From: a bacterium
GTDB lineage: Bacteria > Spirochaetota > Spirochaetia > Treponematales > UBA12059
Length of the DNA: 64,000 nt
Assembly (NCBI GenBank): GCA_035530295.1
Contig: DATKVB010000009.1
Coordinates: 13,587 to 77,586, forward strand
Direction: 5' to 3'
In this document: piece after piece, positions 1 through 64,000 of the stretch
Layout of the letters: the number at the start of each line of letters is the position of its first letter
Position numbering within the stretch: position 1 is the stretch's first letter
Notes under the pieces: generated by a model
Told to the model about the DNA's origin: nothing
Databases searched by the model: none
The model's input: the letters and a program-made list of their open reading frames with translations, nothing else
Position numbers and translations under genes: made by a program

Positions 1-1
1 G

Positions 2-262
2 CTCGGCTCCGCGCCGATGCTCGCTGCCACGGCGAACGGACCGAAGAGCCAAGTCGAGGCGCGCCGCGAGGCGACGACGGTAGCGATACGTGAGGCTTTG
101 CGCGCGTACCTGCGAACGGTGACCCACAACAAGCCGCGCGAGGTGCTGGGCTCGTTTTCGTTCTACGCGCCGCCGAGGATATTCATCAAGGATGGTTCCT
201 GGGTATCAAGCGTCAGGCTATACACGCGAGTGGACCAGATTCTGTCGTACGGCGCCTACTAG
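2..262 (+). CDS. hypothetical protein, C-terminal fragment (5' end outside window)
   Basis: The frame is open from the window edge to TAG at 260-262. The listed ATG at 17 is probably internal. No motif recognised. Confidence 0.3.
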   Translation, partial: LGSAPMLAATANGPKSQVEARREATTVAIREALRAYLRTVTHNKPREVLGSFSFYAPPRIFIKDGSWVSSVRLYTRVDQILSYGAY

Positions 263-270
263 GAGTCTCT

Positions 271-1161
271 CTAGCTTGTCTGTATCGACCGCCCCACTGA
301 TTCGTGCATCGTATCGAGCTCGGCCATGACGGCGTCGACTACCGCTTGCTTCTTGTCCTGGCCCTCGGGCGTCTGAGCCTTGATGCGGGTCCTGAACTCG
401 TCGCAGCGTCTGGGCTCGCTTATGTCTATGACAACGCGGTCACGGCAAATCAGGTCTTCAAGCATCTCGCCTTTTGGGTTCAGGCAGAGTATGTTGCCGT
501 TGATCGACACGAATGACACGTAGTCGAACGACCTGATGTAGGAATCAATCTCGCGGACGCCGCGCTTTGACGATGGATCCCAAGGGCGGTACCTGGTGCC
601 CGCCGGGAAGACCAGCACTATCTTGCCCTCGGTGCGCAACTTGGCCAAGGCCTTCATGGACGCCAGGTTGATGGAGTTGGCCTTGAGCGTCTCGGCCGCG
701 AGCTCCTTTGGATCCTTTATAAGCGTGGCCAGCTCGTCTATTGACCTGCTGGGGTAGATGACAAGCCTGGAGTACGCTTCCGAAAAAGCGGTGACCACGG
801 GATTCGTCTCGGACAGCTTGATGCCGGCCATAGCGACGATGCTGTCCGCGATGCGCTCGCCCTCGGGGCCGGCCTTGCGCAACAGGTATATCAGCACGGG
901 CAGGTCAAAATTGCTGTAGTGCTCGACGAGGAGCAGGCACTTGGAGCCGTGCCTGGAAAGCGACGCCAGCTTCTCGATGTTGGCAAACGACCTGATGCCA
1001 CTGCCGGGGGCCAGGTTTTCAGCGATTATTGAGTCGATGTACGGCAGGATGAGACGGTTGCCTTCCTGATAGACATCGTCGAGGGAGACGCTGGTCTTGC
1101 CGTTCGAGTGCTGAACCATGCCTGATATTTTATCTTTATAACGAGCAGTTATGGGTTCCAT
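271..1161 (-). CDS. acyltransferase, GPAT/PlsC-like (HX4D family)
   Basis: 296-aa ORF with the HX4D motif HYSNFD and the FPAGTR block typical of glycerolipid acyltransferases. Confidence 0.7.
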   Translation of the reverse strand: MEPITARYKDKISGMVQHSNGKTSVSLDDVYQEGNRLILPYIDSIIAENLAPGSGIRSFANIEKLASLSRHGSKCLLLVEHYSNFDLPVLIYLLRKAGPEGERIADSIVAMAGIKLSETNPVVTAFSEAYSRLVIYPSRSIDELATLIKDPKELAAETLKANSINLASMKALAKLRTEGKIVLVFPAGTRYRPWDPSSKRGVREIDSYIRSFDYVSFVSINGNILCLNPKGEMLEDLICRDRVVIDISEPRRCDEFRTRIKAQTPEGQDKKQAVVDAVMAELDTMHESVGRSIQTS

Positions 1162-1247
1162 GATGGCCTCCGGCCGTCAGCCGACGGCTAGGTTAGGGTT
1201 GTCCGCCAGTATAGGCGTGGCTCAAAGCTGGTGTCAACGACAGGCAC

Positions 1248-2543
1248 TCAGCGCGGAAAGGCAACGCCTATCCAGTCAGCCGGATCGGCCTGGCCCGCGT
1301 CTATCATTCCGATGCCGACCCTGGCCGTCGTCTCGGCGACCAGCCAGCGCTTGTCCTTGAACGGGAACCGCGCGCCTGTACCCGGTGCGTCGACGCCTGC
1401 GAGCGCGTGCTCATGCTTCAATGACACCATCATGATGGTGTCGATATCCTCGCGCCGCAGCAGTATGGCCATCACCAGAGCCCTGGAGTCGCAGTCGCCA
1501 CGCCCCTGAAAGGCGGCCGATATAGGATTGACCACGTCGGAGCCCTCAGGGTTGCGCTCGTATGTAAAGGTCTGCACCCATGAAAGTAGGGCCTCGGCAT
1601 AGGCGCGGGGGTTCGCGGTCGTTCCGAAGCGCGGACCAGTCGCCGCAGTCTTTGAGGCATCGCCCGCTGGCGTTCCTGGTGTTGCGGCATCCAGCAGCGT
1701 TGCAGGCGCGGCCTTGCCTGCCCACGCGCCCGTCTCCCACGCCATCGACATATCCAGAGCCAGCCTGTCCAGTGAAGGAGCCGCGTCGCGGTAAATCATG
1801 CGGTAGAAGCGAGCCACCGCGGCTTCGATCAGTTCGGGTGCCTGCGCATAGGCCGACAACACGCGGTATTCCCGTTCCACCAGCTCTTGGGCGACCTCGG
1901 CTTCGGCCGGCACCCATGACGACAGAACGGAGGCGGCGCCGAATCGTACCGTGACTGGAACCGGCTTGGCCGGGCCCAGCGTATACCGCACCGCAGAGCC
2001 GACAGGCCCCGGCACGGCACGCCTGCCATAGTTGGCGGAGAATCCATCGACGCACGACACGATCACATCGTGGTATTGAGCATATGCGGAGGCTGGAGCG
2101 TATGCCAGCATGACAAGATCATATGGCGCGGACTTGGCGTCGCCTCCGGGGGGTGGTGCGACATCATTCATGAACAGCCCCAGCCCCTTGAGGGCATCGC
2201 CGCCCGAGCCAATATCCATCTCGCCAAGCGCCGCGTCCGCACCCGAGTATGGAAAGGCCATGAAGTCGCCATGGCCGGACACTCTGCGCATGCTGTCCGC
2301 GGCTCCAGCCTGGGCTGATGCGAAACGGGTGGCGGGATACACGGCGACATCGACCCTGACCGCCCCATCAGGCGACCCAAAGGAGTATCTGGTCGATCCA
2401 TCGCCTTCGATGAACTCAAAGCCTTCCGGCAGGTCAATGGCAAAGCCGTGGTCCGAGTAATATTCCTCGCCGTAAGCCCGCAAGCCTGCAAGAGCCAATA
2501 GCATGAAGAGTGACACGCGCGCGATGGTGGCTGGTCTGGACAT
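1248..2543 (-). CDS. secreted protein with C-terminal transglutaminase-like core (tentative)
   Basis: 431-aa ORF with an N-terminal signal peptide (FMLLALAGLRAYG). The C-terminal pattern GDCDSRALV...HEHALAGV...AETT resembles a transglutaminase-like Cys/His/acidic core. Confidence 0.55.
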   Translation of the reverse strand: MSRPATIARVSLFMLLALAGLRAYGEEYYSDHGFAIDLPEGFEFIEGDGSTRYSFGSPDGAVRVDVAVYPATRFASAQAGAADSMRRVSGHGDFMAFPYSGADAALGEMDIGSGGDALKGLGLFMNDVAPPPGGDAKSAPYDLVMLAYAPASAYAQYHDVIVSCVDGFSANYGRRAVPGPVGSAVRYTLGPAKPVPVTVRFGAASVLSSWVPAEAEVAQELVEREYRVLSAYAQAPELIEAAVARFYRMIYRDAAPSLDRLALDMSMAWETGAWAGKAAPATLLDAATPGTPAGDASKTAATGPRFGTTANPRAYAEALLSWVQTFTYERNPEGSDVVNPISAAFQGRGDCDSRALVMAILLRREDIDTIMMVSLKHEHALAGVDAPGTGARFPFKDKRWLVAETTARVGIGMIDAGQADPADWIGVAFPR

Positions 2544-2651
2544 GGGCTAGAGTATAGCGCGTTTCGAAGCATTTTGTGACGGGGGCAAAGCCTGGCTACG
2601 TCACAAAAACGGACTTGCGCCGTCCGATCGAGTGGCTTATGCTGTGGCGCC

Positions 2652-3290
2652 ATGATTCCAGCCCTGTATTCAGACGACGATATCATGATCATAGACAAGC
2701 CAGCCGGTCTCGCGGTGCAACCTGGCGCGGGGGTGCGCGTCTGCGTGCTCGACGCAGTCGAGCGCGACTACGGCTTCAGGCCGTATCTGGTGCACAGGCT
2801 GGACAAGGAAACAGCGGGCTGTCTCGTGGTCGCGCGGTCGCCACGGGCCGCGGCGGCGATATCGGCGCTGATGGGAGGCCATGGTGCCGTCAAGGAATAT
2901 CACGCGGTAGTGTCCGGCCATCCAGAACCGCTGGATGGCGTATACCGCGACGATGTGCGTGTGCGCGGCGCCAGTCAGAGTGCCGAAACGCGGTATCGGA
3001 CACTTGATTCAGACGGACGCCTGTCTCTGGTCAGCGCTGTGCTGGGCACTGGGCGCATGCACCAGATCAGGCAGCATTTTGCCCAGGCTGGGCATCCCAT
3101 CATCGGCGACGACAAGCATGGCGACTTCAAGCTTAACAAGGCGCTCGCCAAGGAGCTGGGCATGAAGCGGCTGATGCTGTACGCCTTCAGGCTGTATCTG
3201 CCGCTACGGTCGCCGGTCGAGGTGACGGCATCGCTGCCGCCGCATTTTGCCGCATTCTTCGAGCGCTGGGGCCGGGAGGCGCCCGAATGA
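2652..3290 (+). CDS. RluA-family pseudouridine synthase
   Basis: 212-aa ORF with IIDKPAGLAV and the catalytic HRLDKETAGCLVVA motif. Confidence 0.85.
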   Translation: MIPALYSDDDIMIIDKPAGLAVQPGAGVRVCVLDAVERDYGFRPYLVHRLDKETAGCLVVARSPRAAAAISALMGGHGAVKEYHAVVSGHPEPLDGVYRDDVRVRGASQSAETRYRTLDSDGRLSLVSAVLGTGRMHQIRQHFAQAGHPIIGDDKHGDFKLNKALAKELGMKRLMLYAFRLYLPLRSPVEVTASLPPHFAAFFERWGREAPE

Positions 3291-3685
3291 ATCAAGCAAG
3301 CCCGTTTGCCTGGGTCAAGGGCGCGGCGTGGCTGTTCCCCGACGGTTCGCTGAGCATAGTCCCCGGCTTCCACGAAGAATGGATACGAGCACACCAGGAT
3401 AGAGCGCCGGGGTGTTCGACGGTCGCCGATGTCGTGACCAGGCTTGGCTGGATCTCGGTCGTTTCGTATGCCGAGGGCTATGCGGAATTCATGATTCGTT
3501 CCCGCTCTGATGCCGCCACGGTGCGTCTGTGTGCCGAGCATCTGCGCCGCAATCTTGGCCGGTGGCGCAATGCCCTGGTCATGACCATGGACGAGGAAGG
3601 CTACATCAAGCTGACTCCGGACGACTTCTCGCCCGGCCAGGATCCCGAGATCCACATCAGGGGTGCCTTCACGAAGGGCTCATGA
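3287..3685 (+). CDS. hypothetical protein
   Basis: 132-aa ORF whose ATG overlaps the upstream stop (ATGA). The composition looks coding. No motif recognised. Confidence 0.5.
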   Translation: MNQASPFAWVKGAAWLFPDGSLSIVPGFHEEWIRAHQDRAPGCSTVADVVTRLGWISVVSYAEGYAEFMIRSRSDAATVRLCAEHLRRNLGRWRNALVMTMDEEGYIKLTPDDFSPGQDPEIHIRGAFTKGS

Positions 3686-4445
3686 TATCCTTGAGCTCGT
3701 TGGCGTTGCGCACCGCGTAACCGCCAGGGTGGTTGTTGAACGCCACCAGCAACCGGCCCTGCCTGGCCATCCGCCGCAGGCGTGGCGCCGCCGTTTCAAG
3801 TTCTTCCCTGGAATAGAGATAGTCATACCTGGTAGCAGCATCGCCTGTCCACCAGGTGTCAGCGTTGCGGCCATGGAAGCGCAGGTAGGCCAGCCCTCCG
3901 GTGACTCGGTCATCGAGAGGCGGCAGGCCCGGCAGGTTTGGCCTGTCGACCATCGCCATGCCGACGCCACGCCTGTCAAGTCCTTCGGTAACGCGCTCAC
4001 CGTTCCACTCATCATTGCGGAATTCGACCACCAGCGGCAACGGCCGGAGTGAATCCAGAAGGCCCGCCAGAAAGGCCCGGTTGTCGGGAGTGTGGTGAAA
4101 GCGGTACGGCAACTGAAGGAGCACGGCCAGCAACTTGCCCGCATCGGCGAGCGCACCGGCGGCCTGCGCGAATGTCGCCGCATCGTCGCGCCAGCCAGGG
4201 CCTGGCTCGTGCGTCAGGCTCCGGTGCGCCTTGATGCTGAAGCCGAAGTGAGACGGCGTCCTTGCGGCCATCGACTCGAGGTTCCTTCGCGTGGGCATGG
4301 CGTAATACGAGAAATTCAGCTCGACGAACGGAAAGAAGAGGGCATAGTACCGCAGGTAGTCGCTCTTGGGCAGACCATCCGGGTAGAAGACGCCTTTCCA
4401 GTCATCATAGGAATACCCGCTGGTCGCTATCAGTACCTCGCCCAT
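3669..4445 (-). CDS. DUF72 (YecE-like) family protein
   Basis: 258-aa ORF. The N-terminus IATSGYSYDDWKGVFYP and the overall pattern are typical of DUF72. Confidence 0.8.
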   Translation of the reverse strand: MGEVLIATSGYSYDDWKGVFYPDGLPKSDYLRYYALFFPFVELNFSYYAMPTRRNLESMAARTPSHFGFSIKAHRSLTHEPGPGWRDDAATFAQAAGALADAGKLLAVLLQLPYRFHHTPDNRAFLAGLLDSLRPLPLVVEFRNDEWNGERVTEGLDRRGVGMAMVDRPNLPGLPPLDDRVTGGLAYLRFHGRNADTWWTGDAATRYDYLYSREELETAAPRLRRMARQGRLLVAFNNHPGGYAVRNANELKDIMSPS

Positions 4446-4449
4446 GCCG

Positions 4450-7400
4450 CTATTTCCGCCTGATCAGCATCATCGTCAGGTCGTCGTACTGGTCATCCTC
4501 CTTGAGTCTGCCATAATACCGGTATTCGGTGCGCTTTGGATCCGGATGCGGACGCCTGTCGGCGCAGAATCGGTCGTACTGCAGCCAGCACTTGGCCAGG
4601 ATCGCGTCAATCTTCGTGTCGACAATGACCTGGTCCTTCTCGGTTACGTCGGGATCAGGTACCAGCCTGAAGACCTTCTCGACGGCCGCGAGGCCGAGCA
4701 CCAGGTCCTCGGGGCTTGCGTCCAGCCTTGAGAAATCGAAGTCGTAGCTCAGATCGGAGCCGAGCGGATCGTCTTCCTTGGTAAACGAGAAGGCTCCCCT
4801 GGACATGATGGCCTCTGTGGCGGCCTTGATGCGATCCTCTCCCAGTTGCTCCACCAAGGCCTCGCGGTGGGTGCTCTCATTGCCTTCGCGATCGACAATC
4901 TTCTTGTCCTCGAACAGCTGCTTGAAGTCAGGTCCGCGCCTGGCACGGCTCGATTCCTCGAAACCGTCGGTGTAGAGCAACAGGATGTCTCCGTGGTCGA
5001 GCCGTATCTTGACCTGCTTGTAGACGGCGCTTAAATCGAACATCTCGCTTGATATAGCTCCGGCGGCGGGGGCGTTTTCAAGCTTGTGGACGACAACCTG
5101 GCGCTGCTCGGGCTTGTACACTCTGACGATGTTGTCGCCCGCGTGACACAGGTAGGTATCTCCCGTCTTTGAATCGTATACGCCCATGACAAGCGCGGCG
5201 AACAGGCCGCTGAAGCCGCGCCGTTCCAGGAAGTCGTTGATGCGCGCCGTCAGCGCGTCCAGTTTGATGCCGTCCTTCTTGTAATTCCAGCCCTGGAAGC
5301 TTGTCGTGAATATGGTCGCGACGCCGACCATGATGAGGGCCGCCGGCACACCCTTGCCGGAGACATCGCACTTGATGAAGGCCCAGTACTGGCCGTCGAG
5401 CGGCCTGTAGTCAAAATAGTCGCCGGAGACGCCCTTGGCGCCTTCATAGTAGCCATAGAAGCTGTGTGTCGGCGTGTCTTCAAAGCCGGTTGTCAGTTTC
5501 TCGCCCAGAGCGTTCTGGATAAGCGGAATGAACATCTTCTGGACGCCCTTGCCTACGGTCAGGAACTCGGCCTCGGCGGCCGCGTGTACGAGTCCAGTGG
5601 TCATCTCGTTGATGGTGCCTGCCAGAATCGCGAATTCGTCCTTGCGCTTGATGTCTATCGAGAAGTCGGCCAGGTTCTTCTTGTCCGGGGTGTCGCGTAT
5701 GTGCTTGATGCCCTCGACCACCTTCATAAGCGGTCTCAGGATCAGGCCCGACAGCGCGAACGAGCCGGCAATGCCTATGGCCAGGGCTATGGCGGCGACT
5801 ATGGCAATGCTTCTGATCAGTGTTGCCCGTGCCGCCTTGACCTCGGCGACTATAGGAGCGGTTGACACTGAGAGTCTGACGAGTCCCCGATAGAAGACAG
5901 TCTCCCTGCCCTGCCTGAACAGGATGGGCTTGTAGAAGACATACTCGGCAGCCTGAAGGCCCAGCTTGTTGGGATCAAACGCCGGCTCCGAAGCGACCGA
6001 CGCGTTGGCTATGGCAGTCAATCGTTCGCCCAGGGTTTTCTCCAGATCGCGGGCACTGGCGGCTATCTGCTCGAGCCTGGTCTGGCTCTGCGTATCCAGC
6101 TTCGCCGCCAGCGCGCGGCCCTCGTCCTGGAGCTGCTGGATGGCGTCTGCTATCGTTCCGACCTCGCTGTTCGCCTTGGCGTCTATCTCGGCGGCCATCG
6201 CCGGTATCAGCGGCGAAAGGCTGTCAGACAATATCGATGTGCCGGCGACAAGCGATGTGCCATCTATCTTCTTGAGTATGTCTTGATCGTTGCTGGCCCA
6301 TACGACGTCGGGGTTGGTGGTGCCGCTGGCTCCGAACCCGGTGATCGTGAGGTAGCGGGCCTCGGCTATGGCGCTTGCCTGGTTGGGCAGGAGCGACAGT
6401 TCCAGTATGTTCTTGGCGGGCAAGTACGACTTGCCGCCCTGCGCGGCGCTTTCAAGCAAGACTCTGGCCCGTTGCTCGAGGCCCCTGGCCAGGATCTCGC
6501 TCTGGGTTCCAAGCATCTGGGCGCCTAGCGGAATGGAAACGAGCAGTACGATGAATATGACGAGGAGGCTTATGGTCATCGCGAACTGCGCGGTCAGGCC
6601 GGAACCTCTTCGTATCGCGTTTTCTGCCGCCTTCTTGCGTTCGGTTTCTGGCATCGGGGTTCCTCCCAAAAGGGCTATGGCCTCCTGTCTGGCCGCGCGC
6701 ATTTCGCCGGCAAGGATGACAACCTGTCTAAGCGACAGGATCATGCCGAGCGCGGGAATGAGCAGAGCAGCTATCAGGAACAAAGTCGAGAGTCGGACAA
6801 GGAAATGTCGGGTCGGCTCGAATGCCCAGGTAGGCTTCCAGGGCTCGCCGCGGTCGCCGAACTTGACGGTTCCGGTGTAGTCGACCGACAGGCGCGGGCC
6901 GGTAAAGTACCAACCCCGGGTCTGATGATGCAGCCCGATACGATATGTGCTAGCCGCGAGGTCCACGATCTCCGGAATGGTTATCAGCCGGTCGGAGACT
7001 ATCGAGAATCCCTTGCCGGCCCGATCATAGACGCGATCGTACGGTTCTTTGCCATCGGCATCGATGACGACCGAGGTTATGGTTCCGTCGTCGGCAAAGC
7101 CCCTGCCGAGTATGGACAGGCGCAGCGTGCCGAATTCGTCCCGGGTCGAGGCGACATCGGAGACGGCCGTAAACGGCATGAACTTGTCGGCGCGCAACAG
7201 TATGCGCGAAGCCAGACCTATGTTGCCAACGCGGTCGATTGCCGCCACGGAGAAGGCCCAGAAGCCATCGTCGATGTTGGAGAAGTCGGCGCGCGGGACG
7301 GTGGTTCTGACGGTTGGCGGAGGTGATGCCGGCTGCCTGGCCGACCAGAGACGCTGCTCATAGTCGGTGGATGGCAGAAGGTTGTAGGTACCGGCTGTCA

Positions 7401-9159
7401 GTTCTGCTGTGGCGCGCGCCGATGCCAGCCGGCGGGCGGGCGGGCGGTCCAGTGGGCCAAGATAGTCGAGTACCCAGGTATAGCCAGCTACATCGGGATC
7501 GGGTGGCGGAGCCCAGGATAGCGCGAAGCTGTTGGATGCCATGAAGCCATCGGCGGAGGCCGCGGGCGGGAACGGCAACGGAGTTCCCGGAGGCGTCGTA
7601 TCCCTGACGAAGCGCAGGCGCGCCGTCTTTGACCAGTTGCCGGCATAGTCCTCGGCCCGTATTGAGAAGTACCAGTCGCCGTCCTGGTCGGCGTCAAAAC
7701 TGGCGCTTGTCTGGTTCTCGAGCGCGCCGACCCGCAGTGGCGGCTCTGCCGCCGCGTCGCGCGACCACAGGTACGAGAATCCAAGGATGCCCGAGGAGTC
7801 GTCTGGCGACTTCCACCGTATGTTCGCGCGGCTTCGCCTGGTCGGCGCTCCTTCATCGAAATCCACGGCGACAGGCAGTGGCGCCTGCACGCTGGTGTCG
7901 GGCATCATAGCCAGGACCGACGACGCGGTGCCACGGCCGGTCTGCCAGAATACATAGAGGCCGCGCGCCGTATAGACGGCTCGCCCGAAGGCACCATCAC
8001 CACGTGATTTGCCAGACAGGTCCTGCTCGTTCCAGAGTGTGCCGCTACGGAACGCGATATATACGCGGCTGCCACCCTTGCGGTCATCGAACCAGGCTAC
8101 CGCCGGCTCGCCATTGGCGTCGAGCAGTCGTGGTTCCGAGCACGAACCCTGACCCAGGGTAACCCGTTCAACGCTGTCGGGTACCACCGCGCTTGTGGCA
8201 TCCAGTCGTGCCGCGTATATCTGCGCGGGGCCGGACAGCACCCGGCGTTCCCAGGCCATCCACAGCGACCCGCCGACCTGGGCAAGGTGCGGGCGCTGGT
8301 TGTCAAAGTCGCCGGCGCTGGTCCTGTCCTTGCGCACCGGGTCCAGGAAGTTGGTGATCCGGCGCGGAGCCGACCAGGTGGCTCCGCCGTCTATCGTCGA
8401 CACGGAAAAGAGCTGGTAGCTAGGCCTGGCTCCGCCAGTCAGCGACTGGAAGACGACGACGTCGGTGCCGTTGATCGAGGCCGCGCTCGGCAGGAAGTTC
8501 GGGTCGAGTCCCACTTCTCCGCCAACGAACGGCGCGAATGTCGTCCAGGTAGTGCCATTTTCAGAACGCGCGTAGAATATGGAGAGGGACTGGTATGCCG
8601 CCCTGTCTCCATTGTCCTGTAGGCGCGAGAACGTCTGCTGGCGCGTAACGAACAGATACCAGCCGCCTCCAGTCTTGGTAAAGATACGCGGCGCAACCCC
8701 TGGCTCGGTCATCTGGATGACCATTGGCGGCGCAAAATCAAGCCCGCCATTCTTGGATTCATACAGCGAGACACTGAGTTCACCGGAAGTGGCGGCGACG
8801 ACCATCGTGCCGTTGCCGTCAGCCGCGGCCGAGAACAGCACCGGGGCGTCGCCATTGTATGGCAATGGGCCGGCAAAGTGATCGCGCCGCTGCACGCCAT
8901 CGGTGCCATACGAGGCGAGCGACAGCCATGCGGAGCCGCCATCGCCGGACGGAACATTCTCCTGCCACATGACGACGACCCGGCCGGCCGTGCTTATGGC
9001 CTGGGGGTAGGCGCCAACGCCGGTGGACAGCCGCGTTGGCGACTCCCAGTAGAAGTCAGGTGGCGCGGCGGTAACGGGCACTGACACCAGCAACGCGCTG
9101 CAGAGCGCGGCGATCGCCAGCGCCGGCTTCAGGCGTGACCAATTCCGGTATCGCATCAC
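4450..9159 (-). CDS. large membrane sensor protein phosphatase (BNR repeats - HAMP - PP2C/SpoIIE)
   Basis: 1569-aa ORF with a signal peptide and BNR-type repeats (STIDGGATWS, SENGTTWT). It has three predicted TM helices and a HAMP-like linker after the third. The C-terminal SpoIIE/PP2C blocks are GVSGDYFDY, CDVSGKGVPAALIM and LLLYTDGFEES. Confidence 0.85.
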   Translation of the reverse strand: MMRYRNWSRLKPALAIAALCSALLVSVPVTAAPPDFYWESPTRLSTGVGAYPQAISTAGRVVVMWQENVPSGDGGSAWLSLASYGTDGVQRRDHFAGPLPYNGDAPVLFSAAADGNGTMVVAATSGELSVSLYESKNGGLDFAPPMVIQMTEPGVAPRIFTKTGGGWYLFVTRQQTFSRLQDNGDRAAYQSLSIFYARSENGTTWTTFAPFVGGEVGLDPNFLPSAASINGTDVVVFQSLTGGARPSYQLFSVSTIDGGATWSAPRRITNFLDPVRKDRTSAGDFDNQRPHLAQVGGSLWMAWERRVLSGPAQIYAARLDATSAVVPDSVERVTLGQGSCSEPRLLDANGEPAVAWFDDRKGGSRVYIAFRSGTLWNEQDLSGKSRGDGAFGRAVYTARGLYVFWQTGRGTASSVLAMMPDTSVQAPLPVAVDFDEGAPTRRSRANIRWKSPDDSSGILGFSYLWSRDAAAEPPLRVGALENQTSASFDADQDGDWYFSIRAEDYAGNWSKTARLRFVRDTTPPGTPLPFPPAASADGFMASNSFALSWAPPPDPDVAGYTWVLDYLGPLDRPPARRLASARATAELTAGTYNLLPSTDYEQRLWSARQPASPPPTVRTTVPRADFSNIDDGFWAFSVAAIDRVGNIGLASRILLRADKFMPFTAVSDVASTRDEFGTLRLSILGRGFADDGTITSVVIDADGKEPYDRVYDRAGKGFSIVSDRLITIPEIVDLAASTYRIGLHHQTRGWYFTGPRLSVDYTGTVKFGDRGEPWKPTWAFEPTRHFLVRLSTLFLIAALLIPALGMILSLRQVVILAGEMRAARQEAIALLGGTPMPETERKKAAENAIRRGSGLTAQFAMTISLLVIFIVLLVSIPLGAQMLGTQSEILARGLEQRARVLLESAAQGGKSYLPAKNILELSLLPNQASAIAEARYLTITGFGASGTTNPDVVWASNDQDILKKIDGTSLVAGTSILSDSLSPLIPAMAAEIDAKANSEVGTIADAIQQLQDEGRALAAKLDTQSQTRLEQIAASARDLEKTLGERLTAIANASVASEPAFDPNKLGLQAAEYVFYKPILFRQGRETVFYRGLVRLSVSTAPIVAEVKAARATLIRSIAIVAAIALAIGIAGSFALSGLILRPLMKVVEGIKHIRDTPDKKNLADFSIDIKRKDEFAILAGTINEMTTGLVHAAAEAEFLTVGKGVQKMFIPLIQNALGEKLTTGFEDTPTHSFYGYYEGAKGVSGDYFDYRPLDGQYWAFIKCDVSGKGVPAALIMVGVATIFTTSFQGWNYKKDGIKLDALTARINDFLERRGFSGLFAALVMGVYDSKTGDTYLCHAGDNIVRVYKPEQRQVVVHKLENAPAAGAISSEMFDLSAVYKQVKIRLDHGDILLLYTDGFEESSRARRGPDFKQLFEDKKIVDREGNESTHREALVEQLGEDRIKAATEAIMSRGAFSFTKEDDPLGSDLSYDFDFSRLDASPEDLVLGLAAVEKVFRLVPDPDVTEKDQVIVDTKIDAILAKCWLQYDRFCADRRPHPDPKRTEYRYYGRLKEDDQYDDLTMMLIRRK

Positions 9160-9161
9160 GT

Positions 9162-12100
9162 TCAGTAGCCTCTGGCCGCGAGGCGCGCGTCGAGGTCGGA
9201 GACCTTCTGCACCGATAGCCCGCGCGGGAATATGGCGACAAGCCTGGTCAGCCTGGTCCTGGCGTTCAGATAATCGCCGCTTGTAAAGAATCCGACGGCA
9301 TCGTTGTACAGAGACTCGGCGGCACTGGAGAGCACGATGGCTGTATCGCCTCCGATGTATGTGGCTATACGGTCCTTGAGCCTGGAGGCGGCCTCGTTGT
9401 TCGGGTCAAGCGTTATTGCCTGTTCCAGCTGGGTCCGGGCAAAGGGGAACTGCGCAACCTGGCCGGAATCGAATATGCGCTGGGCAGCCTGCACGAGCGA
9501 CCGTGACTGGGCAATCGCCTTTGGATCAGGCGGCGGCTGTCTGAACCCGAGCAGTATCTCGGCCCGTTCTATGACCGTGCGGAGTCCGGAATAGCGCGGG
9601 TTGATGGCCTCGAGGTCCTTGAGGTCGCTGTAGGCTGTGGTCAGGTCAGTCCTGGAATCGACCTTGGCCTTGGCCTCGTTGAACATTCTCGCGAACTTGA
9701 TGCCGAACTGGTCGGGGTCGGACAGCTGGTCTATCTTCAGCTCCAGAACGCGGGCTTCCTGATTGAGCGGAAAGACAACTTTGACTTCCGATATCTTCTG
9801 TCGTGCCTGGTTGAACGACTTGATCGCGCCTGTCTTGTCACGCTTGGCAAGCAGGTTCGCCCCATCTTCGTAGTAGAGCTTGGCCAGCGATAAAAGCTGG
9901 CTCATCTCCGGGAAGAGCGGGGCTGTTACAGGAATATCACGGCCAGTCTTGACCGACAGCGCGGTCTGGACCAGTTTGAGCCAGTATTCGACCTCCACCT
10001 CCGGGGTCGTGTTTGTGGTGCTCCATCGTGACCTGGCCTGCAGTAGCGTGGATTCCGCCTGGTCGAACTGGCCTTGCAGGTACAGATCCTTGCCGCTGGT
10101 CAGGAGGCGCCTGGTCTCGGTGACGACGAGATCGTTTTCTGTTTTCAGTATGGTGTTGGCGAGATCCGAAAGCAGCTTGTCTGACTGGGTGCGCAGAAGC
10201 GGGTCCTGTTCGTAGGACAGCGAAGCGAGGTAGCGCTCCCGGGCACGTTCGAGCCGTTCCCTGGCTCCATCGAAGTTGTTCGCCTTCAGCGCGGCTTTTG
10301 ATTCTGTGACGCGGCGTTCCGCCTCGAGCCGGGCGGAGTCGGCCAGGCGCTTCTGCTCGCCGGCCTGCGTCATCAATGACGCGTTCTGGGCCACGGTGGC
10401 GCTTGTTGATGTGGACAGGTCGGCCGCCCGTGTCAGCCACTCCTGCACCGAGGCGTCCGAGGCGATGTAGCCGGGCCGCGATCGGTATAAGGCAAGGAAG
10501 GCGTCGATGGACGCGCGGAGGCCCTTGAGCGTGGTGTCGGCCGAACCGAGCGCGGCCAGAGCCTTGCCAGGGTACTTGAACACGGCATCGGGCAGCAATG
10601 GATCGTCTGATTGCACGCCGGCGAGCAGCGTGGAGCCCGTGGTCATATCGGTCTGGGCGGTCTTCAGGGCAGCCGCAAGGATTCCGTATTCATACCCGGC
10701 TGCCGACGCTATGGCCCGGGTCTCCATAGCGCGGGCATGGTCGGAAGCCAGCGCTATGCGGCCATCCAACAGGCCCTGTTCGGTGCTCGAGAAGTCTGAG
10801 CCATATCCCGCCTGCGTCCACACGGCGAGCCTCGAGGCCGACGCGCCCGATTCGTCGTGAAGAGTCTGTATCGATCCATAGGCCTTGACGAAGGCGGCTG
10901 CCCTGGCGTTGTACGCTGCCAGAGCCTCGGTCCTGGCATTGGCCGGAGGCGTGTACGCGGTGAGGGCCGCGGCTTCGGTATCGATGCTGGTCTGGATGGT
11001 CGCAAGGCGCGTGTAGGCCCTGGCCAGGTTCGCCGTCTGCAGGTACCGCAGGTAATCCGATCCCTTGAGCTTGAGGGCGGCCTGGCCGAGCGGTGTCGCC
11101 TGTTCGACCAGGTCGCTTGTCGCGTAGTGGCTCCAGAGTGACACCAGGGCTATGCCGCGGTCGGCAAGCGTGGCCACCTTGTCGAACCCGGCCTGTGCCG
11201 CCGGCCAGGTGCCGGCATCATAGGTGGCGCGCGCCAGTTCGATCTCCGCCTTGATGGTGTCATCGAGGGCTGTCTGCGCGGAGCCGAGCGCGCCGGCCCA
11301 GCCGGCATCGATGGCGCCGGCCACACCTTCGAGTTTTCCCTCCGTCTTCCTGCCCAGGACGAGGCGGAACGCGAACGGCAGGAACGAGTTGTCCGTCGCT
11401 GCCGGATTGTTGGCCGAAATGGCCGCGAACGTCTGTTCAAGTGCGCGACCCTGGTCGACTATGCCTCTCCGTATCTCGGCGACCGACAACGCCTCTGCCT
11501 CTGCCTTATTCCACGCTTCGGCTACCGCCTTGTCGTCACCCGCGCGGTAGGCTGCCGCGAGTGCGGCGAACGAGTCATTCATGGCGCCGAGGCCGTCCGT
11601 GAACCGGATGATGTCACCCGATATCGTTGAGACGCGCTGGAATGAGTCGTCGACGATGGCCTGGTCAAAACTGCCATCGGCGAACTCGGGCCGGTAGAGC
11701 ACGAAACCGGTTTCGTACAACTGCGCCGCCTCGGCGAATTTGCGGTTGTCTATCAAAACCCGGCCGTTGGCCATGATTTCCTCGAATTTCGCGCGGTTAT
11801 AGGTAAACAGGGCCAGGTACTTGGTCTGGGTGATGAATTCCTTGACGGCTGGATTGGGGTTTCGCTCGAAATTCTCGAGTTCCCTGATCATCGTTATTTT
11901 CTTGTCCTCGTTGGTCGGCTCCTTGACCATCGTATCGAGGAGGTTGAAGGCCTTGTCATTGTACGCGGAACGTATCTTGGTGATGCGCCTGAGCCGCTGC
12001 TGGGCGGCATCGAACCTGTCTGGATACTGCTTCATGAAATCGGTGAGATACAGTATCGCCTGATCATATTTTTGGTCGGCTATCAAGGTGTCGGCGTAGA

Positions 12101-12197
12101 CAAGGGGATCCTCACGGCTACCCATGCCCCAGGCGGCCGTCATGCAGTTGAGGAGAATACAGATGACGAGCGCGGTGCGGCGCATACTGACGTTCAT
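9162..12197 (-). CDS. TPR-repeat secreted/lipoprotein
   Basis: 1011-aa ORF with an N-terminal signal sequence and many TPR-like helical repeats. Its stop lies 2 nt from the start of the downstream phosphatase gene. Confidence 0.8.
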   Translation of the reverse strand: MNVSMRRTALVICILLNCMTAAWGMGSREDPLVYADTLIADQKYDQAILYLTDFMKQYPDRFDAAQQRLRRITKIRSAYNDKAFNLLDTMVKEPTNEDKKITMIRELENFERNPNPAVKEFITQTKYLALFTYNRAKFEEIMANGRVLIDNRKFAEAAQLYETGFVLYRPEFADGSFDQAIVDDSFQRVSTISGDIIRFTDGLGAMNDSFAALAAAYRAGDDKAVAEAWNKAEAEALSVAEIRRGIVDQGRALEQTFAAISANNPAATDNSFLPFAFRLVLGRKTEGKLEGVAGAIDAGWAGALGSAQTALDDTIKAEIELARATYDAGTWPAAQAGFDKVATLADRGIALVSLWSHYATSDLVEQATPLGQAALKLKGSDYLRYLQTANLARAYTRLATIQTSIDTEAAALTAYTPPANARTEALAAYNARAAAFVKAYGSIQTLHDESGASASRLAVWTQAGYGSDFSSTEQGLLDGRIALASDHARAMETRAIASAAGYEYGILAAALKTAQTDMTTGSTLLAGVQSDDPLLPDAVFKYPGKALAALGSADTTLKGLRASIDAFLALYRSRPGYIASDASVQEWLTRAADLSTSTSATVAQNASLMTQAGEQKRLADSARLEAERRVTESKAALKANNFDGARERLERARERYLASLSYEQDPLLRTQSDKLLSDLANTILKTENDLVVTETRRLLTSGKDLYLQGQFDQAESTLLQARSRWSTTNTTPEVEVEYWLKLVQTALSVKTGRDIPVTAPLFPEMSQLLSLAKLYYEDGANLLAKRDKTGAIKSFNQARQKISEVKVVFPLNQEARVLELKIDQLSDPDQFGIKFARMFNEAKAKVDSRTDLTTAYSDLKDLEAINPRYSGLRTVIERAEILLGFRQPPPDPKAIAQSRSLVQAAQRIFDSGQVAQFPFARTQLEQAITLDPNNEAASRLKDRIATYIGGDTAIVLSSAAESLYNDAVGFFTSGDYLNARTRLTRLVAIFPRGLSVQKVSDLDARLAARGY

Positions 12198-12353
12198 CGA
12201 TACGGTGCCGTCGAAGGCTCCTCCCGTGGTCGTGCACCGGGACGCGGACCCGGTACCACCCTATCATTGTCGGCGGGTTCTGGCGTTAGCTGAGCACGCC
12301 GCGTGATAACCCGATAGAAATTATATCAAACGTACTGTATATTCCATTGTAGC

Positions 12354-13616
12354 ATGAAGAGAAAGCCCGGACTGCTACTCTGTTTTGTCCTCATGGTATG
12401 CGCCCGGGTTGGTGCCCAGGGGGTATTCCCCAGCGCCTACGACCTCGTCTACAGTCTGTTCTCGCTTCAGGATCCCAACGCCGGCCTGACAACCTTCCTG
12501 TCGGCCCTGATACCGGTCGGCGGCAGTGCCGAAAGCATGGGCATGGCCTTTACCGCGGTGGCTGACGACGCCTCGTTCCTGGATCTCAATCCCTCTGCCA
12601 GCGCCGTGCAGGATCAGACCCAGTTTGCCTTCTACCACAACAACTGGATAGCCGATACCCGCATCGAAGGCATAGCGTACACGATGCGGCTCGGGACGAT
12701 CGGCCTGTCCTTGGGCGGCAAGTGGCTGTACTTGCCCTTTACCGAATATTCCGATTTCGCAGAGCGTCTGACCACCGGCTACTATTCGGAGGCGATTGGC
12801 ATTGCCAACGCATCCATACACCTCTGGCCTGGCTACTACTTCTATGGCGTGGCTCTGGGCGCCAACCTCAAGCTGGCATACCGGTCGATGCCTGACTTCT
12901 CCGATGACGCGGGCACGATCATAGCCGGGTCCGGTGCCAGCCAATCGGCTGTCGCTGTCATGGCCGACATAGGCGCGCTGACTCGGTTCAACATTGCCAA
13001 ATTGTACTCCTCCAGGAGCAAGAACTTTGCCGTGGGCCTGGCCCTGAAGAACTTCGGGCCGCCGGTTATGGGAGAGGCCCTGCCCACCGTAGCCACCGCC
13101 GGGGTAGCGTACAACTTCCTGAAGCCAATACTGATTTCAGGTGACATCAGCTTCCCCATCAACCTGGTCGATCCGTCGCTGAGCGAGCGGTTCTACTGGG
13201 GCGTTGGGTACCGGATGACCATAACGAACTTCTGGGATCTGCAGGCGGGGCTGCTGGTCAAGGGCGGCAACCCCAGGATCAGCGTCGGAGCCGCGCTCGA
13301 CTTCGCGCCACTGACGCTCGAGGTGAACTACACCCTCGACCTGACAACCCAGTTTTCTCCCCTCAACCGCATGAGCGTCGAGGCTCGTTTTGCCCTGGGA
13401 GACCTGGGGCGAGCCCAGAAGGCCGCCAAGGCGGAGGATCTGTACCTGCAGGGGCTCGACGCCTACGCAGCCGGCGACCTGGAACTGGCTATTTCATACT
13501 GGGATGAATCGCTTAAACTAAATCCATACTTCGATCCTGCGCGCGAGAATAGAGCTACCGCGCGCACCGCGCTTGAACTGAGAAAGCGCATACTCGAACT
13601 GCAGAAGCTCGAGTAG
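12354..13616 (+). CDS. outer-membrane beta-barrel protein (FadL/UPF0164-like) with C-terminal TPR extension
   Basis: 420-aa ORF with a signal peptide, the block SAESMGMAFTAVADDASFLDLNPSA and alternating beta-strand-like sequence. The C-terminus is TPR-like (AEDLYLQGLDAYAAGDLELAISYWDESLKLNPYF). Confidence 0.7.
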   Translation: MKRKPGLLLCFVLMVCARVGAQGVFPSAYDLVYSLFSLQDPNAGLTTFLSALIPVGGSAESMGMAFTAVADDASFLDLNPSASAVQDQTQFAFYHNNWIADTRIEGIAYTMRLGTIGLSLGGKWLYLPFTEYSDFAERLTTGYYSEAIGIANASIHLWPGYYFYGVALGANLKLAYRSMPDFSDDAGTIIAGSGASQSAVAVMADIGALTRFNIAKLYSSRSKNFAVGLALKNFGPPVMGEALPTVATAGVAYNFLKPILISGDISFPINLVDPSLSERFYWGVGYRMTITNFWDLQAGLLVKGGNPRISVGAALDFAPLTLEVNYTLDLTTQFSPLNRMSVEARFALGDLGRAQKAAKAEDLYLQGLDAYAAGDLELAISYWDESLKLNPYFDPARENRATARTALELRKRILELQKLE

Positions 13617-13644
13617 TACTATATTCCAACATGTGGAGAATGCG

Positions 13645-14232
13645 ATGACCGTGCTTGCCATCATTTTCAGGCTGCTTGGAGCGGCGACTTCCGTGTACAT
13701 GCTCCTGTGCATAGTCCGGGTGTTCCTGTATTGGTTCCCGACATCGGGACTGGGTCGTTCGGCCGAGATGCTCGAGCGCGTTACCGATCCGTATCTGTCG
13801 ATATGGAGCCGACTCTCGTTCCTGAAGGCCGGTGGCATTGATTTTTCGCCCATCGTGGCGCTTGCTGTCCTTTCCGGCGTATCGAGGATGTTCTCCGTAG
13901 CCTCATACGGGGCTCTGACGGTGGGACTCGTGCTGTCGTTGGTGCTCGAGATAGCGTGGGCTCCGGTCGCCTTCTTGCTGGGGTTCTTCGCGGTGCTGTT
14001 GATAGCGCGCATCATAGCCTACGCGGCCCACTGGAACAGCCTGCACCCGGTATGGCGAGCCGTCGACGCGATGATCAATCCGGTGCTTTTTAGAATCAAG
14101 CGCTTGATATATCGAGATAGGATAGTCAATTACATGCAGGGGCTGATAACCGGCGTGCTCGTGATTGCTGGCGTTCGCGTGGCGCTTGGGCTGGTCGTGG
14201 GGCTGCTGATCGGGCTCCTGCGCAGGATATAA
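13645..14232 (+). CDS. YggT-family membrane protein
   Basis: ATG at 13645 lies 6 nt after GGAG; the track start at 13633 is a GTG. Multi-TM protein with the YggT-like block TDPYLSIWSRL...GGIDFSPIVAL. Confidence 0.75.
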   Translation: MTVLAIIFRLLGAATSVYMLLCIVRVFLYWFPTSGLGRSAEMLERVTDPYLSIWSRLSFLKAGGIDFSPIVALAVLSGVSRMFSVASYGALTVGLVLSLVLEIAWAPVAFLLGFFAVLLIARIIAYAAHWNSLHPVWRAVDAMINPVLFRIKRLIYRDRIVNYMQGLITGVLVIAGVRVALGLVVGLLIGLLRRI

Positions 14233-14242
14233 AGGAAGACCA

Positions 14243-14533
14243 ATGCTGACATCAAAACAACGGGCTCACCTCTCGTCGCTGGCCAATACACTTGAACCTG
14301 TCGTGTTCCTTGGCAAGGCAGGCGCCGCAGGCGGCGTGGAGCAGGCACTCGATCGCGCGCTTACCGACCACGAGCTTATCAAGCTGCGCTTCGTCGACTT
14401 CAAGGGCGAGCGCAAGGAGCTGGCACAGCAGCTGGCTGACAAGGCCGGCGCCGACCTGGTCCGCGTCATAGGACACGTCGCCATCATGTATCGACAGAGT
14501 CCCGATCCTGAGAAGCGTGTGATCGAACCATAA
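14243..14533 (+). CDS. yhbY: YhbY/CRM-domain RNA-binding ribosome-assembly protein
   Basis: 96-aa ORF colinear with E. coli YhbY, sharing LTSKQRAHLSSLANTLEPVVFLGKAG and HELIKLRF. Confidence 0.8.
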   Translation: MLTSKQRAHLSSLANTLEPVVFLGKAGAAGGVEQALDRALTDHELIKLRFVDFKGERKELAQQLADKAGADLVRVIGHVAIMYRQSPDPEKRVIEP

Positions 14534-14543
14534 GGCACCGTGT

Positions 14544-14891
14544 ATGTCCAGACTGTTTCTCGTGATCCCCCTGCTGCTCCTCGGCGCCGGGCAGCTATCG
14601 GCTGCACTTTCCGGTAAGGCCATAGCCGCCGGGGGCTCGGCCTTCAACCTGTGTACCGCGGCTGCCTACCTGTTCCTGGCGCTTCGGGGGCTGAGCTGGG
14701 TGCTGATCGTGAGGCGCTTTCCGCTGTCGCGTGCCTATCCGGTGATGAGCCTGGGCTACATCGTTGTGCCGCTCGTGGCAGCCCTGTTCCTGGGCGACAG
14801 ACTCGAGTGGCGCACGCTCGTCGGCATGGTTCTTGTTGGGGCAGGCGTGGCTCTGGTTGGTTCCGACGATCGCACGGCGCAACACCGATGA
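14544..14891 (+). CDS. small EamA-like 4-TM protein, ArnE-like flippase subunit
   Basis: 115-aa hydrophobic ORF. Its size, topology and pairing with a second small subunit resemble ArnE/ArnF. Confidence 0.6.
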   Translation: MSRLFLVIPLLLLGAGQLSAALSGKAIAAGGSAFNLCTAAAYLFLALRGLSWVLIVRRFPLSRAYPVMSLGYIVVPLVAALFLGDRLEWRTLVGMVLVGAGVALVGSDDRTAQHR

Positions 14892-15262
14892 GCATATACC
14901 TTGTTCTTGTGGTAGTGCTTTCAGCCGCCGGCCAGGTTCTGGTCAAGGCGGGCGCAAACCTGACCCTGCCCAGACAGGATGAGGCTGCCGCCGGCCCGTT
15001 TTGGCGCCTGCTTGTCTTTGCCCGAAAGGCCATGAATCCCTGGCTTGTCGCGGGCATTGCCTGCGTCGCTCTTGTCCCATTGCTGTATACTCGCGCGCTG
15101 GCGGGTTCGGCGCTCTCCACTGTGTATGGAGCGACCGGGCTCAGCTATCCTTTGGTGATTGGGGCCAGTGCCCTCTTCTTTGGGGAAAGAATCGGCAGGA
15201 GGCAGATTGTGGGTGGCGTCCTTATCGTGGCTGGCTTTATTGTATGGAGCGGCATGCCATGA
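14888..15262 (+). CDS. small EamA-like 4-TM protein, ArnF-like flippase subunit
   Basis: Internal ATG at 14888 overlaps the upstream stop (ATGA). 124-aa hydrophobic product MSIYLVLVVVLSAAGQVLVKAG. The track's upstream extension overlaps the previous gene and is rejected. Confidence 0.6.
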   Translation: MSIYLVLVVVLSAAGQVLVKAGANLTLPRQDEAAAGPFWRLLVFARKAMNPWLVAGIACVALVPLLYTRALAGSALSTVYGATGLSYPLVIGASALFFGERIGRRQIVGGVLIVAGFIVWSGMP

Positions 15263-17307
15263 TTTCCGTATGCGTACCCAGCTACAATGGCGCCGCAACC
15301 GTGGCCGACCTGTGCCGCTCCGTGGCTGATGTCATGTCCGGGATGGACGAGGACTGGGAGTTGCTGGTCGTCCTCGACGGTTCGACCGACGCCAGCGAAT
15401 CGGTTCTGAATCCTCTGGTGCTCGATGGGACTATTGATAAGGTGATCGTGCTCGCACGGCGCTGTGGCCAGCAGCGGGCGACACTCCGCGGCATTGCGGC
15501 GGCCCGGGGAGACGTGGTCGTCACCATTGACGACGACTTTGGCCATCAGCCACGGGCCATAGCGGAGATGGTGCCGTTGCTTGACAGGAACTCGCCCGGA
15601 GGCGATGTGCTGTTTGCACTTCCATCGACGACGGGCAGGGTGGCTGCCAGAAACTGGGGAGCGGCTCTGAGATCGGCGCTGTTCAGGCTGGTTGCCGGAG
15701 CGCCAGCTGACCTTGTGCCGTCAAGTTTTCGTTTCTTCACCCGGCCATGCTCAGAGGCACTTCTGGCCAGCATCAATCAGTGCACATACCTTTCTGTCGA
15801 CCTGGTACGGCACGCCGCGCGCGTGCGCTCTGTTCCTCTCGGAGACTCGATCAGCATATCCAGCGGTCCAAGCCGCCGCCGCGGACTGTCGCTTCTGATT
15901 TCATTTCTATCACTAGGGCTGTATCTGCCTTTCGTTCCCTGTGTCCTCAGAAGGGCATTCGGCGGCATGGGCAGGATTGATGTCAGGGAGCTTCGGGGAC
16001 CGGCTGGTTGCCTGCTTGTCGTCGGCGCCGGACGCGGCCAGTGCGGCCTGATACGGCGCGGGATCGAGCATGGCCTGCGCGTGCTTGTCAGCGACCGCGA
16101 TCCCGGCGCACCTGGGGCCGGGATCGCCGAAAGGCTGCTGGTGGCGGATACCTTTGATCCGAAAGGGACGGTGTCTGCGGTCCGTGACCTTCAGTCTGAA
16201 GGCCTGCGCATCGACGGCGTCGCCACCGCCGGCACGGACCAGCCGGTGCTTACCGTCGCCGCCGTGGCCGAGGCCTTTGGCCTTGGTGGCGCCTTGCCCT
16301 ATGACGTCGCGCTCGCGGTCACCAACAAGTCGGTGATGAAGAAGCGCCTGAACGAGCTTGGCCTGCCGACCCTGGCCTGGCGGCTGGTGGGGCCGGAAGA
16401 TGCAAGCTCAGGAGCGAAGGTCGTGCGCGATGTGGCACCGGAAGGCGCCGCGGTCCTCAAGCCGATGGACAGCCAGGGGCAGCGCGGCATCTTCCTGGTG
16501 CGGAATGACGCCGAAGTCTTCGGCTACCTGCCACAGACCCTGTCGTACAGCCGCGAACCGCGCGCCATGCTGGAGTGCTTCTACCCGTCGGAAGAAGTAA
16601 CCTTGAGCGGCTGGGTTCATAGAGGCCGGCTGTATCCGCTGCTCCTGACCGACCGGGCGACCATGACCTCCGGGCCGCACATAGGAATCTGCCCGGCGCA
16701 CCGGTATCCGTCAAGACACTTCAGGAACCACGGAGCGGAGATTGTATCGATATGCTCCAGGTTCGTCGAAGGCTTCGGCATTCAGTCAGGCCCCATCTAT
16801 GTGCAGCTGCTGATAGGCTCCGAAGGAGTAGTGATAAACGAGGTGGCGTGCAGGATAGGTGGCGCCTACGAGGAAGTGCTGGTGCCGGCTCTGACCGGCG
16901 TCGATATCCTTGATTTGCAGCTTGAGCTGGCGATGCACGGCAGCATCGATCCAGAGGCCGTGGTCGCGCTTGAGCGTGCCAGCCGGCAATGGCCGCCCCG
17001 AGGCTTTGCTACGACTGTACTCGCCTTTACCGGAGAGGGGCGAGTCGGGCGGGTAGGTGACCAGGCCGTGCTTGCAGCCTTGCCCGGTGTCCGGGGCGCC
17101 GGATACTTGCTTGATGCCGGTACCCATATAGGCTCGCTTGTCAACTCGACCGGCAGGGCAGCCTGGGGTGTGATCACGGCCACAAGCCGTGCGCATATCA
17201 ATCGCCGCATCCATCGATTCTATGACGCCCTGGATGTCGAATCGGATTCCGGGGTGAATCTGGTCCGCGACCTGCGGAGCGCCGCCCTGCACTTGGAGGA
17301 TTCATGA
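15259..17307 (+). CDS. GT2 polyprenyl-phosphate glycosyltransferase (ArnC-like) fused to an ATP-grasp domain
   Basis: ATG at 15259 overlaps the upstream stop (ATGA). The N-terminal GT2 blocks are CVPSYNG, VVLDGSTDAS, RRCGQQRA and TIDDDFGHQP. TM helices follow, then a C-terminal ATP-grasp-like region (LLVVGAGRGQ, VLKPMDSQGQRGIFLV). Confidence 0.75.
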   Translation: MISVCVPSYNGAATVADLCRSVADVMSGMDEDWELLVVLDGSTDASESVLNPLVLDGTIDKVIVLARRCGQQRATLRGIAAARGDVVVTIDDDFGHQPRAIAEMVPLLDRNSPGGDVLFALPSTTGRVAARNWGAALRSALFRLVAGAPADLVPSSFRFFTRPCSEALLASINQCTYLSVDLVRHAARVRSVPLGDSISISSGPSRRRGLSLLISFLSLGLYLPFVPCVLRRAFGGMGRIDVRELRGPAGCLLVVGAGRGQCGLIRRGIEHGLRVLVSDRDPGAPGAGIAERLLVADTFDPKGTVSAVRDLQSEGLRIDGVATAGTDQPVLTVAAVAEAFGLGGALPYDVALAVTNKSVMKKRLNELGLPTLAWRLVGPEDASSGAKVVRDVAPEGAAVLKPMDSQGQRGIFLVRNDAEVFGYLPQTLSYSREPRAMLECFYPSEEVTLSGWVHRGRLYPLLLTDRATMTSGPHIGICPAHRYPSRHFRNHGAEIVSICSRFVEGFGIQSGPIYVQLLIGSEGVVINEVACRIGGAYEEVLVPALTGVDILDLQLELAMHGSIDPEAVVALERASRQWPPRGFATTVLAFTGEGRVGRVGDQAVLAALPGVRGAGYLLDAGTHIGSLVNSTGRAAWGVITATSRAHINRRIHRFYDALDVESDSGVNLVRDLRSAALHLEDS

Positions 17308-18290
17308 ACCCGCGCCGCTACCCGTTGATTGCCGTCTCTGTGATCATGCTTGGTGCGTCGCTGTCGTCATGCCAGAAGAGCCAGTCGGGACTACGGATTG
17401 CGGAGCAATTCGGTCTGGCCTACGCGCCGGTGACGATAGCCAGGCAACTGGGTTTCATGGATGAGGCGCTCAAGGAGGCCGGGCTGCCGGACAAGGTGGA
17501 ATGGCTACGGCTGGCTAATACCGCTACCATTCGGGAGGCCGCGCTGGCGGGCAATGTCGATGCCGCCTTCATGGGAATACCGCCGTACCTCATCAGCAAG
17601 GCCGGCGGCATGACCTGGCGCATCGCCGCGGGGCTCAACCAGTCGCCTAACGCGCTGGTCTCGGGCAGCGCCCGCATTCAGAACCTTGACGACTTCAAGC
17701 CCGAGGATCGCATTGTCCTGCCGCAGCCGGGCAGCATCCAGCATATATTGCTGGCCATGGGCGCACAGCGCCTTCTGGGCGACGCGAAGCGTTTCGACAA
17801 CCAGCTTGTCACCATGAGCCACCCCGATGGCATGCAGGCGCTGCTCGCGGGCAAGGAGATCGTCGCCCATTTTACATCGTCGCCTTATCTGGCTCTTGAA
17901 CTGAAGCAGCCGGGCATCCACCAGATACTGGACGGGCGGACCTGTTTCGGGGGGCCGTATACCTTCATCGTCACCGTCGCCACAGACAAACTGGCCCAGA
18001 CGCGCCCGCGGGTATACCGGGCCTTCATGGCAGGGCTACGGAAGGGCATAGATTATGTGCGCGAGCATCCGGAAGAGAGCGCCAGGATCCTTGCACCCCT
18101 GTACTCGATGGATGTCGAGACCGTCATGGCGCTGCTTGGCGAACAGGGTAACGAGTATGGCACGACTGTCCTGGGTTTGGGGCGCTTCGTCGACTTCATG
18201 AAGGAGACCGGCTATCTGCCCGAGAAATTCAGCTATGGCGACGACCTGTACTGGGATCCCGCGGTCGCTCGTGGCGACGTGCGTCAGTGA
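17304..18290 (+). CDS. ABC transporter substrate-binding lipoprotein (NitT/TauT, NMT1-like)
   Basis: 328-aa ORF with the lipobox LSSC and SsuA/TauA/NMT1-like sequence. The ATGA overlap couples it to the upstream gene. Confidence 0.75.
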   Translation: MNPRRYPLIAVSVIMLGASLSSCQKSQSGLRIAEQFGLAYAPVTIARQLGFMDEALKEAGLPDKVEWLRLANTATIREAALAGNVDAAFMGIPPYLISKAGGMTWRIAAGLNQSPNALVSGSARIQNLDDFKPEDRIVLPQPGSIQHILLAMGAQRLLGDAKRFDNQLVTMSHPDGMQALLAGKEIVAHFTSSPYLALELKQPGIHQILDGRTCFGGPYTFIVTVATDKLAQTRPRVYRAFMAGLRKGIDYVREHPEESARILAPLYSMDVETVMALLGEQGNEYGTTVLGLGRFVDFMKETGYLPEKFSYGDDLYWDPAVARGDVRQ

Positions 18291-19042
18291 GCCTTTTACT
18301 GATACCCCTCGCGCTCGCGGGCTGGCAGGCGCTGGCCATGAGCGGCGCGGTCTCGCCACTGCTCGTGCCCGGACTGGACGCCATAGCCGTCGCCTTGTGG
18401 AGGGACCTGATCCACGGCACCCTGTCGTACCAGCTGCTATTTTCACTTGGCCTTGTCGGAGCGGGGACAATTCTTGGAGCGTTCTTCGCGGTGATCCTGG
18501 CAGCCATCGCATCACTCGGCCGCGAGGCACTGCGCAGCGTCCGCCTGCTCACCGCCCTCTTGCATCCACTGCCCGGCATAGCCTTGCTTCCACTTGTCGT
18601 GCTCTGGGCTGGCACTGGCACTCCCGCGGTGCTCCTTGTGATGATTCATGCCGCCCTGTGGCCGGTGTATCTGAACCTGCAGACCGGGCTTGACGAAATT
18701 CCACAGCGATACCGCGAGATGACGCGCAACTGGGAACTGCGGCGCGCCGGAATATTCATGCATGTCATCGTGCCCGCGGTCTTCCCCTCCATGTTGTCAG
18801 GGCTTCGTACCGCCTGGGCCAGATCCTGGCGCGCGCTTATTGCGGCGGAGATGGTCTTTGGCGCTGCGGGCCATTTTGGTGGCATAGGCTGGTACCTCTT
18901 CGAGCGCCGGGTGTACATGGACACGCCGGGGCTCTACGCCGGGCTCTTCATGGTTATGGCGGCTGGCGTGCTGATGGATGCGCTGCTGTTCGGTTCTCTC
19001 GAACGAATTACCGCACGCCGCTGGGGACGGGATACGCGATGA
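18287..19042 (+). CDS. ABC transporter permease (NitT/TauT family)
   Basis: 251-aa multi-TM ORF with a BPD-type permease pattern. GTGA overlap with the upstream gene. Confidence 0.8.
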   Translation: MSLLLIPLALAGWQALAMSGAVSPLLVPGLDAIAVALWRDLIHGTLSYQLLFSLGLVGAGTILGAFFAVILAAIASLGREALRSVRLLTALLHPLPGIALLPLVVLWAGTGTPAVLLVMIHAALWPVYLNLQTGLDEIPQRYREMTRNWELRRAGIFMHVIVPAVFPSMLSGLRTAWARSWRALIAAEMVFGAAGHFGGIGWYLFERRVYMDTPGLYAGLFMVMAAGVLMDALLFGSLERITARRWGRDTR

Positions 19043-19806
19043 ATCGGCCAATAATCGAATTCCGCGATGTGACCTTTGGCTACGGCGCCACTGATACGGT
19101 GCTTCGAGACTGTTCGGTCTCGCTGGAGCGCGGTTCCTTTGTTGTCCTCCTTGGCCCAAGCGGATGCGGCAAAAGCACACTCTTGAGATTGGCCGCCGGG
19201 TTCCTGCGTCCCCGCACCGGGAGCGTCCACTTCGATGGCAAGGAGATCCTTGCGCCCGATCGGCGTCGCATCCTTATATTCCAGGAACAGGACCAGTTGT
19301 TCCCCTGGAGCAGGCTCCTGGCCAATACGGCGCTTCCGCTCCTGTGGGGGCCTGATCGATGTTCGCGTTCCGAGGCGGAGGACCGTGCCCGTGACGCACT
19401 TTCGCAGGTAGGTCTGGCAGAGAACCTGAATGATTTTCCGCACCAGATGTCCGGCGGCATGAAACAGCGGGCGGTCCTGGCTCGAGCCCTGGCGGTAGGA
19501 GCCGAGGCGCTCCTGCTCGACGAGCCGTTCGCGAGCCTCGACGCCTTGAGCCGGGAGAGTCTGCAGGAGACGCTGGTCAGCGCATGGGCGCGGCACGGGT
19601 CAACCGTCCTGTTCGTCACCCATGACATTCGTGAGGCCGTGCGCATTGGGGGCGAGCTATGGTTTCTGCACAACGCGGGACAGTCCGGCCAGATAGAGCG
19701 CATCAAGCTGCCTGGCGGATCGCCTCAGGGCGGAGCGCTGCGCGATCTGGACACGCCAGAAGCCATATCGGTAGTCAAATCGATACGCGAACGTTTGACG
19801 CGGTAG
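19039..19806 (+). CDS. ABC transporter ATP-binding protein (NitT/TauT family)
   Basis: Walker A GPSGCGKST, signature MSGGMKQR and Walker B LLLDEPF. ATGA overlap with the permease gene. Confidence 0.9.
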   Translation: MNRPIIEFRDVTFGYGATDTVLRDCSVSLERGSFVVLLGPSGCGKSTLLRLAAGFLRPRTGSVHFDGKEILAPDRRRILIFQEQDQLFPWSRLLANTALPLLWGPDRCSRSEAEDRARDALSQVGLAENLNDFPHQMSGGMKQRAVLARALAVGAEALLLDEPFASLDALSRESLQETLVSAWARHGSTVLFVTHDIREAVRIGGELWFLHNAGQSGQIERIKLPGGSPQGGALRDLDTPEAISVVKSIRERLTR

Positions 19807-21374
19807 AGTGTGACCTTCCAGTCACGTTTTCCGCTGTACGCGACTATTCGCATCCCATATACGGGTGAATCAAAACTGCCCACCGCGACACAGTCCTGCC
19901 TCAGGAATCGCTGCATATCGTCGTAGTATGCGGCGACGTTGCCATACAGGATGTTCCAGACCGGCCGCTCCTTATATATCAGGTCCATCTCCACAGGGTA
20001 CAGGATGTGCGTGATATTCCGACTACCCATGTACGAGGCAAAATCGAGCCGAGCGGCCTTCAGGTATGCCAGGTTGCGAAAGTCCAGAAGCGCACCATAT
20101 GGAAGTGCGTATTCGGTATTCAGGTTGCCGAGCACCCTGAGCTGCCGGCCCTCCGCTCGCAGCAGTGGCTCTTCATCCGCGAGCAAGTGCTTGATGGTGG
20201 CTTCATAGTCGGCGTAGCTCTCTGTGCCAGTGCGGCGGACATCGACCAGATTGTACGCCGTCGTACCTGCTACCAGTACCATAAGCGCCGCGGCCACCCA
20301 GGGCGCGGCCCTTGTGCCGCGATGGGGACTGATGTGCGATAGGAGCAGCGCCAGCGCCAGATAGCACAACGGAATCTCGAGCGCGAACAGCGGCGCTCCG
20401 TATTTTCCAAGCATCACCAACGCGGTGTTGAATCCCGCCAGCGCGAAGAAGGGTATCAGCAGCCTCCTGTTAGCGCTGACTATGGCCAGCGCGAGCGAAG
20501 CGACAATCGACAGACTATACAGCGGCATAAGCGGCCGCATCTCAGGTATGAAATAGGTTCCGGAATAGCGGTACCACAATTTCTGATACCAGTCAGGAAA
20601 GCGCACCAGCTTTATATACCACGGCACCCCGACCTCGACGCTGTCACCAAAAGCTATGTAGTCATGAAGGAAGTCGGGATTCATCCACAGGCTCAGCCCG
20701 ATGAATACCAGTGCGCCCAGAGCGCACGCCAGAAAGAATCCTGCCAGCGTCGAAAATCGGCGCCGCAGCGTCAGTATGATCCCGGTCAGTGCCGCCGCTA
20801 TGAGGAATGCCGCTGGATGGATGCCTATGGCTACCGCAACCATCAGCCCTGACTGCAGACCCCTGGCGAACCCTCCCGGTTCGCCTGCCTTGGGGAAGAG
20901 CCGCAGTGCCGCCAACACGAGCATGAGCAGCAGGGCGATCTCCTGTCGTCCCAGATGGGCGGCGCTGATGAACTGTGGGTCCAGCGCAAGCAGTATCGTG
21001 AAGCAGCCGGCCCGCTGATTTCTGTTGTGTTCCGGCAGGATCCTAAGGAGCAGTTGCCGAAAGGCAAGCAGCGCGGCGATACCCAGGGTCAGCGACAACA
21101 GGCGTGCCTGGAGGATTCCATACCCGCAGACAGCAAAAACGATAGCCTGCATGGCGTGATACAGAATTTTGACGGCGTGCGGTGCGCGCGGATACAGATC
21201 AAAGAACGGCTCGGTAGCCGTGATGGTTCCCTGGTTCAGCCAGGCTCTGGTAAGACCGCCGAGCCATGCTTCATCGCTGTGTATGAATGGGTAATAAAGC
21301 AAAGTAACTATATTGAAAAAGAGATATATAAATAAAAATAAATAGATAAAGTTGGCATGTAACCACTTGCTCAT
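19725..21374 (-). CDS. GT-C fold membrane glycosyltransferase (ArnT/PMT-like)
   Basis: Multi-TM protein with an early loop motif HSDEAWLGG similar to the DE motif of ArnT/PMT enzymes. ATG at 21374 follows GAAGG. The 3' end overlaps the convergent ABC ATPase gene by 82 bp. Confidence 0.65.
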   Translation of the reverse strand: MSKWLHANFIYLFLFIYLFFNIVTLLYYPFIHSDEAWLGGLTRAWLNQGTITATEPFFDLYPRAPHAVKILYHAMQAIVFAVCGYGILQARLLSLTLGIAALLAFRQLLLRILPEHNRNQRAGCFTILLALDPQFISAAHLGRQEIALLLMLVLAALRLFPKAGEPGGFARGLQSGLMVAVAIGIHPAAFLIAAALTGIILTLRRRFSTLAGFFLACALGALVFIGLSLWMNPDFLHDYIAFGDSVEVGVPWYIKLVRFPDWYQKLWYRYSGTYFIPEMRPLMPLYSLSIVASLALAIVSANRRLLIPFFALAGFNTALVMLGKYGAPLFALEIPLCYLALALLLSHISPHRGTRAAPWVAAALMVLVAGTTAYNLVDVRRTGTESYADYEATIKHLLADEEPLLRAEGRQLRVLGNLNTEYALPYGALLDFRNLAYLKAARLDFASYMGSRNITHILYPVEMDLIYKERPVWNILYGNVAAYYDDMQRFLRQDCVAVGSFDSPVYGMRIVAYSGKRDWKVTLYRVKRSRIDLTTDMASGVSRSRSAPP

Positions 21375-21475
21375 TTCGCCTTCTTGGTGTAAATTCATAT
21401 CGATAATTATATAGTATCAATTCACTATCTTATAGTTCTCGCTGCAAGAATATAATGCTGTGCGGAGGAATGACA

Positions 21476-22402
21476 ATGCGCAATTTCAGAAGATTGACGG
21501 TACTGACCCTGGCGGCCACACTGGTCGCCGTGCTGTTGGGCGCGTGCGGGCCGACCTATGGCCAGAGCGGCAAACAGATCATATCGGCAAAGCAAGCCCG
21601 CGCGATGCTCGCCGAAGGTGCCGCGGTCCTCGTTGACGCCAGGAATGCCGATGAATATGCCAAAGAGCATGTCGCCAAGGCCGTTTGCATCGCCAGGGAT
21701 GACATCATGGTCAACACGCCATATCCTAACCTGGTAGCCGGCAAGGCCCAGATCGAGCAAGCCCTGGGCAACCGTGGTATCGACGACGCGGCGCAGGTCA
21801 TAATCTACGACGCCAACCAGAACATGGACGCGGCGCGGCTCTGGTGGACCATGGTCGCCTACGGTCACGACGCCGGGAAGGTCATAGTCGTCAGCGGCGG
21901 CCTCGATGCGCTGAAGTCGGCAGGAGTTACGCTCGAATCAGGAATGCCGACCATCCAGCCCGTGGCATATACCGCCAAGGACCTGAACCCGGCCGTACTG
22001 GCCACGAAGGCGGAAGTCGAGGCCCAGGTCAACAACCCGGATCCAAAGACAGTCATCGTCGATACCAGAACCGATGAGGAATTCGCGGCGGGCACCATCC
22101 CTGGTTCCATACATATCAACTTTACCAGGAACAACTTCTTTAAAGGTGGAGAGTATAGACCGGTTTCGCAGATCAGGGCCATCTATATCGAAAAGGAAAT
22201 CGATCCTTCGAAGACAGTCATCCTGTTCTGCAAGACTTCCATTCGTGGTGCCGAATCTTTCCTTGCCCTGTACAACGCCGGCTACCGCAATCTGAAATTG
22301 TATGATGGTGCCTGGGTTGAATGGTCGGGCAATGCAGCCGTGCCTGTGCAGGCACCTGTGACTACGGATCTTCCCGTACTGAATACTCAGGACGGATCTT
22401 AG
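21476..22402 (+). CDS. periplasmic tandem-rhodanese sulfurtransferase lipoprotein
   Basis: ATG at 21476 lies 7 nt after GGAGGA. Lipobox LLGACG, two rhodanese-like halves and the active-site loop FCKTSIRG. Confidence 0.8.
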   Translation: MRNFRRLTVLTLAATLVAVLLGACGPTYGQSGKQIISAKQARAMLAEGAAVLVDARNADEYAKEHVAKAVCIARDDIMVNTPYPNLVAGKAQIEQALGNRGIDDAAQVIIYDANQNMDAARLWWTMVAYGHDAGKVIVVSGGLDALKSAGVTLESGMPTIQPVAYTAKDLNPAVLATKAEVEAQVNNPDPKTVIVDTRTDEEFAAGTIPGSIHINFTRNNFFKGGEYRPVSQIRAIYIEKEIDPSKTVILFCKTSIRGAESFLALYNAGYRNLKLYDGAWVEWSGNAAVPVQAPVTTDLPVLNTQDGS

Positions 22403-22429
22403 TAGATAGCATCTCTCAAGGAGGGAACC

Positions 22430-23332
22430 ATGAATCGAATCAAGCGTGTACTGGCAGTGCTTCTGCTGGTGGGATTGTCCACCGCGTTGTATGCACAGAA
22501 TCCAGCGACCAGCACTCTGGCCACACAGAAGGCCACTGAGTATCTGGCCAACATGCCAGCCGACAGCTATAAGATATCCGAAGCCGCCTTCATAGAAAAA
22601 GTGAAAGCCGGCGAGAACATCATGATCCTTGATATCAGGCAGGCAGCCGACTACAACAAGGGCCATGTCAAGGGCGCCGTCAACGCGCCCTTTGGCCCGG
22701 ACATGGGTTCGTTCCTGGACAAGTTGCCCAAGGACAAGCCCGTGATGCTGTATTGCTATACCGGTCAGACCGCTGGCCAGACCGTGGTGCTTCTCAATCT
22801 GGCAGGCGTCCAGGCTCGCTCGGTCAACCTCGGCTTTACCTTGGGCATTTCCAAGGTTTCCGGAGTCGAGGCCTACATTGAGACCACCGCCCGCGCATTC
22901 CCCGCCGCTGGCGCGACATACGATCCGGCTCTGAAGAAGATCTTCGCCGATTATTTCGCAGGCCTTGCCAAGGTCAATGGCACCATCTATGCGAATAATA
23001 TCATTGCAGAAGATGAGGCGAAGAAGTTGATCGACGCCAAGGATCCCAGCATCCAGGTCGTCTCTGTTCGCGGTGCCGCCGACTATGCCAAGGGCCATAT
23101 CAAGGGCGCGATCAATGTTCCATGGGGCAAAGGCATGCAGGCTGGATTCTCCGTGCTTCCCAAGAACAAGAAGCTGATCGTGTATTGCTACACCGGCCAG
23201 ACCGCCGGTCAGACCGTCGCCGCGCTTCGCGTGATGGGCTATGACGCCGTCAGCCTCCGTGGTGGTATGGGCATGCCGTCCAACGCTCCCAGTGGCTGGG
23301 CGAACAAGGGCTTCCCGGTCGTAACCGACTAA
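22430..23332 (+). CDS. secreted tandem-rhodanese domain protein
   Basis: RBS AAGGAGGG and a signal peptide. Two rhodanese domains each carry the loop YCYTGQTAGQT. Confidence 0.8.
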   Translation: MNRIKRVLAVLLLVGLSTALYAQNPATSTLATQKATEYLANMPADSYKISEAAFIEKVKAGENIMILDIRQAADYNKGHVKGAVNAPFGPDMGSFLDKLPKDKPVMLYCYTGQTAGQTVVLLNLAGVQARSVNLGFTLGISKVSGVEAYIETTARAFPAAGATYDPALKKIFADYFAGLAKVNGTIYANNIIAEDEAKKLIDAKDPSIQVVSVRGAADYAKGHIKGAINVPWGKGMQAGFSVLPKNKKLIVYCYTGQTAGQTVAALRVMGYDAVSLRGGMGMPSNAPSGWANKGFPVVTD

Positions 23333-23348
23333 GGTATTTCAAGCAGAA

Positions 23349-23385
23349 GGCGGATCCACGTTGCCGTGGGTCCGCCTTTTCTTTG
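23349..23385 (+). terminator. rho-independent terminator after the rhodanese genes
   Basis: GGCGGATCCACG-ttgc-CGTGGGTCCGCC stem-loop followed by TTTTCTTTG. Confidence 0.7.
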
Positions 23386-23427
23386 TCAGAATCATTGCCC
23401 AGGGCCGCGCAAGATCGCAGAATTCGG

Positions 23428-25455
23428 TTACCTCTTTTGTTCGAAGTGGGAAAACTCCATACTGAAACTGGCGCGGCCTTGGGAGACGGAGCGGAGGCTT
23501 GTCGAGAAGCCGAACATCACGGCGAGTGGCGCCTCCGCGTGAATCACATCGATAGCGGCGCGACTGTCGGAGCCATGGATAAGGCCACCACGCTGTGACA
23601 GAAGGCTCATCACGTCACCCATGTAGTCCTTCGGGGTCATGATGTCGACCTTCATCACCGGCTCGAGCTGGACCGGTCCGGCCTTGCGGCATGCCTCGTC
23701 AAAAGCCATCGATGCACAGGCCTCGAACGCGAACGGCGTCGCCGCCAGCTCGTCGTAGTCTATGCCTACCAGTTTTACCCCGATGTCGACGCAGGGGTAG
23801 CCGAGCACGATGCCGCCACCAAAGGCATTGGTCACCGCGCGCTCTATCGCGTCGTACAGCTCCTCGGGGACCTTGTTGTCGCGCATCGCCTTTTCATAGA
23901 CATTGCCCGATCCGCGCGCCAACGGCTCCACAACAAGCGTGACCCCCGCGGTGATCTCCTTGCCGGCCATGTTCCGTGAGTATGATTCGGCGTGCTGGAC
24001 TTTCTTGGTGATCGACTCGCGGTATGACACCTGGGGGTTGCCCACCTTGGCGCCAACCTTGAAGTCCCTGAGTATACGGGTAACAAGCACATCGAGATGC
24101 AGTTCGCCCATGCCACGTATCACGAGCTGGCCCGTTTCCTCGTCGTCGCCGGTCTGGAATGTTGGATCCTCCATGGAGAGGATGTCGAGCGTCTCCTTGA
24201 GTTTTTCCCTGTCCGATACGGTCTTGGGTTCTATGGCCACCGTAATCACTGGCTCCGGAAAGTGCATATGCTCAAGCAGCATCGGCCAGCCCTCTGAGCC
24301 GACGGTATCGCCGGTCTGGGCCACCTTCATGCCGACGAATACCGCGATGTCGCCGGCCTGGAGCTCATCGATCGCCTCGCTCTTGTTGGCGTGCATGCGC
24401 AGGATGCGTGTGACGCGTTCTCGCTTCTTCTTTCCTATGTTGAAGACCGTGCCCGCGGTTTTGACTATGCCGGAATACATGCGCACATAGCACAGCGGGC
24501 CAGCCTCGCGGTCGTACTGCACCTTGAAGACGAGCCCCAGCGGATTGCCTTTGGGATCGCACGGCAGGTCGAAGTGCTCCTCTTTCTTGGGATTGAATGC
24601 CTTCACCGGCGGAACGTCTGTAGGCGAAGGCAGATAGTCGACTACCGCATCGAGCAGGGGCTGCACGCCGATATTGCGCCGCGACGCTCCGCAGAGCACC
24701 GGCACGATCTTGCGGGCAATCGTCTGGTCGCGCAGAGCCGTGCGCAGCAACTCGGCGGGAATAGCCTCGCCGGATAGATAGAGCTCGGTGATCTCGTCGG
24801 AGTGCGAAGCGACCGCGTCGACCAGCTTGTCACGCCATGCGGCAGCGAGTTCCGTCATCGCCGGTCCTACCGGTGTGCGCGTAATCGTCTGGCCGCCTTC
24901 TTCGGCATCCCAGCGCAATTCCTCCATCGTGAGAAGATCAACCGCTCCCTCGAATCCGCCTTCCTTGCCGATAGGTAGCTGTACCGGCACCGCGGCCGTC
25001 GCGAACTTCTCGCGTATCTCTTCGACGGCGCCGTAGAAGTCGGCTCCCAAGCGGTCCATCTTGTTGATGTAGGCGACACGCGGAACATGGTAGCGGTCGG
25101 CCTGGTGCCACACCGTCTCGCTCTGCGGCTCGACGCCGCCGACGGCGCAGAACACCGCGACCGCGCCGTCAAGCACACGCAACGAGCGCTCCACCTCGGC
25201 GGTAAAGTCTACGTGCCCCGGCGTGTCGATTATGTTGATCTGGTGCTGCCGCCAGTACGTTGTCGTTGCGGCACTCTGTATGGTTATGCCGCGTTCCTGC
25301 TCCTGCTCCATCCAGTCCATGACGGCCTCACCGTCGTCGACTTCGCCGAGCTTGTAGGTCTTGCCCGAATAGAAGAGTATGCGCTCCGTCGTCGTGGTTT
25401 TGCCCGCGTCGATGTGCGCCATGATGCCGATATTTCGTGTTGAATCAAGGTTCAT
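23428..25455 (-). CDS. fusA: elongation factor G
   Basis: Start [32 protein letters not shown] at 25455, preceded by GGAG at 7 nt. GTPase and EF-G domains are present throughout. The track's 45-codon N-terminal extension is rejected. Confidence 0.9.
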
Positions 25456-25574
25456 GCTGTGGCTCCGGGCGCCACTATAGACGGAAAAGCGTCGCGCTTG
25501 CAAGATTGAGGCGATGCATCCAGCACCTTGCGGCCGATGGTCAGGGCAGACTAGTATCGCGTGCGAGGTGCCGC

Positions 25575-26504
25575 GTGAAAAAAGAAGCAATCCTGGTTGT
25601 CGTGTCCTATGCCCTGGTGTACGTCGTGTGGGGTTCCACGTATTTCTTCATCAAGGCAGCCGTGGAGACGATACCGCCAACCCTCGTGGTAGGGTTCCGG
25701 TTTCTGTTCGGATCCATCATGCTTGCCAGTATCGCCTGGGCCAAGGGAGGCCTGAGAGAACTGCCGGGCATCAGGGAAATCGCCGGTGCCGCGCTCATTG
25801 GCGTCTTATTGCTGCTTCTCGGAAACGGCCTTATCACTATTTCCGAACGATCCATTCCAAGCTGGATGGCGAGCATCGTGGTAGCGTGCATGCCCATCTA
25901 TGTGGCCTTCTTCAATATGCTTCTGTACCGAACCAAGGTGTCCGGAATCCGGCTTGTGGGCGCGGCGGCCGGAGTGGTGGGCGTTGGACTGTTGCTGTTC
26001 CAGGGCACGACCAATGCGGCTTCCTTCGGTCCGGCTCTCGTACTGGCAGTGATCGGGGCCTTGTCGTGGGGTTTCGGCTCGAGCCTTGCCAAGGCTATCC
26101 CAAAGCCCAAGGATGTGCTGGTGTCCACCGCCATCCAGATGCTGGTCGCGGGCAGCGTCGCGTTGATCATTGGTGCCGGTTCGGGCGTGAACATCCTGTC
26201 AGCCCTCTCGCAGGCATCTGCCTGGTCAATTTTTTCACTCGCCTATCTCGCCCTTCTTGGAGGGCTCACCTTGGTAGCATACAATCACTTGCTTGTCGTC
26301 GAGCCAAGCTTTCGGGTTTCCAGCTACTCGCTGGTAAATCCCCTGATCGCGGTTGTCCTCGGCATGGCCGCCGGGGAGCGGGCTTCGCGCTTCTTTGCTA
26401 TTGGATCTCCGCTCGTTCTCGTCGGCCTGGTAATCATTCTGTATGGCGACGCGATCAGGGATTACTGGGTCAAGCGGGGCACGCGTGGTGAACGCCGCAT
26501 CTGA
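25575..26504 (+). CDS. EamA/DMT-family transporter
   Basis: GTG at 25575 after GAGGTG. 309-aa, roughly 10-TM protein with [11 protein letters not shown] typical of EamA domains. The track start at 25437 overlaps the fusA start region. Confidence 0.75.
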
Positions 26505-26545
26505 TTGAGTGATGTTGTGAGCCAATGCTTCACCGCTCCCTTGTG

Positions 26546-26660
26546 TAGTATCACGAAGCTTGTTATGGACTCGAATTCCATACTGGATGGGCCCATCCCT
26601 GTGTGCGCCGATACCATAGGTAGTATCCCGGGCTCGCCCGTAACAAGCTTCGAGGAACTA
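26546..26660. repeat. 115-bp element with about 20-bp inverted termini (copy A)
   Basis: Termini are TAGTATCACGAAGCTTGTTA (26546-26565) and TAACAAGCTTCGAGGAACTA (26641-26660). The reverse complement of the right terminus matches the left terminus of copy B (46719-46737) at 19/19 positions. Internal hairpins are present. Confidence 0.7.
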
Positions 26661-26775
26661 AATGAGGGCAACGGGCGCAAAGGATGTTTCTCGCTTTGGC
26701 GGAGGCATGAAGGCGGTTAGGGAAAGACACGAATAGCCAGCGGCCCCGCCCTGACGAGGCCGCTGATACTTTGGA

Positions 26776-27417
26776 TTAGAACTTGATCAGGCAGGAGAAG
26801 GTCGGGTTCAGGCCAGTGTACATGGTTTCGAACCAGAGCTCCGAGTGGGCATATTCGAGCGTGCCAAGAGTCGTTGAGTAGGTATACCATCCAAGCGAAG
26901 CAAAAGGTTGTGAAATACGGACGGCAAACTTGCTGCCCAGGTCGATATCGAGCATCAAAGGGAGGCTGACTTCTATCTGCGCTGAAAAATACTTGTCATA
27001 GGAAGTGGCGGAAGTGCCGAAAGGTTCTCCATAAAGATAAAACATTGTTTTGGGACCGATCTTGAAGCTCAAGGCACCAGCATTCAGCATGGTCTTGTAA
27101 ACACCAGCGCCTAAGCTGAAACTGAGCCTGGAATAATCCTGACTGACGGTCAGGCCGGGGATGGCGATGATAGACGGATTCGCCTCATTAGAGATAGAGA
27201 CCGACAGTTCAGGATCAAGCTCCAGGCTATCTGACAAGGCAAGCGACGCGACCCCACCAAGGCGCAAAGTCGTTACGCTCGCGTCGTCCACCTCGTTTGA
27301 ATAGAAATTTGCGTCATACATGACCAGCGGGCCAATGGCCTGGAATCTCATGCCTTGGGCCGCGACGAGCCCGCCCATCGCGGCAAGCGCTACGAATGCC
27401 AGTACGAATTTCTTCAT
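26776..27417 (-). CDS. small outer-membrane beta-barrel protein
   Basis: ATG at 27417 after GGAGGA. Signal peptide MKKFVLAFVALAAMGGLVAAQG, alternating beta-strand pattern and a C-terminal Phe. Visibly lower G+C than the neighbouring genes. Confidence 0.6.
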   Translation of the reverse strand: MKKFVLAFVALAAMGGLVAAQGMRFQAIGPLVMYDANFYSNEVDDASVTTLRLGGVASLALSDSLELDPELSVSISNEANPSIIAIPGLTVSQDYSRLSFSLGAGVYKTMLNAGALSFKIGPKTMFYLYGEPFGTSATSYDKYFSAQIEVSLPLMLDIDLGSKFAVRISQPFASLGWYTYSTTLGTLEYAHSELWFETMYTGLNPTFSCLIKF

Positions 27418-27747
27418 TGTTCTTCCTCCATTATAAAAAGAAATATGTTGCATGCAGAAGACGTTCGATCCATACCGAGCACAGTCTGGAACATATCGAT
27501 TGACGCAGATTAGATTAGTTTTCCCATGCAGTCAAGGCAGATTTTTCGACATGCCTGCTCTGGTGCCCGCTACCGGGAGCTTGTCAGCCTCATATATGGC
27601 GGACCTCTTACCTATCCATTACCCCTATAATCATAGTATCTTCATACTTCGGCCTGTCCCGCCAGAGTGGGACCCGTTGTGACCGTTCCGACGCACCGTA
27701 GATGGACACCCAAGGCCGAGTGCCGACAATCTGAGAGGATTCATAGC

Positions 27748-30156
27748 ATGTCATATACAACCGCCGAGCTGCTTGCCCCGGCGGGCAACCCGGAGGCCCT
27801 CGATGCCGCAATCGGCGAAGGCGCCGACGCGGTCTATCTGGGGCTCAAGACCTTCAACGCGCGCATGCGCACGAGCAACTTCGCCTACAGTCAATTCGAG
27901 GCCGCCGTGGAGTCGCTGCACAAGCTGGGCAAACGGCTCTATGTCACCGTAAACACGGTGTTCGAGCAGCGCGAAGCCGACCGGATGTACCAGCTCCTGC
28001 AGTACCTTGAACGCGTGGGGCCCGACGGCATAATTGTCCAGGACTTTGGCGTCGTCAAAATGGCCTACGATAATTTCCCTGGACTCAAGCTGCACGCGTC
28101 AACGCAGATGAACGTCGGTACAGCTGCCGGGGCCAATTTCCTGTCAAAGGCCGGTTTTAAACGAGTCGTGCTGTCACGCGAGCTGTCGCTCGACGAGATG
28201 AAGTCTGTCAGGGCCGAGACCAATGTCGAGCTCGAGACGTTTGTGCATGGCGCCCTGTGCGTCAGCGCGTCCGGCGTATGCCTGTTCTCCAGCTATCTCG
28301 GAGGACGCTCGGCCAATCGTGGCGCATGTACGCAGGCGTGCCGCCGGCTCTTTGCCGACGAGAGCCGGGATGGCTACTTCTTCAGCCCGGACGACCTGCA
28401 GTTGATCGAGAAGGTGCCGGAGCTGGTCGAGGCTGGACTGGATACCTTCAAGATAGAAGGCAGGATGAAGAGTTCCGAGTATGTCGGCACCGTCGTGGCG
28501 GCGTACCGGTACATGCTCGACAACTGGAGATTTGACCGCGAGCGCGCCGCTTCGAAGGCCGCCGCCATGCTCCAGGGCGACTTCGCGAGGCACAAGACGA
28601 CCTTCTGGTTCGAGGGAACCGTAGACCACAACTTCATACGGCCTGACCAGGCTGGCGGCACCGGGCTTGCCCTTGGCAAGGTCAAGGTCGTCCGCGTGTT
28701 CGATGACAAGCGCTGGATGCTGGTGCGCAGCTTTGAAGGGGTCGCCGAGGGCGATTCAATACGCATACACAGCCATGGAGATACCGGCCGGACCACGGCG
28801 CGGGTCCATGGCGTGATGGAGAAGCCAGAGGGGCTGTTCCTGCAGATTGATGGAGAATACGGTCCGGAGGACGAGATATACCTGGTGCAGACCAAGTCCA
28901 TGTCGCGCCGGTACAAGCCCGTGCTGCCGTCGGCCCTGGCCAAGTACCACAAGTTTCCCAGCTGGGATACGGCACCGCGTCCGGAATTTCCGGCTATAGC
29001 AAAGGATAGGCTTGCCGTCCTGCCTGATGGGCTTTATTCAATGGTCAGCCGCGTGCAGGATCTGCATACCATCCTGTCCGACCGGCCCGAGAAGGCCATC
29101 CTCAGGCTGTCAAGGAAGAATGCCGAGTTGCTCCGCCGTCACGAGAAGGAGACGCCGTTCAAGCGCGACAGCCTGATACTGTGGCTGGAACCGTTCTTCC
29201 CGCAGGGAGACGCGGCATGGCTCGCCGAAGAGCTCGACTACTGGACGAGCAAGGGGCAGCGGATCTTCATAGCCAACAATCTTGGGCATCTGGCCATCCT
29301 CAAGGGGCGCGACGTCTCCGTGATTGCCGGGCCGTGGCTCTATGCCTTCAACGCATGGGCTGCCGCGTTCCTGCTTGGCTCCGGAGCGGACTTCATAGTC
29401 CCGCCACTCGAAATTTCAAAGCAGGCGTTTGGCAAGCTGACAGAGACCGTTCCGGCCAAGAGCCTGTTCCCGACGGTGTTCGCGTATCCGCAGTTGTTCA
29501 CGATACGCGCCGACATGGGTGAGCTCTTTGACCTTCGCTTCCTGCGTGACCGTGATGGAGACGAGTACGAGCTTGTCGCCTCGCCCGAGAGCTCAGTCGT
29601 CATCCCGATCAAGCCATTTTCGTTGGTCGACCGCATTCCATACCTGAAGAAGGATGGCGCGACCAAATTCATGCTCGATTTCAGCTTCATCGATCTCAAG
29701 AAGCAGGTGTACAAGCGCGTCATGTCGGCCGCGCGCGACGGTGTTGTGTTGCCCGAGTCGGGGCGCTTTAACTGGAAGGACGGCTTCTGGAACCCCGAGG
29801 AGGAACGGTCGCAGGCTCGGTCGGCAGACTCCGGCGAGCGGACGGCTCCGGCCCCGCGGGGGCCGACGACTGAAGGCAAAGGCGCGGCTCCGGGAACGGC
29901 GGCACGCGTTTCCGGCCGCACCGGCGGGACGGGCCGCCCTGATCGCCCGGGCCGCGGTGGTCATCCGTGGAAGGTAGCGCTGGCCCAGAGGCACGCATCC
30001 GGGGCAGACCGGGCTGCGGCTCCCGTCAGCGGGTCAAAGCCTGTCAGGGGAAAGGCTTCCAGCGGTCCAGGAAGGCAGTCTGACAAGACAAGCGCCAATG
30101 TTCCGGGCCGCAAGTCTGGCCCTTCCAGATCGCCGAAGAAGGGGCGGGACCGCTAG
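27748..30156 (+). CDS. U32-family protein (peptidase U32 / RlhA-TrhP-like) with basic disordered C-terminal tail
   Basis: Start MSYTTAELLAPAGNPEALDAAIGEGADAVYLG is the typical U32 N-terminus, and the U32 core contains EGRMK. The last roughly 120 aa are rich in R, G, P, S and K. Confidence 0.8.
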   Translation: MSYTTAELLAPAGNPEALDAAIGEGADAVYLGLKTFNARMRTSNFAYSQFEAAVESLHKLGKRLYVTVNTVFEQREADRMYQLLQYLERVGPDGIIVQDFGVVKMAYDNFPGLKLHASTQMNVGTAAGANFLSKAGFKRVVLSRELSLDEMKSVRAETNVELETFVHGALCVSASGVCLFSSYLGGRSANRGACTQACRRLFADESRDGYFFSPDDLQLIEKVPELVEAGLDTFKIEGRMKSSEYVGTVVAAYRYMLDNWRFDRERAASKAAAMLQGDFARHKTTFWFEGTVDHNFIRPDQAGGTGLALGKVKVVRVFDDKRWMLVRSFEGVAEGDSIRIHSHGDTGRTTARVHGVMEKPEGLFLQIDGEYGPEDEIYLVQTKSMSRRYKPVLPSALAKYHKFPSWDTAPRPEFPAIAKDRLAVLPDGLYSMVSRVQDLHTILSDRPEKAILRLSRKNAELLRRHEKETPFKRDSLILWLEPFFPQGDAAWLAEELDYWTSKGQRIFIANNLGHLAILKGRDVSVIAGPWLYAFNAWAAAFLLGSGADFIVPPLEISKQAFGKLTETVPAKSLFPTVFAYPQLFTIRADMGELFDLRFLRDRDGDEYELVASPESSVVIPIKPFSLVDRIPYLKKDGATKFMLDFSFIDLKKQVYKRVMSAARDGVVLPESGRFNWKDGFWNPEEERSQARSADSGERTAPAPRGPTTEGKGAAPGTAARVSGRTGGTGRPDRPGRGGHPWKVALAQRHASGADRAAAPVSGSKPVRGKASSGPGRQSDKTSANVPGRKSGPSRSPKKGRDR

Positions 30157-30163
30157 CCCGGAT

Positions 30164-31222
30164 TCAGGTATGGTTCTGGCCTGATCTCTTTTCGAAGAAG
30201 TCGAGTATCCTGGACCAAACCCTGTCACGCTGGCTGTCGTACGCGAGCAGATTATGCTGCTTGTGCCTGAACTGATCCATATTGGCTGTGTACGCCTCTA
30301 TGACGTTTGACCCCACTTGGCTCATCAGTATGCCCGCGTTGCGAAAATCGACCATGCGGTCGCCGCGAGCGTGGCATACCAGGATGGGGCAGGTGACCTG
30401 TGGCAGCCTTCGCTCCACGGCGCGCATGCCAACCTGCAACGTGTAGCTTTGCCTCGTGTATGTCCCGAGATAGCCCTTCCAGTCGCTGTCGCCATCCTCG
30501 CCAACTCTATCCGGATCGGGAAAGGCTGCCCCGATGGAGGGCATGATCCGCCCAAGGAAGCGCGCCGCATAGAGAAGCGGACTCTTCATTATGCCATGGC
30601 GTGTCCACGCGTTTAGAATGATCGGCGCCGCCACGGTGGACATGGCCAGAGGCGCTCGTGCCGGATCGGCGCATGTCGCTTCGGCAAGCGCCAGAACGAG
30701 CGCGCCACCCATCGAAATGCCTACAAGGCAAGCCTCGTCGTACTGTGGCCTCAGCCTGTTCCATGTATCGGTGACCGCCGCCAGATATTGGCTCCACTCG
30801 GTTGCCAGGATGTCCTTTGGCTCGGTGCCGCAGCCCGGCAGGAGGGGCGCCGCCACATCCCAGCCTCGGGCGTCGGAGACGGCCAGTATTTTCCTGAAGT
30901 CGGCTGGCGTCGATGGAAAGCCATGGACGCACAGTATCAGCCGCCGGTGTCGGCCGGCTGGTTCTATTGGCAGCGACTCAGGCCATCGAACCTTCTCTGG
31001 CGATGGCAACGTATATACCGGTCGAGCCTTGAAGAGAAATGGCGTTGTGTTCCAGAGTCCGAATGCCAGCGCAAGAATCACCAGCCCCATCGAAATCCAC
31101 AATGCTTCGGTACCGAAGCTTGCCAGCGCCAGACCTATGGCAATGCCCACCAATGTCATCACGGCCGTACGCGCCAGACGCGCGCGTTTGGCGCGCGATA
31201 TTCGTGTCTCGATCGTATCCAT
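30164..31222 (-). CDS. alpha/beta hydrolase (esterase/lipase-like) with N-terminal TM helices
   Basis: Start MDTIETR at 31222. Contains HGFPSTP and the nucleophile elbow GISMGG. The track's N-terminal extension is rejected. Confidence 0.7.
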   Translation of the reverse strand: MDTIETRISRAKRARLARTAVMTLVGIAIGLALASFGTEALWISMGLVILALAFGLWNTTPFLFKARPVYTLPSPEKVRWPESLPIEPAGRHRRLILCVHGFPSTPADFRKILAVSDARGWDVAAPLLPGCGTEPKDILATEWSQYLAAVTDTWNRLRPQYDEACLVGISMGGALVLALAEATCADPARAPLAMSTVAAPIILNAWTRHGIMKSPLLYAARFLGRIMPSIGAAFPDPDRVGEDGDSDWKGYLGTYTRQSYTLQVGMRAVERRLPQVTCPILVCHARGDRMVDFRNAGILMSQVGSNVIEAYTANMDQFRHKQHNLLAYDSQRDRVWSRILDFFEKRSGQNHT

Positions 31223-31322
31223 CGCGTCAGTATACCAGCGGGACGCGGCTCTGGTCAAAACCGCGCTTGCATGTATACTATAAGCATAGAATGTCCGTGA
31301 TAGTCCGTGTATTGGAGCGATC

Positions 31323-32099
31323 ATGATAGAAGACAAGGAAGCTGGCGGAGTGGTTCTGTTCGATGATGGAGACCATCGCTTCATTTGGCTTGGCGCAGAT
31401 GCCCACAGCAAGAAGGGCGTCGTGCAGACGATGCAGTATCTGATCATCGACAAGGGAAGAGGCGTTCTGCTTGATCCGGGTGGAGTGCACCTGTTCCCCC
31501 GTGTCGTCGCCGCGGTGAGCCGTTACATATCGCTTGATCGCATCGACGGCATCTTCTTTTCGCATCAGGATCCCGACGTCTCCAGTGGCATTGCGCTGTG
31601 GCTCGGTGTTACTTCGGCCAAGATCTATATCGCCGAGCTGTGGATGCGATTCATACCGCATTTTGGCATTGTGGACCAGTCGCGCATCATCTCGGTGGAG
31701 AGCGCGGGCAAGTCGCTGCGGCTTGGCTCAGGCAGCGAGTTGATGTTCGTACCCACGCACTATATGCACTCACCCGCGGCTTTTTCGCTGTTTGACAAGC
31801 ATGCGGGCATACTGTTTACCGGTGATGTCGGCGGCGCAGTATTCGCCGATGGAGAAGAAGTCCTGTATGCCGATGACTTCCAGCGCCACATCAAGAACAT
31901 CGAGGGATTTCACAAGCGGCTGATGGTCTCCAACATCGTTACCAAGCGCTGGGTGGAAAACGTTCGCAGGCTGGCGCCGACGATCATCGCGCCACAGCAT
32001 GGCGCCGTATATAGGGGCGCCTCGGTCGGTGCCTTCCTGGACTGGTTGTCGACACTGCGCTGCGGCATCGATGATCTTGATGCCCTGTACAGGATGTGA
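31323..32099 (+). CDS. flavodiiron-type metallo-beta-lactamase-fold di-iron protein without flavodoxin domain (ODP-like)
   Basis: 258 aa. Candidate ligands are H81-x-D83-x-D85, H146/H149, D168 and H226, spaced as in the flavodiiron HxExDH...H...D...H pattern. The next gene is a soluble MCP. Confidence 0.7.
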   Translation: MIEDKEAGGVVLFDDGDHRFIWLGADAHSKKGVVQTMQYLIIDKGRGVLLDPGGVHLFPRVVAAVSRYISLDRIDGIFFSHQDPDVSSGIALWLGVTSAKIYIAELWMRFIPHFGIVDQSRIISVESAGKSLRLGSGSELMFVPTHYMHSPAAFSLFDKHAGILFTGDVGGAVFADGEEVLYADDFQRHIKNIEGFHKRLMVSNIVTKRWVENVRRLAPTIIAPQHGAVYRGASVGAFLDWLSTLRCGIDDLDALYRM

Positions 32100-33016
32100 G
32101 CGCCATGGAAACACCCGCTACCGAGCCTGGTATCGATCATGCAACCTCCGATGCCTGTGACAGGCGCATAGCTGAACTGGAAGGCAACTTTGGCGAGGCC
32201 ATAGACCGCTGCGTCGTCGGCTACAACAAGGGCGTTGTCCTTTCATCGGTGACGCGCCACTCGCTGGAAATTCTCGATGACTCGATGAGCCACATCGAAT
32301 CGGGGCTTACAACCATCGTCGCGGCCTTCGAGGAGATACGCGCCACCAGCGGTTCAACCTCGTCCAATGCGGAACGCATCGAATCGATGATGGCCGAGGT
32401 GCTTGGCAGCAACGACGGGCTCAACGCCGGTATTGCGGAGCGCATGCAGGATGTCGAGCGAGGCGTCGCGATAGCCAGGGACCTTGGCGCCAAATTCACG
32501 GGGCTCAAGGAGAAGACCACCGGCGTGGCCAGCATCACCGGCTCAATTCAGGACGTATCGGACAGGACCAACATACTCGCCATCAACGCGTCGATAGAGG
32601 CCGCGCGGGCCGGTACGGTTGGCCGTGGTTTCAGGATCATAGCCAATGAGGTGCGGACGCTCGCGGGACAGACCAGCGACTTTGCCAAGCAGATCGAGTC
32701 AAGCATCGGAGAACTGTCAGGAGCGGTCGGCGCGATTGCCGGCAGGATGGACGAGTTCGTAGAGCTGTTCACGCGGTTTCGCGAATCATTCTCCGAGGTG
32801 CAGGCGACATCGGCGGAGAACGCGTCCAGCATGAAAAACGCTGGACAGTTCCTGGCGCAGATCGCCGGTGCGATCAAGGAAGAAACTCAGGCTCTTGGTG
32901 ACGGCCTCCATTCGCTTGAGGCCATCTCCGCGAATGCCAAGGATACGCACGCGGTCTTTGGCGCGTTGCGCTCCAGCCATGATTTCCTGGACACGCTACT
33001 CGACAAGAAGTCCTGA
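32096..33016 (+). CDS. soluble methyl-accepting chemotaxis protein (signalling domain only)
   Basis: Contains the MCP hairpin-tip motif SDRTNILAINASIEAARAGTVGRGFRIIANEVRTLA. No TM segment is apparent. GTG at 32096 overlaps the upstream stop; an alternative ATG is at 32105. Confidence 0.85.
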   Translation: MSAMETPATEPGIDHATSDACDRRIAELEGNFGEAIDRCVVGYNKGVVLSSVTRHSLEILDDSMSHIESGLTTIVAAFEEIRATSGSTSSNAERIESMMAEVLGSNDGLNAGIAERMQDVERGVAIARDLGAKFTGLKEKTTGVASITGSIQDVSDRTNILAINASIEAARAGTVGRGFRIIANEVRTLAGQTSDFAKQIESSIGELSGAVGAIAGRMDEFVELFTRFRESFSEVQATSAENASSMKNAGQFLAQIAGAIKEETQALGDGLHSLEAISANAKDTHAVFGALRSSHDFLDTLLDKKS

Positions 33017-34023
33017 TGGCGGGTCCCGGGCGGTTGCGCGCCGTCATTACCGATGACCGCTTTGGTTCGGTCGATGAAGAGCGGGCAGTCCTTGAGCCTC
33101 TTGGCGTCGAGCTTGTCGTCGCAGCCTGTGTAACATCAAGTGATGTAGCACGCGCCTGCGCCGGTGCCGACGCGGTGCTCGCCAACCTGGCGCCCATAGA
33201 CGCGAGCGCCGTGGTCTCAATGAAGCGGTGCCGCGTCGTGTCGCGGTATGGCGTGGGCCTGGACTCCGTTGATGTCGCCGCCTGTGCCGCCCGTGGCATA
33301 ATCGTCGCCAACGTGCCTGGATATTGCGACGGAGAGGTCGCCGAGCACGCGCTTGGCCTCCTGTTGTCGCTGACACGCGGCATACCCGAACGTGACGGCG
33401 CCGTGCGCTCCGGTTCGTGGAACCTGGCTACTCCCCAGTATTCAATTCGTGGCTCGACGATAGGCATAGCCGGGTTTGGCGGCTCGGGAAAAGCCTTCGC
33501 CCGCGCGGTGCTTGGCCTCGGCCCCGCCCGCGTGCTGCTGTGGAGCCCCAACATCGACCAGGCGCGGATACACGAAGCCCTGGGGCCTGCCGCCGAGAGT
33601 CTTGGCGTGCCTGCTATAGCGGTACCCTTCGACGAGCTGTTGGCGGAATCCGATGCCATATCGCTGCACCTGCGACTGGCGCCAACATCTGCCGGTATTT
33701 TTGGATCACAGGCCTTTGCGGCGATGAAGCGTGGGGCGTTCTTCGTCAACACGGCCCGCGGAGGGCTGGTCGATACGGTCGCGCTCGCGGCGGCGCTCCG
33801 ATCGGGGCACCTGTCCGGGGCTGGCCTCGATGTGCTTGATACAGAACCACCTCCGCCCGATCATCCGCTCCTGGCCGCGCCCAATGTCATCCTGACCGAT
33901 CATTGCGCGTACCGATCGACCCGCTCGGTGACCGAGCTCAAGCGCCGCTGTGCCGAGAATGCCGCTCGTGCTCTCGGGTTGCTGCCATCTGTCGCATCGC
34001 TTGTACTGCCTCGCGCGCCCTGA
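33016..34023 (+). CDS. D-isomer-specific 2-hydroxyacid dehydrogenase family protein
   Basis: Contains GIAGFGGSGKA (NAD fold), FVNTARGGLVD, GAGLDVLDTEPP and LTDHCA. The ATG overlaps the MCP stop. Confidence 0.85.
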   Translation: MAGPGRLRAVITDDRFGSVDEERAVLEPLGVELVVAACVTSSDVARACAGADAVLANLAPIDASAVVSMKRCRVVSRYGVGLDSVDVAACAARGIIVANVPGYCDGEVAEHALGLLLSLTRGIPERDGAVRSGSWNLATPQYSIRGSTIGIAGFGGSGKAFARAVLGLGPARVLLWSPNIDQARIHEALGPAAESLGVPAIAVPFDELLAESDAISLHLRLAPTSAGIFGSQAFAAMKRGAFFVNTARGGLVDTVALAAALRSGHLSGAGLDVLDTEPPPPDHPLLAAPNVILTDHCAYRSTRSVTELKRRCAENAARALGLLPSVASLVLPRAP

Positions 34024-34035
34024 TATTCTAGAGCG

Positions 34036-34785
34036 GTGAAGAATACCCAACGCCGAGAGCTCGCCGTGTGCGGGCTGGAAACCGTTCGCGCTCTCGTTGC
34101 CGTCCGGCCCGATGCCGTGCGGCGTTTCTTTTATACCGAGGATCGCGCGCGCGAGTTCGGCTCGCTCTGTTCGAGGCTGGCAGCGCTCAAGCGCCCATAC
34201 CGCCTGGTTGCCCCGGCGGAACTGGAACGGCTCTCGGGCACCGCTCACCACCAGGGCCTGGTCGCGATGATGGACGACGCGCCGCCTCCGCAGGTGACAG
34301 ACGCGTTGGTCGATCAGTGGGTGGCGGTCAAGGCCCGCGTCGTCGTCCTTGACCGCGTAGGAGATGACCACAACCTTGGCTCCATAGCGCGGTCGGCGGC
34401 TTTCTTCGGGTGGCAAGCCCTGGTCATCGGGCGCGATGATGGCGGCGCCAGACTCACGACAAGCGCATATCGCGTGGCCCGTGGGGCTCTGGAACGCATT
34501 CCCGTGTACACTGATGAATCGGCCGCGCGTTTTGTAAGCAGATGCGGCCGTCGCATCATGACGATAGGAGCGGACCACCGGGCTTCGCGCTCCATCAGGA
34601 AGAGCGCGGTGCCGGATGGCGCGGTGGCCTTGGTGCTGGGCAACGAGGAGACGGGATTATCCTCCGATGTCCGCGCGTCCTGCGCCGAGCTTGTCAGGAT
34701 CGACGGCGCGGGTACGGTCGAGAGCATGAATGTCTCACAGGCAGCCGCCGTGTTCCTGTACGAGCTGGCGCCGATAGGACGATGA
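34036..34785 (+). CDS. TrmH/SpoU-family RNA 2'-O-methyltransferase
   Basis: SpoU motifs GDDHNLGSIARSAAFFG, VLGNEETGLS and ESMNVSQAAAVFLYEL. GTG start. Confidence 0.8.
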   Translation: MKNTQRRELAVCGLETVRALVAVRPDAVRRFFYTEDRAREFGSLCSRLAALKRPYRLVAPAELERLSGTAHHQGLVAMMDDAPPPQVTDALVDQWVAVKARVVVLDRVGDDHNLGSIARSAAFFGWQALVIGRDDGGARLTTSAYRVARGALERIPVYTDESAARFVSRCGRRIMTIGADHRASRSIRKSAVPDGAVALVLGNEETGLSSDVRASCAELVRIDGAGTVESMNVSQAAAVFLYELAPIGR

Positions 34786-35261
34786 ACGGCTCCAGTCGAT
34801 CCACGCGATCTTCGCGATCTTCGCGATCTTCGCGATCCCGCGTCCGCGTGACCAGGCTGATGCTTGATACCAATATTTTCGACGCCCTTGCCGCTGACCC
34901 TGAAGCCGTGGCAGAGCTCGAGAACCGACGGGATCTGCGGCTCGTCGTTTCGGAGGTACAACTCAGGCAACTGGCGGCTATCCCCGATGTGGAGCGGAGC
35001 TCGCTATACCTGGAACTGGCGAAGCGGTTGTGCGGTACCGTTTCGGCGTTTCTGGCAAGAAAGCCGGATATACCCAGCGTCGCCGATACTGCCGACCATG
35101 ATCGCCATGAACCTGACCGCATGATAGCCGCGGCCGCTCGGTCGCGTTGCGATATGCTGATAACAAATGACCGGGGCTTGCTCGAATACGCCAGGCAGGC
35201 TTCTATCGTGGCCATGGACTGGAAGACGTTCCTGCGGTGTATCCTCTTCCATACCGGTTGA
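34782..35261 (+). CDS. PIN-domain (VapC-like) protein
   Basis: PIN pattern MLDTNIF ... SEVQL ... DRMIAAAA ... LITNDRGL. ATG at 34782 overlaps the trmH-family stop (ATGA). An alternative start at 34860 (MLDTNIF) would exclude the Ser/Arg repeat. Confidence 0.55.
   Translation: MNGSSRSTRSSRSSRSSRSRVRVTRLMLDTNIFDALAADPEAVAELENRRDLRLVVSEVQLRQLAAIPDVERSSLYLELAKRLCGTVSAFLARKPDIPSVADTADHDRHEPDRMIAAAARSRCDMLITNDRGLLEYARQASIVAMDWKTFLRCILFHTG
34804..34838. repeat. 9-bp tandem repeat (CGCGATCTT, about 3.8 copies)
   Basis: Read directly as cgcgatctt cgcgatctt cgcgatctt cgcgatcc. It encodes SRS repeats in the long form of the PIN ORF. Confidence 0.9.
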
Positions 35262-35302
35262 TCAGTGTTGACAAGAGTATCTGAACAGGAGCATCTACCA
35301 GC

Positions 35303-37120
35303 ATGCGTTTGACGACCAGACTGCTCATTCTGATGTTTCTAAGCGTCCTTGTGCCCTTGGTCGGGCTGTCATGGTTCCTCAAGCAAGAGATTACCGAGAA
35401 TATCCTCAAGGAGAAACGTGACAAGCTGTTTGGCCTGGCCAGGCAGCTTGACGGCGCCCTTGAAGGGACCTTTGACGATATACTTCTCAAGGAACACGCC
35501 AGCGCGTCTGATCGTGACACAAAGATAGCAATCCTGAATTCAAAGCTGCGTGGCATAACCGACTTTGTCGCTTCGGGCAATGATGGCGTCGGAGTTGGCT
35601 ACTACAGCAAGGATCTGGACGCGGTGCTGACCTATGGCCCAAGCGACCAATTCCAGTACATGGTTGGCCGTTCGATATTCGTGGGGCACAAGGGTTACGA
35701 GGTGATGGCGACGGGCAAGCCCATGGTGCAGACCGGCTCGCTTGTCCGCGGCGACATCCTCAATTGCATGTGGCCAATCAATCGCGACGGCCAGACGATA
35801 GGCTATATTTGGTCGAACGAGACGCTCGATATGATTGGCCAGCAGCTGGAGCCGATCATCCGTCGTGTCTTCGTAATACTGGCCATCATCTTCTTCCTGA
35901 TATACCTCAGCCTGACTGTCACGATGAAGGGACTGCTCGATACGGTAACATCGATCAGGAAGGGCATCGAGGTGCTGTTCCACACGCCGACATACCATAT
36001 TCCCCAGGTTCCGGGTGAGCTTTCCGCCATTGTCACCACGATCAACGATCTGGTCGATACGACCAACTTGATGAAGTGCTACAACAAGAACATCCTGGAA
36101 AGCGTCACGAACGGAGTGTTGGCCATATCGTCACCGGGCATCATCACCAGGGCCAACAAGGCATTCTTCGAGATGTTCCCCGGATTCACCGAGTCGTCAA
36201 TCGACCAGCCCTACCGCGATGTGCTTGAACCGGAGGTCGCGGCCCTGGTCAGCGCGGGCCTCGATGGAGATGGGCAGGCGGGGGGAGAGCTATCGTTCCG
36301 CGGTTCCACACTCGAGGTTCACGGCAGCGCCATGTACGACGAGGCCGGGGCCAGGCTGGGCGCGGTCTTCGTGTTCAGGGACATAACGGTGATGCGGCGC
36401 TACGAGCGCGAGATCCAGGAGAAGGAACGCGCGGCGATGCTGGGCGAAATGGCGCTGGCAGTGGTCCACGAGGTCAAGAACCCGATGACATCGGTGAAGG
36501 GCTTTACGCAGCTCCTGGGTCGGCCGGATGTCGACGAGTTGAAGCGAGCAAAGTATCTCCATCTGATCGATGATGAGCTTAACCGGGTCAACCGGCTGCT
36601 CAACGAGATGCTCGTGTACGGTGGCAGGAGCCGGCTTGATCCGCGGCGCTGCGATATAGCGGCCCTGGTGCGCGAGGCAGTGGAACGCAACGACTGGACA
36701 CAGGGAGGCGCGCTCGAGGAATGCCGTCCGCTTGTTCGCGCCATTCCGGATGGCGACTATGCCGCGGAGGTTGACGCATTCAAGCTGGGGCAGGTGCTGG
36801 ACAATCTGTTGAAGAACGCCTGTGATGCCGTCGCGGCCAAGGGGCGGGGTCGCATAGTCGTGCTGATCCAGGACCTTGGCCAGGCGGTTGCCGTGCGCAT
36901 AGTCGACTCCGGCATCGGCATAGAGCCAGAGGTGCTGCCCAGAATTGGCAACCCGCTTTTTTCCACAAAAAAGACAGGCAATGGCTTTGGCATTGCCATA
37001 TCCAGGAAAATAGTCGAGGCGCACGGTGGTAGTCTGTTCATAGACTCGGTGGCCGGCGTCTACACCAAGCTGAGCATCTTCTTGCCCAGGGGACAGAAAC
37101 AGAAGAGGGAGGAAGCATGA
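35303..37120 (+). CDS. sensor histidine kinase (AtoS/NtrB-like)
   Basis: N-terminal TM segment and sensing region, with a PAS-like segment. H-box HEVKNPMTSVKGF, N-box LLKNACDA, and G-boxes DSGIGI and GNGFGI. Confidence 0.85.
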   Translation: MRLTTRLLILMFLSVLVPLVGLSWFLKQEITENILKEKRDKLFGLARQLDGALEGTFDDILLKEHASASDRDTKIAILNSKLRGITDFVASGNDGVGVGYYSKDLDAVLTYGPSDQFQYMVGRSIFVGHKGYEVMATGKPMVQTGSLVRGDILNCMWPINRDGQTIGYIWSNETLDMIGQQLEPIIRRVFVILAIIFFLIYLSLTVTMKGLLDTVTSIRKGIEVLFHTPTYHIPQVPGELSAIVTTINDLVDTTNLMKCYNKNILESVTNGVLAISSPGIITRANKAFFEMFPGFTESSIDQPYRDVLEPEVAALVSAGLDGDGQAGGELSFRGSTLEVHGSAMYDEAGARLGAVFVFRDITVMRRYEREIQEKERAAMLGEMALAVVHEVKNPMTSVKGFTQLLGRPDVDELKRAKYLHLIDDELNRVNRLLNEMLVYGGRSRLDPRRCDIAALVREAVERNDWTQGGALEECRPLVRAIPDGDYAAEVDAFKLGQVLDNLLKNACDAVAAKGRGRIVVLIQDLGQAVAVRIVDSGIGIEPEVLPRIGNPLFSTKKTGNGFGIAISRKIVEAHGGSLFIDSVAGVYTKLSIFLPRGQKQKREEA

Positions 37121-38454
37121 TAAAAAAAATACTGATATGCGATGACGAGGCGAACGTCCGGGTCTTCCTCAAGGATCTGCTGGTGCTTGAGGGCTTTTCC
37201 GTTGTGGAGGCCGAAAGCGGTGCGACCGCCCTCGATTCAGTTGCCAGGGACAAACCTGATCTATGCATCCTCGATCTGATGCTGCCCGATTGCAACGGCG
37301 TTGAGCTGCTTCCCAGGCTCAAGGCAGCCAGCCCGTCGCTGGCGGTCATCGTTATCACAGCGCTCGGAACCATAGACAACGCGGTGCTCTCGATGAAAGC
37401 CGGAGCCTACGACTTCATAACCAAGCCGTTCGATGTCGATACCATCCTGATGTCCGTGAAGCGGGCTTTGGACTTCATCGTGGTCAGCCGTGAAAACACG
37501 GTGCTATGGAATCTGCACAAGAATCGCATCTACTTTGAGGACTTCATAGGCGACTGCCAGCAGATCCAGGCGATCCGGAGCCTTATACCCAAGCTGGCCT
37601 ATGCCGACGTACCAATATTGATTACCGGCGAGACAGGCACCGGCAAGAATGTTCTGGCCAAGCAGATTCACTTCACGCTGTCCGCCGCGGAGGCGCCACT
37701 GATCTATGTCAATTGTTCAAGCATTCCGGCCACGTTGTTCGAGTCGGAGCTCTTTGGCCACGAGAAGGGCAGTTTTACCGGAGCCGCCAGCCAGAAGAAG
37801 GGGCGCGTCGAACTTGCCCACGGCGGGACTCTGCTTCTGGACGAGATAACCGAGATACCGTTTGAAATTCAGGCCAAGCTTCTGGACTTTCTACAGGAGC
37901 GCACGTTCTATCGTGTCGGCGGCGTCACCCCCGTAACCGTTGACATCCGCATCATAGCCCTGACCAACAAGAACCTGCAGGAAGAGATTAAATCAGGCAA
38001 ATTCCGCAAGGATCTGTACTACAGGCTCAATGTGATCCACTTCAACATTCCTCCGCTACGCGAGCGCGGTGCCGACGTCATCCTGATATCCGAGTACCTG
38101 CTGTCGCTGTTGCGGCGCAAGTACAACAGCTCGACGATACGCATCAGCGAGCAAGCCATCGGCCTCATTCGGGCCTACGCCTGGCCAGGCAACGTACGTG
38201 AGCTCAAGAACGCCCTGGAACGGGCCTTCATCTGCGCCGATGGCGATGTGATAGAGGCCAACGCCCTGAATCTGGAGGAGCAGGAACACGGTGTGGTCAA
38301 GCGCAGGATAAAGGACATGATAGACGAATTCGAGCGCGACGTGATACTCAGGCGCCTGTCATTCTTCAAGGGTAGCCGCACCCAGACCGCCCAGGACCTC
38401 GGCATATCGATTCGGAACCTGCAATACAAGCTGGAGAAGTACGATATCCGGTAA
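37117..38454 (+). CDS. sigma-54-dependent response regulator (NtrC/AtoC family)
   Basis: Receiver domain, AAA+ Walker A GETGTGKN, sigma-54 contact loop GSFTGA and a C-terminal HTH (TQTAQDLGISIRNLQYKL). ATGA overlap with the kinase gene. Confidence 0.9.
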   Translation: MIKKILICDDEANVRVFLKDLLVLEGFSVVEAESGATALDSVARDKPDLCILDLMLPDCNGVELLPRLKAASPSLAVIVITALGTIDNAVLSMKAGAYDFITKPFDVDTILMSVKRALDFIVVSRENTVLWNLHKNRIYFEDFIGDCQQIQAIRSLIPKLAYADVPILITGETGTGKNVLAKQIHFTLSAAEAPLIYVNCSSIPATLFESELFGHEKGSFTGAASQKKGRVELAHGGTLLLDEITEIPFEIQAKLLDFLQERTFYRVGGVTPVTVDIRIIALTNKNLQEEIKSGKFRKDLYYRLNVIHFNIPPLRERGADVILISEYLLSLLRRKYNSSTIRISEQAIGLIRAYAWPGNVRELKNALERAFICADGDVIEANALNLEEQEHGVVKRRIKDMIDEFERDVILRRLSFFKGSRTQTAQDLGISIRNLQYKLEKYDIR

Positions 38455-38582
38455 TGGCCGCGCGCTTGGCGGTACGCAACAAATTGCATACGACATGCTG
38501 GAATTTGCACCATGCAGAGCGGAATCTTGCGCGGAATTCTCATGAAAGCGGGTCCAAGCGGCCCCTGAGGCAGATCCGGGCT

Positions 38583-38598
38583 TGGCACGCTTCCTGCT
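38583..38598 (+). promoter_or_regulatory. sigma-54 (-24/-12) promoter upstream of atoE-like gene
   Basis: TGGCACgcttcCTGCT has GG and GC at the canonical spacing of TGGCAC-N5-TTGCW. It lies about 35 nt upstream of the atoE-like ATG and directly downstream of a sigma-54 activator gene. Confidence 0.65.
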
Positions 38599-38631
38599 TT
38601 AATGTTGTCACTATCGCAACAGGAGGCATGT

Positions 38632-39966
38632 ATGATTAGAGCCCTGGGAAATTTCTTTACAAAGATTGCCAAACGATGGCTGGCTGACGCGTTCGTCTTT
38701 GCCATCGTATTGACCATCATCGTCTACGCGCTGGGTATGATTATCCAGAAGACATCGTTCCTTGATATGGCCACGTACTGGGGCGGCGGCATGTGGAGCC
38801 TCCTCGGCTTCTCCATGCAGATGGTGCTGGTCCTGGTCACCGGTAGCGCCCTGGCCATTTCAAAGCCCGTGCACCGCGTTCTCGTTTCCATCGCCAAGGC
38901 AGCCTACACTCCGGCCAGGGCGATCATCATCGTGACCGTGGTCGCGTTGCTGGGCAACTGGCTGAACTGGGGCTTTGGCCTTATTGTCAGCGCCATACTT
39001 GCCAAGGAAATAGCCAAGGCCAACAAGGGCATCCACTACCCATTGCTGGTCGCCAGCGCCTATTCTGGCTTCATCATCTGGCATTCTGGTCTATCCGGCT
39101 CGATTCCGCTGTCCATAGCCGCCAAGACGCCGGTAATGGAGAAGTTCGCCCACGGCGCCATCGTGCCGACAGGCGAGACCATCTTTTCCGTGCAGACACT
39201 GGCCATCGTCGTGGTCCTCGTCATCAGCATCCCGATCATCAACATGCTGATGCACCCCAAGAAGCAGGAAGAGATAGTGGAGGTCAACCCGCTGGCCTTT
39301 GCTGATGATGACAAGGATGATGTGCCGGTCAAGGCGCGCAAGGACATGACCCCTGCCGAGAGGCAGGAGAATTCGATGGTCCTTGCTCTGATCATCGTGG
39401 TTGTCGGCCTGGTGTATACGGTTCGCTTCTTCGTCAAGGGTGGGTCGCTGAGTCTGGACGTAGTCAACTTCATCTTCCTGATACTCGGGCTTCTCTTCCA
39501 TAGGACTCCGATAGCGTATGTCAAGGCGGTGGACAAGTCGGTACGGACCTGCGGCGGCATTGTGCTGCAGTTCCCGTTCTACGCCGGCATCATGGGCATG
39601 ATGGTTAGCTCGGGGCTTGCCGCGACATTGTCAAACTGGTTTGTCAGCATCTCCACGCCCAAGACATTCCAGCTGTTCACGTATTACGCGGCCGGTATCG
39701 TCAACATGTTCGTGCCATCCGGTGGCGGCCAGTGGGCGGTCCAGGGCCCGATCATGATGCCGGCAGCGGAAGCGCTCGGCGTTTCCTACGGCCGTGCCGC
39801 GATGGGCATAGCATGGGGCGACGCGTGGACCAACATGATCCAGCCGTTCTGGGCCCTGCCGCTCCTGGCCGTGGCCAAACTGAACATCAAGGACATCATG
39901 GGATACACCACGGTCATCCTGCTGTGGGCGGGCATCATCACGTCACTTGGCTTGCTGTTCCTCTGA
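38632..39966 (+). CDS. atoE: short-chain fatty acid transporter AtoE family
   Basis: ATG at 38632 after AGGAGG. Colinear with E. coli AtoE, sharing FFTKIAKRWLADAFVFAIVLT, VLQFPFYAGI, PSGGGQW and QPFWALPLLA. Confidence 0.8.
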   Translation: MIRALGNFFTKIAKRWLADAFVFAIVLTIIVYALGMIIQKTSFLDMATYWGGGMWSLLGFSMQMVLVLVTGSALAISKPVHRVLVSIAKAAYTPARAIIIVTVVALLGNWLNWGFGLIVSAILAKEIAKANKGIHYPLLVASAYSGFIIWHSGLSGSIPLSIAAKTPVMEKFAHGAIVPTGETIFSVQTLAIVVVLVISIPIINMLMHPKKQEEIVEVNPLAFADDDKDDVPVKARKDMTPAERQENSMVLALIIVVVGLVYTVRFFVKGGSLSLDVVNFIFLILGLLFHRTPIAYVKAVDKSVRTCGGIVLQFPFYAGIMGMMVSSGLAATLSNWFVSISTPKTFQLFTYYAAGIVNMFVPSGGGQWAVQGPIMMPAAEALGVSYGRAAMGIAWGDAWTNMIQPFWALPLLAVAKLNIKDIMGYTTVILLWAGIITSLGLLFL

Positions 39967-39982
39967 TAGGCTAGACTGGCGG

Positions 39983-40020
39983 GCCCGCGATCCGGCTTAG
40001 GCCGGATCGCGGGCTTTTTT
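39983..40020 (+). terminator. rho-independent terminator (probably bidirectional)
   Basis: GCCCGCGATCCGGC-ttag-GCCGGATCGCGGGC followed by TTTTTT. It lies between the convergent atoE-like and plsC genes. Confidence 0.75.
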
Positions 40021-40730
40021 CATAGAGCGGACTGTATGGCCGAGAAGACCGTGCCGGCAAGCTGTTTCCTGCCTTCGGCGTCAAGCGTGTCGGTGCGCAC
40101 AGGCGGATGAACGGTAATGCGTATTTCCGCGGGCTCGATGCGGTTATGCGCCTCCCAGACCTTGTATGAGCCGTCTATCGTAACCGGTACTATGGTCGCG
40201 TTCGAGCGGGTGGCCAGCTTGAAACTGCCCTTGTGAAATGGCAGCATCGCGGGCCCGCGACTCCGGGTACCTTCCGGATAGATTACTATGGCATTGCCGC
40301 GCTCGATGCTCCTGACTCCACGGTCAATCGCGCGCATGCCGCGCCTGGGATTGCCCCGGTGGATGAAGGCGGAGCCTAGCGCGGCTATCCAGACATTGAT
40401 GAACGGGAACCACATTGCCTCGCTCTTGGCTATGAACCCGACAGGACGTGGCAGATAAGCCAGCATCAGCACGATATCGAGGTCTCCCTGATGGTTGGCC
40501 ACGAAACACACTCGTTCTTCCGCGGGCACGTGCTCCAAGCCGGTAATCGTCGCGCTGGCACCGATTCCCCAGAGTACCACTCTTCCCCAGGCTCTGGTAA
40601 AGTATCCCAGCGCCTGGCGCGTCTTGCGGCCCAAGCCGAGCGTATCGGTCAGCATATAGAGGAGTGCCAGTGGCGTAGACAGAGCCGCGCTGATCCATAC
40701 TCCTGATAGTACCAGTATCGTTCTGAGCAT
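40020..40730 (-). CDS. plsC: 1-acyl-sn-glycerol-3-phosphate acyltransferase
   Basis: ATG at 40730 after GGAGGA. HX4D motif NHQGDLD and the YPEGTRSRG block. Confidence 0.8.
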   Translation of the reverse strand: MLRTILVLSGVWISAALSTPLALLYMLTDTLGLGRKTRQALGYFTRAWGRVVLWGIGASATITGLEHVPAEERVCFVANHQGDLDIVLMLAYLPRPVGFIAKSEAMWFPFINVWIAALGSAFIHRGNPRRGMRAIDRGVRSIERGNAIVIYPEGTRSRGPAMLPFHKGSFKLATRSNATIVPVTIDGSYKVWEAHNRIEPAEIRITVHPPVRTDTLDAEGRKQLAGTVFSAIQSAL

Positions 40731-40828
40731 CGGAAAATCCTCCAACTCGCCGCGCCGAAGTAGCACGCGCATTCTCCCGAATTCAAGCGCGCATGCCAAG
40801 TCCTCTATGCAGTGGTCGCGACGATATA

Positions 40829-40857
40829 TTGGACTTGCGGGCTCGTTTGACTATACT
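40829..40857 (+). promoter_or_regulatory. sigma-70-like promoter candidate for the STAS gene
   Basis: TTGGAC, a 17-nt spacer, then TATACT, about 47 nt upstream of the ATG at 40905. Confidence 0.4.
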
Positions 40858-40904
40858 AGAGTCATGATTAAAGTTACCGTTGCCAATGCAAGAATGGGGT
40901 TGCC

Positions 40905-41279
40905 ATGATCGACTATTTTGCCCCATTCCGCGAACGTCATCCGGAGTCGTTCGCGCAGTACGATAGTCCGGAACGCCAGGGCGCGCCTGCCGTGCTTCGA
41001 ATATCGGGTGGCATCGATACCGAATCCGCCCGTGACTTTCTCGATTGCACGCTGGCGGCGCTCGCCGATCTCACCACGGGCACCGAACTGGTCATCCGGC
41101 TCGATGGCGTCCAGTACATATCCTCTGCGGGCGTCGGAGCCTTGGCCCGAATACTCGCAGAAGCGGAGACCCGAAAGATCAGCATGTGCTTCAAGGGCAT
41201 TTCTGCATCCTGCCGCGATGTATTCTCCGTGCTCGGACTCCTGCGCTACTTCAATGTCCAGGAATCCGAGACGGTCTAG
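40905..41279 (+). CDS. STAS-domain protein (anti-sigma-factor antagonist, SpoIIAA-like)
   Basis: 124-aa ORF with LDGVQYISSAGVGALARIL, which includes the conserved phospho-Ser context. Confidence 0.7.
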   Translation: MIDYFAPFRERHPESFAQYDSPERQGAPAVLRISGGIDTESARDFLDCTLAALADLTTGTELVIRLDGVQYISSAGVGALARILAEAETRKISMCFKGISASCRDVFSVLGLLRYFNVQESETV

Positions 41280-41302
41280 CAATCAGAAGCCAGGCAGAAG
41301 TC

Positions 41303-42403
41303 CTAATCAGCGCCTCCAGGCAGCAATCTGACGCGGTCCTCGTTGAATGATACCGAAACGCGTTCGCCCTCTGCGGCGACACGCTTGCCAGCTGGGTCAT
41401 CAATCTGCACAAGCAGCTCTCCGTATTCGGTGGTGACGAACGACTCGACGCTCGAACCCAGGTACACATTCTGACGTACGGTGCCGTCGACCACGCCTGA
41501 ATCCGGGGCGCCAAGCCTGAGCGATTCCGGTCTGGCCATCAGCATCGCCGGCTTGCCTGCCTCGAGGCCCGCGACACCCGAGCCTGCACGCACCTGTTTG
41601 CCATGAATTGCGCAGACATATCTGCCATCCTCGGTGCCCTTGAACTCCGCCGGAAAGAACGCCACCTTGCCGACAAAGCCCGCCACGAACATGGAATCGG
41701 GCTTCTCGTATATTGTGTTTGGCGATCCTATCTGCCTGATCCGGCCGTCCTTCATCACGATGACGCGATCCGACAGGCTCATTGCCTCGACCCGGTCGTG
41801 GGTTACGTAGACAGCCGTGATGCCCAGCGATTTCTGTATGCGGCGAATTTCCACGCGCATCTGCTCGCGCAGCAGCGCGTCAAGATTTGACAGCGGTTCG
41901 TCGAGCAACAACACGCCCGGCTCTACAACGAGGCTGCGTGAAAGGGCGACACGCTGCTGCTGGCCGCCTGATAGCCTTCCCGGAGACCGATCGGCATAGT
42001 CGGCCAGGCCCGTCAGAGCCAGAGCCTCTTGAACCCGCTCATCGATCTCTGATTTTGGCAGCCTGCGTATGCGCAGCCCATAGGCCACGTTTTCTGCCAC
42101 GTTCATGTGCGGAAACAGGCCATAGCTCTGGAACACGGTTGCCGTATCGCGCTTGTTGGGCGGCAGCGCGCTGACGTCCTCTCCGCCTATCCGTATGGCG
42201 CCCTTGGTGGGCAGATCGAAGCCCGCTATCATTCTGAGCGTCGTCGTCTTGCCGCATCCCGACGGGCCGAGCAGGGTGACAAGCTCGCCGGGGTTGACGA
42301 CGAAGCTCGCGTCGTCGACGGCAACGACGTCCGCTCGTCCCTTGATGTTCCTGTATATCCTGGTGACGTGGTCAATCGTTACCGCTACCGGTTCTTTAGC
42401 CAT
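41303..42403 (-). CDS. ABC transporter ATP-binding protein (FbpC/PotA-like)
   Basis: Walker A GPSGCGKTT, signature LSGGQQQR, Walker B LLLDEP and a C-terminal TOBE-like region. Confidence 0.9.
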   Translation of the reverse strand: MAKEPVAVTIDHVTRIYRNIKGRADVVAVDDASFVVNPGELVTLLGPSGCGKTTTLRMIAGFDLPTKGAIRIGGEDVSALPPNKRDTATVFQSYGLFPHMNVAENVAYGLRIRRLPKSEIDERVQEALALTGLADYADRSPGRLSGGQQQRVALSRSLVVEPGVLLLDEPLSNLDALLREQMRVEIRRIQKSLGITAVYVTHDRVEAMSLSDRVIVMKDGRIRQIGSPNTIYEKPDSMFVAGFVGKVAFFPAEFKGTEDGRYVCAIHGKQVRAGSGVAGLEAGKPAMLMARPESLRLGAPDSGVVDGTVRQNVYLGSSVESFVTTEYGELLVQIDDPAGKRVAAEGERVSVSFNEDRVRLLPGGAD

Positions 42404-42415
42404 GGTACGCTCCGC

Positions 42416-44617
42416 CTATCGAGTCATCGATTTGTCAAACGCTCCCGTGTCGCGCACGAGGAGCCTCATGATGCCAAAGGCACTCATGACTATGATGATC
42501 AGCGTGGTCGCGAGTACGCTCGCGAGGCCGAATCGCAGGTTTTCCGAGAAGTTGTAAATCAGTACGGTCATGTGGTACCAGCGCGCCGATATCAGGAATA
42601 TGACGGCGCTGACCGCCGTCATCGACCGCACAAAGGTATAGGACATGCTCGATATGAAGGCGGGCCTGATCAGCGGCAGCACGATGCTCCTGAACACCAT
42701 GCCTTCGTCGGCGCCAAGGTCGCGCGCGGCTTCTTCTATCGATGGATCGATCTGCCGCAGCGAGGCGACCCCCGACTCGATGCCGACTGGCAGTTCTCTG
42801 ATTACGTAATTGATCACGATGATGGCGCCGGTGCCGACCAAGAGGATCGGTGCCTTGTTGAAGGCCAGGATATAGGCGATGCCCAAGAGTGTTCCTGGCA
42901 CGGCGAACGGTGTCATCATGATTGCCTCGAGTACGCGTCTGCCCGCGAAGCTCTTGCGTACGAATATCACCGCCGATGCCATGGCCAGGAGGCCCGCCAC
43001 CGGCGTCGCAAGCACGGCCAGCGTAAATGTCGATCGAATGGCGTCCTTGCCGCGCGACAGCGCCTCTCCGATGTTGGCCAGCGTAAAGCTGTAGTCGATA
43101 CCCCAGTTCTTTACGAAGCATCCCGCGACAATGGTGCCGTAGAGGGACAGCACGAACGCGACTATCAGCCATACACCAACGGTCAGCGCGGCCTTGACCG
43201 GAGGAGAGGCGATCTCGACAAGCTTGAGGTTTGGCTTGCCGGTAACGGTTATGAACGATCGCTTGGATACCCAGTTGCGCTGGATGAAGAACGCTGTCAG
43301 GGTCGGCAACAGCAGCAGCAGTGACAGTGCGGCGCCGCCTCCCAGGTCGTTGCGTCCGGTTACCTGGATGTACGCCTCTACCGAGAGCACCCGGTAGTTG
43401 CCGGCCAGAAGCAGCGGGTTGGCAAAGTCCGCCAGCGAATTGGTAAACACGAGCAGCCACGCGGACAGGATGCCAGGAATCGCGAGCGGCAGCGTTACGG
43501 TGCGGAACACCTCACCGCGGCTGGCGTTCAGGTCAAGCGCGGCTTCTTCGAGCGTCGCGTCGAGCCCCTGCAGTACACCGGCCAGCGTAAGGTACGCTAT
43601 CGGGAACATGCCGATGGTCTGCACCAGCACGAGGCCGCCCAGGCCATATATGGAAAAATTCTGCAAGCCGAACAATTGCTTGGTAATGAGTCCATTGTTG
43701 CCGGCCAGCAATATTATTGACAGCGTAAGCGAGAATGGCGGTGATATAACGGGAAGCTGGGCTATCGCCGACAGGAATTTTTTACCGCCGGCACTGGTCC
43801 TGTGAATCACGAAGGCGAACAGGAATCCCACCAGCGTCGATGTCGTTGCCGTCCATATCCCCAGCCTGACGGATCCCCAGAGCGCCTGCAGATGGGCGCC
43901 GGACAGGGCATCGGCCCAGAGCGCCAGAGAGAACTTGTCTTCGTACAGGAATGACAGCCTGAAGGCTTCGGCAAGAGGATACACGATGAATATCAAGGAA
44001 ATCGCCGCGAGTATGACCACCGCGTAGCCCACGGTCGTATCGCGCGTGAAGCGCGCTATGCCCGAGAGGGCGGCGAATAGCACAAATGCGCCAATCGCGA
44101 ATGTGAGCAGCAGGCGCTCGATTCCGGAATCGGCAGTCTCCGGTACCATGAACACGGCGATGGCAAGCAACTCGCTCTTGGCGTCGTCGGTAATCGGCGC
44201 ATAGAACAACCGTATAGGCGTCTCGCCGAGCCGTGCCCTTGCCGGTGAGGCATAGTTTTCAAAATAGTACGCCGATTCAAGCCCCTTCTTCGCGTCGGGC
44301 GTGGATCCCAGCGTATCCCAGAGCGACAAGGCGCCTTCATCTATGGCGTGCGCCTCGTACACATCGGGATCCGCCTCCGAAGGAACAAGGTATACCGCCG
44401 AGCCGCCTGGCAGGGATTCGTCGACAGCCTTGAGCCACTCATCGGTCAGTTCCGGGTCAGCTGGCGCACTCCCGGCTAGCAGATCAAGCGCATGGGTGCG
44501 GGTTGTCGCCGCACTGGCGCGTACCGATGAGCGCAACGTCGTGAATATCCACAGATCCGCGGCCGCGAAGACCGTCAAAACCATGAGAAATTTAAGAACC
44601 TTATCCTTGGTAAACAC
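42416..44617 (-). CDS. ABC transporter permease, duplicated (FbpB-like)
   Basis: 733-aa protein containing two BPD-type permease modules, as in Fe(III) transport permeases. Confidence 0.8.
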   Translation of the reverse strand: MFTKDKVLKFLMVLTVFAAADLWIFTTLRSSVRASAATTRTHALDLLAGSAPADPELTDEWLKAVDESLPGGSAVYLVPSEADPDVYEAHAIDEGALSLWDTLGSTPDAKKGLESAYYFENYASPARARLGETPIRLFYAPITDDAKSELLAIAVFMVPETADSGIERLLLTFAIGAFVLFAALSGIARFTRDTTVGYAVVILAAISLIFIVYPLAEAFRLSFLYEDKFSLALWADALSGAHLQALWGSVRLGIWTATTSTLVGFLFAFVIHRTSAGGKKFLSAIAQLPVISPPFSLTLSIILLAGNNGLITKQLFGLQNFSIYGLGGLVLVQTIGMFPIAYLTLAGVLQGLDATLEEAALDLNASRGEVFRTVTLPLAIPGILSAWLLVFTNSLADFANPLLLAGNYRVLSVEAYIQVTGRNDLGGGAALSLLLLLPTLTAFFIQRNWVSKRSFITVTGKPNLKLVEIASPPVKAALTVGVWLIVAFVLSLYGTIVAGCFVKNWGIDYSFTLANIGEALSRGKDAIRSTFTLAVLATPVAGLLAMASAVIFVRKSFAGRRVLEAIMMTPFAVPGTLLGIAYILAFNKAPILLVGTGAIIVINYVIRELPVGIESGVASLRQIDPSIEEAARDLGADEGMVFRSIVLPLIRPAFISSMSYTFVRSMTAVSAVIFLISARWYHMTVLIYNFSENLRFGLASVLATTLIIIVMSAFGIMRLLVRDTGAFDKSMTR

Positions 44618-44710
44618 GGCGGACTCCGGGATTGGAACGGTTGATGTCGAGGATGGTCTGGTTCCGGCACAAACCGGCCGCGATGCGCGGCCGGCTCATG
44701 TCCCTTGCAA

Positions 44711-45718
44711 TTATCGCTTGTTGCCTATCTCGGTGTCCCAGCGCTTCAGGAGCCGCGCCTTGTTTTCCGGCGCGCCATCCCAGGCAAAGTCCTGCTTCAC
44801 CGTCTTGATGTCCTTGATGGACAGCGCGAACTCATGCTTGACCGCACCGGCCGCGACGAGCACGACATAGTAGTTCACAAATTCCTTCTGGGCGGTCGGG
44901 CTCGACAGAATCCAGTCATAGAGCTTCTTGGCGTTGACAGAATCCTTGCCACCGGCGACCAGCGACATCGACGCCAGCTCGTACCCGGTGCCTTCACTCG
45001 GGGCATAGAACACCACAGGGGCGCCTTCAACCTTGAGCTTGACCTGGTCATGCGCGTAGCCGATAGCTACTGGAATCTCACCGATCGCGACGCTCTTGCC
45101 TGGCGCCGATCCCGACTTGGTGTACTGGTCGATATTGGCGTCGAGCTTTTTCAGATAGTCGAAGACCTTGTCCTCGTTACCCTTGTAGATATAGCGCAAC
45201 GTGGTGATCACATTGTAGGCGGTGCCCGACGTGTTCGGGTTGGCCATGCGAATCATGCCCTTGTATTCCGGCTTGATAAGGTCGGCCCAGCTGGTCGGCG
45301 GCTTGATGCCAAGCTCGGCGGCGCGCTTGGTGTTGGTTACGAAGGTCAGCGGACCAACATACAATCCTACCCAGTAGCCGTCCTTGTCCTTGAACTCGGC
45401 GGCCGTCTTGCTGGCGGCGCGTGACTTGTACGGCGTGGTCAGGCCCATGCCCTTGGCGGTGATATGATCGAGGCCGACGCCACCGACCCATATCGAGGCC
45501 TGCGGATTGGCCTTTTCGGCTTGAAGCCGGGCCACAACCTCGCCGCCGGACAGCCGCACGAAGCTGACCTTGATGCCGGTTTCCGCTTCGAACTTCTCGA
45601 AGAGCGCCTTCGCGAGCGGCTCCTCGAGCGTGGTGTACGCGCTGACCGTCTGCTGCTGCGCCATCGCGAATGACGCGGCGAATGCGACGAGCGCTAGAAC
45701 CAATACTGAACGCTTCAT
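44711..45718 (-). CDS. ABC transporter periplasmic substrate-binding protein (Fe(III)/FbpA-like family 1 SBP)
   Basis: ATG at 45718 after GGAGGA. Signal peptide MKRSVLVLALVAFAASFAMA and an SBP family 1 pattern. Confidence 0.8.
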   Translation of the reverse strand: MKRSVLVLALVAFAASFAMAQQQTVSAYTTLEEPLAKALFEKFEAETGIKVSFVRLSGGEVVARLQAEKANPQASIWVGGVGLDHITAKGMGLTTPYKSRAASKTAAEFKDKDGYWVGLYVGPLTFVTNTKRAAELGIKPPTSWADLIKPEYKGMIRMANPNTSGTAYNVITTLRYIYKGNEDKVFDYLKKLDANIDQYTKSGSAPGKSVAIGEIPVAIGYAHDQVKLKVEGAPVVFYAPSEGTGYELASMSLVAGGKDSVNAKKLYDWILSSPTAQKEFVNYYVVLVAAGAVKHEFALSIKDIKTVKQDFAWDGAPENKARLLKRWDTEIGNKR

Positions 45719-45761
45719 AATTCCTCCGTACGCGGGTACGGTATGCCCGCATGTTTTTAAT

Positions 45762-45790
45762 ATTCTAGGCCCGCTGCATCGAATGCGCAA
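45762..45790 (-). promoter_or_regulatory. sigma-70-like promoter candidate for the Fe(III)-type ABC operon
   Basis: On the minus strand: TTGCGC, a 17-nt spacer, then TAGAAT, about 45 nt upstream of the ATG at 45718. Confidence 0.4.
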
Positions 45791-45912
45791 ATCAATAAAG
45801 GTTTGAAAACGCGATCTAGCGTTTGAAATTCCGGTAGCCTCGCCGGCCTTCTGTACAGCCTGGCGCGCGCTGGCATATTCTTTATGGAGCGGATCAAGGC
45901 AAGAGGAGCAGG

Positions 45913-46683
45913 ATGAAGGACGACGACAGGAATATCATGATTGTGGTCGCGTATGACGGCACCGAATTTCAGGGCTGGCAGCGGCTCGGGGGCGGCGCGC
46001 GTACCGTCCAGAAGACGCTGGAGGATGCGCTGTCACGCGCGCTTGCCGGCAGCATAAACGTGGTGGGCTCCGGTCGAACAGACGCCGGCGTGCATGCCGA
46101 CGGACAGGCCGCCAATTTCTGGACAACGTCGAGCATGCCGCTCGACACCATGGTGAGCCGGCTCAACGATGTACTGCCACGGGATCTTGTCTGTGTCTCT
46201 GCCCATGCGATGGTGCCGTCGTTCCACGCCCGCTACCGCGCCGTGTCCAAGATCTATGCCTACCGCTTTCATGACGGCCTCGTCCGTGATCCATTCCTGG
46301 TTCGCTGGACGCTTCACGCGCCCGCGCACCTGGACGACCAAGCGATGCGTGCGGCCTGTGCCGCGCTGACCGGCCAGCGCGACTTCTCTGCGCTCTGCAA
46401 TGCCAAGGAAGACGCGCGCGGCTTCGTCCGGAACCTGGTCTCCGCCACCGTTGAGCGGCGCGGCGACCTCGTCGAGGTGGCCTTCATCGCCGATGGCTTC
46501 CTGTACAACCAGGCCCGCGTGATGGCCGCCTGCCTCTATGAGGCAGGATTGAGGCGGATGACTCCTGCCCGCCTCGCGTCGCTGGTCGAATCGCGCGACA
46601 GGAGCGCCGCACCCGGGGCGCTTGGCGCCTACGGACTCAGGCTGGTGAAGGTGGAATACAGGGAAGAGGACTTCATACGCTGA
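45913..46683 (+). CDS. truA: tRNA pseudouridine(38-40) synthase TruA
   Basis: Contains VAYDGTEFQGWQ, the catalytic GSGRTDAGVHA and the C-terminal GLRLVKVEY. Confidence 0.9.
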   Translation: MKDDDRNIMIVVAYDGTEFQGWQRLGGGARTVQKTLEDALSRALAGSINVVGSGRTDAGVHADGQAANFWTTSSMPLDTMVSRLNDVLPRDLVCVSAHAMVPSFHARYRAVSKIYAYRFHDGLVRDPFLVRWTLHAPAHLDDQAMRAACAALTGQRDFSALCNAKEDARGFVRNLVSATVERRGDLVEVAFIADGFLYNQARVMAACLYEAGLRRMTPARLASLVESRDRSAAPGALGAYGLRLVKVEYREEDFIR

Positions 46684-46718
46684 TCCAGCCAGGCTCCAAT
46701 TGCCTTGATAAAGGACAC

Positions 46719-46834
46719 TAGTTCCTCGAAGCTTGTTGCTGGTACCAGTAACCACAATAAATGGTATGGTCCGATAGTCGAAGAGTACCTCGGGTAGTAT
46801 CTTCCTTGGGTAAAGCACAAGCTTCGATGAACTA
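46719..46834. repeat. 116-bp element with about 20-bp inverted termini (copy B)
   Basis: Termini are TAGTTCCTCGAAGCTTGTTG (46719-46738) and GCACAAGCTTCGATGAACTA (46815-46834). It shares the subterminal GGTAGTATC with copy A, 41 nt from the right end in both copies. Confidence 0.7.
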
Positions 46835-46849
46835 GTCATGGATACGGAA

Positions 46850-47128
46850 TCAGCTCACTCCGCCCACGGAGCCGGACATCTGCATATGATAAATCCATGC
46901 CTGGCCTTGGCGGCTCTTTCTGGACCCGCGTTCGCCCGCGCCCACCTCGTCGGGCGTCTTCATCACCTCACTTACGGCATCATTCGAAAGCCTGTCATGA
47001 TAGTAGCCGCAATTTGCACATCCCCTCCTGATCACGAAGGGGGGGCAATTCCCAGTGTCGCCAGGGGGCAGTCTCTCGTGTCGCCTGACGTTCTCATACA
47101 AAAGACCATCAGTCCCCCAGAATGACAT
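46850..47128 (-). CDS. hypothetical small Cys-containing protein
   Basis: ORF MSFWGTDGLLYEN...CPPFVIRRGCANCGYYH with G/C-biased third codon positions, a weak RBS and no recognised motif. An overlapping plus-strand ORF (46838-47125) is an alternative. Confidence 0.3.
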   Translation of the reverse strand: MSFWGTDGLLYENVRRHERLPPGDTGNCPPFVIRRGCANCGYYHDRLSNDAVSEVMKTPDEVGAGERGSRKSRQGQAWIYHMQMSGSVGGVS

Positions 47129-47157
47129 CTCGTAGCATCCTATCTGCATAATCGCTA

Positions 47158-47186
47158 TTGACCCGCACGCTACTACGTGATACATT
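47158..47186 (+). promoter_or_regulatory. sigma-70-like promoter candidate for the padR operon
   Basis: TTGACC, a 17-nt spacer, then TACATT. It is flanked by TACTAC / GTAGTA inverted and direct repeats (47171-47206) that could be a PadR operator. Confidence 0.45.
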
Positions 47187-47241
47187 ATAGCTGTAGTAAG
47201 TAGTACAGCATACAAGTTATACAGAATAGCAGGAGATGATC

Positions 47242-47571
47242 ATGCAGGAAAACCTGACAGAAATGCTCAAAGGCGTACTTGAGGGCTGTGTACTCGAAAT
47301 AATTAGTCGGAAAGAAACCTACGGCTACGAAATCACGCGGCGGCTGAACGCCCTCGGCTTCTCCGATGTTGTTGATGGAACGGTGTACACCATCCTGATC
47401 CGGCTCGAAAGGAACAAGCTGGTAGAGGCCACGAAAAAGCTATCCGACATAGGACCGCCGCGCAAGTTTTTCGCGCTCAATGACGCGGGCCGTAAGGAGC
47501 TCGATAAGTTCTGGGGGAAATGGGATTTTGTTTCGTCACGAATCAAAGAGTTGAGGGAGGAGAGAGAATGA
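47242..47571 (+). CDS. PadR-family transcriptional regulator
   Basis: Contains LKGVLEGCVLEIISRKETYGYEITRRL and TVYTILIRLERNKLV. ATG at 47242 lies 6 nt after AGGAG. Confidence 0.85.
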   Translation: MQENLTEMLKGVLEGCVLEIISRKETYGYEITRRLNALGFSDVVDGTVYTILIRLERNKLVEATKKLSDIGPPRKFFALNDAGRKELDKFWGKWDFVSSRIKELREERE

Positions 47572-47915
47572 ACTTCTGGGAAAAGATCACAGGGAGCGAC
47601 ATGAAAAGGGAATTGAAATCTCTTGAGTTGCGAGCCCGGAAGCTGCCGGTTGATTATCAGGCGGCATGGGGAAAAATCGAAGGCAATCTTTGGCCGCATT
47701 CGGATCTTAGCGGTCGCAATCTCATGCCAATTCTTGACGGTGTGATTGGACTGCTCGAAGAAGCGGCCGGGGATGGTCAGAGTATCCGGGAAGTCCTGGG
47801 CGACGATATCAAGGGATTTTGTTCAGCATTAATCGGCGAAGAAGGTGCGATGTCTTTTCGCGACAAGTGGCGCAACCAGCTGAACAACAACATTGCCAAG
47901 AAGCTAGATATCTAG
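47568..47915 (+). CDS. DUF1048-family protein
   Basis: ATGA overlap with padR. The pattern KRELKSLELRARKLPVDYQAAWGKIEGNLW matches my recollection of DUF1048, a family commonly found next to PadR. Confidence 0.65.
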   Translation: MNFWEKITGSDMKRELKSLELRARKLPVDYQAAWGKIEGNLWPHSDLSGRNLMPILDGVIGLLEEAAGDGQSIREVLGDDIKGFCSALIGEEGAMSFRDKWRNQLNNNIAKKLDI

Positions 47916-47924
47916 GAGGATGCA

Positions 47925-48275
47925 ATGAGAATACGAGATATCATCGAAGGAAAAAGAGAGTGGCGAGCGCATATGGCGCGTGTCAAAGCACTCCCGCACG
48001 ATTATCTGATTGTTTATAAGGAGATTCAACAATATCTCTTTAAGGTCGGCCCTGTAGAGCTAACCGAGGGGATTGGCTTGCTCTCGGGGGTTGTCGATCT
48101 TCTTGAACAAGGCGTAGCTTCGGAGAAAGATGTGCTCGAAGTGACGGGCCGTGATGTAGCGGGCTTCTGCGACGATCTGATCAAAGATTCGAAAACTTAC
48201 GCTGACATCTATCAAGAGTCTGTTGATCAAGAGACCAACAAGGCTGTGAAAAAGGTTGCGGACAGAATAAAGTAA
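47925..48275 (+). CDS. DUF1048-family protein (paralog)
   Basis: Contains KREWRAHMARVKALPHDYLIVYKEIQQYLF and is a paralog of the preceding gene. Confidence 0.65.
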   Translation: MRIRDIIEGKREWRAHMARVKALPHDYLIVYKEIQQYLFKVGPVELTEGIGLLSGVVDLLEQGVASEKDVLEVTGRDVAGFCDDLIKDSKTYADIYQESVDQETNKAVKKVADRIK

Positions 48276-48386
48276 AAGCGGATATTGGGATGGATAAGGA
48301 CTCCAAGTGAAACGGCTTCAAGAGTCCTACAAGATGCTTCATGGTCTGAATGGTGTCCACGGTCATGGTGGGGATGGGATGCCGAG

Positions 48387-48461
48387 GCTAGACCCGCCGG
48401 TTCGGACGGAGCCTACGGTTTGCGCTTGGTCCGCGTAGAATACCCTGCCGAAGATTTTTTC
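48387..48461 (+). pseudogene. remnant of a truA 3' end
   Basis: Translates to ARPAGSDGAYGLRLVRVEYPAEDFF, compared with the TruA C-terminus SAAPGALGAYGLRLVKVEYREEDFI. The DNA has diverged mostly at synonymous positions. Confidence 0.5.
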
Positions 48462-49366
48462 GACCCGCCTGCCGGTTTCTTGCCCCGGGCCGTTGGACCG
48501 CCTCCTGGCCAGGCGCGCGAGGCGTGCTTTGGCGCGGACTCGGGCGCAGGCCGCCCGGAAGGTGCGCGGGTACCGCGTGTGCCGCTGGATCCACGGGGAC
48601 CACGTGAGTCGCGCGGCGCGCCGCCGGCCCGTGGGCTGCGACCCCGGTCCTGATCGGCGGAGCCTTTGAGCGCGGCCCTGAACATGGCAGGCGGCGGGCA
48701 CTCAAGGCGTAGCGGCTCGCTGCTCGATGGCCGCTTCAGCGATATGACAGCGGCGTGCAGCCCCAGGCGGCCGATCGGGTCTCGCCTGGCGCCGTAGCGT
48801 TCATCACCGGCCACAGGGCAGCCGGCACCAGCCAACTGGGCGCGTATCTGGTGCCGTCGGCCTGTCTCCAGTGTCAGCTCGACCAGTGACAGGCCGTCGC
48901 CCTCGGCTACCACGCGGTAGCGCGTTATGGCTCGCAACGAGCCCTTGGTCCCGGCGGGCACCTCCCGTACCAGGAACGGGTCAGTCTCTGACAGCCAGGT
49001 GTCCAGTATGCCTTCCGCCGATGGCAGTCTGCCTTCAACAAGGGCGATGTATAGGCGCTCGTCCACTGATTCATTCCATGTGGACATCAGAGCCGTTTTA
49101 GCCGCGGCATTCTTGGCAAAGACGATGACGCCCGAGGTATCACGGTCCAGGCGGTGGACGACGGCGGCGCGGCCCTTGGGGTTGTGCCTGCGTATGTGGT
49201 CGGTAATCACGTCGTACAGGCTGCGTGTCCTGGAGCCTTCAGGCGCTATTGTCGGCATGCCGCATGGCTTGTCCACGGCTATGATGTCGTCATCCTCGTA
49301 GAGGAAGGTGATGATGAACTTGCCGGAACGCACCGTCGACGGGGATCTGCCACGGGGGCCGCTCAC
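48413..49366 (-). CDS. RluA-family pseudouridine synthase with basic disordered C-terminal tail
   Basis: Contains IIAVDKPCGMPT and the catalytic HRLDRDTSGVIVFA. The last roughly 83 aa are rich in R, G, P, S and K. Confidence 0.85.
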   Translation of the reverse strand: MSGPRGRSPSTVRSGKFIITFLYEDDDIIAVDKPCGMPTIAPEGSRTRSLYDVITDHIRRHNPKGRAAVVHRLDRDTSGVIVFAKNAAAKTALMSTWNESVDERLYIALVEGRLPSAEGILDTWLSETDPFLVREVPAGTKGSLRAITRYRVVAEGDGLSLVELTLETGRRHQIRAQLAGAGCPVAGDERYGARRDPIGRLGLHAAVISLKRPSSSEPLRLECPPPAMFRAALKGSADQDRGRSPRAGGAPRDSRGPRGSSGTRGTRAPSGRPAPESAPKHASRAWPGGGPTARGKKPAGGSKKSSAGYSTRTKRKP

Positions 49367-49653
49367 AGGACGGCTTTGACGCCGGGCAGCTGCCCTATGG
49401 CCTGGTATGTCGCGTACAGGCTCTCTTTGTCCTGAAATACGACCTTGCAGGCCAGCCTGCCATACTTCTCGCCGGTGGCTGGAAGTGATCTGACTGACTC
49501 CAGCGCCACGCCGCGCTCCGTCAACAGGGCGTCCAGATCGACCTGCAGGGTCGCTCCGGCGTCGCGCGCATAGATGACGCGCAGTTCGAACTCCACCGGG
49601 TATTCTATGCCTTCGACACCGGAAGGTTCTATGGAAACGGTCTCATCAGCCAT
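49363..49653 (-). CDS. DUF493 (YbeD-like) family protein
   Basis: 96-aa ORF with the YbeD-like pattern YPVEFELRVI ... GEKYGRLACKVVF ... VKAVL. 4-nt overlaps link it to both neighbouring genes. Confidence 0.55.
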   Translation of the reverse strand: MADETVSIEPSGVEGIEYPVEFELRVIYARDAGATLQVDLDALLTERGVALESVRSLPATGEKYGRLACKVVFQDKESLYATYQAIGQLPGVKAVL

Positions 49654-51190
49654 TGTTGCCTCGCTCCGTCCGCTGCCGGGATTGCTGTCGATCGCGCAGC
49701 GGCGAACGCCTGGAAGCGGTTTCTTGATATGAAAGGATGTCCTGCTCCACAGAGCTTCTATACGACAGCAGCTCGAGCAGGATGGGTTTGTCTTCGGCCG
49801 CGGTGTCCAGGTTTGACAGCAACGATTCGACTGTCTTGGAGAAACCGGCTAGATCGGTGGCGCCTTCTATACGCGGACACAAGAGACGGCTGGCGCAGAA
49901 CGATCGCCAGCGGGCCAGTTCCGGCGCGGACAGGGTCTGCGGCCAGTTTCTGGCAAAGAGCCGCCTCACGAGCTGGGGCAGTCGCTCGTCCAGGAACGGC
50001 ATGGCATAGGCGTGGGGTCGCGCCTCCGCCGGGCCCAGTGTCGCTATCGATTCATGGACTGCCGCCATCGCGTCCTTGTCCTCGTCGCGGAAAAACCCGC
50101 CGGAGTATATCCGATATTCGGGGTCGGGCTCCACCGCGTCCGGCGGAGGCGGAGCAAAGACCGCCTGCAGTTTCTGTATCAGCTCGGGTTCGCGTTCCAG
50201 GCTCCGCGCCCGCTGCGTGGCAAGTTCCGGATCGAGGCCGAGCCTGTCGGCGGCCTTGGCGTCCATGGTCGAAAGCGGCGCCAGGAATGGACAGCGTCCA
50301 AGCCTGATGTCGATGAGCGGTATGCGTTCGCCGTCGTCAAGCTCGGCCTTGCGGGAGAACACGCGGCGGCGAATCTCGTCGACCGGCAGGTCGAGGAGGG
50401 GCGAGGGGTCATAGCGGAGGTCTATCGCGACGAGGCCATCGCGCCTGCCCGGTACCATGCCCACCGGCGCCACAATGGTCGTGCAGCCGCGAGCGCTGGT
50501 GTACTGGGCCGCGGTATGCACGAGTGGCTCCCGGTTGGCGAGGTTGACGAGTGGCCTGAGCGAGTCGCGCGTCCTGTGTTTCCAGTACCAGTCATAGAGC
50601 CGAGGCTGCACCTGTCGAACCAGCCTGGCCAGGCCTACGGTCGCCGCTATGTCATGGAAGGCGTCGTGCGCCGATTCAAGCGCAATGTCATTGGCCGCAG
50701 CCAGGCTGCCCAGCCTGAAGTCGGGCTTGCCATCCTGCCCGTCAGGCCACGACAGGTCGTCGGGACGCAGGTCCCTCATGGCGCGAAACAGATCGATTAC
50801 GTCCCAGCGGGTATTGCCATCGGCCCATTCGCGTTCGTACGGATCGAACAGGTTGCGGTACAGCATATTGCGTATGAACTCGTCGTCAAAGCGGATGGAG
50901 TTGTATCCGGCCACGCAGGTGCCCGGAGCCAGCATCTCGTTTCTGATGGCTTTCGCAAACTCGTATTCGGGCAGACCCTTCTCAATCGTCTCGGCGGGCG
51001 TTATGCCGTGAACGAGGCATGAATAGGGGCTGGGTAGGTAGTCAGCGGTTATCTTGCTGTACAGTACGACACGATCGGCTACAGGTTCCAGGTTCTCGTC
51101 GGTTCTGAGACCGGCAAACTGGGCTATTCTGTCGTGCCGTGGATCGAGGCCAAATGTTTCAAGATCGTACCAGAGTATGCTCGAGCCCAT
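49646..51190 (-). CDS. sbcB: exodeoxyribonuclease I
   Basis: Start MGSSILWYDLETFGLDPRHDRIAQFAGLRTD at 51190 and colinear with E. coli SbcB (YNSIRFDDEFIRN, AHDAFHD). Confidence 0.85.
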   Translation of the reverse strand: MGSSILWYDLETFGLDPRHDRIAQFAGLRTDENLEPVADRVVLYSKITADYLPSPYSCLVHGITPAETIEKGLPEYEFAKAIRNEMLAPGTCVAGYNSIRFDDEFIRNMLYRNLFDPYEREWADGNTRWDVIDLFRAMRDLRPDDLSWPDGQDGKPDFRLGSLAAANDIALESAHDAFHDIAATVGLARLVRQVQPRLYDWYWKHRTRDSLRPLVNLANREPLVHTAAQYTSARGCTTIVAPVGMVPGRRDGLVAIDLRYDPSPLLDLPVDEIRRRVFSRKAELDDGERIPLIDIRLGRCPFLAPLSTMDAKAADRLGLDPELATQRARSLEREPELIQKLQAVFAPPPPDAVEPDPEYRIYSGGFFRDEDKDAMAAVHESIATLGPAEARPHAYAMPFLDERLPQLVRRLFARNWPQTLSAPELARWRSFCASRLLCPRIEGATDLAGFSKTVESLLSNLDTAAEDKPILLELLSYRSSVEQDILSYQETASRRSPLRDRQQSRQRTERGNNG

Positions 51191-51234
51191 TGTGTCAGTA
51201 TACTCCGCGTGTGGCCCGAGCGTGAAGTGATGCC

Positions 51235-51277
51235 TTGACACTAGCCTGTCGTATCGATAATCGTTATCGTTACGATT
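51235..51277 (+). promoter_or_regulatory. promoter-like elements plus Fur-box-like operator upstream of the fur-family gene
   Basis: TTGACA (51235-51240) and GATAAT (51256-51261) are separated by a 15-nt spacer. They are overlapped by GATAATCGTTATCGTTACGATT, which contains the inverted repeat AATCGT-N7-ACGATT (51259-51277). Confidence 0.35.
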
Positions 51278-51300
51278 GCCCGCTGGCTGCGGTGGAGGTT

Positions 51301-51738
51301 GTGGTGAACGACGATGAACGCGCGGCTCTTGAGCGATACCTGAAGGCGCGCGGACTCAAGATGACACACGCCAGGAGAACCGTTCTTGAGGCCTTTCTGG
51401 GACTCGAGTCACATGTCAGCGCCGAGGCGGTGTTCGAGGCGGCCAGGCTCATCGATCCTGGCATCGGTCAGGCCACCGTATTCCGCACCATCAAGCTGCT
51501 GTCAGACGCGGGCTTGGCCAGGGAAGCCAGCCGTGACGACGCGGCACGGCTGTACGAGCATGCCTTCAACCACGCCCACCACGACCACCTGACATGCGTG
51601 CGCTGTGGAGCTGTCGTGGAGTTTATCGACGCGGACATAGAGCGCGCGCAGGATGGTGTCTACAGGCGCTTCGGCTTCGTGTCGAGCGGGCATCGGCTTG
51701 AGCTGTACGGCCTGTGTCCCGACTGCCAGAAATCATGA
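51301..51738 (+). CDS. Fur-family metalloregulator
   Basis: Contains HARRTVLEAF, ATVFRTIKLL, HHDHLTCVRCG and the C-terminal CPDC. GTG start at 51301 or 51304 after GGTGGAGG; the exact start is uncertain. Confidence 0.75.
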   Translation: MVNDDERAALERYLKARGLKMTHARRTVLEAFLGLESHVSAEAVFEAARLIDPGIGQATVFRTIKLLSDAGLAREASRDDAARLYEHAFNHAHHDHLTCVRCGAVVEFIDADIERAQDGVYRRFGFVSSGHRLELYGLCPDCQKS

Positions 51739-51751
51739 GTGGCTCAAGCGA

Positions 51752-52501
51752 CTAGCGATCCCCCGCGTCCACATGAAATCGTCCCCGCCCTTGCCTTCTC
51801 GCCTCGATGATGGCCGCTCGGGCTCGCTTCAGGATTTCTGGCCCTTCGCTGGGTTTGCCGACGGCCGCGCCGACCGCTCCACCTATCCATATCGTCTGCG
51901 AGTCTAGCTCGACCGGCCTGCACAGCGTCTCGACGAGCTGGCCGGAGCGCTCCTCCGCCGTCTCAAGCGCCCTGGCGGGCACAACCGTCGCTATGGCGGC
52001 AAAATCATCATCGCCGGTACGCGCGGCTATGCCGTCGGAGCCGGCGAATGTCGAGACACGCTTGGCAACCTCGACCAGCACCGTATCCGACACCGATTTG
52101 CCGTATCGTCGCTCTATCTCGTCGAAGTTGTCGAGGTCGGCGCTCATAACAATGATGCTCTTGCCTTCCTGCGCAATCAGGCCAGCTTTCTCGGCCAGCC
52201 ACGCGGCCAGGCCGTTTGCATTGGCAAGTCCGGTCAGCTCGTCGATCCTGTCAGATGGTATGGGTTCATCACTCGACCTGGCTGCCGACAAGACGGGCGC
52301 GGCCGCCACCGACAGGCTCAGCCGCCCTATCCGCATGAGCAGAGCCGCAAGCCCTCCCGCGACAACGATTCCGCCCAAGGCACCCGGAGCTCCGCCAATT
52401 GCCGCGCCGACCGCTCCAATCAGGGCCGATGCGGATGCGACCAGGGCCGCCATCATGATGGCCCCGGAGTAACCCGAAATGCTTGATCTTTGTGTGCTCA
52501 T
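51752..52501 (-). CDS. membrane-anchored GGDEF-domain protein with degenerate active site
   Basis: N-terminal TM helices and the block DELTGLANANGL. The signature reads RTGDDDF where RxGG(D/E)EF is expected. Confidence 0.7.
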   Translation of the reverse strand: MSTQRSSISGYSGAIMMAALVASASALIGAVGAAIGGAPGALGGIVVAGGLAALLMRIGRLSLSVAAAPVLSAARSSDEPIPSDRIDELTGLANANGLAAWLAEKAGLIAQEGKSIIVMSADLDNFDEIERRYGKSVSDTVLVEVAKRVSTFAGSDGIAARTGDDDFAAIATVVPARALETAEERSGQLVETLCRPVELDSQTIWIGGAVGAAVGKPSEGPEILKRARAAIIEARRQGRGRFHVDAGDR

Positions 52502-52604
52502 ACCATTGTATCGGCTGTCGCATACATGGAAATAACAGGACTATGTGCCGATTGCGCCGCGAGCGGGCGAAAGGCAGTTGCACATACTGTCATAACGGGC
52601 GAAA

Positions 52605-53594
52605 ATGGCAAGCATGGAGCAAACATACAGAGCGCTCATACCCGATGCCATTCCTGTCGATAAGGGAAATGAGAAAGTGGGTATGGCTTCAAAAACAGGT
52701 TTCGCAGTTTCAGATTCGGATAGACGTCTCATCCGTGACAACGCGCACTACATCCGTGAGGCGCTGTTCTCGTGTATTACCGATACGCAGGTGGAATGCT
52801 CCGTCGCCTTTGCCCGGTACCTGGCGCGAGCTGGGTTGAACGCCGAGAACTACTGGCTGTTCCTGCGGCTCGTCATGACAAACAATCCGTGGGTGCTTGA
52901 CGAGCTGATGCACGAGCGAGAACCGCGCCTGCTGTTCTCGACCATTCTGCCCACAGAGGAACTCGTCGAGACCGCCTTCCAGGCTCTGTTCTCAAGGCAT
53001 CCAGACGAAATATACCCCAAGGCTCTCGAGGCTCTGCTTGGCATAGTCGAGAACGCCTACTTCGACCCTGATGATGGATACCGCCTCCGCAAGCTGTCGA
53101 TCATGGACATCAACGCACTGGGCAAGTTCCTCCGCAAGGACGAGCCCCAGGAACATCCCGTCAACCGCCTTATCCTTGAGATTCTTGACAAGCTGACCGG
53201 TCTTGGGGAGTACTTCCAGGAGCCTGACAAGAGCGTGTTGTCCAAGCATGCCTTCAATGTCCGGTTTGCCTATTTCGACAGGGCCAGGAACATGGTCGAC
53301 GCGATACCGCATCCGTTGCTGGTTCGGTTCGCCGACCGCAGTTCGGCCGACCCCGAATCGGACTATGCCGACCTGATAACCAAGCGGCGCGCGCGCAGGC
53401 GTGACGAACGCGGTCGCTTCATACGTGAATCGCAGCCGGATGCCGAGCCGACCATAGTTGCGCCAACAGCAGTTGAGCCAACCTTGGCCAAGGCACCAGT
53501 GATTGAGCGAGCGATAGTCGAGACCGCAGCAGTTGGGCCGCCGCCAGTTGAGCCGCAAGCGGCTCCCAAGCGAAAGAGAAAGAAGACGAGCTGA
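52605..53594 (+). CDS. unknown-family protein, paralog 1 of 4 (with Pro/Val/Glu-rich, basic C-terminal tail)
   Basis: Shares NYWLFLRL, IYPKAL, DGYRL, DINALGKFL, NRLILEILDKL and IPHPLLV with the ORFs at 55639, 56359 and 57142. An alternative start at 52683 would give paralog-like N-terminal spacing. Confidence 0.7.
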   Translation: MASMEQTYRALIPDAIPVDKGNEKVGMASKTGFAVSDSDRRLIRDNAHYIREALFSCITDTQVECSVAFARYLARAGLNAENYWLFLRLVMTNNPWVLDELMHEREPRLLFSTILPTEELVETAFQALFSRHPDEIYPKALEALLGIVENAYFDPDDGYRLRKLSIMDINALGKFLRKDEPQEHPVNRLILEILDKLTGLGEYFQEPDKSVLSKHAFNVRFAYFDRARNMVDAIPHPLLVRFADRSSADPESDYADLITKRRARRRDERGRFIRESQPDAEPTIVAPTAVEPTLAKAPVIERAIVETAAVGPPPVEPQAAPKRKRKKTS

Positions 53595-53649
53595 TTCCGG
53601 CCACAAAACATGAATGTCCGCATCGTGTCGAGCCGCAAGGAGGGTCCTC

Positions 53650-54621
53650 ATGGCGAGGAAGACTGACACCAGTATCATTCGGGCCCGGGAAAAGCCTGTG
53701 GACCCAGCGTCCATACCGCCCCACTCCGATGTCCTGCTGGTAGAGCGGGCGATAGACATAATAAAGGACGACGCCTGCAGGCCCCACGATTCGCGCGGGC
53801 AGCCGGGTGGACTCCTGTACCTGCCGGATGGGCTGCGGCCCATCATCGTGGGCGATCTGCATGCGTGCGTTGACCATCTCGGCAATATTCTTGATCACGA
53901 CAACAACAGGCGCGATATGGACGAGGGCCGCGCCTACCTGCTCTTCGTTGGCGACATTCTGCATGACGACCGTGTCGGCTACATGCGCGAGACTGCCAAC
54001 TCCATCCAGATACTCAACCAGGTGCTTACGCTGGTAGCCACCTGGCCAGGCAGGGTATTCTATATCCGTGGCAACCATGATACCTTCGACGAGCGCCTGA
54101 GGAAATCGGGCGTTGCCCAGGGAGCCGAATTCAAGAAGGCCCTTATCCAGATTACTGGCCAGGCCTTTACTGACGCGGTTGCCCGCTGGTTCGAGGCGCT
54201 GCCATATTTTGCCATCGGCGATAGCTTCGTCATCGTTCATGCGGGCCCTATACGGGGTGGCTGCACGCGGGAGGAAATCATAGACATCTGGAGGCGTCCC
54301 GACTACGCGATGCAATTCATGTGGAACCGCGTCAACGAGTTCCATGGCAACCCCAGCCCCAAGGAATATGGCGAGACCGATATCAGGATGACACTCGAGT
54401 CGCTTGGATTGCCGCCCTTGACCCACTTTATCGTCGGTCACAACCCACTCTGGAACGATGGTGGAACGACTGGCTTGTGGGAAAACGTGATTGGCATAAA
54501 GAATCACCACATCATCTATTCCGGTTCCGGGAGCAAGGCCCCCTACTATACGCTGGAAGGCGGGTTGCTCAAGGCCAAATTTTCCAAACCAGAGCGAGCG
54601 GAGGTGTATTACTATGGATGA
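53650..54621 (+). CDS. PPP-type metallophosphoesterase (Ser/Thr phosphatase-like)
   Basis: ATG at 53650 after AAGGAGGG. Ordered motifs are GDLHAC, GDILHD, GNHD, VHAG and GHNP. Confidence 0.8.
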   Translation: MARKTDTSIIRAREKPVDPASIPPHSDVLLVERAIDIIKDDACRPHDSRGQPGGLLYLPDGLRPIIVGDLHACVDHLGNILDHDNNRRDMDEGRAYLLFVGDILHDDRVGYMRETANSIQILNQVLTLVATWPGRVFYIRGNHDTFDERLRKSGVAQGAEFKKALIQITGQAFTDAVARWFEALPYFAIGDSFVIVHAGPIRGGCTREEIIDIWRRPDYAMQFMWNRVNEFHGNPSPKEYGETDIRMTLESLGLPPLTHFIVGHNPLWNDGGTTGLWENVIGIKNHHIIYSGSGSKAPYYTLEGGLLKAKFSKPERAEVYYYG

Positions 54622-55528
54622 ACGACAACGCATGCTCGCCGAGCTCGATGATCCGGAGCTGGCTTCATATTTCTACCTTGACAAGACCATGCCCGAGGTG
54701 TTGCGTTATCTCGATTCCCTGCAGCTGACGCTTGATCCGCTCGCAGACGACATGCCTTTCAACGCGGCCGTCAAGGGGTATGGTGGGGCCAAGGATATGC
54801 AGGGGCACCCATGGATTGTCAAACCTATAACCAACAAGCAGGACATTCTATACCACAGGCTATGCACGCTGGCGTACCTCCTGGACCATGCTACTGGCAC
54901 GCTCGCGGCGCCCACGGGCATCGCGAGCATCGACGGATCGGTGTACCGCATAACCAAGGTCGTGCGCAAATCAATACAGATCAGCTCGTACCCATACCTT
55001 GACCAGCCATACATCGGCATCATCAGGGCCGACCTGGTCAACCGCTGGCTGTACTTTGATGAAGACCGCAATCCCAACAACTATCTGGTTGTCCACAACC
55101 GCAAACAGCGCCCCTTTGTTGTCGCCATCGACTACGACAAGGCCGATCTGGCGTCTCCCGTAATGAAGATAACAGGCGACCAGCAGAAATTTGGGTGGTT
55201 CCGCAGTGAGAAGACCCGATTCCTGACCCTGCTCCGACCTACGCACTTCGATGGCATATCGATAGACGTGTTTGATGCCAGGCTCAAGGCCATATGCGGC
55301 ATCACCGAGGCCGAGTTGCGGAGTATCGTCCATCAGCTACTGGACGCCTATTCGGACGCGGCCTATGCCGATGCTATCGTGGCCAACCTGCTGGCCAGAC
55401 GTGCCTACATCGATGAGTATTTCAGGCGCATGTTCAAGTCAGCAGCCGAAACAACCGATTCCAGGCATGATGATGACTACGCCGCCTTCGGTGATAGCTT
55501 CAGAAACATGTATAAAGACAAGAATTGA
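54614..55528 (+). CDS. atypical kinase-like protein (PI3/4-kinase type II / HipA-like catalytic loop)
   Basis: 8-nt overlap with the phosphatase gene. Contains WIVKP (candidate Lys), FDEDRNPNNYLVV (DRxxxN-like catalytic loop) and VVAIDYDKAD (DFG-equivalent). The functional call is tentative. Confidence 0.5.
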   Translation: MDERQRMLAELDDPELASYFYLDKTMPEVLRYLDSLQLTLDPLADDMPFNAAVKGYGGAKDMQGHPWIVKPITNKQDILYHRLCTLAYLLDHATGTLAAPTGIASIDGSVYRITKVVRKSIQISSYPYLDQPYIGIIRADLVNRWLYFDEDRNPNNYLVVHNRKQRPFVVAIDYDKADLASPVMKITGDQQKFGWFRSEKTRFLTLLRPTHFDGISIDVFDARLKAICGITEAELRSIVHQLLDAYSDAAYADAIVANLLARRAYIDEYFRRMFKSAAETTDSRHDDDYAAFGDSFRNMYKDKN

Positions 55529-55558
55529 GCGCATTTTGATCGTAATACCAGCGATCAT

Positions 55559-55587
55559 TTGACAATTGGGATTTCGGGGATTAGAAT
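55559..55587 (+). promoter_or_regulatory. sigma-70-like promoter inside the paralog locus
   Basis: TTGACA, a 17-nt spacer, then TAGAAT. The -10 element is embedded in the hairpin GGGGAT-taga-ATCCCC. It lies 52 nt upstream of the ATG at 55639. Confidence 0.5.
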
Positions 55588-55638
55588 CCCCAGAGAATAT
55601 TGTAGAGAAATGATGCCTTTTTTCATTCGGAGGTCACG

Positions 55639-56337
55639 ATGGACAAACAGACTGAGAAGGTGATCGAGCGGACCTGGTCAAAAGAGACCATAATGCAGGT
55701 AGAACTCGGAATCCTCCAGAACATGCTCGGGTGTCGCACGGAAGAGGCTGTAGAGGCGGCGATCAGTTTTGCCCGTTTCCTCAGTATCTCTGGCTTGAGC
55801 AATGACAACTACCCGCTATTTCTCAAACTGCTCGAGGTTGAGAATCACTGGGTAATCGATACGATGGTAGCCGACAAGGATCCGTTCCTTCTCATCAGCC
55901 CCATCCAGTCGAACAGCTACTTGCTGTACACGGCATTCAAGTTGCTGACGAAGTGGCATCCGGGCGGAATCTACCCGGTAACGCTCTCTATCGTGCTTGG
56001 CATCCTGCAGGCCGCGTATGCGTCGCCAAAAGATGGCTACAAGATCTTCTCGGTATCGATCAATGACGTCAACAACCTTGGCAAGCACCTGAACAAGGAA
56101 AACGGGCAGGACGATCCAAACAATCGCTGCATCCTGGACATTCTCGACAGGCTGGGCTCTCTGGCTGGTACCTCTACCAACCCGGAGAAGGAGCAGATGT
56201 CACGGCAGGCCAACAGTATCCGTACCTTCTTCTTTGACAAGCGCAAGAAGATGGAAGATGTGATTCCGCAGGTTCTTCTCGTAAAGTCGGATTACATCGC
56301 CAAGGAAACCGCCCCCCGCCAGATTTTTGCTGACTAA
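55639..56337 (+). CDS. unknown-family protein, paralog 2 of 4
   Basis: 232 aa, RBS GGAGG. Shares NYPLFLKL, IYPVTL, DGYKI, DVNNLGKHL, NRCILDILDRL and IPQVLLV with the other paralogs. Confidence 0.75.
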   Translation: MDKQTEKVIERTWSKETIMQVELGILQNMLGCRTEEAVEAAISFARFLSISGLSNDNYPLFLKLLEVENHWVIDTMVADKDPFLLISPIQSNSYLLYTAFKLLTKWHPGGIYPVTLSIVLGILQAAYASPKDGYKIFSVSINDVNNLGKHLNKENGQDDPNNRCILDILDRLGSLAGTSTNPEKEQMSRQANSIRTFFFDKRKKMEDVIPQVLLVKSDYIAKETAPRQIFAD

Positions 56338-56358
56338 GGCCCATAAAGGAGCGTGGAT

Positions 56359-57069
56359 ATGAAAGAACTTTTCGAGAAGAAACAGGATTGGACCGACGAA
56401 GAAGTCGCGAATATAGAGTACAGCATGCTCAAGGGCATCATGGGCACACGCACGGAAGAAGCTGTCGAAGCCGCCATGACCTACGCGAGCTACCTCAACT
56501 TTACCGGAATAACCAACGGTAATTACCCGGTGTTCCTGAAGGCACTGATAACCAGGAACCACCATGTGATAGATGCTCTCCTGGGGACCAGGGATCCGTT
56601 CCTCTTCATGAGCTCCATCCAGCCCAATTACTTCATAGTCGCCTCGTGCTTCAGCATTCTGGCCAAGTACCGCAAGGGCGAGATCTATCCCAAGACACTC
56701 GGCATCATCCTTGGCGTCTTCCAGGCTACCTACAACTCGCCGCTTGATGGATACAAGATCTATCCGGCCACCGTCGCCGACGTGAACTGCCTTGGCAAGC
56801 ACCTCAATGAGGACAAGGGCCAGGATGATCTGCTCAACCGCTCCATCCTCGACATCCTTGACAAGATCTCTTCTCTCGAGGGGCAGAATGTGGACGAGGA
56901 CATGGAAGATCTGGCTGTGCATGCCCACAACATCCGCAACAATTTCTTCGACTCCACCAAACGGCTCGTTGACATCATCCCCGAAGTGTTGCTCCGCATA
57001 GAGCCGAACATGGACAAGGATGTTCAGCCGCGCAAGCGCGTTCCTCTCGAGGCTCCGGCCGCTAACTAA
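56359..57069 (+). CDS. unknown-family protein, paralog 3 of 4
   Basis: ATG at 56359 after AAAGGAG; the track start at 56353 is a GTG. Shares NYPVFLK, IYPKTL, DGYKI, DVNCLGKHL, NRSILDILDKI and IPEVLL. Confidence 0.75.
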   Translation: MKELFEKKQDWTDEEVANIEYSMLKGIMGTRTEEAVEAAMTYASYLNFTGITNGNYPVFLKALITRNHHVIDALLGTRDPFLFMSSIQPNYFIVASCFSILAKYRKGEIYPKTLGIILGVFQATYNSPLDGYKIYPATVADVNCLGKHLNEDKGQDDLLNRSILDILDKISSLEGQNVDEDMEDLAVHAHNIRNNFFDSTKRLVDIIPEVLLRIEPNMDKDVQPRKRVPLEAPAAN

Positions 57070-57141
57070 ATGGCAAAATGGCGGTAGCCGCTGGTCTCGT
57101 CGGAGACCACGGCACCGTCGGCCAGCAAGAGGAGGGATCGA

Positions 57142-57843
57142 ATGCTCGGAGAGGCGTGGCCCATGTGGTCCGAGGACGAGATAGACGCGCTGAAGCTCGG
57201 CTATCTGAATGATATTATCGAGTGCAATGACGGCTACGGCACCTTTGCCGCGTTGGCCTACGCACAGTACATGATCAGCAAGGTTGGCATTACCTCTGAT
57301 AATTACCCCATATACTTCCGTCTGATAGAGTCGGGAAACCGCTGGGTAGTCGATACCCTCGTCGGTGACCGCGATCCTTCAAAGTTCTTTGGCAGCATCC
57401 AGCCGAATACCTTCATGCTCAAGGAATGCTTCAGCATGCTGACCGCCTGGAAACCAGGTGAGGTGTATCCGAAGAGTCTGCAGATTCTGTACGGACTCCT
57501 GGTTCTGTGCTACGAGACGCCAGAGGAAGGCTATCGTCTGTACCCGCTTACCATTCCGGACGTAAACAATCTGGGCAAGCATCTGGACAAATCCAAGGAT
57601 CAGATGGATCCGCTCAATCGTATCGTATTGACGCTGCTCGACAGGCTGGCTGGGCTCATCGAGCCGCAGAAGCCGCTGCCGGCTCGGGAGATTCAGGATG
57701 TCGCGTTGCAGGCGAACAATATCCGGGGCAAGTTCCTTGATATGACCAAGCGCATGAATGAGGCTATCCCTGATATTATCCTGGTACGCGGCGATTACAC
57801 TGCCGCCGAGGTCAAACCAGCAATCCCTGAAATCAAGGTCTGA
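57142..57843 (+). CDS. unknown-family protein, paralog 4 of 4
   Basis: RBS GAGGAGGG. Shares NYPIYFRL, VYPKSL, EGYRL, DVNNLGKHL, NRIVLTLLDRL and IPDIILV. Confidence 0.75.
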   Translation: MLGEAWPMWSEDEIDALKLGYLNDIIECNDGYGTFAALAYAQYMISKVGITSDNYPIYFRLIESGNRWVVDTLVGDRDPSKFFGSIQPNTFMLKECFSMLTAWKPGEVYPKSLQILYGLLVLCYETPEEGYRLYPLTIPDVNNLGKHLDKSKDQMDPLNRIVLTLLDRLAGLIEPQKPLPAREIQDVALQANNIRGKFLDMTKRMNEAIPDIILVRGDYTAAEVKPAIPEIKV

Positions 57844-57943
57844 TGACTGATCCGGTGCGGTCCATACGGGCCGCACCGACGTGATCCGCACAACGATCGC
57901 GGCCATGCACTTGAAAAATCTGCCGACAACGGAGCGTTGAGGC

Positions 57944-59800
57944 TTGTCATCGGGCACAGTACTGCGCGAACGCGCCATCATCAATGATTGCTACATACTC
58001 CGTGAGCGCGTTGGCCATGATGCCTACTGCGAAATATGGCGTGCCAGCGCACTCTTCTCTGCCACGAACTTCCTGGTTCGATTCATCGACGCCAACATCC
58101 CCGTTGAATATTGCGAGGCCGAGCGGCGACTGATCATGGATGCCTATGACGTCCGCCACGCGGCGATTCTCGATGTAGTCGAGGTCGACCGCTTCGGGAC
58201 GCTGATGTTTATATCATCGGAATACAGCGCACTGGTAACGCTCGAGCAGGCCTTGTCGGGCGGCATAACCTTCTCACTCGATCACATCTGCGGCTTTGCG
58301 CTTGAGCTTTCCCAGGCGCTGGACATGTTCAACCGCCGTGGGCTTGTCTATGGCACCGTGAACATGCAGGCTATATTTGTATCATTGGAGCAGGGCATCG
58401 TGACCGAACTCAAGCTCCTGAAGCCGGGGTATCTCCCGCTGGTCGGTTCGGCGAGCAAGCTTGATCCTGATGCGATGCGCTGCAACTATGGCTTCATGGC
58501 GCCTGAATGCAAGGGCGGCGCATTGACAAGAGCCGATCAGCGGGCTGATGTATATTCTCTGGGCATCCTGCTCTACAGGCTTATAACAGGATCGATGCCA
58601 TTCCGCGGAACTCACGCCGGGCGTGCGCTGGACGCTCCTGTTTCGGTCCGGCACATATCCAATGCTTTGATACGCCGGGGCGTACCGCCGGCGCTGGCAA
58701 GGATCATCGTCACCTGTGTACGGACAAACCCGGCGTCGCGGTATCCAAACATGGTAGGGCTGATCCGGGAGCTGCGCATGTTCCTGGATGACAGGCGACT
58801 TGCTACGATAAAGCGAGGAGCCGCGGACCCACTCGCCGACCTGGAGAATTTGAACTCAACCAAATCGGCTGGTGGCGCGGAACAGGTGCTGCGCAAGCTT
58901 GATATGGCAGAATACTTTGGCGCGCTGTCCGAGGGCATAAGTATGGAGCCGGATTCCGACTCGGGGCAGCGATTTCCAACCGGAGTATCGCTCGGCGAGA
59001 CCAGGTCGGGTATGGCGGGCGAAGCCGAAGAAATCTCAGAGATGGGCGACACCGATATCGAGAGCATGAGCGCCCAGGACCATGTCGACGCAAGCCTGAG
59101 CCTTCTCGGGATATCGGTGTCCGCCCGCGCTACCGGAGCGACTGGCCGGCCGGTGGCCACCGGGAACGCCGCGCTCCTGTCCGCCACCCTGGATGCATCC
59201 GCTGCGGAGACAGGGCCAGGGCCAGTACCCGGGGCGGCCTCCGAAGGCATGGTATCGATGTCCTCTGCAACCGGCCACCGTGTACTGTGGAGCCATGTGC
59301 GCATTGACTCGGAGGAGCTTGCCGCTTCGCTCATTGAAGCGTGCGAATCAGCGCGGCACAAGCGTGGCGCGTTCCGCTATATACAGGAGCCAGCTGGAGA
59401 GCACGGCATGCGGTTGCTTTCTGACCTTGTGGAACGTATGCGGCAGTCGTACTTTGTGCTGGACATGTCGACGGGCAGCCATGGCCTCGATGAGTTTGTT
59501 CCGGCAATGCAAGCGGCTATTGCCATATCGCTGCGCGATGTCTCGCCGGGCATCAGGCGCAGGCTCAAGACTCGTTTCCCCGCGGTACTGCAGTCGATCG
59601 GAACATCGGCTGATCCTGGAGCCGCGGCGCTTGCGTGTGCCAGGATGGCAACGCGATCAAGACCATTGGTCCTGATGCTCCGCGTCGTCGCCCCGACGGA
59701 TGATGCCCTTGGAACATTCTTCGAGGCACTGGCCGCGATAGCCCACCATGAGCGGCTCTGCGTCTTTGCGTTTTTCTCCGGTGAGCCTCCGGTAGCCTGA
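57944..59800 (+). CDS. Hanks-type pseudokinase with long C-terminal region (possible degenerate P-loop NTPase module)
   Basis: The kinase fold is retained (YGFMAPE, DVYSLGILLYRLITGSMPF, NPASRYP). The VAIK Lys is replaced in LVRF, HRD-x4-N reads VYGTVNMQ and DFG reads KPG. TTG start; no in-frame ATG lies nearby. Confidence 0.65.
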   Translation: MSSGTVLRERAIINDCYILRERVGHDAYCEIWRASALFSATNFLVRFIDANIPVEYCEAERRLIMDAYDVRHAAILDVVEVDRFGTLMFISSEYSALVTLEQALSGGITFSLDHICGFALELSQALDMFNRRGLVYGTVNMQAIFVSLEQGIVTELKLLKPGYLPLVGSASKLDPDAMRCNYGFMAPECKGGALTRADQRADVYSLGILLYRLITGSMPFRGTHAGRALDAPVSVRHISNALIRRGVPPALARIIVTCVRTNPASRYPNMVGLIRELRMFLDDRRLATIKRGAADPLADLENLNSTKSAGGAEQVLRKLDMAEYFGALSEGISMEPDSDSGQRFPTGVSLGETRSGMAGEAEEISEMGDTDIESMSAQDHVDASLSLLGISVSARATGATGRPVATGNAALLSATLDASAAETGPGPVPGAASEGMVSMSSATGHRVLWSHVRIDSEELAASLIEACESARHKRGAFRYIQEPAGEHGMRLLSDLVERMRQSYFVLDMSTGSHGLDEFVPAMQAAIAISLRDVSPGIRRRLKTRFPAVLQSIGTSADPGAAALACARMATRSRPLVLMLRVVAPTDDALGTFFEALAAIAHHERLCVFAFFSGEPPVA

Positions 59801-59829
59801 TAGCCGCCCTGGCAGTCACCCACAAAGGT

Positions 59830-59858
59830 GCGGCGCTCCCCGTATGAAGGAGCGCCGC
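59830..59858. terminator. terminator-like hairpin between convergent genes
   Basis: GCGGCGCTCC-ccgtatgaa-GGAGCGCCGC is a perfect 10-bp stem. No U-tract follows on either strand. Confidence 0.4.
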
Positions 59859-59925
59859 GAATAAGGAGGTAAAACGTATCGCCTAAACTGACATCCAGGC
59901 ACCCTTGGATCGCCTGCCATCAAGT

Positions 59926-60972
59926 TTATCGCTTGTTGAGGTACTTCCTGATATCGATAGCTACCGCCGCAATGATGATCGCGCCTTTTACTATCTGTTG
60001 CCAGTACGGCGACATGTTGATGAAGGTTAATCCATAATTGATGACGCTGAAGATCAGGACGCCGACAAGCATGCCGGGCACGGTGCCGATGCCGCCCGAG
60101 GTGGAGACTCCGCCCACGACGCAGGCCGCGATCGCGTCGAGCTCGTATCCGTTGCCATAATTGTTGGTAGCACCGCCGGTCCTGGCGGCTTCAAGCGCTC
60201 CGGCCAAGCCGTAGAGCAAACCCGCTATCGTGTAGGCGATAAGAAGATTCCTGGTCACGTTGACGCCTGAAACCTTGGCGGCCTCGGGATTGCCGCCGAT
60301 CGCGTATATGTTCTTGCCAAAGGTTGTCTTGTTGTGCAGTACCCAGATTATGAATGCCACGCCAAGCGCGATGATCACAATGAATGGCACGGAGAGCCTG
60401 CCATCAAATCCCAGGTATCCAGAGCCAAGCGATGTAAAGCGCTTATCCAGACCGCCTATCGGCTGGGCTCCATAGGGGGGCCTGTCGAAATACAACGATG
60501 TAGCTCCATAGACGGCGACCATGGTGCCCAAGGTGGCAATGAATGGCGGGACCTTGAGCTTCGAGACTATCAGTCCATTGGCAAGGCCAATGATGCCGCA
60601 CACGACCATGGCGGCCAGGATTGGCACGATCAGTGGCAGCTGGCCAAGGTTTGGATACATCCTGCGGGGATAGTCGATGGCCTGCAGCAACGAGCCTGAT
60701 ATGACCGCGGCCAGTCCCACCATGCGGCCCGCAGAAAGATCGGTGCCGCCCGTTATCAGGATGCCGCCTACGCCCATGGCTATGATGATGCGCGTAGCGG
60801 ACATGGACAGGATGTTTCTGAAATTCTCTATCGACAGGAATGAAGGTTCCTTGATTGTTATGCCTATTATCAGGATGACAAAGACGAAATAGATCGCGTA
60901 CCGCAACGCGAAATCAGACACGGCACGTTGGCCTGGACGCTCTCCGAGCGCTGTTTTATCTTGCTTGGACAT
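59926..60972 (-). CDS. mglC: galactose/methyl-galactoside ABC transporter permease
   Basis: 348-aa multi-TM ORF of the MglC/RbsC permease family, positioned downstream of mglB-mglA. Confidence 0.8.
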   Translation of the reverse strand: MSKQDKTALGERPGQRAVSDFALRYAIYFVFVILIIGITIKEPSFLSIENFRNILSMSATRIIIAMGVGGILITGGTDLSAGRMVGLAAVISGSLLQAIDYPRRMYPNLGQLPLIVPILAAMVVCGIIGLANGLIVSKLKVPPFIATLGTMVAVYGATSLYFDRPPYGAQPIGGLDKRFTSLGSGYLGFDGRLSVPFIVIIALGVAFIIWVLHNKTTFGKNIYAIGGNPEAAKVSGVNVTRNLLIAYTIAGLLYGLAGALEAARTGGATNNYGNGYELDAIAACVVGGVSTSGGIGTVPGMLVGVLIFSVINYGLTFINMSPYWQQIVKGAIIIAAVAIDIRKYLNKR

Positions 60973-60983
60973 CGATGTCTCCC

Positions 60984-62501
60984 TTACTCAAAGAGCGCCG
61001 CGAGGCGCATGATTTCTTCCTGCGTTGTGGTCTTGCCGTCAAGGATGCCCGTTTTTCTGCCATCGCACATGACCATGATCCTGTCCGACATGCCGATCAG
61101 TTCGGGCATCTCCGAGGATATCATGATGATGCTTTTGCCGCTCGCGGCAAGGTCGGCGATGATTGTGTATATTTCATACTTTGCGCCAACATCAATACCA
61201 CGCGTTGGCTCATCGAGTATCAGGATCTCCGGTTCGGTAAGCAGCCATTTGGCAAAGAGCACCTTCTGCTGATTGCCTCCGGAGAGATCCTTTATCAACG
61301 TCCTGTAGCTGGGTGTCTTGATGCGCAACTCGTCAATTTTTCTTCTGGTATCTGCCACGCCAAGCTTCTCGTTGATCAGCCCGGTCTTGCCTACGTAGCG
61401 GGCGATGTTGGCCAGAAGCATGTTCTCCTTGACGCCAAGCATTGGAATGATGCCAGTCGCCCGGCGTTCCTCGGTGAGCAACGAGAAGCCTTCACCCATC
61501 GCGTGTACGGGTGATCGCATCTTGATGGTCTTGCCACGAAGCTCGATGTGTCCCTTCTCGATAGCCCTGAGACCGAAGATTGATTCCACCAATTCGGTGC
61601 GTTTGGCGCCGACCAGACCACCGATGCCGAGAATTTCTCCCTTGCGCAAATCAAACGATATGTCCCGGAACGAATGGCGCTCGGCCGAGGTCAGGCCTTC
61701 GACTCTCATAACCACGTCTCCCGGAACATTCGACCGCGGTGGGAAGCGGTGCGTCAGATCGCGTCCGACCATCCGCTTGATTATCACATCCGTGGTCAGC
61801 TCGCTGGACGGCCAGGTACCGACGTGCTTGCCATCGCGCATTATGGACACCTCGTCCGCTATCTCGAGTATCTCTTCCATCTTATGGGAAATATAGACTA
61901 TCGCGGCCCCTTCGGAACGGAGCCGGCGTATGATGCCAAACAGGTGGGCGACCTCATGCTCGGTCAGCGAGCTCGTCGGTTCGTCCATGATGATGACCTT
62001 GGCGCTGTAGGAGACCGCCTTGGCAATTTCTATCGATTGTATCTTGGACACGGAAAGGTTCTTGACCCAGATCGCGGGGTCAATGTCCATAGCCAGGTTC
62101 TTGAACAAGGTCTTGGTATCGGATCGCATCTTCCTGTGGTCCACCAGCTTGAAAGGACCAAAGCCTCTCAGCGGATATCTGCCGAGCCACAAATTCTCTT
62201 CAACGCTTCTGTTCGGGACCGACAAAAGCTCCTGATGTATCATGGAAACGCCACTGTCCAGAGCCTGTCGGGAATTCTGGAATCGTACCGGTGTGCCATC
62301 GAGCACTATCTCGCCCTGGTCGGGAGCGTAAATGCCAAAAATGCACTTCATCAAGGTCGACTTGCCGGCGCCATTCTCGCCCATCAGGGCGTGAACCGAG
62401 CCTGGGCGAACCTTGATTGAGACATCGTCCAGTGCCTTAACGCCCGGGAAGCTTTTTGATATGTTTTTTAATTCCAGGACATATTCAGCGCTCATGTGCA
62501 C
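60984..62501 (-). CDS. mglA: galactose/methyl-galactoside ABC transporter ATP-binding protein
   Basis: 505-aa duplicated ATPase with GENGAGKST, IIMDEPTS, LSGGNQQK and LILDEPTRGID. Confidence 0.85.
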   Translation of the reverse strand: MHMSAEYVLELKNISKSFPGVKALDDVSIKVRPGSVHALMGENGAGKSTLMKCIFGIYAPDQGEIVLDGTPVRFQNSRQALDSGVSMIHQELLSVPNRSVEENLWLGRYPLRGFGPFKLVDHRKMRSDTKTLFKNLAMDIDPAIWVKNLSVSKIQSIEIAKAVSYSAKVIIMDEPTSSLTEHEVAHLFGIIRRLRSEGAAIVYISHKMEEILEIADEVSIMRDGKHVGTWPSSELTTDVIIKRMVGRDLTHRFPPRSNVPGDVVMRVEGLTSAERHSFRDISFDLRKGEILGIGGLVGAKRTELVESIFGLRAIEKGHIELRGKTIKMRSPVHAMGEGFSLLTEERRATGIIPMLGVKENMLLANIARYVGKTGLINEKLGVADTRRKIDELRIKTPSYRTLIKDLSGGNQQKVLFAKWLLTEPEILILDEPTRGIDVGAKYEIYTIIADLAASGKSIIMISSEMPELIGMSDRIMVMCDGRKTGILDGKTTTQEEIMRLAALFE

Positions 62502-62537
62502 TCCAGGTAGATTGAGTCAGAAGCCTGCCCGGTAGCC

Positions 62538-62585
62538 CTGAACCCGGAGGACAGGAGCCTGGTGGCCCGCGTCCTCCGGGTTCAG
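62538..62585 (-). promoter_or_regulatory. intercistronic stem-loop between mglB and mglA
   Basis: Perfect 15-bp inverted repeat CTGAACCCGGAGGAC ... GTCCTCCGGGTTCAG with an 18-nt loop. Confidence 0.55.
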
Positions 62586-62600
62586 ATCCTTCTGTAAGGC

Positions 62601-63611
62601 TTATTTGAACTGCGTATAGTTGTCCTTGGTAACCTTCTGGTACGGAACCCAGACATACTTGCCATCGGAGATGGTCCAGCCGACGGTCGCGGGATCCTTG
62701 CCTGTGGCAAGGGCGAACGCTATGTCGAAGGTAGCTTTTCCCTGGTTCTTGGCATCGTTGAGGACGGTGCCGAGCAGGGTGCCCTGCTCAAGAGCCTGCA
62801 GCGCCGGAGCGGTGGCATCAACGCCTACGACCGGCAGGTACTTGTCGCCGGCGAAGAAGCCTTCCTGGCGGAGGGCTTCGATGGCTCCAAGGGCCATGTC
62901 ATCATTGTTGCAGAGCACTACTTCGATGCGGTTGCCAAACTTGGCCCAGAAGGCCTTCATCTTCTCGACGGCCTTGGGGCGATCCCAATAGGCGGTGTCT
63001 TCGGCGAGCTTCTCGACCTTCATGCCGGCGGCGGTGATGGCCTTGATTGAATACTCGGTGCGCAGCTCCGCGTCCTGGTGTCCTGGCTCACCCTTGAGCA
63101 TGATGTACTGTATGATTCCGTCGCCGTTCTTGTCGGCCTTGGGATTGGCTTTGAAATAGTCGACGACGATCTCGCCCTGCATGGTACCCGACTGCTCGGC
63201 CTTGGCGCCGACATAGTAGACTTTGTCCCACTTGGCCATGTCCTCAGGAAGGGGCTCGCGGTTGAAGAAGACCACAGGGGTCGAGCGGGCCTTGGCCTTG
63301 TCAATGATGGCGGCGGCTGCGGTGCGGTCAACGGGGTTGATCGCTATGACCTTGGCCTTCTTGGACAGGAACGCGTCGACTTGATCGTTCTGGGTCGGCT
63401 GGGCGTTCTGGGAATCGACCATCTCGACCGTGGCCTTGCCTGTCGCGTTGGCCTCGATTGCGTTTCTTACGTATGACATGAACGTGTCATCGAACTTGTA
63501 GATCGCTACGCCGATTTTTGGCATGGCGCTTTCCGCAGTCTTGGTGCCGCAGGAGACAACGAGCGTCCCGAGCACGACCAGGGCGGCGAGGATCGCGAAT
63601 AACTTCTTCAC
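62601..63611 (-). CDS. mglB: galactose/glucose-binding periplasmic lipoprotein
   Basis: GTG start after GAGGAGG and the lipobox VVSCG. Contains IGVAIYKFDDTFMSYVRNAIE, colinear with E. coli MglB. Confidence 0.85.
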   Translation of the reverse strand: MKKLFAILAALVVLGTLVVSCGTKTAESAMPKIGVAIYKFDDTFMSYVRNAIEANATGKATVEMVDSQNAQPTQNDQVDAFLSKKAKVIAINPVDRTAAAAIIDKAKARSTPVVFFNREPLPEDMAKWDKVYYVGAKAEQSGTMQGEIVVDYFKANPKADKNGDGIIQYIMLKGEPGHQDAELRTEYSIKAITAAGMKVEKLAEDTAYWDRPKAVEKMKAFWAKFGNRIEVVLCNNDDMALGAIEALRQEGFFAGDKYLPVVGVDATAPALQALEQGTLLGTVLNDAKNQGKATFDIAFALATGKDPATVGWTISDGKYVWVPYQKVTKDNYTQFK

Positions 63612-63630
63612 GATAGATACCTCCTCATGT

Positions 63631-63658
63631 GGTAAGCGAACCGTACGGTTCGCTTACC
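63631..63658. promoter_or_regulatory. 28-bp perfect palindrome in the mglB leader
   Basis: GGTAAGCGAACCGTACGGTTCGCTTACC lies immediately upstream of the mglB RBS. It could be an operator or an RNA hairpin. Confidence 0.5.
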
Positions 63659-63797
63659 CTAGGCTATAACGGCTTTGCGAAACGCGATACAGGACAGTCT
63701 TTCTATCTTCTGGATAGCCGTTCGAGCACCGTGCCGCGTTTCTGCAAACAGATAGCACAAAACGCGCATGGCTGTCTGGCAAGTCCAGATATGGCAC

Positions 63798-64000
63798 CTA
63801 GTCACCCAGCACGTTGCGATAGATATCGCTCTCCAGGTGAAAACCATCCTTGACTATGGTTTCCTTGAGCAGAGATCGATCGACGGCGATCGGCTCCAAC
63901 TCATAGAAGGGCACACGATAGGTGCCATCCCAAATGGCGTTGTGTACCGTGACACGATCCTTGCGAGCGAGGTAGACCGCAAGCTCCGCGGCCTTGGCGG
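63798..64000 (-). CDS. sugar ABC transporter substrate-binding protein, C-terminal fragment (5' end outside window)
   Basis: My manual translation of the minus strand gives ...AKAAELAVYLARKDRVTVHNAIWDGTYRVPFYELEPIAVDRSLLKETIVKDGFHLESDIYRNVLGD, with the stop at 63798-63800. The ending resembles XylF/ChvE-type binding proteins. Confidence 0.5.
   Translation of the reverse strand, partial: AKAAELAVYLARKDRVTVHNAIWDGTYRVPFYELEPIAVDRSLLKETIVKDGFHLESDIYRNVLGD

Follow-up and report, generated by a model that had tools for sequence, protein, structure and literature searches.

The seven genes flagged at positions 14544-21374 of the window, i.e., the whole 64-kb stretch of DNA that was analyzed, represent the spirochaete form of a cassette that is widespread among anaerobic bacteria (hundreds of species) and of which no description was found in the searched literature. 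We propose that this cassette couples lipid-carrier glycosylation to extracytoplasmic sulfur/selenium transfer and that the acceptor is most likely the C-terminal serine of an exported rhodanese, a reading to which we assign a probability of roughly 45%. Since the cassette pairs a sugar-attachment pathway with two sulfur-transfer enzymes, the sugar is probably placed on such an exported enzyme and not on the envelope.

Genes and domains of the cassette

A preliminary description let the cluster end at position 21374, which is too early, because two exported rhodaneses (21455-23332) belong to it as well. The features are as follows.

g1, 14544-14891, plus strand: 115 aa, 4 TM, ArnE/ArnF-like half-size EamA/SMR protein, putative flippase subunit
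g2, 14888-15262, plus strand: 124 aa, second half-size EamA/ArnF-like subunit, 4-nt overlap with g1
g3, 15259-17307, plus strand: 682-aa fusion of an ArnC/GtrB/DPMS-like GT2 and an L-amino-acid-ligase-type ATP-grasp domain
g4, 17304-18290, plus strand: lipoprotein substrate-binding protein (SBP), NMT1/SsuA (NitT/TauT) family
g5, 18287-19042, plus strand: ABC permease, GTG start, Pfam BPD_transp_1
g6, 19039-19806, plus strand: ABC ATPase, Pfam ABC_tran, best match TauB
g7, 19725-21374, minus strand: predicted 549-aa GT-C glycosyltransferase, PMT/ArnT superfamily, ~11 TM and a C-terminal extracytoplasmic domain
Rhodanese 1, 21455-22402, plus strand: exported lipoprotein with two rhodanese domains in tandem, start probably at 21476
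Rhodanese 2, 22430-23332, plus strand: exported, signal peptide, two active rhodanese domains

All seven open reading frames described earlier, six on the plus and one on the minus strand, were confirmed, and their domain identities hold in Pfam, NCBIfam, and fold comparisons. The same is true for the five 4-nt start/stop overlaps (ATGA at 14888, 15259, 17304, and 19039; GTGA at 18287) and the 82-nt convergent 3' overlap of g6 and g7. A longer form of g7 can be read (19725-21398, 557 aa); since the database copy is 549 aa long, the start originally placed at 21374 is correct. The adjacent 4-TM proteins g1 and g2, a pair that is kept in spirochaete cassettes, have their best NCBIfam matches to ArnF/ArnE at 17-38 bits versus cut-offs of 92-99 (for g1, ArnF 37.6 and ArnE 33 bits, both under the cut-offs); both proteins match EamA in Pfam, g1 with an E value of 2.7e-5.

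The fusion protein g3 consists of a GT2 domain (aa 1-~205; Glycos_transf_2 in Pfam, 71 bits, residues 1-113; DDD at aa 91-93), two short hydrophobic helices (aa 209-234; 15883-15960), and an ATP-grasp domain (aa ~250-682). With a GT-A domain, a DxD-type motif, and a hydrophobic membrane-interface element, its N-terminal part fits the polyprenyl-phosphate GT2 type. The top PDB relatives are ArnC (best, E 4e-12), GtrB (5eke), and DPMS (5mlz), and a score of 47.1 bits versus the cut-off of 529 (NF007986) marks a homologue and not an equivalog of ArnC. Both activities are fused in 13/88 loci and encoded by separate genes in 70 of the 71 unfused ones. Since the free-standing GT2s (median 250 aa) are mostly without a strongly hydrophobic segment, polyprenyl phosphate is an acceptor that we infer from the ArnC homology and the presence of the GT-C. 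The C-terminal part matches ATPgrasp_N and LAL_C2 in Pfam, the latter with 26.4 bits versus a cut-off of 29.4 and precomputed in most homologues. Its nearest structures in Foldseek are the L-amino-acid ligases 3vot (TM 0.86), RizA, and BacD/YwfE, along with 4dim. We assign it to the LAL branch of the ATP-grasp enzymes as a predicted carboxylate-amine ligase, and the fusion to a GT2 together with the adjacency of WecE suggests an amino sugar rather than a free L-amino acid as its amine substrate.

For g7, a GT-C fold is predicted (AF2 pLDDT 91), with Foldseek matches to AglB, STT3, ArnT 5ezm, ALG9, and Emb (probability 1.0, TM about 0.55). PMT_2 of Pfam is matched by 19/36 family members; the 557-aa ORF matched only GT87 (E 0.0024, under the cut-off), the 549-aa form matched nothing in Pfam, no NCBIfam match was obtained, and a profile search against PDB sequences matched no solved GT-C. 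The first outer loop carries an invariant HSDEAW motif (21264-21281), with D34 and E35 invariant. By fold model and motif, g7 is a predicted GT-C transferase with a catalytic Asp-Glu loop and a C-terminal domain outside the membrane.

The genes g4 to g6 encode a complete NitT/TauT-type set of one SBP (NMT1, 33 bits versus a cut-off of 20.5; LSSC lipobox), one permease (BPD_transp_1, 64 bits), and one ATPase (ABC_tran, 108 bits). None of them is the equivalog of a transporter with a known substrate, as the NCBIfam scores stay under the thresholds for SsuA_fam (70.6 versus 163.5), NtrB (83 versus 209), and TauB (181 versus 357); comparison of g4 with the PDB SsuA gave an E value of 0.002. Among 70 orthologues of g4, the lipobox Cys is present in 67, and many aromatic, acidic, and His residues are invariant.

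Conservation across phyla

The neighborhood survey suggested by the preliminary description comprised 88 genome-derived loci and revealed an arrangement that is conserved across four phyla. The same succession of genes (GT2, ATP-grasp, SBP, permease, ATPase, convergent GT-C, and two rhodaneses) is found again in Sediminispirochaeta, Alkalispirochaeta, Desulfitobacterium, Halanaerobium, Acetobacterium, Calditrichales, and Flexilinea, and since it is held in other phyla at 32-65% protein identity, the arrangement lies far beyond chance. Most homologous cassettes are located in monoderm Bacillota, and they are also found in Chloroflexota. The GT-C was counted in 59/65 loci and at least one rhodanese in 54/61, and the convergent overlap of g6 and the GT-C recurs in the spirochaete versions. 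The Halanaerobium and Acetobacterium loci contain a second ABC-plus-rhodanese unit.

A fortuitous adjacency of the importer, which had been considered at the outset, was not borne out: the ATP-grasp gene is immediately followed by the importer genes in 64 of the 76 homologous loci, which come from Spirochaetota, Bacillota, Calditrichota, and Chloroflexota, and GT2, ATP-grasp, and ABC genes move as a single block where this block is inverted. The importer is a conserved member of the cassette, though dispensable in the ~16% of loci (12/76) from which it is missing.

Exported rhodaneses and their C-terminal tail

Both rhodaneses (Pfam Rhodanese, 118 and 111 bits) have export signals. Rhodanese 1 possesses one active-site loop at C259 (CKTSIRG), and rhodanese 2 possesses two CYTGQTA loops, one at C109 and one at C253. 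In 56/58 loci, the GT-C has a rhodanese gene no more than 2.5 kb away, which makes the rhodaneses its most constant partners; in the reverse direction, starting from homologues of rhodanese 1, a GT-C of the same family was adjacent in 3/3 genome and 44/46 metagenome contexts.

The C terminus of rhodanese 1 is a variable flexible linker followed by D-x-S-COOH (QDGS in the window; codons 22388-22399). This end is present in 45/45 rhodanese 1 copies of the loci and in 120/120 database homologues, versus 9/1631 other ORFs, and it is limited to the nearest subfamily. Desulfitobacterium and Peptococcaceae are without the rhodanese 1 type, and a linker with a GD[HKF]S-COOH tail is found there on a paralogous rhodanese, which has acquired it. 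Two D-x-S loci were without a GT-C within 8 kb, and the Acetobacterium/Eubacteriaceae loci contain a GT-C with no tailed rhodanese nearby. Rare relatives of rhodanese 1 end in GGCGG/GGGCG (P0351, L127) or in GG-UGA with a SECIS-like hairpin, and their flanks of up to 8 kb contain no GT-C, GT2, or ATP-grasp gene. The association of tail type with GT-C presence (Fisher p = 0.005, counted as two independent lineages) is based on a non-D-x-S side of two or three lineages on short contigs. GGCGG-COOH is the established sulfur-carrying arm of SoxY (PMC6067878); rhodanese 1 of the window has no such end and no Cys in its arm.

Sugar and sulfur/selenium genes in related loci

Outside the spirochaetes, RmlB and a WecE-type aminotransferase join the cassette, together with split YeeE/YedE-TusA transporters for sulfur/selenium, a flavoprotein resembling TrxR, and a regulator of the LysR type. 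RmlB (433-472 bits versus a cut-off of 365) has a fixed position in 23 loci, and the sugar 4-aminotransferase, which is encoded directly upstream of the GT2, scores as WecE in NCBIfam (497 bits versus a cut-off of 375) and just 209 versus 631 as ArnB. The Bacillota cassettes themselves encode RmlA, RmlB, and WecE. To judge from these genes, the sugar of those relatives is probably a dTDP-4-amino-4,6-dideoxyhexose. Since RmlA, RmlB, and WecE are missing from the window and from the other spirochaete loci, the spirochaete sugar may differ. The 64-kb window also contains no YeeE/TusA genes and no DegT-family gene. Accordingly, the absence of ArnB that had been claimed for the cluster stands for the window, but an ArnB-like WecE-type step exists in relatives; the claimed absence of ArnA and ArnD was borne out both for the cluster and for the conserved members of the 88 loci.

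In three loci (L091, L125, and L155), the run YedE-TusA-YedE-TrxR-RHO1-RHO2-GT-C occurs with no GT2 nearby, and the GT-C is tied more faithfully to the rhodanese pair and YedE-TusA-TrxR than to GT2 and ATP-grasp. The LysR regulators of 10 cassettes have their best match to LysR_Sec_metab below the equivalog level (189-239 versus a cut-off of 250), and selC-selA-selB was found next to the cassette in no more than three loci, all of Desulfitobacterium, and is missing from the window. The cassette therefore does not match the selenium-metabolism type of neighborhood (YedE/YedF/LysR_Se; PMC5322559), which would have a LysR_Sec_metab equivalog and adjacent sel genes.

Proposed pathway and alternative readings

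The route originally outlined, i.e., formation of a polyprenyl-phosphate sugar, ligation, flipping, and transfer by the GT-C, is the most economical reading. It would start from an NDP-4-amino-4,6-dideoxyhexose, whose genes, in the case of the window, would have to lie elsewhere. By N-acylation, the ATP-grasp enzyme would join an amino acid or some other small carboxylate to the 4-amine, and the ABC importer might salvage this co-substrate. The GT2 would then load the sugar onto polyprenyl phosphate, g1/g2 would flip the lipid-linked sugar across the membrane, and g7 would attach it to an extracytoplasmic acceptor. Co-location and the terminal motif make rhodanese 1 the most likely acceptor, with attachment at the Ser that closes its D-x-S-COOH tail. 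The modified tail might be a flexible arm whose tip is functional, comparable to the arm that ends in GGCGG-COOH in SoxY, and the system would capture or pass on sulfane sulfur, thiosulfate, or selenium rather than modify envelope charge.

A more specific version, which we regard as doubtful, is that the rhodanese receives a posttranslational "chalcogen arm" in the form of an N-aminoacyl amino sugar (e.g., N-cysteinyl), which WecE, ATP-grasp, GT2, flippase, and GT-C would build on a lipid carrier and place on the C-terminal Ser of the flexible D-x-S tail. Bacillithiol and mycothiol are examples of N-cysteinyl amino sugars. If true, the sugar would do the job of the encoded Cys (GGCGG-COOH) or selenocysteine (GG-U-COOH) of sister proteins, and the relay of sulfur/selenium outside the cytoplasm would have a prosthetic group of a new kind, borne by a glycan.

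It is also conceivable, yet unlikely, that the sugar is passed to a non-protein acceptor or that the polyprenyl-phosphate sugar is itself the end product. Either way, a small molecule anchored in the membrane, e.g., a thiol-bearing glycolipid, would accept sulfane sulfur or selenium from the exported rhodaneses, and the D-x-S tail might have another purpose such as docking to the GT-C, rhodanese 2, or the transporter. The context evidence for the rhodanese tail applies here equally, Acetobacterium-type loci retain a GT-C without a tailed rhodanese, and rhodaneses need a thiophilic acceptor, of which none is otherwise encoded. However, neither the invariant C-terminal Ser (120/120) that tracks the GT-C nor the Cys- and Sec-tipped tails where the GT-C is absent would be explained.

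Quite improbable is a mosaic of independent units, i.e., an importer for a sulfur source (sulfonate, taurine, or other), thiosulfate rhodaneses, and an unrelated glycosylation operon, which would be united by sulfur-supply regulation and share no substrate or product. Such a mosaic would agree with the best matches of the ABC components (TauB, SsuC, and the SsuA family), the 12/76 loci without an importer, the additional ABC-plus-rhodanese unit of Halanaerobium and Acetobacterium, and the increase of Halanaerobium rhodaneses with thiosulfate (PMC5497025). It is at odds with ABC genes that stand directly behind ATP-grasp, often with overlapping stop/start codons, and are inverted together with GT2 and ATP-grasp, with a gene order kept in four phyla at protein identities of 32-50%, and with the convergent overlap of g6 and the GT-C in the spirochaete versions.

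An Arn-like decoration of an envelope lipid or glycan (lipid A-like, glycolipid, or polysaccharide) with a sugar that carries an imported small molecule and alters charge and antimicrobial-peptide sensitivity, with the rhodaneses as bystanders, is very unlikely, because most cassettes reside in monoderm Bacillota and in Chloroflexota, without lipid A and amid sulfur/selenium-trafficking genes, ArnA and ArnD are absent from the cluster and from the conserved members of the 88 loci, the LysR regulators that accompany the cassette belong to the sulfur/selenium type, and the GT-C tracks the rhodanese pair and YedE-TusA-TrxR better than GT2/ATP-grasp (L091, L125, and L155). In favor of this reading, the closest relatives with a name are ArnC for the g3 N-domain, ArnE/F for g1/g2, and ArnT for g7, and Arn, Gtr, and CsbB-GtcA-YfhO systems are known to work with a triad of GT2, flippase, and GT-C.

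Comparison with known systems

The cassette shares with the Arn pathway an ArnC-like GT2, a half-size EamA/SMR-like 4-TM pair, a convergent GT-C of the ArnT/PMT superfamily, and, by the logic that we infer for both, N-acylation of a 4-amine ahead of lipid loading. In this step, the ATP-grasp ligase would take the place of the ArnA formyltransferase. It differs from Arn in the lack of ArnA (dehydrogenase/decarboxylase/formyltransferase) and ArnD, in the probable precursor (dTDP-4-keto-6-deoxyglucose via RmlB/WecE versus UDP-Ara4O), in the embedded ABC importer and the exported rhodanese partners, and in its main occurrence in bacteria without lipid A; all Arn equivalog models are far under their cut-offs.

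A GT2 fused to an ATP-grasp amidoligase in a single polypeptide is also known from Cj1438 of Campylobacter jejuni, whose ATP-grasp domain creates a sugar amide (PMC11800379). However, the GT2 of Cj1438 is a polymerizing capsule transferase, a middle domain separates the two activities, the ATP-grasp domain resembles TupA and couples serinol phosphate or ethanolamine phosphate to the GlcA carboxylate as an amide, whereas that of g3 is of the L-amino-acid-ligase type, and the system has no GT-C, importer, or rhodanese (PMC11800379).

GtrA/GtrB/GtrC, CsbB/GtcA/YfhO, and Ppm1/Pmt resemble the cassette in the formation of a polyprenyl-phosphate monosaccharide by a GT2, a small flippase, and GT-C transfer on the outside, and the invariant Asp-Glu in the first outer GT-C loop is shared with PMT. 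Compared to these three-component systems, the cassette has an additional ATP-grasp ligase, importer, and sugar-amination genes, a GT-C with its own C-terminal domain, and, as proposed here, the C-terminal Ser of one enzyme as acceptor. Rhodanese 1 does not have the SoxY fold, ends in D-x-S, and is not accompanied by Sox enzymes, but it is exported with a flexible C-terminal arm like SoxY, and its rare relatives share the GGCGG/GGGCG end. Finally, the split YeeE/YedE and TusA of related loci resemble the YeeE/TsuA-TusA and PmpAB systems of sulfur import.

Conservation and extent of the cassette

The gene cluster of the Treponematales bacterium belongs to a cassette that, with a probability of roughly 0.8, represents a conserved functional unit joining lipid-carrier glycosylation to exported rhodaneses. 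The seven open reading frames lie at the positions of the preliminary description, and their coordinates agree with the coupling of the six plus-strand genes by ATGA or GTGA overlaps. The cluster end at 21374 has to be shifted, since the unit extends on to two exported rhodaneses (21455-23332), and the GT-C gene has a rhodanese gene within 2.5 kb in 56 of 58 loci.

Genes of the cassette in the window
14544-14891, plus strand: g1, ArnE/F-like protein
14888-15262, plus strand: g2, ArnE/F-like protein
15259-17307, plus strand: g3, GT2::ATP-grasp fusion
17304-18290, plus strand: g4, substrate-binding lipoprotein (SBP)
18287-19042, plus strand: g5, permease, GTG start
19039-19806, plus strand: g6, ATPase
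Minus strand, start placed at 21374 because the database copy has 549 aa: g7, GT-C protein, convergent on g6 with an 82-nt overlap (19725-19806)
21455-22402: rhodanese 1, exported, active-site loop intact
22388-22402: QDGS and stop codon, end of rhodanese 1
22430-23332: rhodanese 2, exported, active-site loops intact

When one genome of each GTDB species was scanned by alignment, at least 552 loci with relatives of the ATP-grasp domain were obtained; the best 80 were analyzed with profile HMMs derived from the window together with the fetched loci. Around g3 homologues of 65%, 52%, 43%, 37%, and 32% identity, and likewise around free-standing ATP-grasp homologues of Desulfitobacterium, a common gene order was found, i.e., (GT2)(ATP-grasp) SBP permease ATPase, a convergent GT-C gene, and then two rhodanese genes. 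Among these best 80 of at least 552 loci, counted wherever the sequence sufficed, the ABC genes come immediately after the ATP-grasp gene in 64 of 76, a GT-C gene is located at most 9 kb away in 59 of 65, and one or more rhodaneses occur in 54 of 61 (two in 50 of 61). The preliminary description had allowed for a fortuitous neighborhood that would lack the ABC genes elsewhere; given the conserved order and the 64 of 76 loci, their adjacency to the ATP-grasp gene is not fortuitous. The ABC and ATP-grasp genes even move as one block when this block is inverted, and roughly one locus in six dispenses with the importer. Carriers include Spirochaetota, Halanaerobiales, Calditrichales, Anaerolineae, and many Clostridia, e.g., Acetobacterium, Desulfitobacterium, Geosporobacter, and Acidaminobacter.

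The convergent 3' overlap of the ATPase and GT-C genes recurs in spirochaete versions with a length of 37 to 128 nt (homologous loci L001, 14409-14536; L003, 14540-14580; L004, 14585-14679; L006, 14567-14603), and the part of g7 inside the overlap encodes a non-conserved tail of low confidence (pLDDT <50 at residues 530-549). The window is spirochaetal: its g3 product is identical to one encoded on a 392-kb MAG contig, and among GTDB species representatives an uncultured Treponema sp. is closest, with 78% identity over the ATP-grasp domain.

Directly upstream of g1 (12354-14533) are genes for a UPF0164 protein, whose family we take to be Treponema specific, for a YGGT protein, and for an RNA-binding protein of the YhbY/CRM type; the YhbY/CRM gene ends 10 nt before g1, which may therefore be cotranscribed with housekeeping genes. 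The genes upstream of the cassette differ from locus to locus in all related loci. The rhodanese pair is followed by genes for a full-length EF-G paralogue (23428-25590, minus strand) and a 10-TM EamA transporter (25437-26504, plus strand), whose reading frames overlap divergently at their longest starts, so that the true starts are probably internal. An Rfam search covering the window and the upstream regions of seven cassettes revealed neither a riboswitch nor another RNA family, and a scan for promoters and terminators gave no signal above background.

Encoded proteins

The products of g1 and g2 are half-size, EamA/SMR-like proteins with four TM segments. Among named families, ArnF and ArnE match them best, with scores that fall far short of the cutoffs. 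The g3 protein is a true GT2::ATP-grasp fusion. Its N-terminal domain is closest to the solved proteins ArnC, GtrB, and DPMS. Behind this domain lie two short hydrophobic helices, which are not built as a membrane span in the AF2 model (pLDDT 91); in free-standing GT2s, hydrophobic segments are mostly absent. The C-terminal ATP-grasp domain superposes best on L-amino-acid ligases (3vot with a TM score of 0.86, RizA, and BacD), and as a reminder only, sulfur supply can regulate ligases of this kind. The g4 product is a lipoprotein SBP of the NMT1/SsuA type with g5 and g6 encoding the matching permease and ATPase, and none of the three gave an equivalog-level match to a transporter of known substrate.

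The g7 protein itself has no significant Pfam or NCBIfam match, and the profile of its family found none among PDB sequences; PMT_2 is matched by 19 of 36 family members. The AF2 model (pLDDT 91) adopts a GT-C fold matching AglB, STT3, ArnT, ALG9, and Emb, and the first outer loop carries an HSDEAW motif with an invariant Asp-Glu. A curated NCBIfam model, NF045521 ("rhoda_near_glyco"), exists for rhodanese-domain proteins near glycosyltransferases. It matches the rhodaneses of the window weakly (36 and 51 bits against 145); its curators may have noticed a related association, and no publication on it was found.

The C-terminal tail of rhodanese 1

Every member of the rhodanese 1 family ends in D-x-S-COOH after a linker of variable length and composition, i.e., all 45 locus copies and all 120 best database homologues (down to 46% identity), against a background of 9 in 1,631 other ORFs. 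An exhaustive search of 1.8 billion representatives found no such tail outside the nearest subfamily, the D-x-S end being missing in more distant rhodaneses. Desulfitobacterium and Peptococcaceae have no rhodanese 1-type gene; there, a paralogue of the rhodanese 2 type has acquired a linker with GD[HKF]S-COOH at its end. A D-x-S end on the SBP occurs in two near-identical loci only (L008 and L014) and was taken as chance. When the search was begun from rhodanese 1, a GT-C gene of the same family adjoined its homologues in 3 of 3 genome contexts and, where the sequence sufficed, in 44 of 46 D-x-S loci from metagenomes; no GT-C gene was found near two D-x-S loci.

Three close relatives have other ends, namely, SGGCGG, APGG, and PGGG. 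A metagenome scan added 80 loci, of which 72 end in D-x-S, one ends in GGGCG, and seven, from soda lakes, end in APGG followed by TGA. The Cys-tipped tails, SGGCGG-COOH or GGGCG-COOH (database homologue P0351/L093, 945-1859; L127, 8001-8843 plus tail), carry the SoxY-arm motif, with no GT-C gene seen nearby. In the soda-lake tails a second stop follows the TGA immediately or one codon on, and a conserved 6-bp hairpin is located 17 to 19 nt downstream of this TGA, with compensatory changes in 3 of 6 pairs and a loop starting NGU (L094, 3460-3510; L095, 8949-8999; L096, 6451-6501; L097, 4985-5035; L098, 6151-6201; L113, 740-790). The hairpin presumably resembles a bacterial SECIS element, and these exported rhodaneses are candidates for proteins that end in selenocysteine (GG-U-COOH); the evidence is suggestive only, because the seven soda-lake loci are related. 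No in-frame TGA was found at a rhodanese active-site Cys, all stops being gene ends apart from one pseudogene, the second rhodanese gene of L061 from Halanaerobiales (16918-17400), with several in-frame stops.

No GT-C, GT2, or ATP-grasp gene is seen in any of the nine loci whose tails are tipped by Cys or putatively by Sec, several of which are on short contigs; in L127 this covers 8 kb upstream and 6.4 kb downstream, and in L099 it covers 7.9 kb downstream. In L095, L097, and L098 the order is RHO2-TrxR-YedE-TusA-YedE/LysR-TusA-RHO1 (RHO, rhodanese), which is the usual frame minus the glycosylation block. The association of tail type with GT-C reached a Fisher P value of 0.005 in a small sample, with two independent lineages counted.

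In Desulfitobacterium dichloroeliminans (L007, 2407-7958), the genes for tRNA-Sec, selA, and selB immediately precede the cassette, and only a group II intron and its reverse transcriptase intervene. The same adjacency is seen in L025 and L031; it is limited to these three Desulfitobacterium loci of one lineage, and the link to Sec-decoding genes is not general.

Lineage variants

Outside the spirochaetes, the cassette contains a WecE-type dTDP-4-amino-4,6-dideoxyhexose transaminase (497 bits versus a cutoff of 375), RmlB at a fixed position in 23 loci (433 to 472 bits versus 365), and sometimes an RmlA-like gene. These amino-sugar genes are absent from the spirochaete version, and a locus hardly ever has both the aminotransferase and the EamA pair (30 against 8 of 47 loci). 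Non-spirochaete cassettes are embedded among sulfur- and selenium-trafficking genes, i.e., split YeeE/YedE (PmpAB-type) halves with TusA between them, a TrxR-like flavoprotein, and a LysR regulator whose best match, below the cutoff, is the selenium-metabolism LysR. No YeeE, TusA, RmlB, or WecE gene is located in the 64-kb window. Comparative genomics has connected LysR_Se and proteins of the YedE family with selenium (PMC5322559), YeeE/TsuA-type proteins have been linked to the import of thiosulfate or zero-valent sulfur (PMC11582611), and the rhodaneses of Halanaerobium increase with thiosulfate (PMC5497025).

In Acetobacterium and Eubacteriaceae, a 565-aa cytoplasmic protein, encoded about 2.5 to 4.5 kb after the GT-C gene, replaces the second exported rhodanese (L034, L046, L048, L051, L054, L062, L086, and L089); from its N-terminal sequence alone, it is read as a putative pyridine-nucleotide-disulfide-reductase::rhodanese fusion resembling CoA-disulfide reductase. 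Acetobacterium-type loci lack a D-x-S-tailed rhodanese, though the GT-C gene is kept. Downstream of the rhodanese pair of Halanaerobium, a second NitT/TauT-type ABC importer forms an operon with a third rhodanese on the opposite strand (L033, L042, L056, L057, L061, L075, and L077), so this transporter family is tied to rhodaneses independently of ATP-grasp.

Proposed pathway

Established by the analysis are the fold and family of each part, the signals for export, and the statistics on conservation and co-location. By analogy with the Arn and Gtr/Pmt systems, the GT2 would make a polyprenyl-phosphate monosaccharide, which g1 and g2 would flip across the membrane and the GT-C protein would use on the outside. 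Genomic context suggests that the sugar, at least in Bacillota, may be a 4-amino-4,6-dideoxyhexose, whose amine the ATP-grasp enzyme may N-acylate in the slot of the ArnA formyltransferase. The importer may salvage the acyl cosubstrate, a role proposed because its genes travel with the ATP-grasp gene as a block, inversions included. The acceptor might be the terminal Ser of rhodanese 1, yielding a flexible arm like that of SoxY, whose GGCGG-COOH end carries sulfur intermediates (PMC6067878). Confidence declines from the conserved unit to the pathway as stated, which is tentative at slightly below even odds, and further to the rhodanese tail as acceptor, which is rather doubtful. This grading reflects the Acetobacterium-type GT-C loci without a tailed rhodanese and the two D-x-S loci without GT-C, as well as the scarcity of hydrophobic segments in free-standing GT2s and the spirochaete version without amino-sugar genes.

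If true, the pathway would be an undescribed function that connects glycosylation with the acquisition of sulfur or selenium. The carriers number at least several hundred anaerobic species, including Desulfitobacterium, Acetobacterium, gut and sediment spirochaetes, and Halanaerobium, which is implicated in sulfide souring. The pathway, if true, would also be a candidate case of bacterial protein glycosylation dedicated to a single substrate, with D-x-S-COOH as the defined C-terminal sequon, and would assign the ATP-grasp and ABC pair to N-acylation of a 4-amino sugar in place of the Arn formylation step. The sister tails GGCGG and GG-UGA point to a possible new class of selenoproteins. Even in a minimal reading, labels such as "ArnT family" and "aliphatic sulfonate transporter" mislead phenotype prediction.

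Comparison with known systems

A literature search for the cassette and its parts found no description of it, the sole trace being a "glycosyltransferase" listed as STRING partner of YedE in Slackia (PMC5322559). The chance that the cassette is new in kind, by virtue of the rhodanese-arm reading, is not negligible. The SAO selenoprotein ABC system (SaoX/P/A; bioRxiv 10.1101/2022.07.06.499078) was rejected as its identity, as only the transporter family is shared and SAO, unlike the cassette, comes without a rhodanese, glycosyltransferase, or ATP-grasp enzyme. A fusion of GT2 and ATP-grasp as in g3 has a precedent in Cj1438, but this protein has an ATP-grasp domain of another subfamily, uses a uronic acid as substrate, and belongs to a capsule polymerase (PMC11800379). 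Arn is the nearest named system, but the cassette departs from it in four defining features, namely, ArnA, ArnD, equivalence to ArnB, and the lipid A context. What the cassette has in common with three-component GT2/flippase/GT-C systems is their general logic.

Follow-up and report, generated by a model that had tools for sequence, protein, structure and literature searches.

What are the two repeats of 115 and 116 bp, alike at their inverted termini and different in their interiors, that lie 20 kb apart in the 64-kb stretch of spirochaete DNA analysed here (the window)? An earlier note, made from the sequence, had described them as a two-copy element and had left three readings in play, namely a recombination site, a MITE-like element or a structured RNA, each of which it preferred to a simple terminator. 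We consider it highly probable that both copies are non-coding MITE insertions, and that they belong to a family that shares its ends with an insertion sequence, by which it is most likely moved in trans.

Two copies between convergent genes

Copy A occupies positions 26546..26660 of the window (115 bp) and copy B positions 46719..46834 (116 bp, the modal length of the family). Both match the family profile (nhmmer E 4e-12 and 2e-17, respectively), neither is assigned a strand, and each span includes a flanking TA at either end. The copies have in common inverted termini of 18–20 nt, TAGTTCCNCGAAGCTTGT, and a TAC-N8-GTA motif that is situated 36–49 nt from the right end. The left terminal inverted repeat of copy A (26546..26563, plus strand) reads TAGTATCACGAAGCTTGT; its right counterpart (26643..26660, minus strand) has the reverse complement TAGTTCCTCGAAGCTTGT, which is the exact family consensus. 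That same sequence, TAGTTCCTCGAAGCTTGT, forms the left terminal inverted repeat of copy B (46719..46736, plus strand), and the reverse complement of copy B’s right terminus (46817..46834, minus strand) is TAGTTCATCGAAGCTTGT.

Further inwards, each arm carries an unstranded subterminal motif of the general form YRC-N8-GYR. In copy B these motifs are CAC-AATAAATG-GTA on the left (46753..46766) and TAC-CTCGGGTA-GTA on the right (46786..46799). The right-arm motif of copy A is TAC-CATAGGTA-GTA (26612..26625, 36–49 nt from the right end), and its left-arm motif (26581..26594, read against family columns 36–49) is a degenerate TAC-N8-CCC that has lost its 3′ half-site. Both right-arm motifs include GGTAGTATC, which starts 41 nt before the right end in the two copies, just as the earlier note had reported; the TACC-NNN-GGTA feature that it recognized around this sequence is in fact the right-arm copy of the family motif, and the positions, lengths (115/116 bp) and four termini that it gave are all accurate. 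Copy A looks partly decayed: it falls 1 nt short, and 2–3 mismatches are present in its left terminus.

When up to 3 mismatches are allowed, the 20-mer TAGTTCCTCGAAGCTTGTTA has four matches in the window, which are the four ends of the two copies, and none in 100 shuffles; TACCNNNGGTAGTATC occurs in the window exactly twice, at 26612 and 46786. An nhmmer search of the 64-kb window with the family profile yielded no copy beyond A and B. The description ‘two-copy’ therefore holds within the window; elsewhere, the family is far larger (see below).

Each copy is situated between convergent genes, copy A being 42 nt downstream of the upstream ORF, and copy B starting 35 nt past the truA stop at 46683. 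Only stop-to-stop artefacts cross the copies, which are thus without coding capacity. The whole copies fold at z values of about -4.6 and -4.8 (-43 to -45 kcal/mol); these low values arise from the terminal inverted repeat. The idea that each interior folds into several hairpins did not survive our analysis, since interior folding across the family has a mean z of -0.44, which shuffled sequence would equal. An intrinsic terminator was also considered and, in agreement with the earlier note, was rejected: no terminator-like site lies over either copy, and the sequence that follows the stems (GTCATGG or AATGAGG) has no T-run.

Copy B adjoins a stretch of lower G+C at ~46.7–48.4 kb (0.48–0.57, versus 0.61–0.75 on either side); this neighbourhood, like the distance of 35 bp from the truA stop, is as originally described. 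The genes of the low-G+C stretch (46850–48400), which is situated between truA and a pseudouridine synthase gene, encode a 111-aa hypothetical protein (on the minus strand), a PadR-family protein and two DUF1048 proteins, and they may have been acquired horizontally. The supposed tie between copy B and this islet finds no support: the islet’s right border shows neither an element copy nor a solo end (nhmmer), and elsewhere the family simply occupies intergenic spacers, mostly at the 3′ ends of genes.

Size and anatomy of the short-element family

We scanned one genome per species with the query CGAAGCTTGT-N65-95-ACAAGCTTCG, and obtained at least 103 matching stretches. Among the matches listed, about 75 are from Spirochaetota MAGs; nearly all of these are 115–116 bp long and have the same termini (in full, TAGTTCCNCGAAGCTTGTG...CACAAGCTTCGNGGAACTA). 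Their hosts are MAGs of Spirochaetaceae UBA5200 and PPR_0594, Treponematales JTS-AC194, several Treponemataceae, SZUA-370 and others. The core-to-core span, again among the matches listed, is 97–101 nt in 76 elements and exactly 100 nt, the value that corresponds to a 116-bp element, in 57. The fetched pieces alone contain at least 22, 15 and 18 copies in three MAGs. No copy was found in viral contigs. A published census describes Spirochaetes genomes as rich in MITEs (PMC11602168); our search of the literature on the terminal sequences, and on spirochaete MITEs and insertion sequences, gave only primers or general surveys.

The other listed matches (Acidobacteriota, Pseudomonas and others) are unrelated palindromes, such as GTAGGGTGGACAACGCGAAGCTTGTCCACC, in which the 10-nt core is present by chance: loci L084 1600–1686 and L091 3738–3825 (Pseudomonas), and loci L031, L055 and L062 (Acidobacteriota, Sedimentisphaerales). 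We also noted sister families that retain the CGAAGCTTGT core inside other outer termini (AGTGTCACG..., GAGTGTACCG..., and GAGTTCCTCG/AGTGACTCG...), with 85–111 nt between the cores (loci L017, L069, L087, L089; L095, L100; and L002, L024, L038, L041, L052, L072; Treponema and Treponemataceae MAGs). The sister families suggest that there is a wider superfamily of related short elements.

The short element itself is non-coding, 116 ± 1 bp long, and has TA at both extremities. Its terminal inverted repeats, TAGTTCCNCGAAGCTTGTG, are about 18–22 bp in length (18 bp are conserved, and the repeat reaches ~22 bp). In an alignment of 74 copies, this 22-bp terminal stem is paired in 92% of cells, and paired changes occur at 5/113, 7/111 and 8/110. 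Median pairwise identity is 0.89 for the termini and 0.35 for the interiors, compared with 0.26 for random sequence. The only other conserved block is the subterminal palindrome, YRC-N8-GYR, which is degenerate, mirror-symmetric and positioned 36–49 nt from each end; the anchors that make up its two occurrences (C38, G47, C71 and G80) are each present in at least 95% of copies.

The covariation score for the stem pairs plus two 3-bp YRC/GYR mini-stems exceeds that of all 500 shuffles. On the other hand, the YRC/GYR triplets of a motif pair form just 3 bp, and are paired in about 75% of cells. Moreover, the state of the triplets varies by genome: a Treponemataceae MAG of lower G+C has TAC/GTA, and MAGs of higher G+C have CGC/GCG. 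The triplets are also often mispaired inside one genome (e.g., CGC with GTG, or CAC with GCG). Because their state follows the genome and they are so often mispaired, we read them as a degenerate palindromic DNA site and not as an RNA helix. A scan of all column pairs found no interior helix, and RNAalifold predicts only the terminal stem. Two further structures were entertained and discarded. The whole element is not a palindrome, even though several minimum-energy folds pair the subterminal motifs: in-register pairing is 0.32, versus 0.31 between different elements. Kissing loops, or two conserved hairpins, are rejected on the grounds of the 3 bp per motif pair, the genome-dependent state and the frequent mispairing.

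Another feature is the constancy of length. That it is held to within 1 nt despite near-saturated interiors would not be expected from simple neutral decay of dead copies; instead, it suggests that only those lineages that keep this geometry go on spreading.

A probable partner insertion sequence and its predicted transposase

A search of the fetched loci with a single terminus revealed five pairs, 1222–1234 bp apart, that read TAGTTCCNCGAACCTTGTGA...TCACAAGGTTCGNGGAACTA. The five long elements that they delimit (~1.23 kb) are bounded by TAGTTCCNCGAACCTTGT...ACAAGGTTCGNGGAACTA, and each contains one ORF of 375–381 aa (~376 aa). The ends of the long and short elements have 17 of their 18 terminal bases in common, and differ by one base per arm (AACCTT in the long versus AAGCTT in the short elements); the interior of the short element is not derived from subterminal sequence of the insertion sequence. 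Long elements occur in UBA5200, SRP062349_co3_32 and, very probably, the window’s MAG (see below), and there are partial copies in JTS-AC194 and PPR_0594.

The 64-kb window holds no transposase. One member of the transposase family, HUW70510.1 (VMX33_09760), falls within the NCBI accession block of the window’s HUW69470.1 and HUW69472.1, ~1,040 numbers away from them, and all three bear the label ‘MAG TPA ... [bacterium]’; the contig that carries HUW70510.1 and the window’s contig belong to sister assemblies of one ENA series. The element in which the protein is encoded is 1227 bp long with TA at both ends. The window’s own MAG very probably encodes this protein.

In the transposase, a CxxC...CxxC zinc finger at the N-terminus is followed by an HTH and then by a D-D-E core of RNase-H fold, the D126, D216 and E266 of which do not vary among 38 sequences. 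In an AlphaFold model (pLDDT 87, pTM 0.88), D126 is on strand 123–130, D216 is just past strand 211–215, and E266 is on helix 258–274; the three residues are thereby predicted to occupy the catalytic-triad positions of an RNase-H-fold transposase, which places the protein in the D-D-E transposase/integrase superfamily. Among PDB structures, Foldseek gave its best scores to retroviral integrases, Mu transposase, ISCth4 and Metnase (probability up to 1.00, E down to 3e-4); a sequence-profile search of the PDB returned nothing meaningful.

Family libraries have little to say about this protein. Its N-terminus weakly matches NCBIfam ISL3 (E 2e-7), IS1 (0.02) and a PHROG transposase (4e-7), and there are weak matches to HTH_38 in 26/38 members and to HTH_Tnp_ISL3 in 23/38. 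Pfam rve and NCBIfam IS30 gave no match at E up to 1 (two proteins), nor in any of the 38 members; the DDE_3/IS630 models and DDE_Tnp_ISL3 did not match either, and a plasmid collection that was searched with the transposase contained no match. The homologues number more than 750, nearly all of them without a Pfam domain and named ‘hypothetical’ or ‘transposase-like’, and many of their contigs are only 1.2–1.5 kb long; an exhaustive profile search gave 401 clusters (50% identity) at E up to 1e-30. The ~1.23-kb element, we conclude, is an insertion sequence of the D-D-E type which existing family libraries leave unclassified. A bolder proposal, which we put forward tentatively and regard as possible but not probable, is that it represents an undescribed family, largely confined to Spirochaetota, whose zinc finger, HTH and integrase-like D-D-E core go unrecognised by Pfam and NCBIfam. 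By the same proposal, the MITE’s length of 116 ± 1 bp and its second palindrome, 36–49 nt from each end, would reflect a transposition complex that gauges both the distance and the phase between the ends, recognizes a pair of sites in each arm, and selects palindromic targets like its own inner repeat.

Two irregular arrangements of these elements were also recorded. In locus L108, a full-length insertion sequence (1440–2653) has, in the place of its left end, a short element of ~124 bp with AACCTT-type ends (1316–1439); the right end of the insertion sequence is of the AAGCTT type. The alternatives here are a composite element and an insertion sequence that has had its left end replaced. In three metagenome contigs (L110, L111 and L112, around 1370–1500 and 2640–2700), a distant transposase homologue (47% identity) has the same downstream genes and different upstream genes, with a terminus-like sequence upstream, in an unexpected orientation.

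How do the two elements compare with known systems? The Correia elements of Neisseria are bacterial MITEs of about 100–155 bp, with 26-bp terminal inverted repeats and a TA duplication. The short element is in the same size class, is likewise non-coding, has terminal inverted repeats of ~20 bp and TA at both ends, occurs as tens to hundreds of dispersed intergenic copies, and has the potential to form a long RNA hairpin when transcribed. Unlike the Correia elements, to which it is unrelated in sequence, it has a plausible autonomous partner in the same genomes, a length that is fixed to ±1 nt around near-saturated interiors, and a second block, YRC-N8-GYR, 36–49 nt from the ends.

The partner insertion sequence resembles IS30 in its size (about 1.2 kb), its single ORF of ~380 aa, its HTH_38-type N-terminus (a weak match, in 26/38 members), a catalytic core whose closest structural counterparts are retroviral integrases, and a 2-bp repeat at the ends. 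IS30 is described as preferring targets that are nearly palindromic and as inserting beside its own terminal repeats (PMC9333248); the partner likewise favours palindromic, hot-spot-like targets and inserts beside its repeats. It differs from IS30 in matching neither Pfam rve (PF00665) nor the NCBIfam IS30 model, and in its extra N-terminal CxxC...CxxC zinc finger. Abutting solo termini are here in direct orientation, outer tip against inner end, whereas in IS30 the IRL and IRR are arranged tip-to-tip.

With ISL3 and IS1, the transposase has in common the domain order of zinc finger, HTH and D-D-E core, along with the matches over its N-terminal ~100 residues. The ISL3 match is, however, worth 30 bits over residues 14–117 only, against a cut-off of 180 bits for NF033550, and the catalytic half is unmatched. 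Furthermore, ISL3 and IS1 make 8–9-bp duplications, whereas there is no 8-bp duplication here outside the TA. The IS630/Tc1-mariner group, a well-known source of MITEs, uses CTAG or NTAN targets. The elements described here share with that group a similar size, insertion at TA with an apparent TA duplication, and a pyrimidine before and a purine after the TA; they differ from it in that no DDE_3/IS630 model matches. A zinc-finger N-terminus is not a known feature of the IS630/Tc1-mariner family. In sum, the parent element is most like IS30 in its behaviour and most like ISL3 and IS1 at its N-terminus, and it falls outside the IS30, ISL3 and IS1 families by their own membership tests.

Insertion sites, movement and rival explanations

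Evidence that the short elements have moved comes from sibling copies inside single MAGs, the interiors of which are 79–96% identical while their 38-nt flanks are only 18–42% identical. With interiors so alike and flanks unrelated, the repeated unit must end at the TA. In each of three orthologous intergenic spacers, JTS-AC194 carries an element and another MAG has none; these pairs are only about 80% identical and are too diverged for the junction to be read. Searches of metagenomes for precise empty sites (that of copy B, and that of the insertion sequence in locus L106) gave no match. Copies with one eroded terminus also exist. The copies are intergenic and avoid divergent promoters (19 convergent, 24 tandem and 3 divergent contexts), and many are located 2–40 nt past a stop codon; in the tandem contexts their orientation relative to the upstream gene shows no bias (10 same, 12 opposite).

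The insertion site has its own signature. In 79/88 elements, TA flanks GTTCC...GGAAC on both sides, and no longer direct repeat is present outside. The look at target-site duplications that the earlier note had recommended thus finds the TA on both sides and nothing longer; the TA itself may just as well be the terminal base pair of the inverted repeat as a duplication of the target. Read towards the element, the flanks have the consensus TAAGSCTTAAY-TA | TA-RTTAAGSCTTA (from about 88 elements in loci L001–L109, plus window positions 26534–26545 and 46835–46846), which is A/T-rich and roughly palindromic. The CTT at -8..-6 is found in 31% of flanks; for background TA sites of these loci the figure is 3.5%. 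The preferred flank resembles AAGCTT, the inner part of the terminal repeat. Since flanks differ between sibling copies, this consensus represents a target preference; the alternative, that it is part of the element, was rejected because siblings with interiors that are 79–96% identical have flank identity at the random level.

In about 9/90 elements, a solo terminal repeat of 17–19 nt abuts a complete element in direct orientation, 2–4 nt away, either on its left (L012 905–925, L037 1492–1512, L040 6293–6313) or on its right (L070 1843–1863, L086 5189–5209, L029 3775–3793, L045 4036–4056, L068 1969–1987); L070 contains a third, partial copy of the terminus as well. The remainder of the presumed older element was not seen on the other side. 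In several loci (e.g., L009 2177–2292, L012 924–1039, L075 4318–4433 and L090 967–1082), the TAG with which the element terminates (CTA if read on the opposite strand) is the end of the neighbouring ORF, so insertion may supply or replace a stop codon.

We have now described short, non-coding elements with terminal inverted repeats, present as many dispersed copies that bear signs of movement, and a related autonomous element with matching ends; all of these are attributes of MITEs. The MITE-like reading in the earlier note is supported by a large dispersed family, an insertion sequence with matching ends, siblings in unrelated flanks, and presence or absence at orthologous sites. Mobilisation of the short elements in trans by the ~1.23-kb insertion sequence is the most likely mechanism. 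We envisage full-length copies elsewhere in the genome as the source of the transposase, which would bind the shared termini of the short elements and possibly also their subterminal palindromes. The short elements would then be moved in trans into a TA within an A/T-rich, roughly palindromic context (TAAGSCTTAAY-TA). Such target sites would mostly be just past stop codons, where insertions are tolerated; copies A and B would be two such insertions between convergent genes, the former now partly decayed.

This model assumes cross-mobilisation over the one-base difference between AAGCTT and AACCTT. The tally of AAGCTT in short versus AACCTT in long elements (88 versus 5) was made with a short set that had been selected with AAGCTT. 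Six short elements that were found without this selection comprise four of the G type, one of the C type and one mixed, and one insertion sequence has an AAGCTT-type end. A strict rule of AAGCTT for short and AACCTT for long elements was therefore rejected.

We weighed three rival explanations against MITE insertion. One, compatible with a transposon origin, is that the host has taken over a MITE-derived element: in read-through RNA, the 22-bp stem could be an RNase III target, a stabiliser or an attenuator, or the conserved blocks could bind a host protein, and copies would be kept by selection for this role. Such a role would be in keeping with the enrichment of copies downstream of genes (convergent and tandem contexts versus divergent ones, often close to a stop codon), with the strong predicted stems, and with a fixed length and near-invariant anchors (C38, G47, C71, G80) in elements whose interiors are 35% identical. 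We nevertheless consider it unlikely. Orientation is indifferent to the upstream gene, eroded-end copies occur, single MAGs show recent bursts of near-identical copies, and orthologous sites may be either occupied or empty; there is no T-run for intrinsic termination, and the positional bias would be expected of the tolerated insertions of any element that targets A/T-rich sequence.

That the repeats are small genes for structured RNAs, or RNA motifs that act in cis, in which a conserved stem closes off a variable and possibly guide-like interior, is a good deal less probable again. The fixed length and the covariation described above, in both the terminal stem and the YRC/GYR mini-stems, are what such an RNA might display, but paired terminal changes are also expected of two ends that are bound by one protein, and the same ends bound a protein-coding insertion sequence. 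No Rfam model matches, either at the gathering score or at E up to 1. The interiors fold like shuffles, have no helix in any pair of columns and are not palindromic in register; the YRC/GYR state depends on the genome and is often mispaired within it; both strands score nearly alike and orientation is random. We give the lowest credence of all, close to dismissal, to a site-specific recombination site (integron attC-like or Xer/dif-like) that marks the border of the low-G+C islet. Integron attC sites are found in cassette arrays with a nearby intI, and have the core sites RYYYAAC / GTTRRRY. The imperfect palindrome, attC-like length, conserved ends and variable centre do recall such a site, and copy B does abut the lower-G+C stretch; however, the copies are single and dispersed, 20 kb apart in the window and one per spacer elsewhere, without cassette arrays, and the islet’s other border has no partner. 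There is no linked integrase or recombinase, the protein that is linked to the family having a D-D-E and not a tyrosine-recombinase fold, and the inner ends (GTTGCTG, GTTATGG) do not fit GTTRRRY.

MITE insertion being the preferred reading, the candidate ‘novel RNA or recombination site’ can be removed from the annotation of the window, in which the repeats are selfish insertions between convergent genes; in the case of copy B, nothing links the element to the acquisition of the neighbouring low-G+C genes. Among uncultured spirochaetes, the family provides an abundant and clear-cut case of a MITE paired with an IS, and is an ordinary kind of element. Its practical consequences include the breaking of assemblies (hence the transposase contigs of often just 1.2–1.5 kb), and the annotation of its members as ‘hypothetical protein’, since the transposase is invisible to domain libraries. 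For their hosts, these elements can supply stop codons and long hairpins at the ends of genes. For the family, the strict length and the subterminal motifs offer a handle on how a D-D-E transposase recognizes very short substrates.

Follow-up and report, generated by a model that had tools for sequence, protein, structure and literature searches.

A conserved seven-gene locus of spirochaetes that probably encodes a new phosphorylation-controlled protein complex

The bacterial operons PknB/PstP and PrkC/PrpC each encode a kinase with a Hanks-type domain together with its cognate phosphatase, the two presumably having common substrates. Hanks-derived domains have also given rise to seven described families of bacterial pseudokinase, i.e. 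ActPs1-3, GLW, CP1, DYD and DLHK, in which all three catalytic residues are replaced and the replacement is conserved family-wide (PMC12599244; bioRxiv 10.1101/2025.01.12.632604). Spirochaetes of the class Spirochaetia are mentioned in neither of these papers. Here we describe a spirochaete locus in which a kinase-fold protein, a phosphatase and a Hanks-type pseudokinase are encoded together with four paralogs of a family without a name. The initial annotation knew of no described system like it, and we likewise found no description of this gene arrangement in a search of the literature.

The window is the whole stretch of DNA that was analysed, 64,000 nucleotides in length. The seven open reading frames lie on its + strand at 52605-59800, each exactly where it was initially annotated (Table 1). 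No hydrophobic segment was found in any of the seven proteins by hydropathy.

Table 1. Positions of the genes and expression signals within the window.
Feature	Position	Strand	Description
par1	52605..53594	+	329 aa; all-alpha paralog domain and basic Pro/Ala/Lys-rich C-terminal tail
metallophosphoesterase	53614..54621	+	calcineurin-like, PPP/ApaH-like type; PF00149; active-looking from its sequence
gene 3	54614..55528	+	304 aa; atypical protein-kinase-like fold (HipA/CtkA/PI4KII-like); active-looking from sequence and model
sigma-70-type promoter-like site of par2-par3-par4	55559..55587	+	TTGACA-17-TAGAAT
Shine-Dalgarno GGAGG of par2	55629..55633	+	conserved among aligned loci
par2	55639..56337	+	232 aa; most conserved paralog
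par3	56353..57069	+	238 aa from GTG; 236 aa from the gene callers' ATG two codons downstream
par4	57142..57843	+	233 aa
pseudokinase, Hanks-type	57944..59800	+	618 aa; PF00069
degenerate-GGDEF neighbour	51752..52501	-	~250 aa; accessory; PF00990 on identical contig

We found 79 such loci, every one in a Spirochaetota assembly. The hosts so far are only uncultured spirochaetes of two orders (Treponematales-like and Spirochaetales-like lineages), all within the class Spirochaetia. Two triads, par1-phosphatase-gene 3 and par2-par3-par4, remain adjacent through three layouts. The first layout has the order of the window, the second runs phosphatase-gene 3-par1-par2-par3-par4, and in the third par2-par3-par4 is convergent with par1-phosphatase-gene 3-pseudokinase. 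The par1-phosphatase-gene 3 triad was counted in 55 loci, and par1 is always encoded together with the two enzymes. Close relatives have the same chromosomal neighbours around the locus; no other conserved gene families were found around the loci. Might the adjacency be functionally empty, unrelated genes merely lying together by chance? In three long loci (L064, L072 and L077) the enzymes are indeed missing from the 8-10 kb around the paralogs. However, the genes have stayed adjacent in dozens of species despite three independent rearrangements and 40-75% protein divergence, while flanking genes are not retained, and we regard chance as extremely improbable. These levels of divergence also exclude that the loci are one recently spread element. 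The genes are co-conserved across related genomes, and the seven form a real cluster rather than chance neighbours.

The GGDEF neighbour has a hydrophobic N-terminal segment and the degenerate motif GDDDF. Its orthologs (43-75% identity), most of which carry degenerate GG[DE]EF motifs, lie less than 400 nt from par1 in nine loci and just after the pseudokinase in five more. This association is partial and is seen only in the Treponematales-type layout. The gene had served as the outgroup for the initial G+C comparison, yet its orthologs adjoin the locus in about 14 other genomes.

The four paralogs align end to end with pairwise identities of 33-44%; comparisons with par1 give 33-39% and those with par2 39-44%. 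An HMM search of the window returns exactly four copies (E = 8e-91 for par1). On adding 29 orthologs the alignment has 24 invariant columns. Many polar residues are invariant across the paralogs (N69, D74, Y112, D143, N145, K149, Q157, N162, D170, R195 and D200), but the alignment with orthologs has no Ser or Thr column that stays invariant in all four types. Tails of the par1 type are present in P0250 and P0271 too. No relative of par1-par4 was found in Pfam-A, NCBIfam, PADLOC, PDB sequences or PDB/BFVD folds, in agreement with the initial failure to assign them to any family. Homologs of par2 number more than 1300, and among the best 120 of these (71-100% identity) none bears a name. With no known family for the paralogs and with co-conservation of the genes, neither of the two findings that the initial annotation named as counting against it has been obtained. 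The AF2 model of par2 is all-alpha with 12 helices, and of moderate confidence (pLDDT 76). A fold search with this model gave no match at E<0.1 (TM<=0.38), and ARM, HEAT, TOG and TPR entries head the non-significant list.

Expression signals upstream of par2 are conserved. The promoter-like site in the window is the sole 11/12 match within 9.5 kb, and in 66 of 73 loci a site scoring at least 9/12 lies upstream of par2. Most of the 73 have a TTGAC-type -35 element, a spacer of 16-17 nt and a TAnAnT -10 element. The site could be aligned in 28 loci covering all layouts, where it is preceded by an A-tract, and in all 28 a GGAGG lies 5-8 nt before the start codon of par2. The internal promoter of the initial annotation is thus present in the sequence and conserved across loci. 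The paralogs are also the slowest-evolving genes of the set. Median identity to orthologs in the same-strand and convergent layouts is 87% and 74% for par2, 86% and 77% for par3, and 71% and 49% for par4. Overall, par2 and par3 are 74-87% identical to their orthologs, whereas the enzymes reach only 43-56% and the pseudokinase 25-31%. Slow evolution together with conserved expression signals is in keeping with an abundant protein whose contacts are numerous and constrained. The four orthogroups are older than the split of the two orders.

These properties raise the alternative that the paralogs chiefly build a spirochaete-specific intracellular structure (a filament, lattice or large scaffold), with the kinase, phosphatase and pseudokinase doing no more than adjusting how it assembles. 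Between layouts par2 and par3 keep 74-77% identity and the enzymes only 43-46%, the loci have four to seven paralogs each and show recent duplications of the triad, the signals for strong expression are conserved, and the fold appears alpha-solenoid-like, with ARM, HEAT and TOG leading the non-significant matches. Against a structural role, the paralogs have no coiled-coil or known polymer-forming fold, and the fold matches are non-significant (E>0.1, TM<=0.38). We consider it unlikely as a separate explanation; it largely overlaps the phospho-switch that we prefer (below), and sequence cannot separate the two.

The metallophosphoesterase matches PF00149 at E = 2.7e-10. Its probable true start is Met13 (53650), the choice of the gene callers on identical contigs. 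The motifs GDLH, GD..H.D, GNHD, HAGP and GHNP are invariant in sets of 58 and 24 orthologs, so that all the metal ligands of the calcineurin-like fold (GDxH, GD, GNH, H and GH) are present. Searching the PDB with its profile gave BSU1 (E = 8e-6), a PPP Ser/Thr phosphatase (1.8e-3) and an ApaH-like enzyme (2.3e-3), with calcineurin and PP5 only at E of at least 0.065. Compared with the canonical PPP motifs GDxHG/GDxVDRG/GNHE, the window has GDLHA/GDILHDDR/GNHD; motifs 1 and 3 are each one residue off the canon and motif 2 is altered. The invariant metal ligands and the PPP-first matches are consistent with the predicted active phosphatase near the PPP enzymes. The 8-nt overlap with gene 3 is indeed present as ATGGATGA (54614-54621), with GGAGG 9 nt upstream. 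The C-terminus of the phosphatase (...VYYYG) and the N-terminus of gene 3 (MDE) are both conserved.

Gene 3 matched no Pfam or NCBIfam model, PF00454 (PI3/PI4-kinase) included, and no PDB sequence. A Foldseek search of the PDB with its AF2 model (pLDDT 86, pTM 0.85) found HipA (E = 7.6e-5), CtkA (1.3e-4) and PI4KIIalpha (2e-4). Matches to the HipA-like fold (E 7.6e-5 to 1e-3) have TM 0.40-0.44. The best TM at E<=0.001 is that of PI4KIIalpha, 0.50, and a CtkA chain at E = 2.2e-3 reaches 0.49/0.51. K70, D149-E-D-R-N-P-N-N156 and I172-D-x-D175 are invariant. In the model K70 lies on beta3, the DEDRNPNN loop follows an alphaE-like helix, and IDxD comes after beta8. Judged by motif and secondary structure, D151-R-N-P-N-N156 and D173 are placed as expected for the loops of PI3/PI4-kinases. 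The catalytic loop of PI3/4-kinases is DRHxxN, and we take the D-R-N-P-N-N loop to be closer to this type than to that of HipA. The model and the invariant motifs bear out the first description of gene 3 as a kinase-like protein outside the Hanks group, and its catalytic loop is intact.

With a lipid kinase, PI4KIIalpha, among its structural neighbours, gene 3 may have a substrate other than protein. The locus might then be a lipid or small-molecule module, with gene 3 as a PI4K-type lipid or metabolite kinase. The phosphoesterase would hydrolyse what this kinase makes, or a phosphoester related to it, and the helical paralogs would bind or carry the ligand. This would accord with the best significant TM value, with the likeness of D-R-N-x-x-N to the DRHxxN motif of PI3/4-kinases, with the many non-protein hydrolases among calcineurin-like phosphoesterases, and with the many invariant polar residues of the paralogs, as in a ligand site. 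It is nevertheless quite unlikely; the phosphatase profile matches PPP protein phosphatases first, the conserved protein pseudokinase has no obvious metabolic role, membrane segments and lipid-binding domains are absent from all the proteins, and biosynthetic genes are not co-conserved.

The last gene scores 45 bits against PF00069, above the curated threshold of 31.7. It was aligned with M. tuberculosis PknB. The catalytic Lys is replaced by Arg (LVRF), HRD by YGT, the catalytic-loop Asn by Ala and DFG by KPG, and this Hanks-type protein is therefore a pseudokinase, as initially annotated. The HRD Asp is absent in all 49 aligned orthologs, and the Lys and DFG Asp in nearly all; the orthologs of L049 and L051 retain the latter two, but HKN replaces HRD. 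As judged from these sequences, the pseudokinase state is conserved and does not reflect recent decay. Kinase-like residues (~1-290) are followed by a variable disordered linker and a weakly conserved C-terminal region of ~170 aa. The C-terminal half has no PDB relative, and hydropathy indicates no membrane segment in the protein.

The initial annotation had suggested that the locus and its neighbour differ in ancestry, from spot counts of about 52% G+C in par2 and about 72% in the GGDEF gene. The first value holds for the gene (0.524; 60-nt lines 0.45-0.58; window mean 0.594), but the second does not, the GGDEF gene having 0.639 overall (lines 0.52-0.75). The dip in G+C lies in codon positions 1 and 2, and thus reflects amino-acid composition. 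GC3 does not set the seven genes (0.67-0.74) apart from their neighbours (0.70-0.80). The codon composition is native, and the suggestion of separate ancestry falls.

A conflict or defence module and a set of diversified effectors had also been offered as roles. In a toxin-antitoxin, anti-phage or other conflict system, gene 3 would be a HipA-like toxin kinase counteracted by the phosphatase, and the paralogs would serve as diversified sensors or effectors. The fold of gene 3 does resemble HipA and HipT, and the pseudokinase has sub-threshold matches to the defence kinase models PD-T4-6, mad6 and PglW. These PADLOC matches are, however, generic to kinase domains; the other six proteins have none, and no multi-component defence system in PADLOC-DB was matched by the seven. 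HipA_C (PF07804) gave no match at E<=1 with gene 3 or 30 orthologs, and neither an HTH antitoxin (HipB) nor a HipS-like gene was found in the conserved unit. Far from being diversified, the paralogs are the best conserved of the genes, with orthogroups that predate the split of the two orders. The composition is native and the neighbours are the same in close relatives. Searches of phages, plasmids and viral contigs turned up no copy, a result that speaks against a role in defence or as effectors, and we consider such a system very unlikely.

Our best explanation is a phospho-switch that is cytoplasmic and inherited vertically. The paralogs would make up an abundant hetero-oligomer on which, or by way of which, it acts; we hold this tentatively, at somewhat less than an even chance. 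Gene 3, with its intact active site in a HipA/CtkA/PI4KII fold, would be the writer, and the translationally coupled PPP-like metallophosphatase the eraser, probably on a protein substrate. As the pseudokinase cannot catalyse phosphotransfer, it would most likely be a scaffold or allosteric regulator, with input or localisation perhaps supplied by the variable linker and the C-terminal region. Expressed from their own strong promoter, par2, par3 and par4 would probably form the abundant hetero-oligomer, and par1, always co-transcribed with both enzymes, probably links these to it. The complex may be the target of the switch or an adaptor for its action. This explanation is favoured by a natural in-frame fusion of par2 and par3 in locus L072, though as a single case from a metagenome bin. 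Points against it are the lack of an invariant Ser or Thr in the paralogs, the lipid kinase among the structural neighbours of gene 3, the moderate confidence of the paralog model with its uninformative fold matches, and the three long loci whose paralogs have no enzymes nearby. Phospho-relay, another role first suggested, is a plausible label for this putative function. It is also conceivable, if somewhat unlikely, that the paralogs form a novel abundant intracellular assembly of free-living spirochaetes whose state is set by the dedicated trio of writer, eraser and pseudo-enzyme. If so, the kinase and the pseudokinase would each stand for a new family, one of kinase fold and one of bacterial pseudokinases, beside a divergent PPP phosphatase, in a self-contained phospho-regulated machine without described counterpart.

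How does the locus compare with known systems? Like ActPs1-3, GLW, CP1, DYD and DLHK, the pseudokinase forms a conserved family and has a Hanks-derived domain in which all three catalytic positions are changed. It fits none of the seven in its replacements (LRF / YG[TC] / KPG), its spirochaete hosts and its lack of the associated domains, a distinction drawn from the descriptions in PMC12599244 and not from the authors' models. In PPP holoenzymes (PP2A A/B56, PP5 TPR) there is an analogy only, a PPP-like subunit being encoded here with all-alpha solenoid-like proteins; there is no significant structural or sequence similarity (E>0.1, TM<=0.38). By such analogy the IPxxLL motif, which is conserved near the C-terminus of all paralog types within the low-confidence tail of the model, could be a docking peptide. 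Gene 3 resembles PI4KIIalpha, judging by motif and secondary structure, in its DRxNxN-type catalytic loop and ID-type metal loop, but it has no PF00454 match and no palmitoylation or membrane-binding region, and is bacterial and cytoplasmic. HipA/HipT and H. pylori CtkA are its best structural neighbours (E 7.6e-5 to 1e-3, TM 0.40-0.50), HipT and CtkA being also similar in size. Unlike these, gene 3 lacks a HipA_C sequence match and a HipB/HipS-type partner, and is vertically inherited and paired with a phosphatase. The PknB/PstP and PrkC/PrpC operons likewise bring kinase and phosphatase together and include a Hanks-type domain. Here, by contrast, the Hanks-type protein is dead and the likely active kinase is HipA/PI4KII-like, the phosphatase is of a PPP-like and not of the PP2C type, PASTA, FHA and membrane domains are lacking, and four paralogs of an unknown family belong to the conserved unit.

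The seven consecutive forward-strand open reading frames proposed in the initial annotation are all present in the sequence, lying where it placed them. Four encode the paralogs par1 to par4, and the others a metallophosphoesterase (the phosphatase), a kinase-fold protein (gene 3) and a Hanks-type pseudokinase. The phosphatase and gene 3 overlap by 8 nt (ATGGATGA), again as had been claimed, with GGAGG 9 nt upstream. Hydropathy analysis revealed no hydrophobic segment of membrane-spanning length in any of the seven proteins. Long reverse-strand open reading frames lie over the paralogs and the phosphatase (56200-56928, 53419-54633 and 57379-57984), and homologous antisense frames recur in up to 63 loci. 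These are judged to be shadows of a strongly conserved coding frame, and are not regarded as genes.

The seven window proteins were mapped onto 79 loci (L001-L079), of which 75 (L005-L079) are the distinct loci given by a one-genome-per-species scan. Their records bear the labels Treponematales, Treponemataceae, Rectinemataceae, Spirochaetales, Spirochaetaceae, Marispirochaeta, Alkalispirochaeta and Sediminispirochaeta, and one short contig is from a Sphaerochaetaceae bin. Co-conservation of the genes across related genomes, a point raised in the initial annotation, is borne out. Two triads, par1-phosphatase-gene 3 and par2-par3-par4, adjoin in nearly every sufficiently long locus, in three layouts. 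The first is that of the window; the second is phosphatase-gene 3-par1-par2-par3-par4 (L036-L040), and in the third par2-par3-par4 is convergent with par1-phosphatase-gene 3-pseudokinase (L001 and L046-L069). Since the linkage persists through rearrangement, adjacency by chance is excluded. Three long loci (L064, L072 and L077) have the paralogs only. Clustering of all ORFs in the loci gave no other widely conserved neighbor, the large extra clusters being antisense shadows of the paralogs and gene 3. In the convergent-layout genomes one counterpart clearly matches each window paralog best, so the four types predate the split of these lineages.

Features of the locus, with median identity to the window protein in genomes of same-strand and convergent layout
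Feature	Position	Strand	Same-strand	Convergent	Remarks
GGDEF gene (flanking)	51752-52501	-			N-terminus hydrophobic; motif degenerate (GDDDF)
par1	52605-53594	+	64%	43%	ORF
par1 tail	about 53340-53594				residues about 245-329; Pro/Ala-rich, terminal KRKRKK
phosphatase	53614-54621	+	56%	46%	ORF; probable start 53650, per gene calls on identical contigs
gene 3	54614-55528	+	56%	43%	ORF
promoter-like site	55559-55587				TTGACA-17-TAGAAT
inverted repeat	55576-55591	+			GGGGATT-AG-AATCCCC, perfect 7+7
par2	55639-56337	+	87%	74%	ORF
par3	56353-57069	+	86%	77%	ORF
par4	57142-57843	+	71%	49%	ORF
pseudokinase	57944-59800	+	31%	25%	ORF; kinase-like gene

Close relatives of the window have the same upstream neighbors, namely the GGDEF gene, Fur and exonuclease I. 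Orthologs of the GGDEF gene are found beside the locus in about 14 other genomes, located before par1 in some and after the pseudokinase in others; they are 43-75% identical and most have degenerate motifs. The gene may be an accessory member that is lineage-specific. In 15 loci, all of convergent layout, a divergently transcribed gene next to par1 (L001 17137-18990, forward strand) encodes a protein of about 611-617 aa that has a single hydrophobic segment and matches nothing in Pfam. In four genomes (L017, L022, L024 and L034) the par2-par3-par4 triad occurs again 8.1-8.3 kb further downstream (10001-12400 and 18262-20660 in L017), the order being par2-3-4, pseudokinase, GGDEF, par1, phosphatase, gene 3, par2′-3′-4′. 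The duplicates are 94-98% identical in nucleotide sequence, reflecting either recent duplication or gene conversion. Loci L075, L076, L078 and L079 are more divergent (par2 about 60% identical) and have extra paralog pairs upstream that are about 40% identical. Each locus contains up to seven family members, and on contigs that extend far enough these still adjoin the phosphatase and gene 3.

In database searches par2 has >1300 homologs. None of the best 120 (71-100% identity) carries a functional name, and those labelled by organism are Spirochaetota metagenome bins. For the phosphatase and for gene 3 there are about 240 homologs apiece, from environmental bins. The 360 matches listed are all annotated as ‘hypothetical protein’, ‘metallophosphoesterase’ or ‘predicted phosphodiesterase’ from metagenome bins, with no named homolog from a cultured species. 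Among the genome matches listed (80 of 131) and the upper half of the protein lists there was no carrier from a named isolate.

The G+C content of the seven genes is 0.52-0.60, compared with 0.594 for the window. At third positions it is 0.67-0.74 and does not differ from that of the flanking genes (0.70-0.80). The shortfall lies in codon positions 1 and 2, and reflects amino acid composition and not foreign origin; the separate ancestry that had been read from the low G+C content is not upheld. No relative was found in viral contigs (IMG/VR), a phage collection or plasmids (PLSDB), and we therefore reject mobile, viral or plasmid carriage. A toxin-antitoxin or defense system, the latter raised in the initial annotation as a conflict or defense module, is at odds with this native composition and absence from mobile elements, and with the pattern of conservation. 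The analysis shows the locus to be a vertically inherited unit whose genes are functionally linked.

The four paralogs can be aligned over their full length, with identities of 33-39% to par1 and 39-44% to par2, and a family HMM finds exactly these four members in the whole 64-kb window. They had been thought to belong to no assignable family, and all the searches agree with this. Scanned singly, par1 to par4 and 33 family members gave no match in Pfam-A, NCBIfam or PADLOC, and the family profile had none among PDB sequences. The AlphaFold2 model of par2 (mean pLDDT 76, pTM 0.68) is all-α, with twelve helices and a low-confidence C-terminal tail. Using this model Foldseek gave no match at E<0.1 in either the PDB or BFVD; its highest-ranking entries, none of them significant, are armadillo, HEAT, TOG, MIF4G, TPR and 14-3-3-like helical proteins, with TM≤0.38. 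In the alignment 24 columns are invariant across all paralog types, with polar residues including N69, D74, Y112, D143, N145, K149, Q157, N162, D170, R195 and D200. An IPxxLL motif in the tail is common to all types, including a fifth. When 1.84 billion representative proteins were searched exhaustively with an HMM, only 214 clusters were recovered, so the family is narrow. Homology between the paralogs and gene 3 was rejected (hhalign probability 2.4%).

The fifth type is shorter (about 189 aa, 22-32% identical to par1-4) and its C-terminus is exactly IPxxLL. In convergent-layout genomes it is encoded close to the locus (L001 18965-19534, reverse strand; also L052 18949), and its group comprises about 25 representative clusters. 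In the window lineage par1 has a basic Pro/Ala/Lys-rich tail, and the related proteins P0250 and P0271 have longer Lys/Arg/Pro/Ala tails. Tails of this kind occur in some nucleoid-associated proteins. The par1 proteins of the convergent layout (about 240 aa) have no tail, and the pseudokinase there ends in a basic amphipathic stretch. In L072 (10001-11329, forward strand; Spirochaetaceae bin 4572_59) par2 residues 1-225 are fused in frame to par3 residues 10-234, giving a protein of 442 aa; this is a single case that could be an assembly artefact, and neither par4 nor the enzymes were detected near it. Most other long family members that might be Rosetta-stone fusions are chimeric or mis-called: P0306, for instance, includes an epimerase fragment, and the N-terminus of P0249 is in the wrong frame. 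Only the L072 fusion looks clean.

The phosphatase matches PF00149. Its GDLH, GD..H.D, GNHD, HAGP and GHNP motifs are invariant in 58 locus orthologs and 24 database orthologs. The canonical GDxVDRG and GNHE motifs are altered. The family profile matches PPP Ser/Thr phosphatases first (BSU1, 8e-6, then 6tz6, 1.8e-3), followed by an ApaH-like enzyme (2.3e-3), with calcineurin, PP5 and rdgC at E≥0.065. The most fitting description is a divergent PPP/ApaH-like enzyme whose metal site is intact.

Gene 3 matched no curated family in Pfam, NCBIfam or PDB sequences. Its AlphaFold2 model is confident (pLDDT 86, pTM 0.85), and Foldseek against the PDB gives HipA (7.6e-5), CtkA (1.3e-4) and PI4KIIα (2e-4, TM 0.50), with HipT and PI4KIIIβ also matching; all five rank ahead of Hanks kinases. 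In the model the invariant K70 is on the strand preceding a long αC-like helix. The invariant D149-E-D-R-N-P-N-N156 lies between an αE-like helix and the following strand, and the invariant I172-D-x-D175 comes after the next strand. These residues are where a protein-kinase-like fold needs them, so gene 3 is read as a predicted active kinase. It is possible that it acts on a lipid or metabolite substrate, because PI4KIIα is among its best structural neighbors.

The last protein matches PF00069 above threshold. It was aligned with a PknB sequence that we take as the reference and on which the residue assignments rest; the VAIK Lys is replaced by Arg, HRD by YGT, the catalytic-loop Asn by Ala and DFG by KPG. 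The HRD Asp is missing in all 49 aligned orthologs, and nearly all have the same or equivalent losses at the other catalytic positions; two retain the Lys and the DFG Asp, with HKN for HRD. The designation as a Hanks-type pseudokinase is thus well founded. After the kinase-like domain come a linker that varies and is probably disordered, and a C-terminal region that is only weakly conserved and for which no relatives were found. In loci of convergent layout, the gene that follows gene 3 (692 aa) is homologous to the pseudokinase domain, weakly but genuinely, and has HHN where HRD would stand and RNIG where DFG would stand.

Of the promoter-like matches in the 9.5 kb scanned, the TTGACA-17-TAGAAT sequence before par2 scores highest. 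Within 160 nt upstream of par2, sites scoring ≥9/12 are found in 66 of 73 loci, usually with TTGACA and a spacer of 16-17 nt. When 28 loci of all layouts are aligned, the -35 and -10 elements coincide, as do an A-tract, a leader of about 50 nt and an invariant GGAGG. The internal promoter noted earlier is therefore conserved as a predicted site, and from this recurrence and alignment it looks strong. The inverted repeat overlapping the -10 element is partly kept in L004 and absent from the other 26 aligned loci, and so is probably not a conserved operator. No riboswitch or other known RNA was found in the intergenic regions at E≤1 (Rfam).

We suggest that gene 3 and the phosphatase would be the writer and eraser of a phospho-switch, with the pseudokinase as a non-catalytic scaffold or regulator. 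The paralogs would assemble into an abundant hetero-oligomer serving as target or adaptor of the switch, par1 being the one tied to the enzymes. Formation of such a complex is indirectly suggested by the very slow evolution of par2 and par3, together with the single in-frame fusion in L072. The conservation of par2 and par3 (74-87%) is at a level usual for core machinery; that of the enzymes between the same lineages is 43-56%. In a close variant the paralogs would have a structural role, and if they build a structure this would add a component to spirochaete cell biology. Should a dedicated kinase and phosphatase act on them, the locus would be a new type of bacterial Ser/Thr-style signaling unit, and would provide a further bacterial pseudokinase with a function. 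Its proteins form a small, testable set that lends itself to co-expression and structural work.

No paper describing this cluster was found in the literature searched, and the paralogs, the gene 3 protein and this type of pseudokinase are three families without a curated model. Kinase-phosphatase pairs and pseudokinases are known kinds of bacterial signaling parts. We consider it unlikely that the locus is a machine with no counterpart at all; its novelty lies in the combination, the gene 3 kinase-fold family, the type of pseudokinase and, above all, the four-paralog family. The pseudokinase differs in its residue replacements and host range from the seven bacterial pseudokinase families described recently (PMC12599244; bioRxiv 10.1101/2025.01.12.632604), and is set apart from them by their descriptions.
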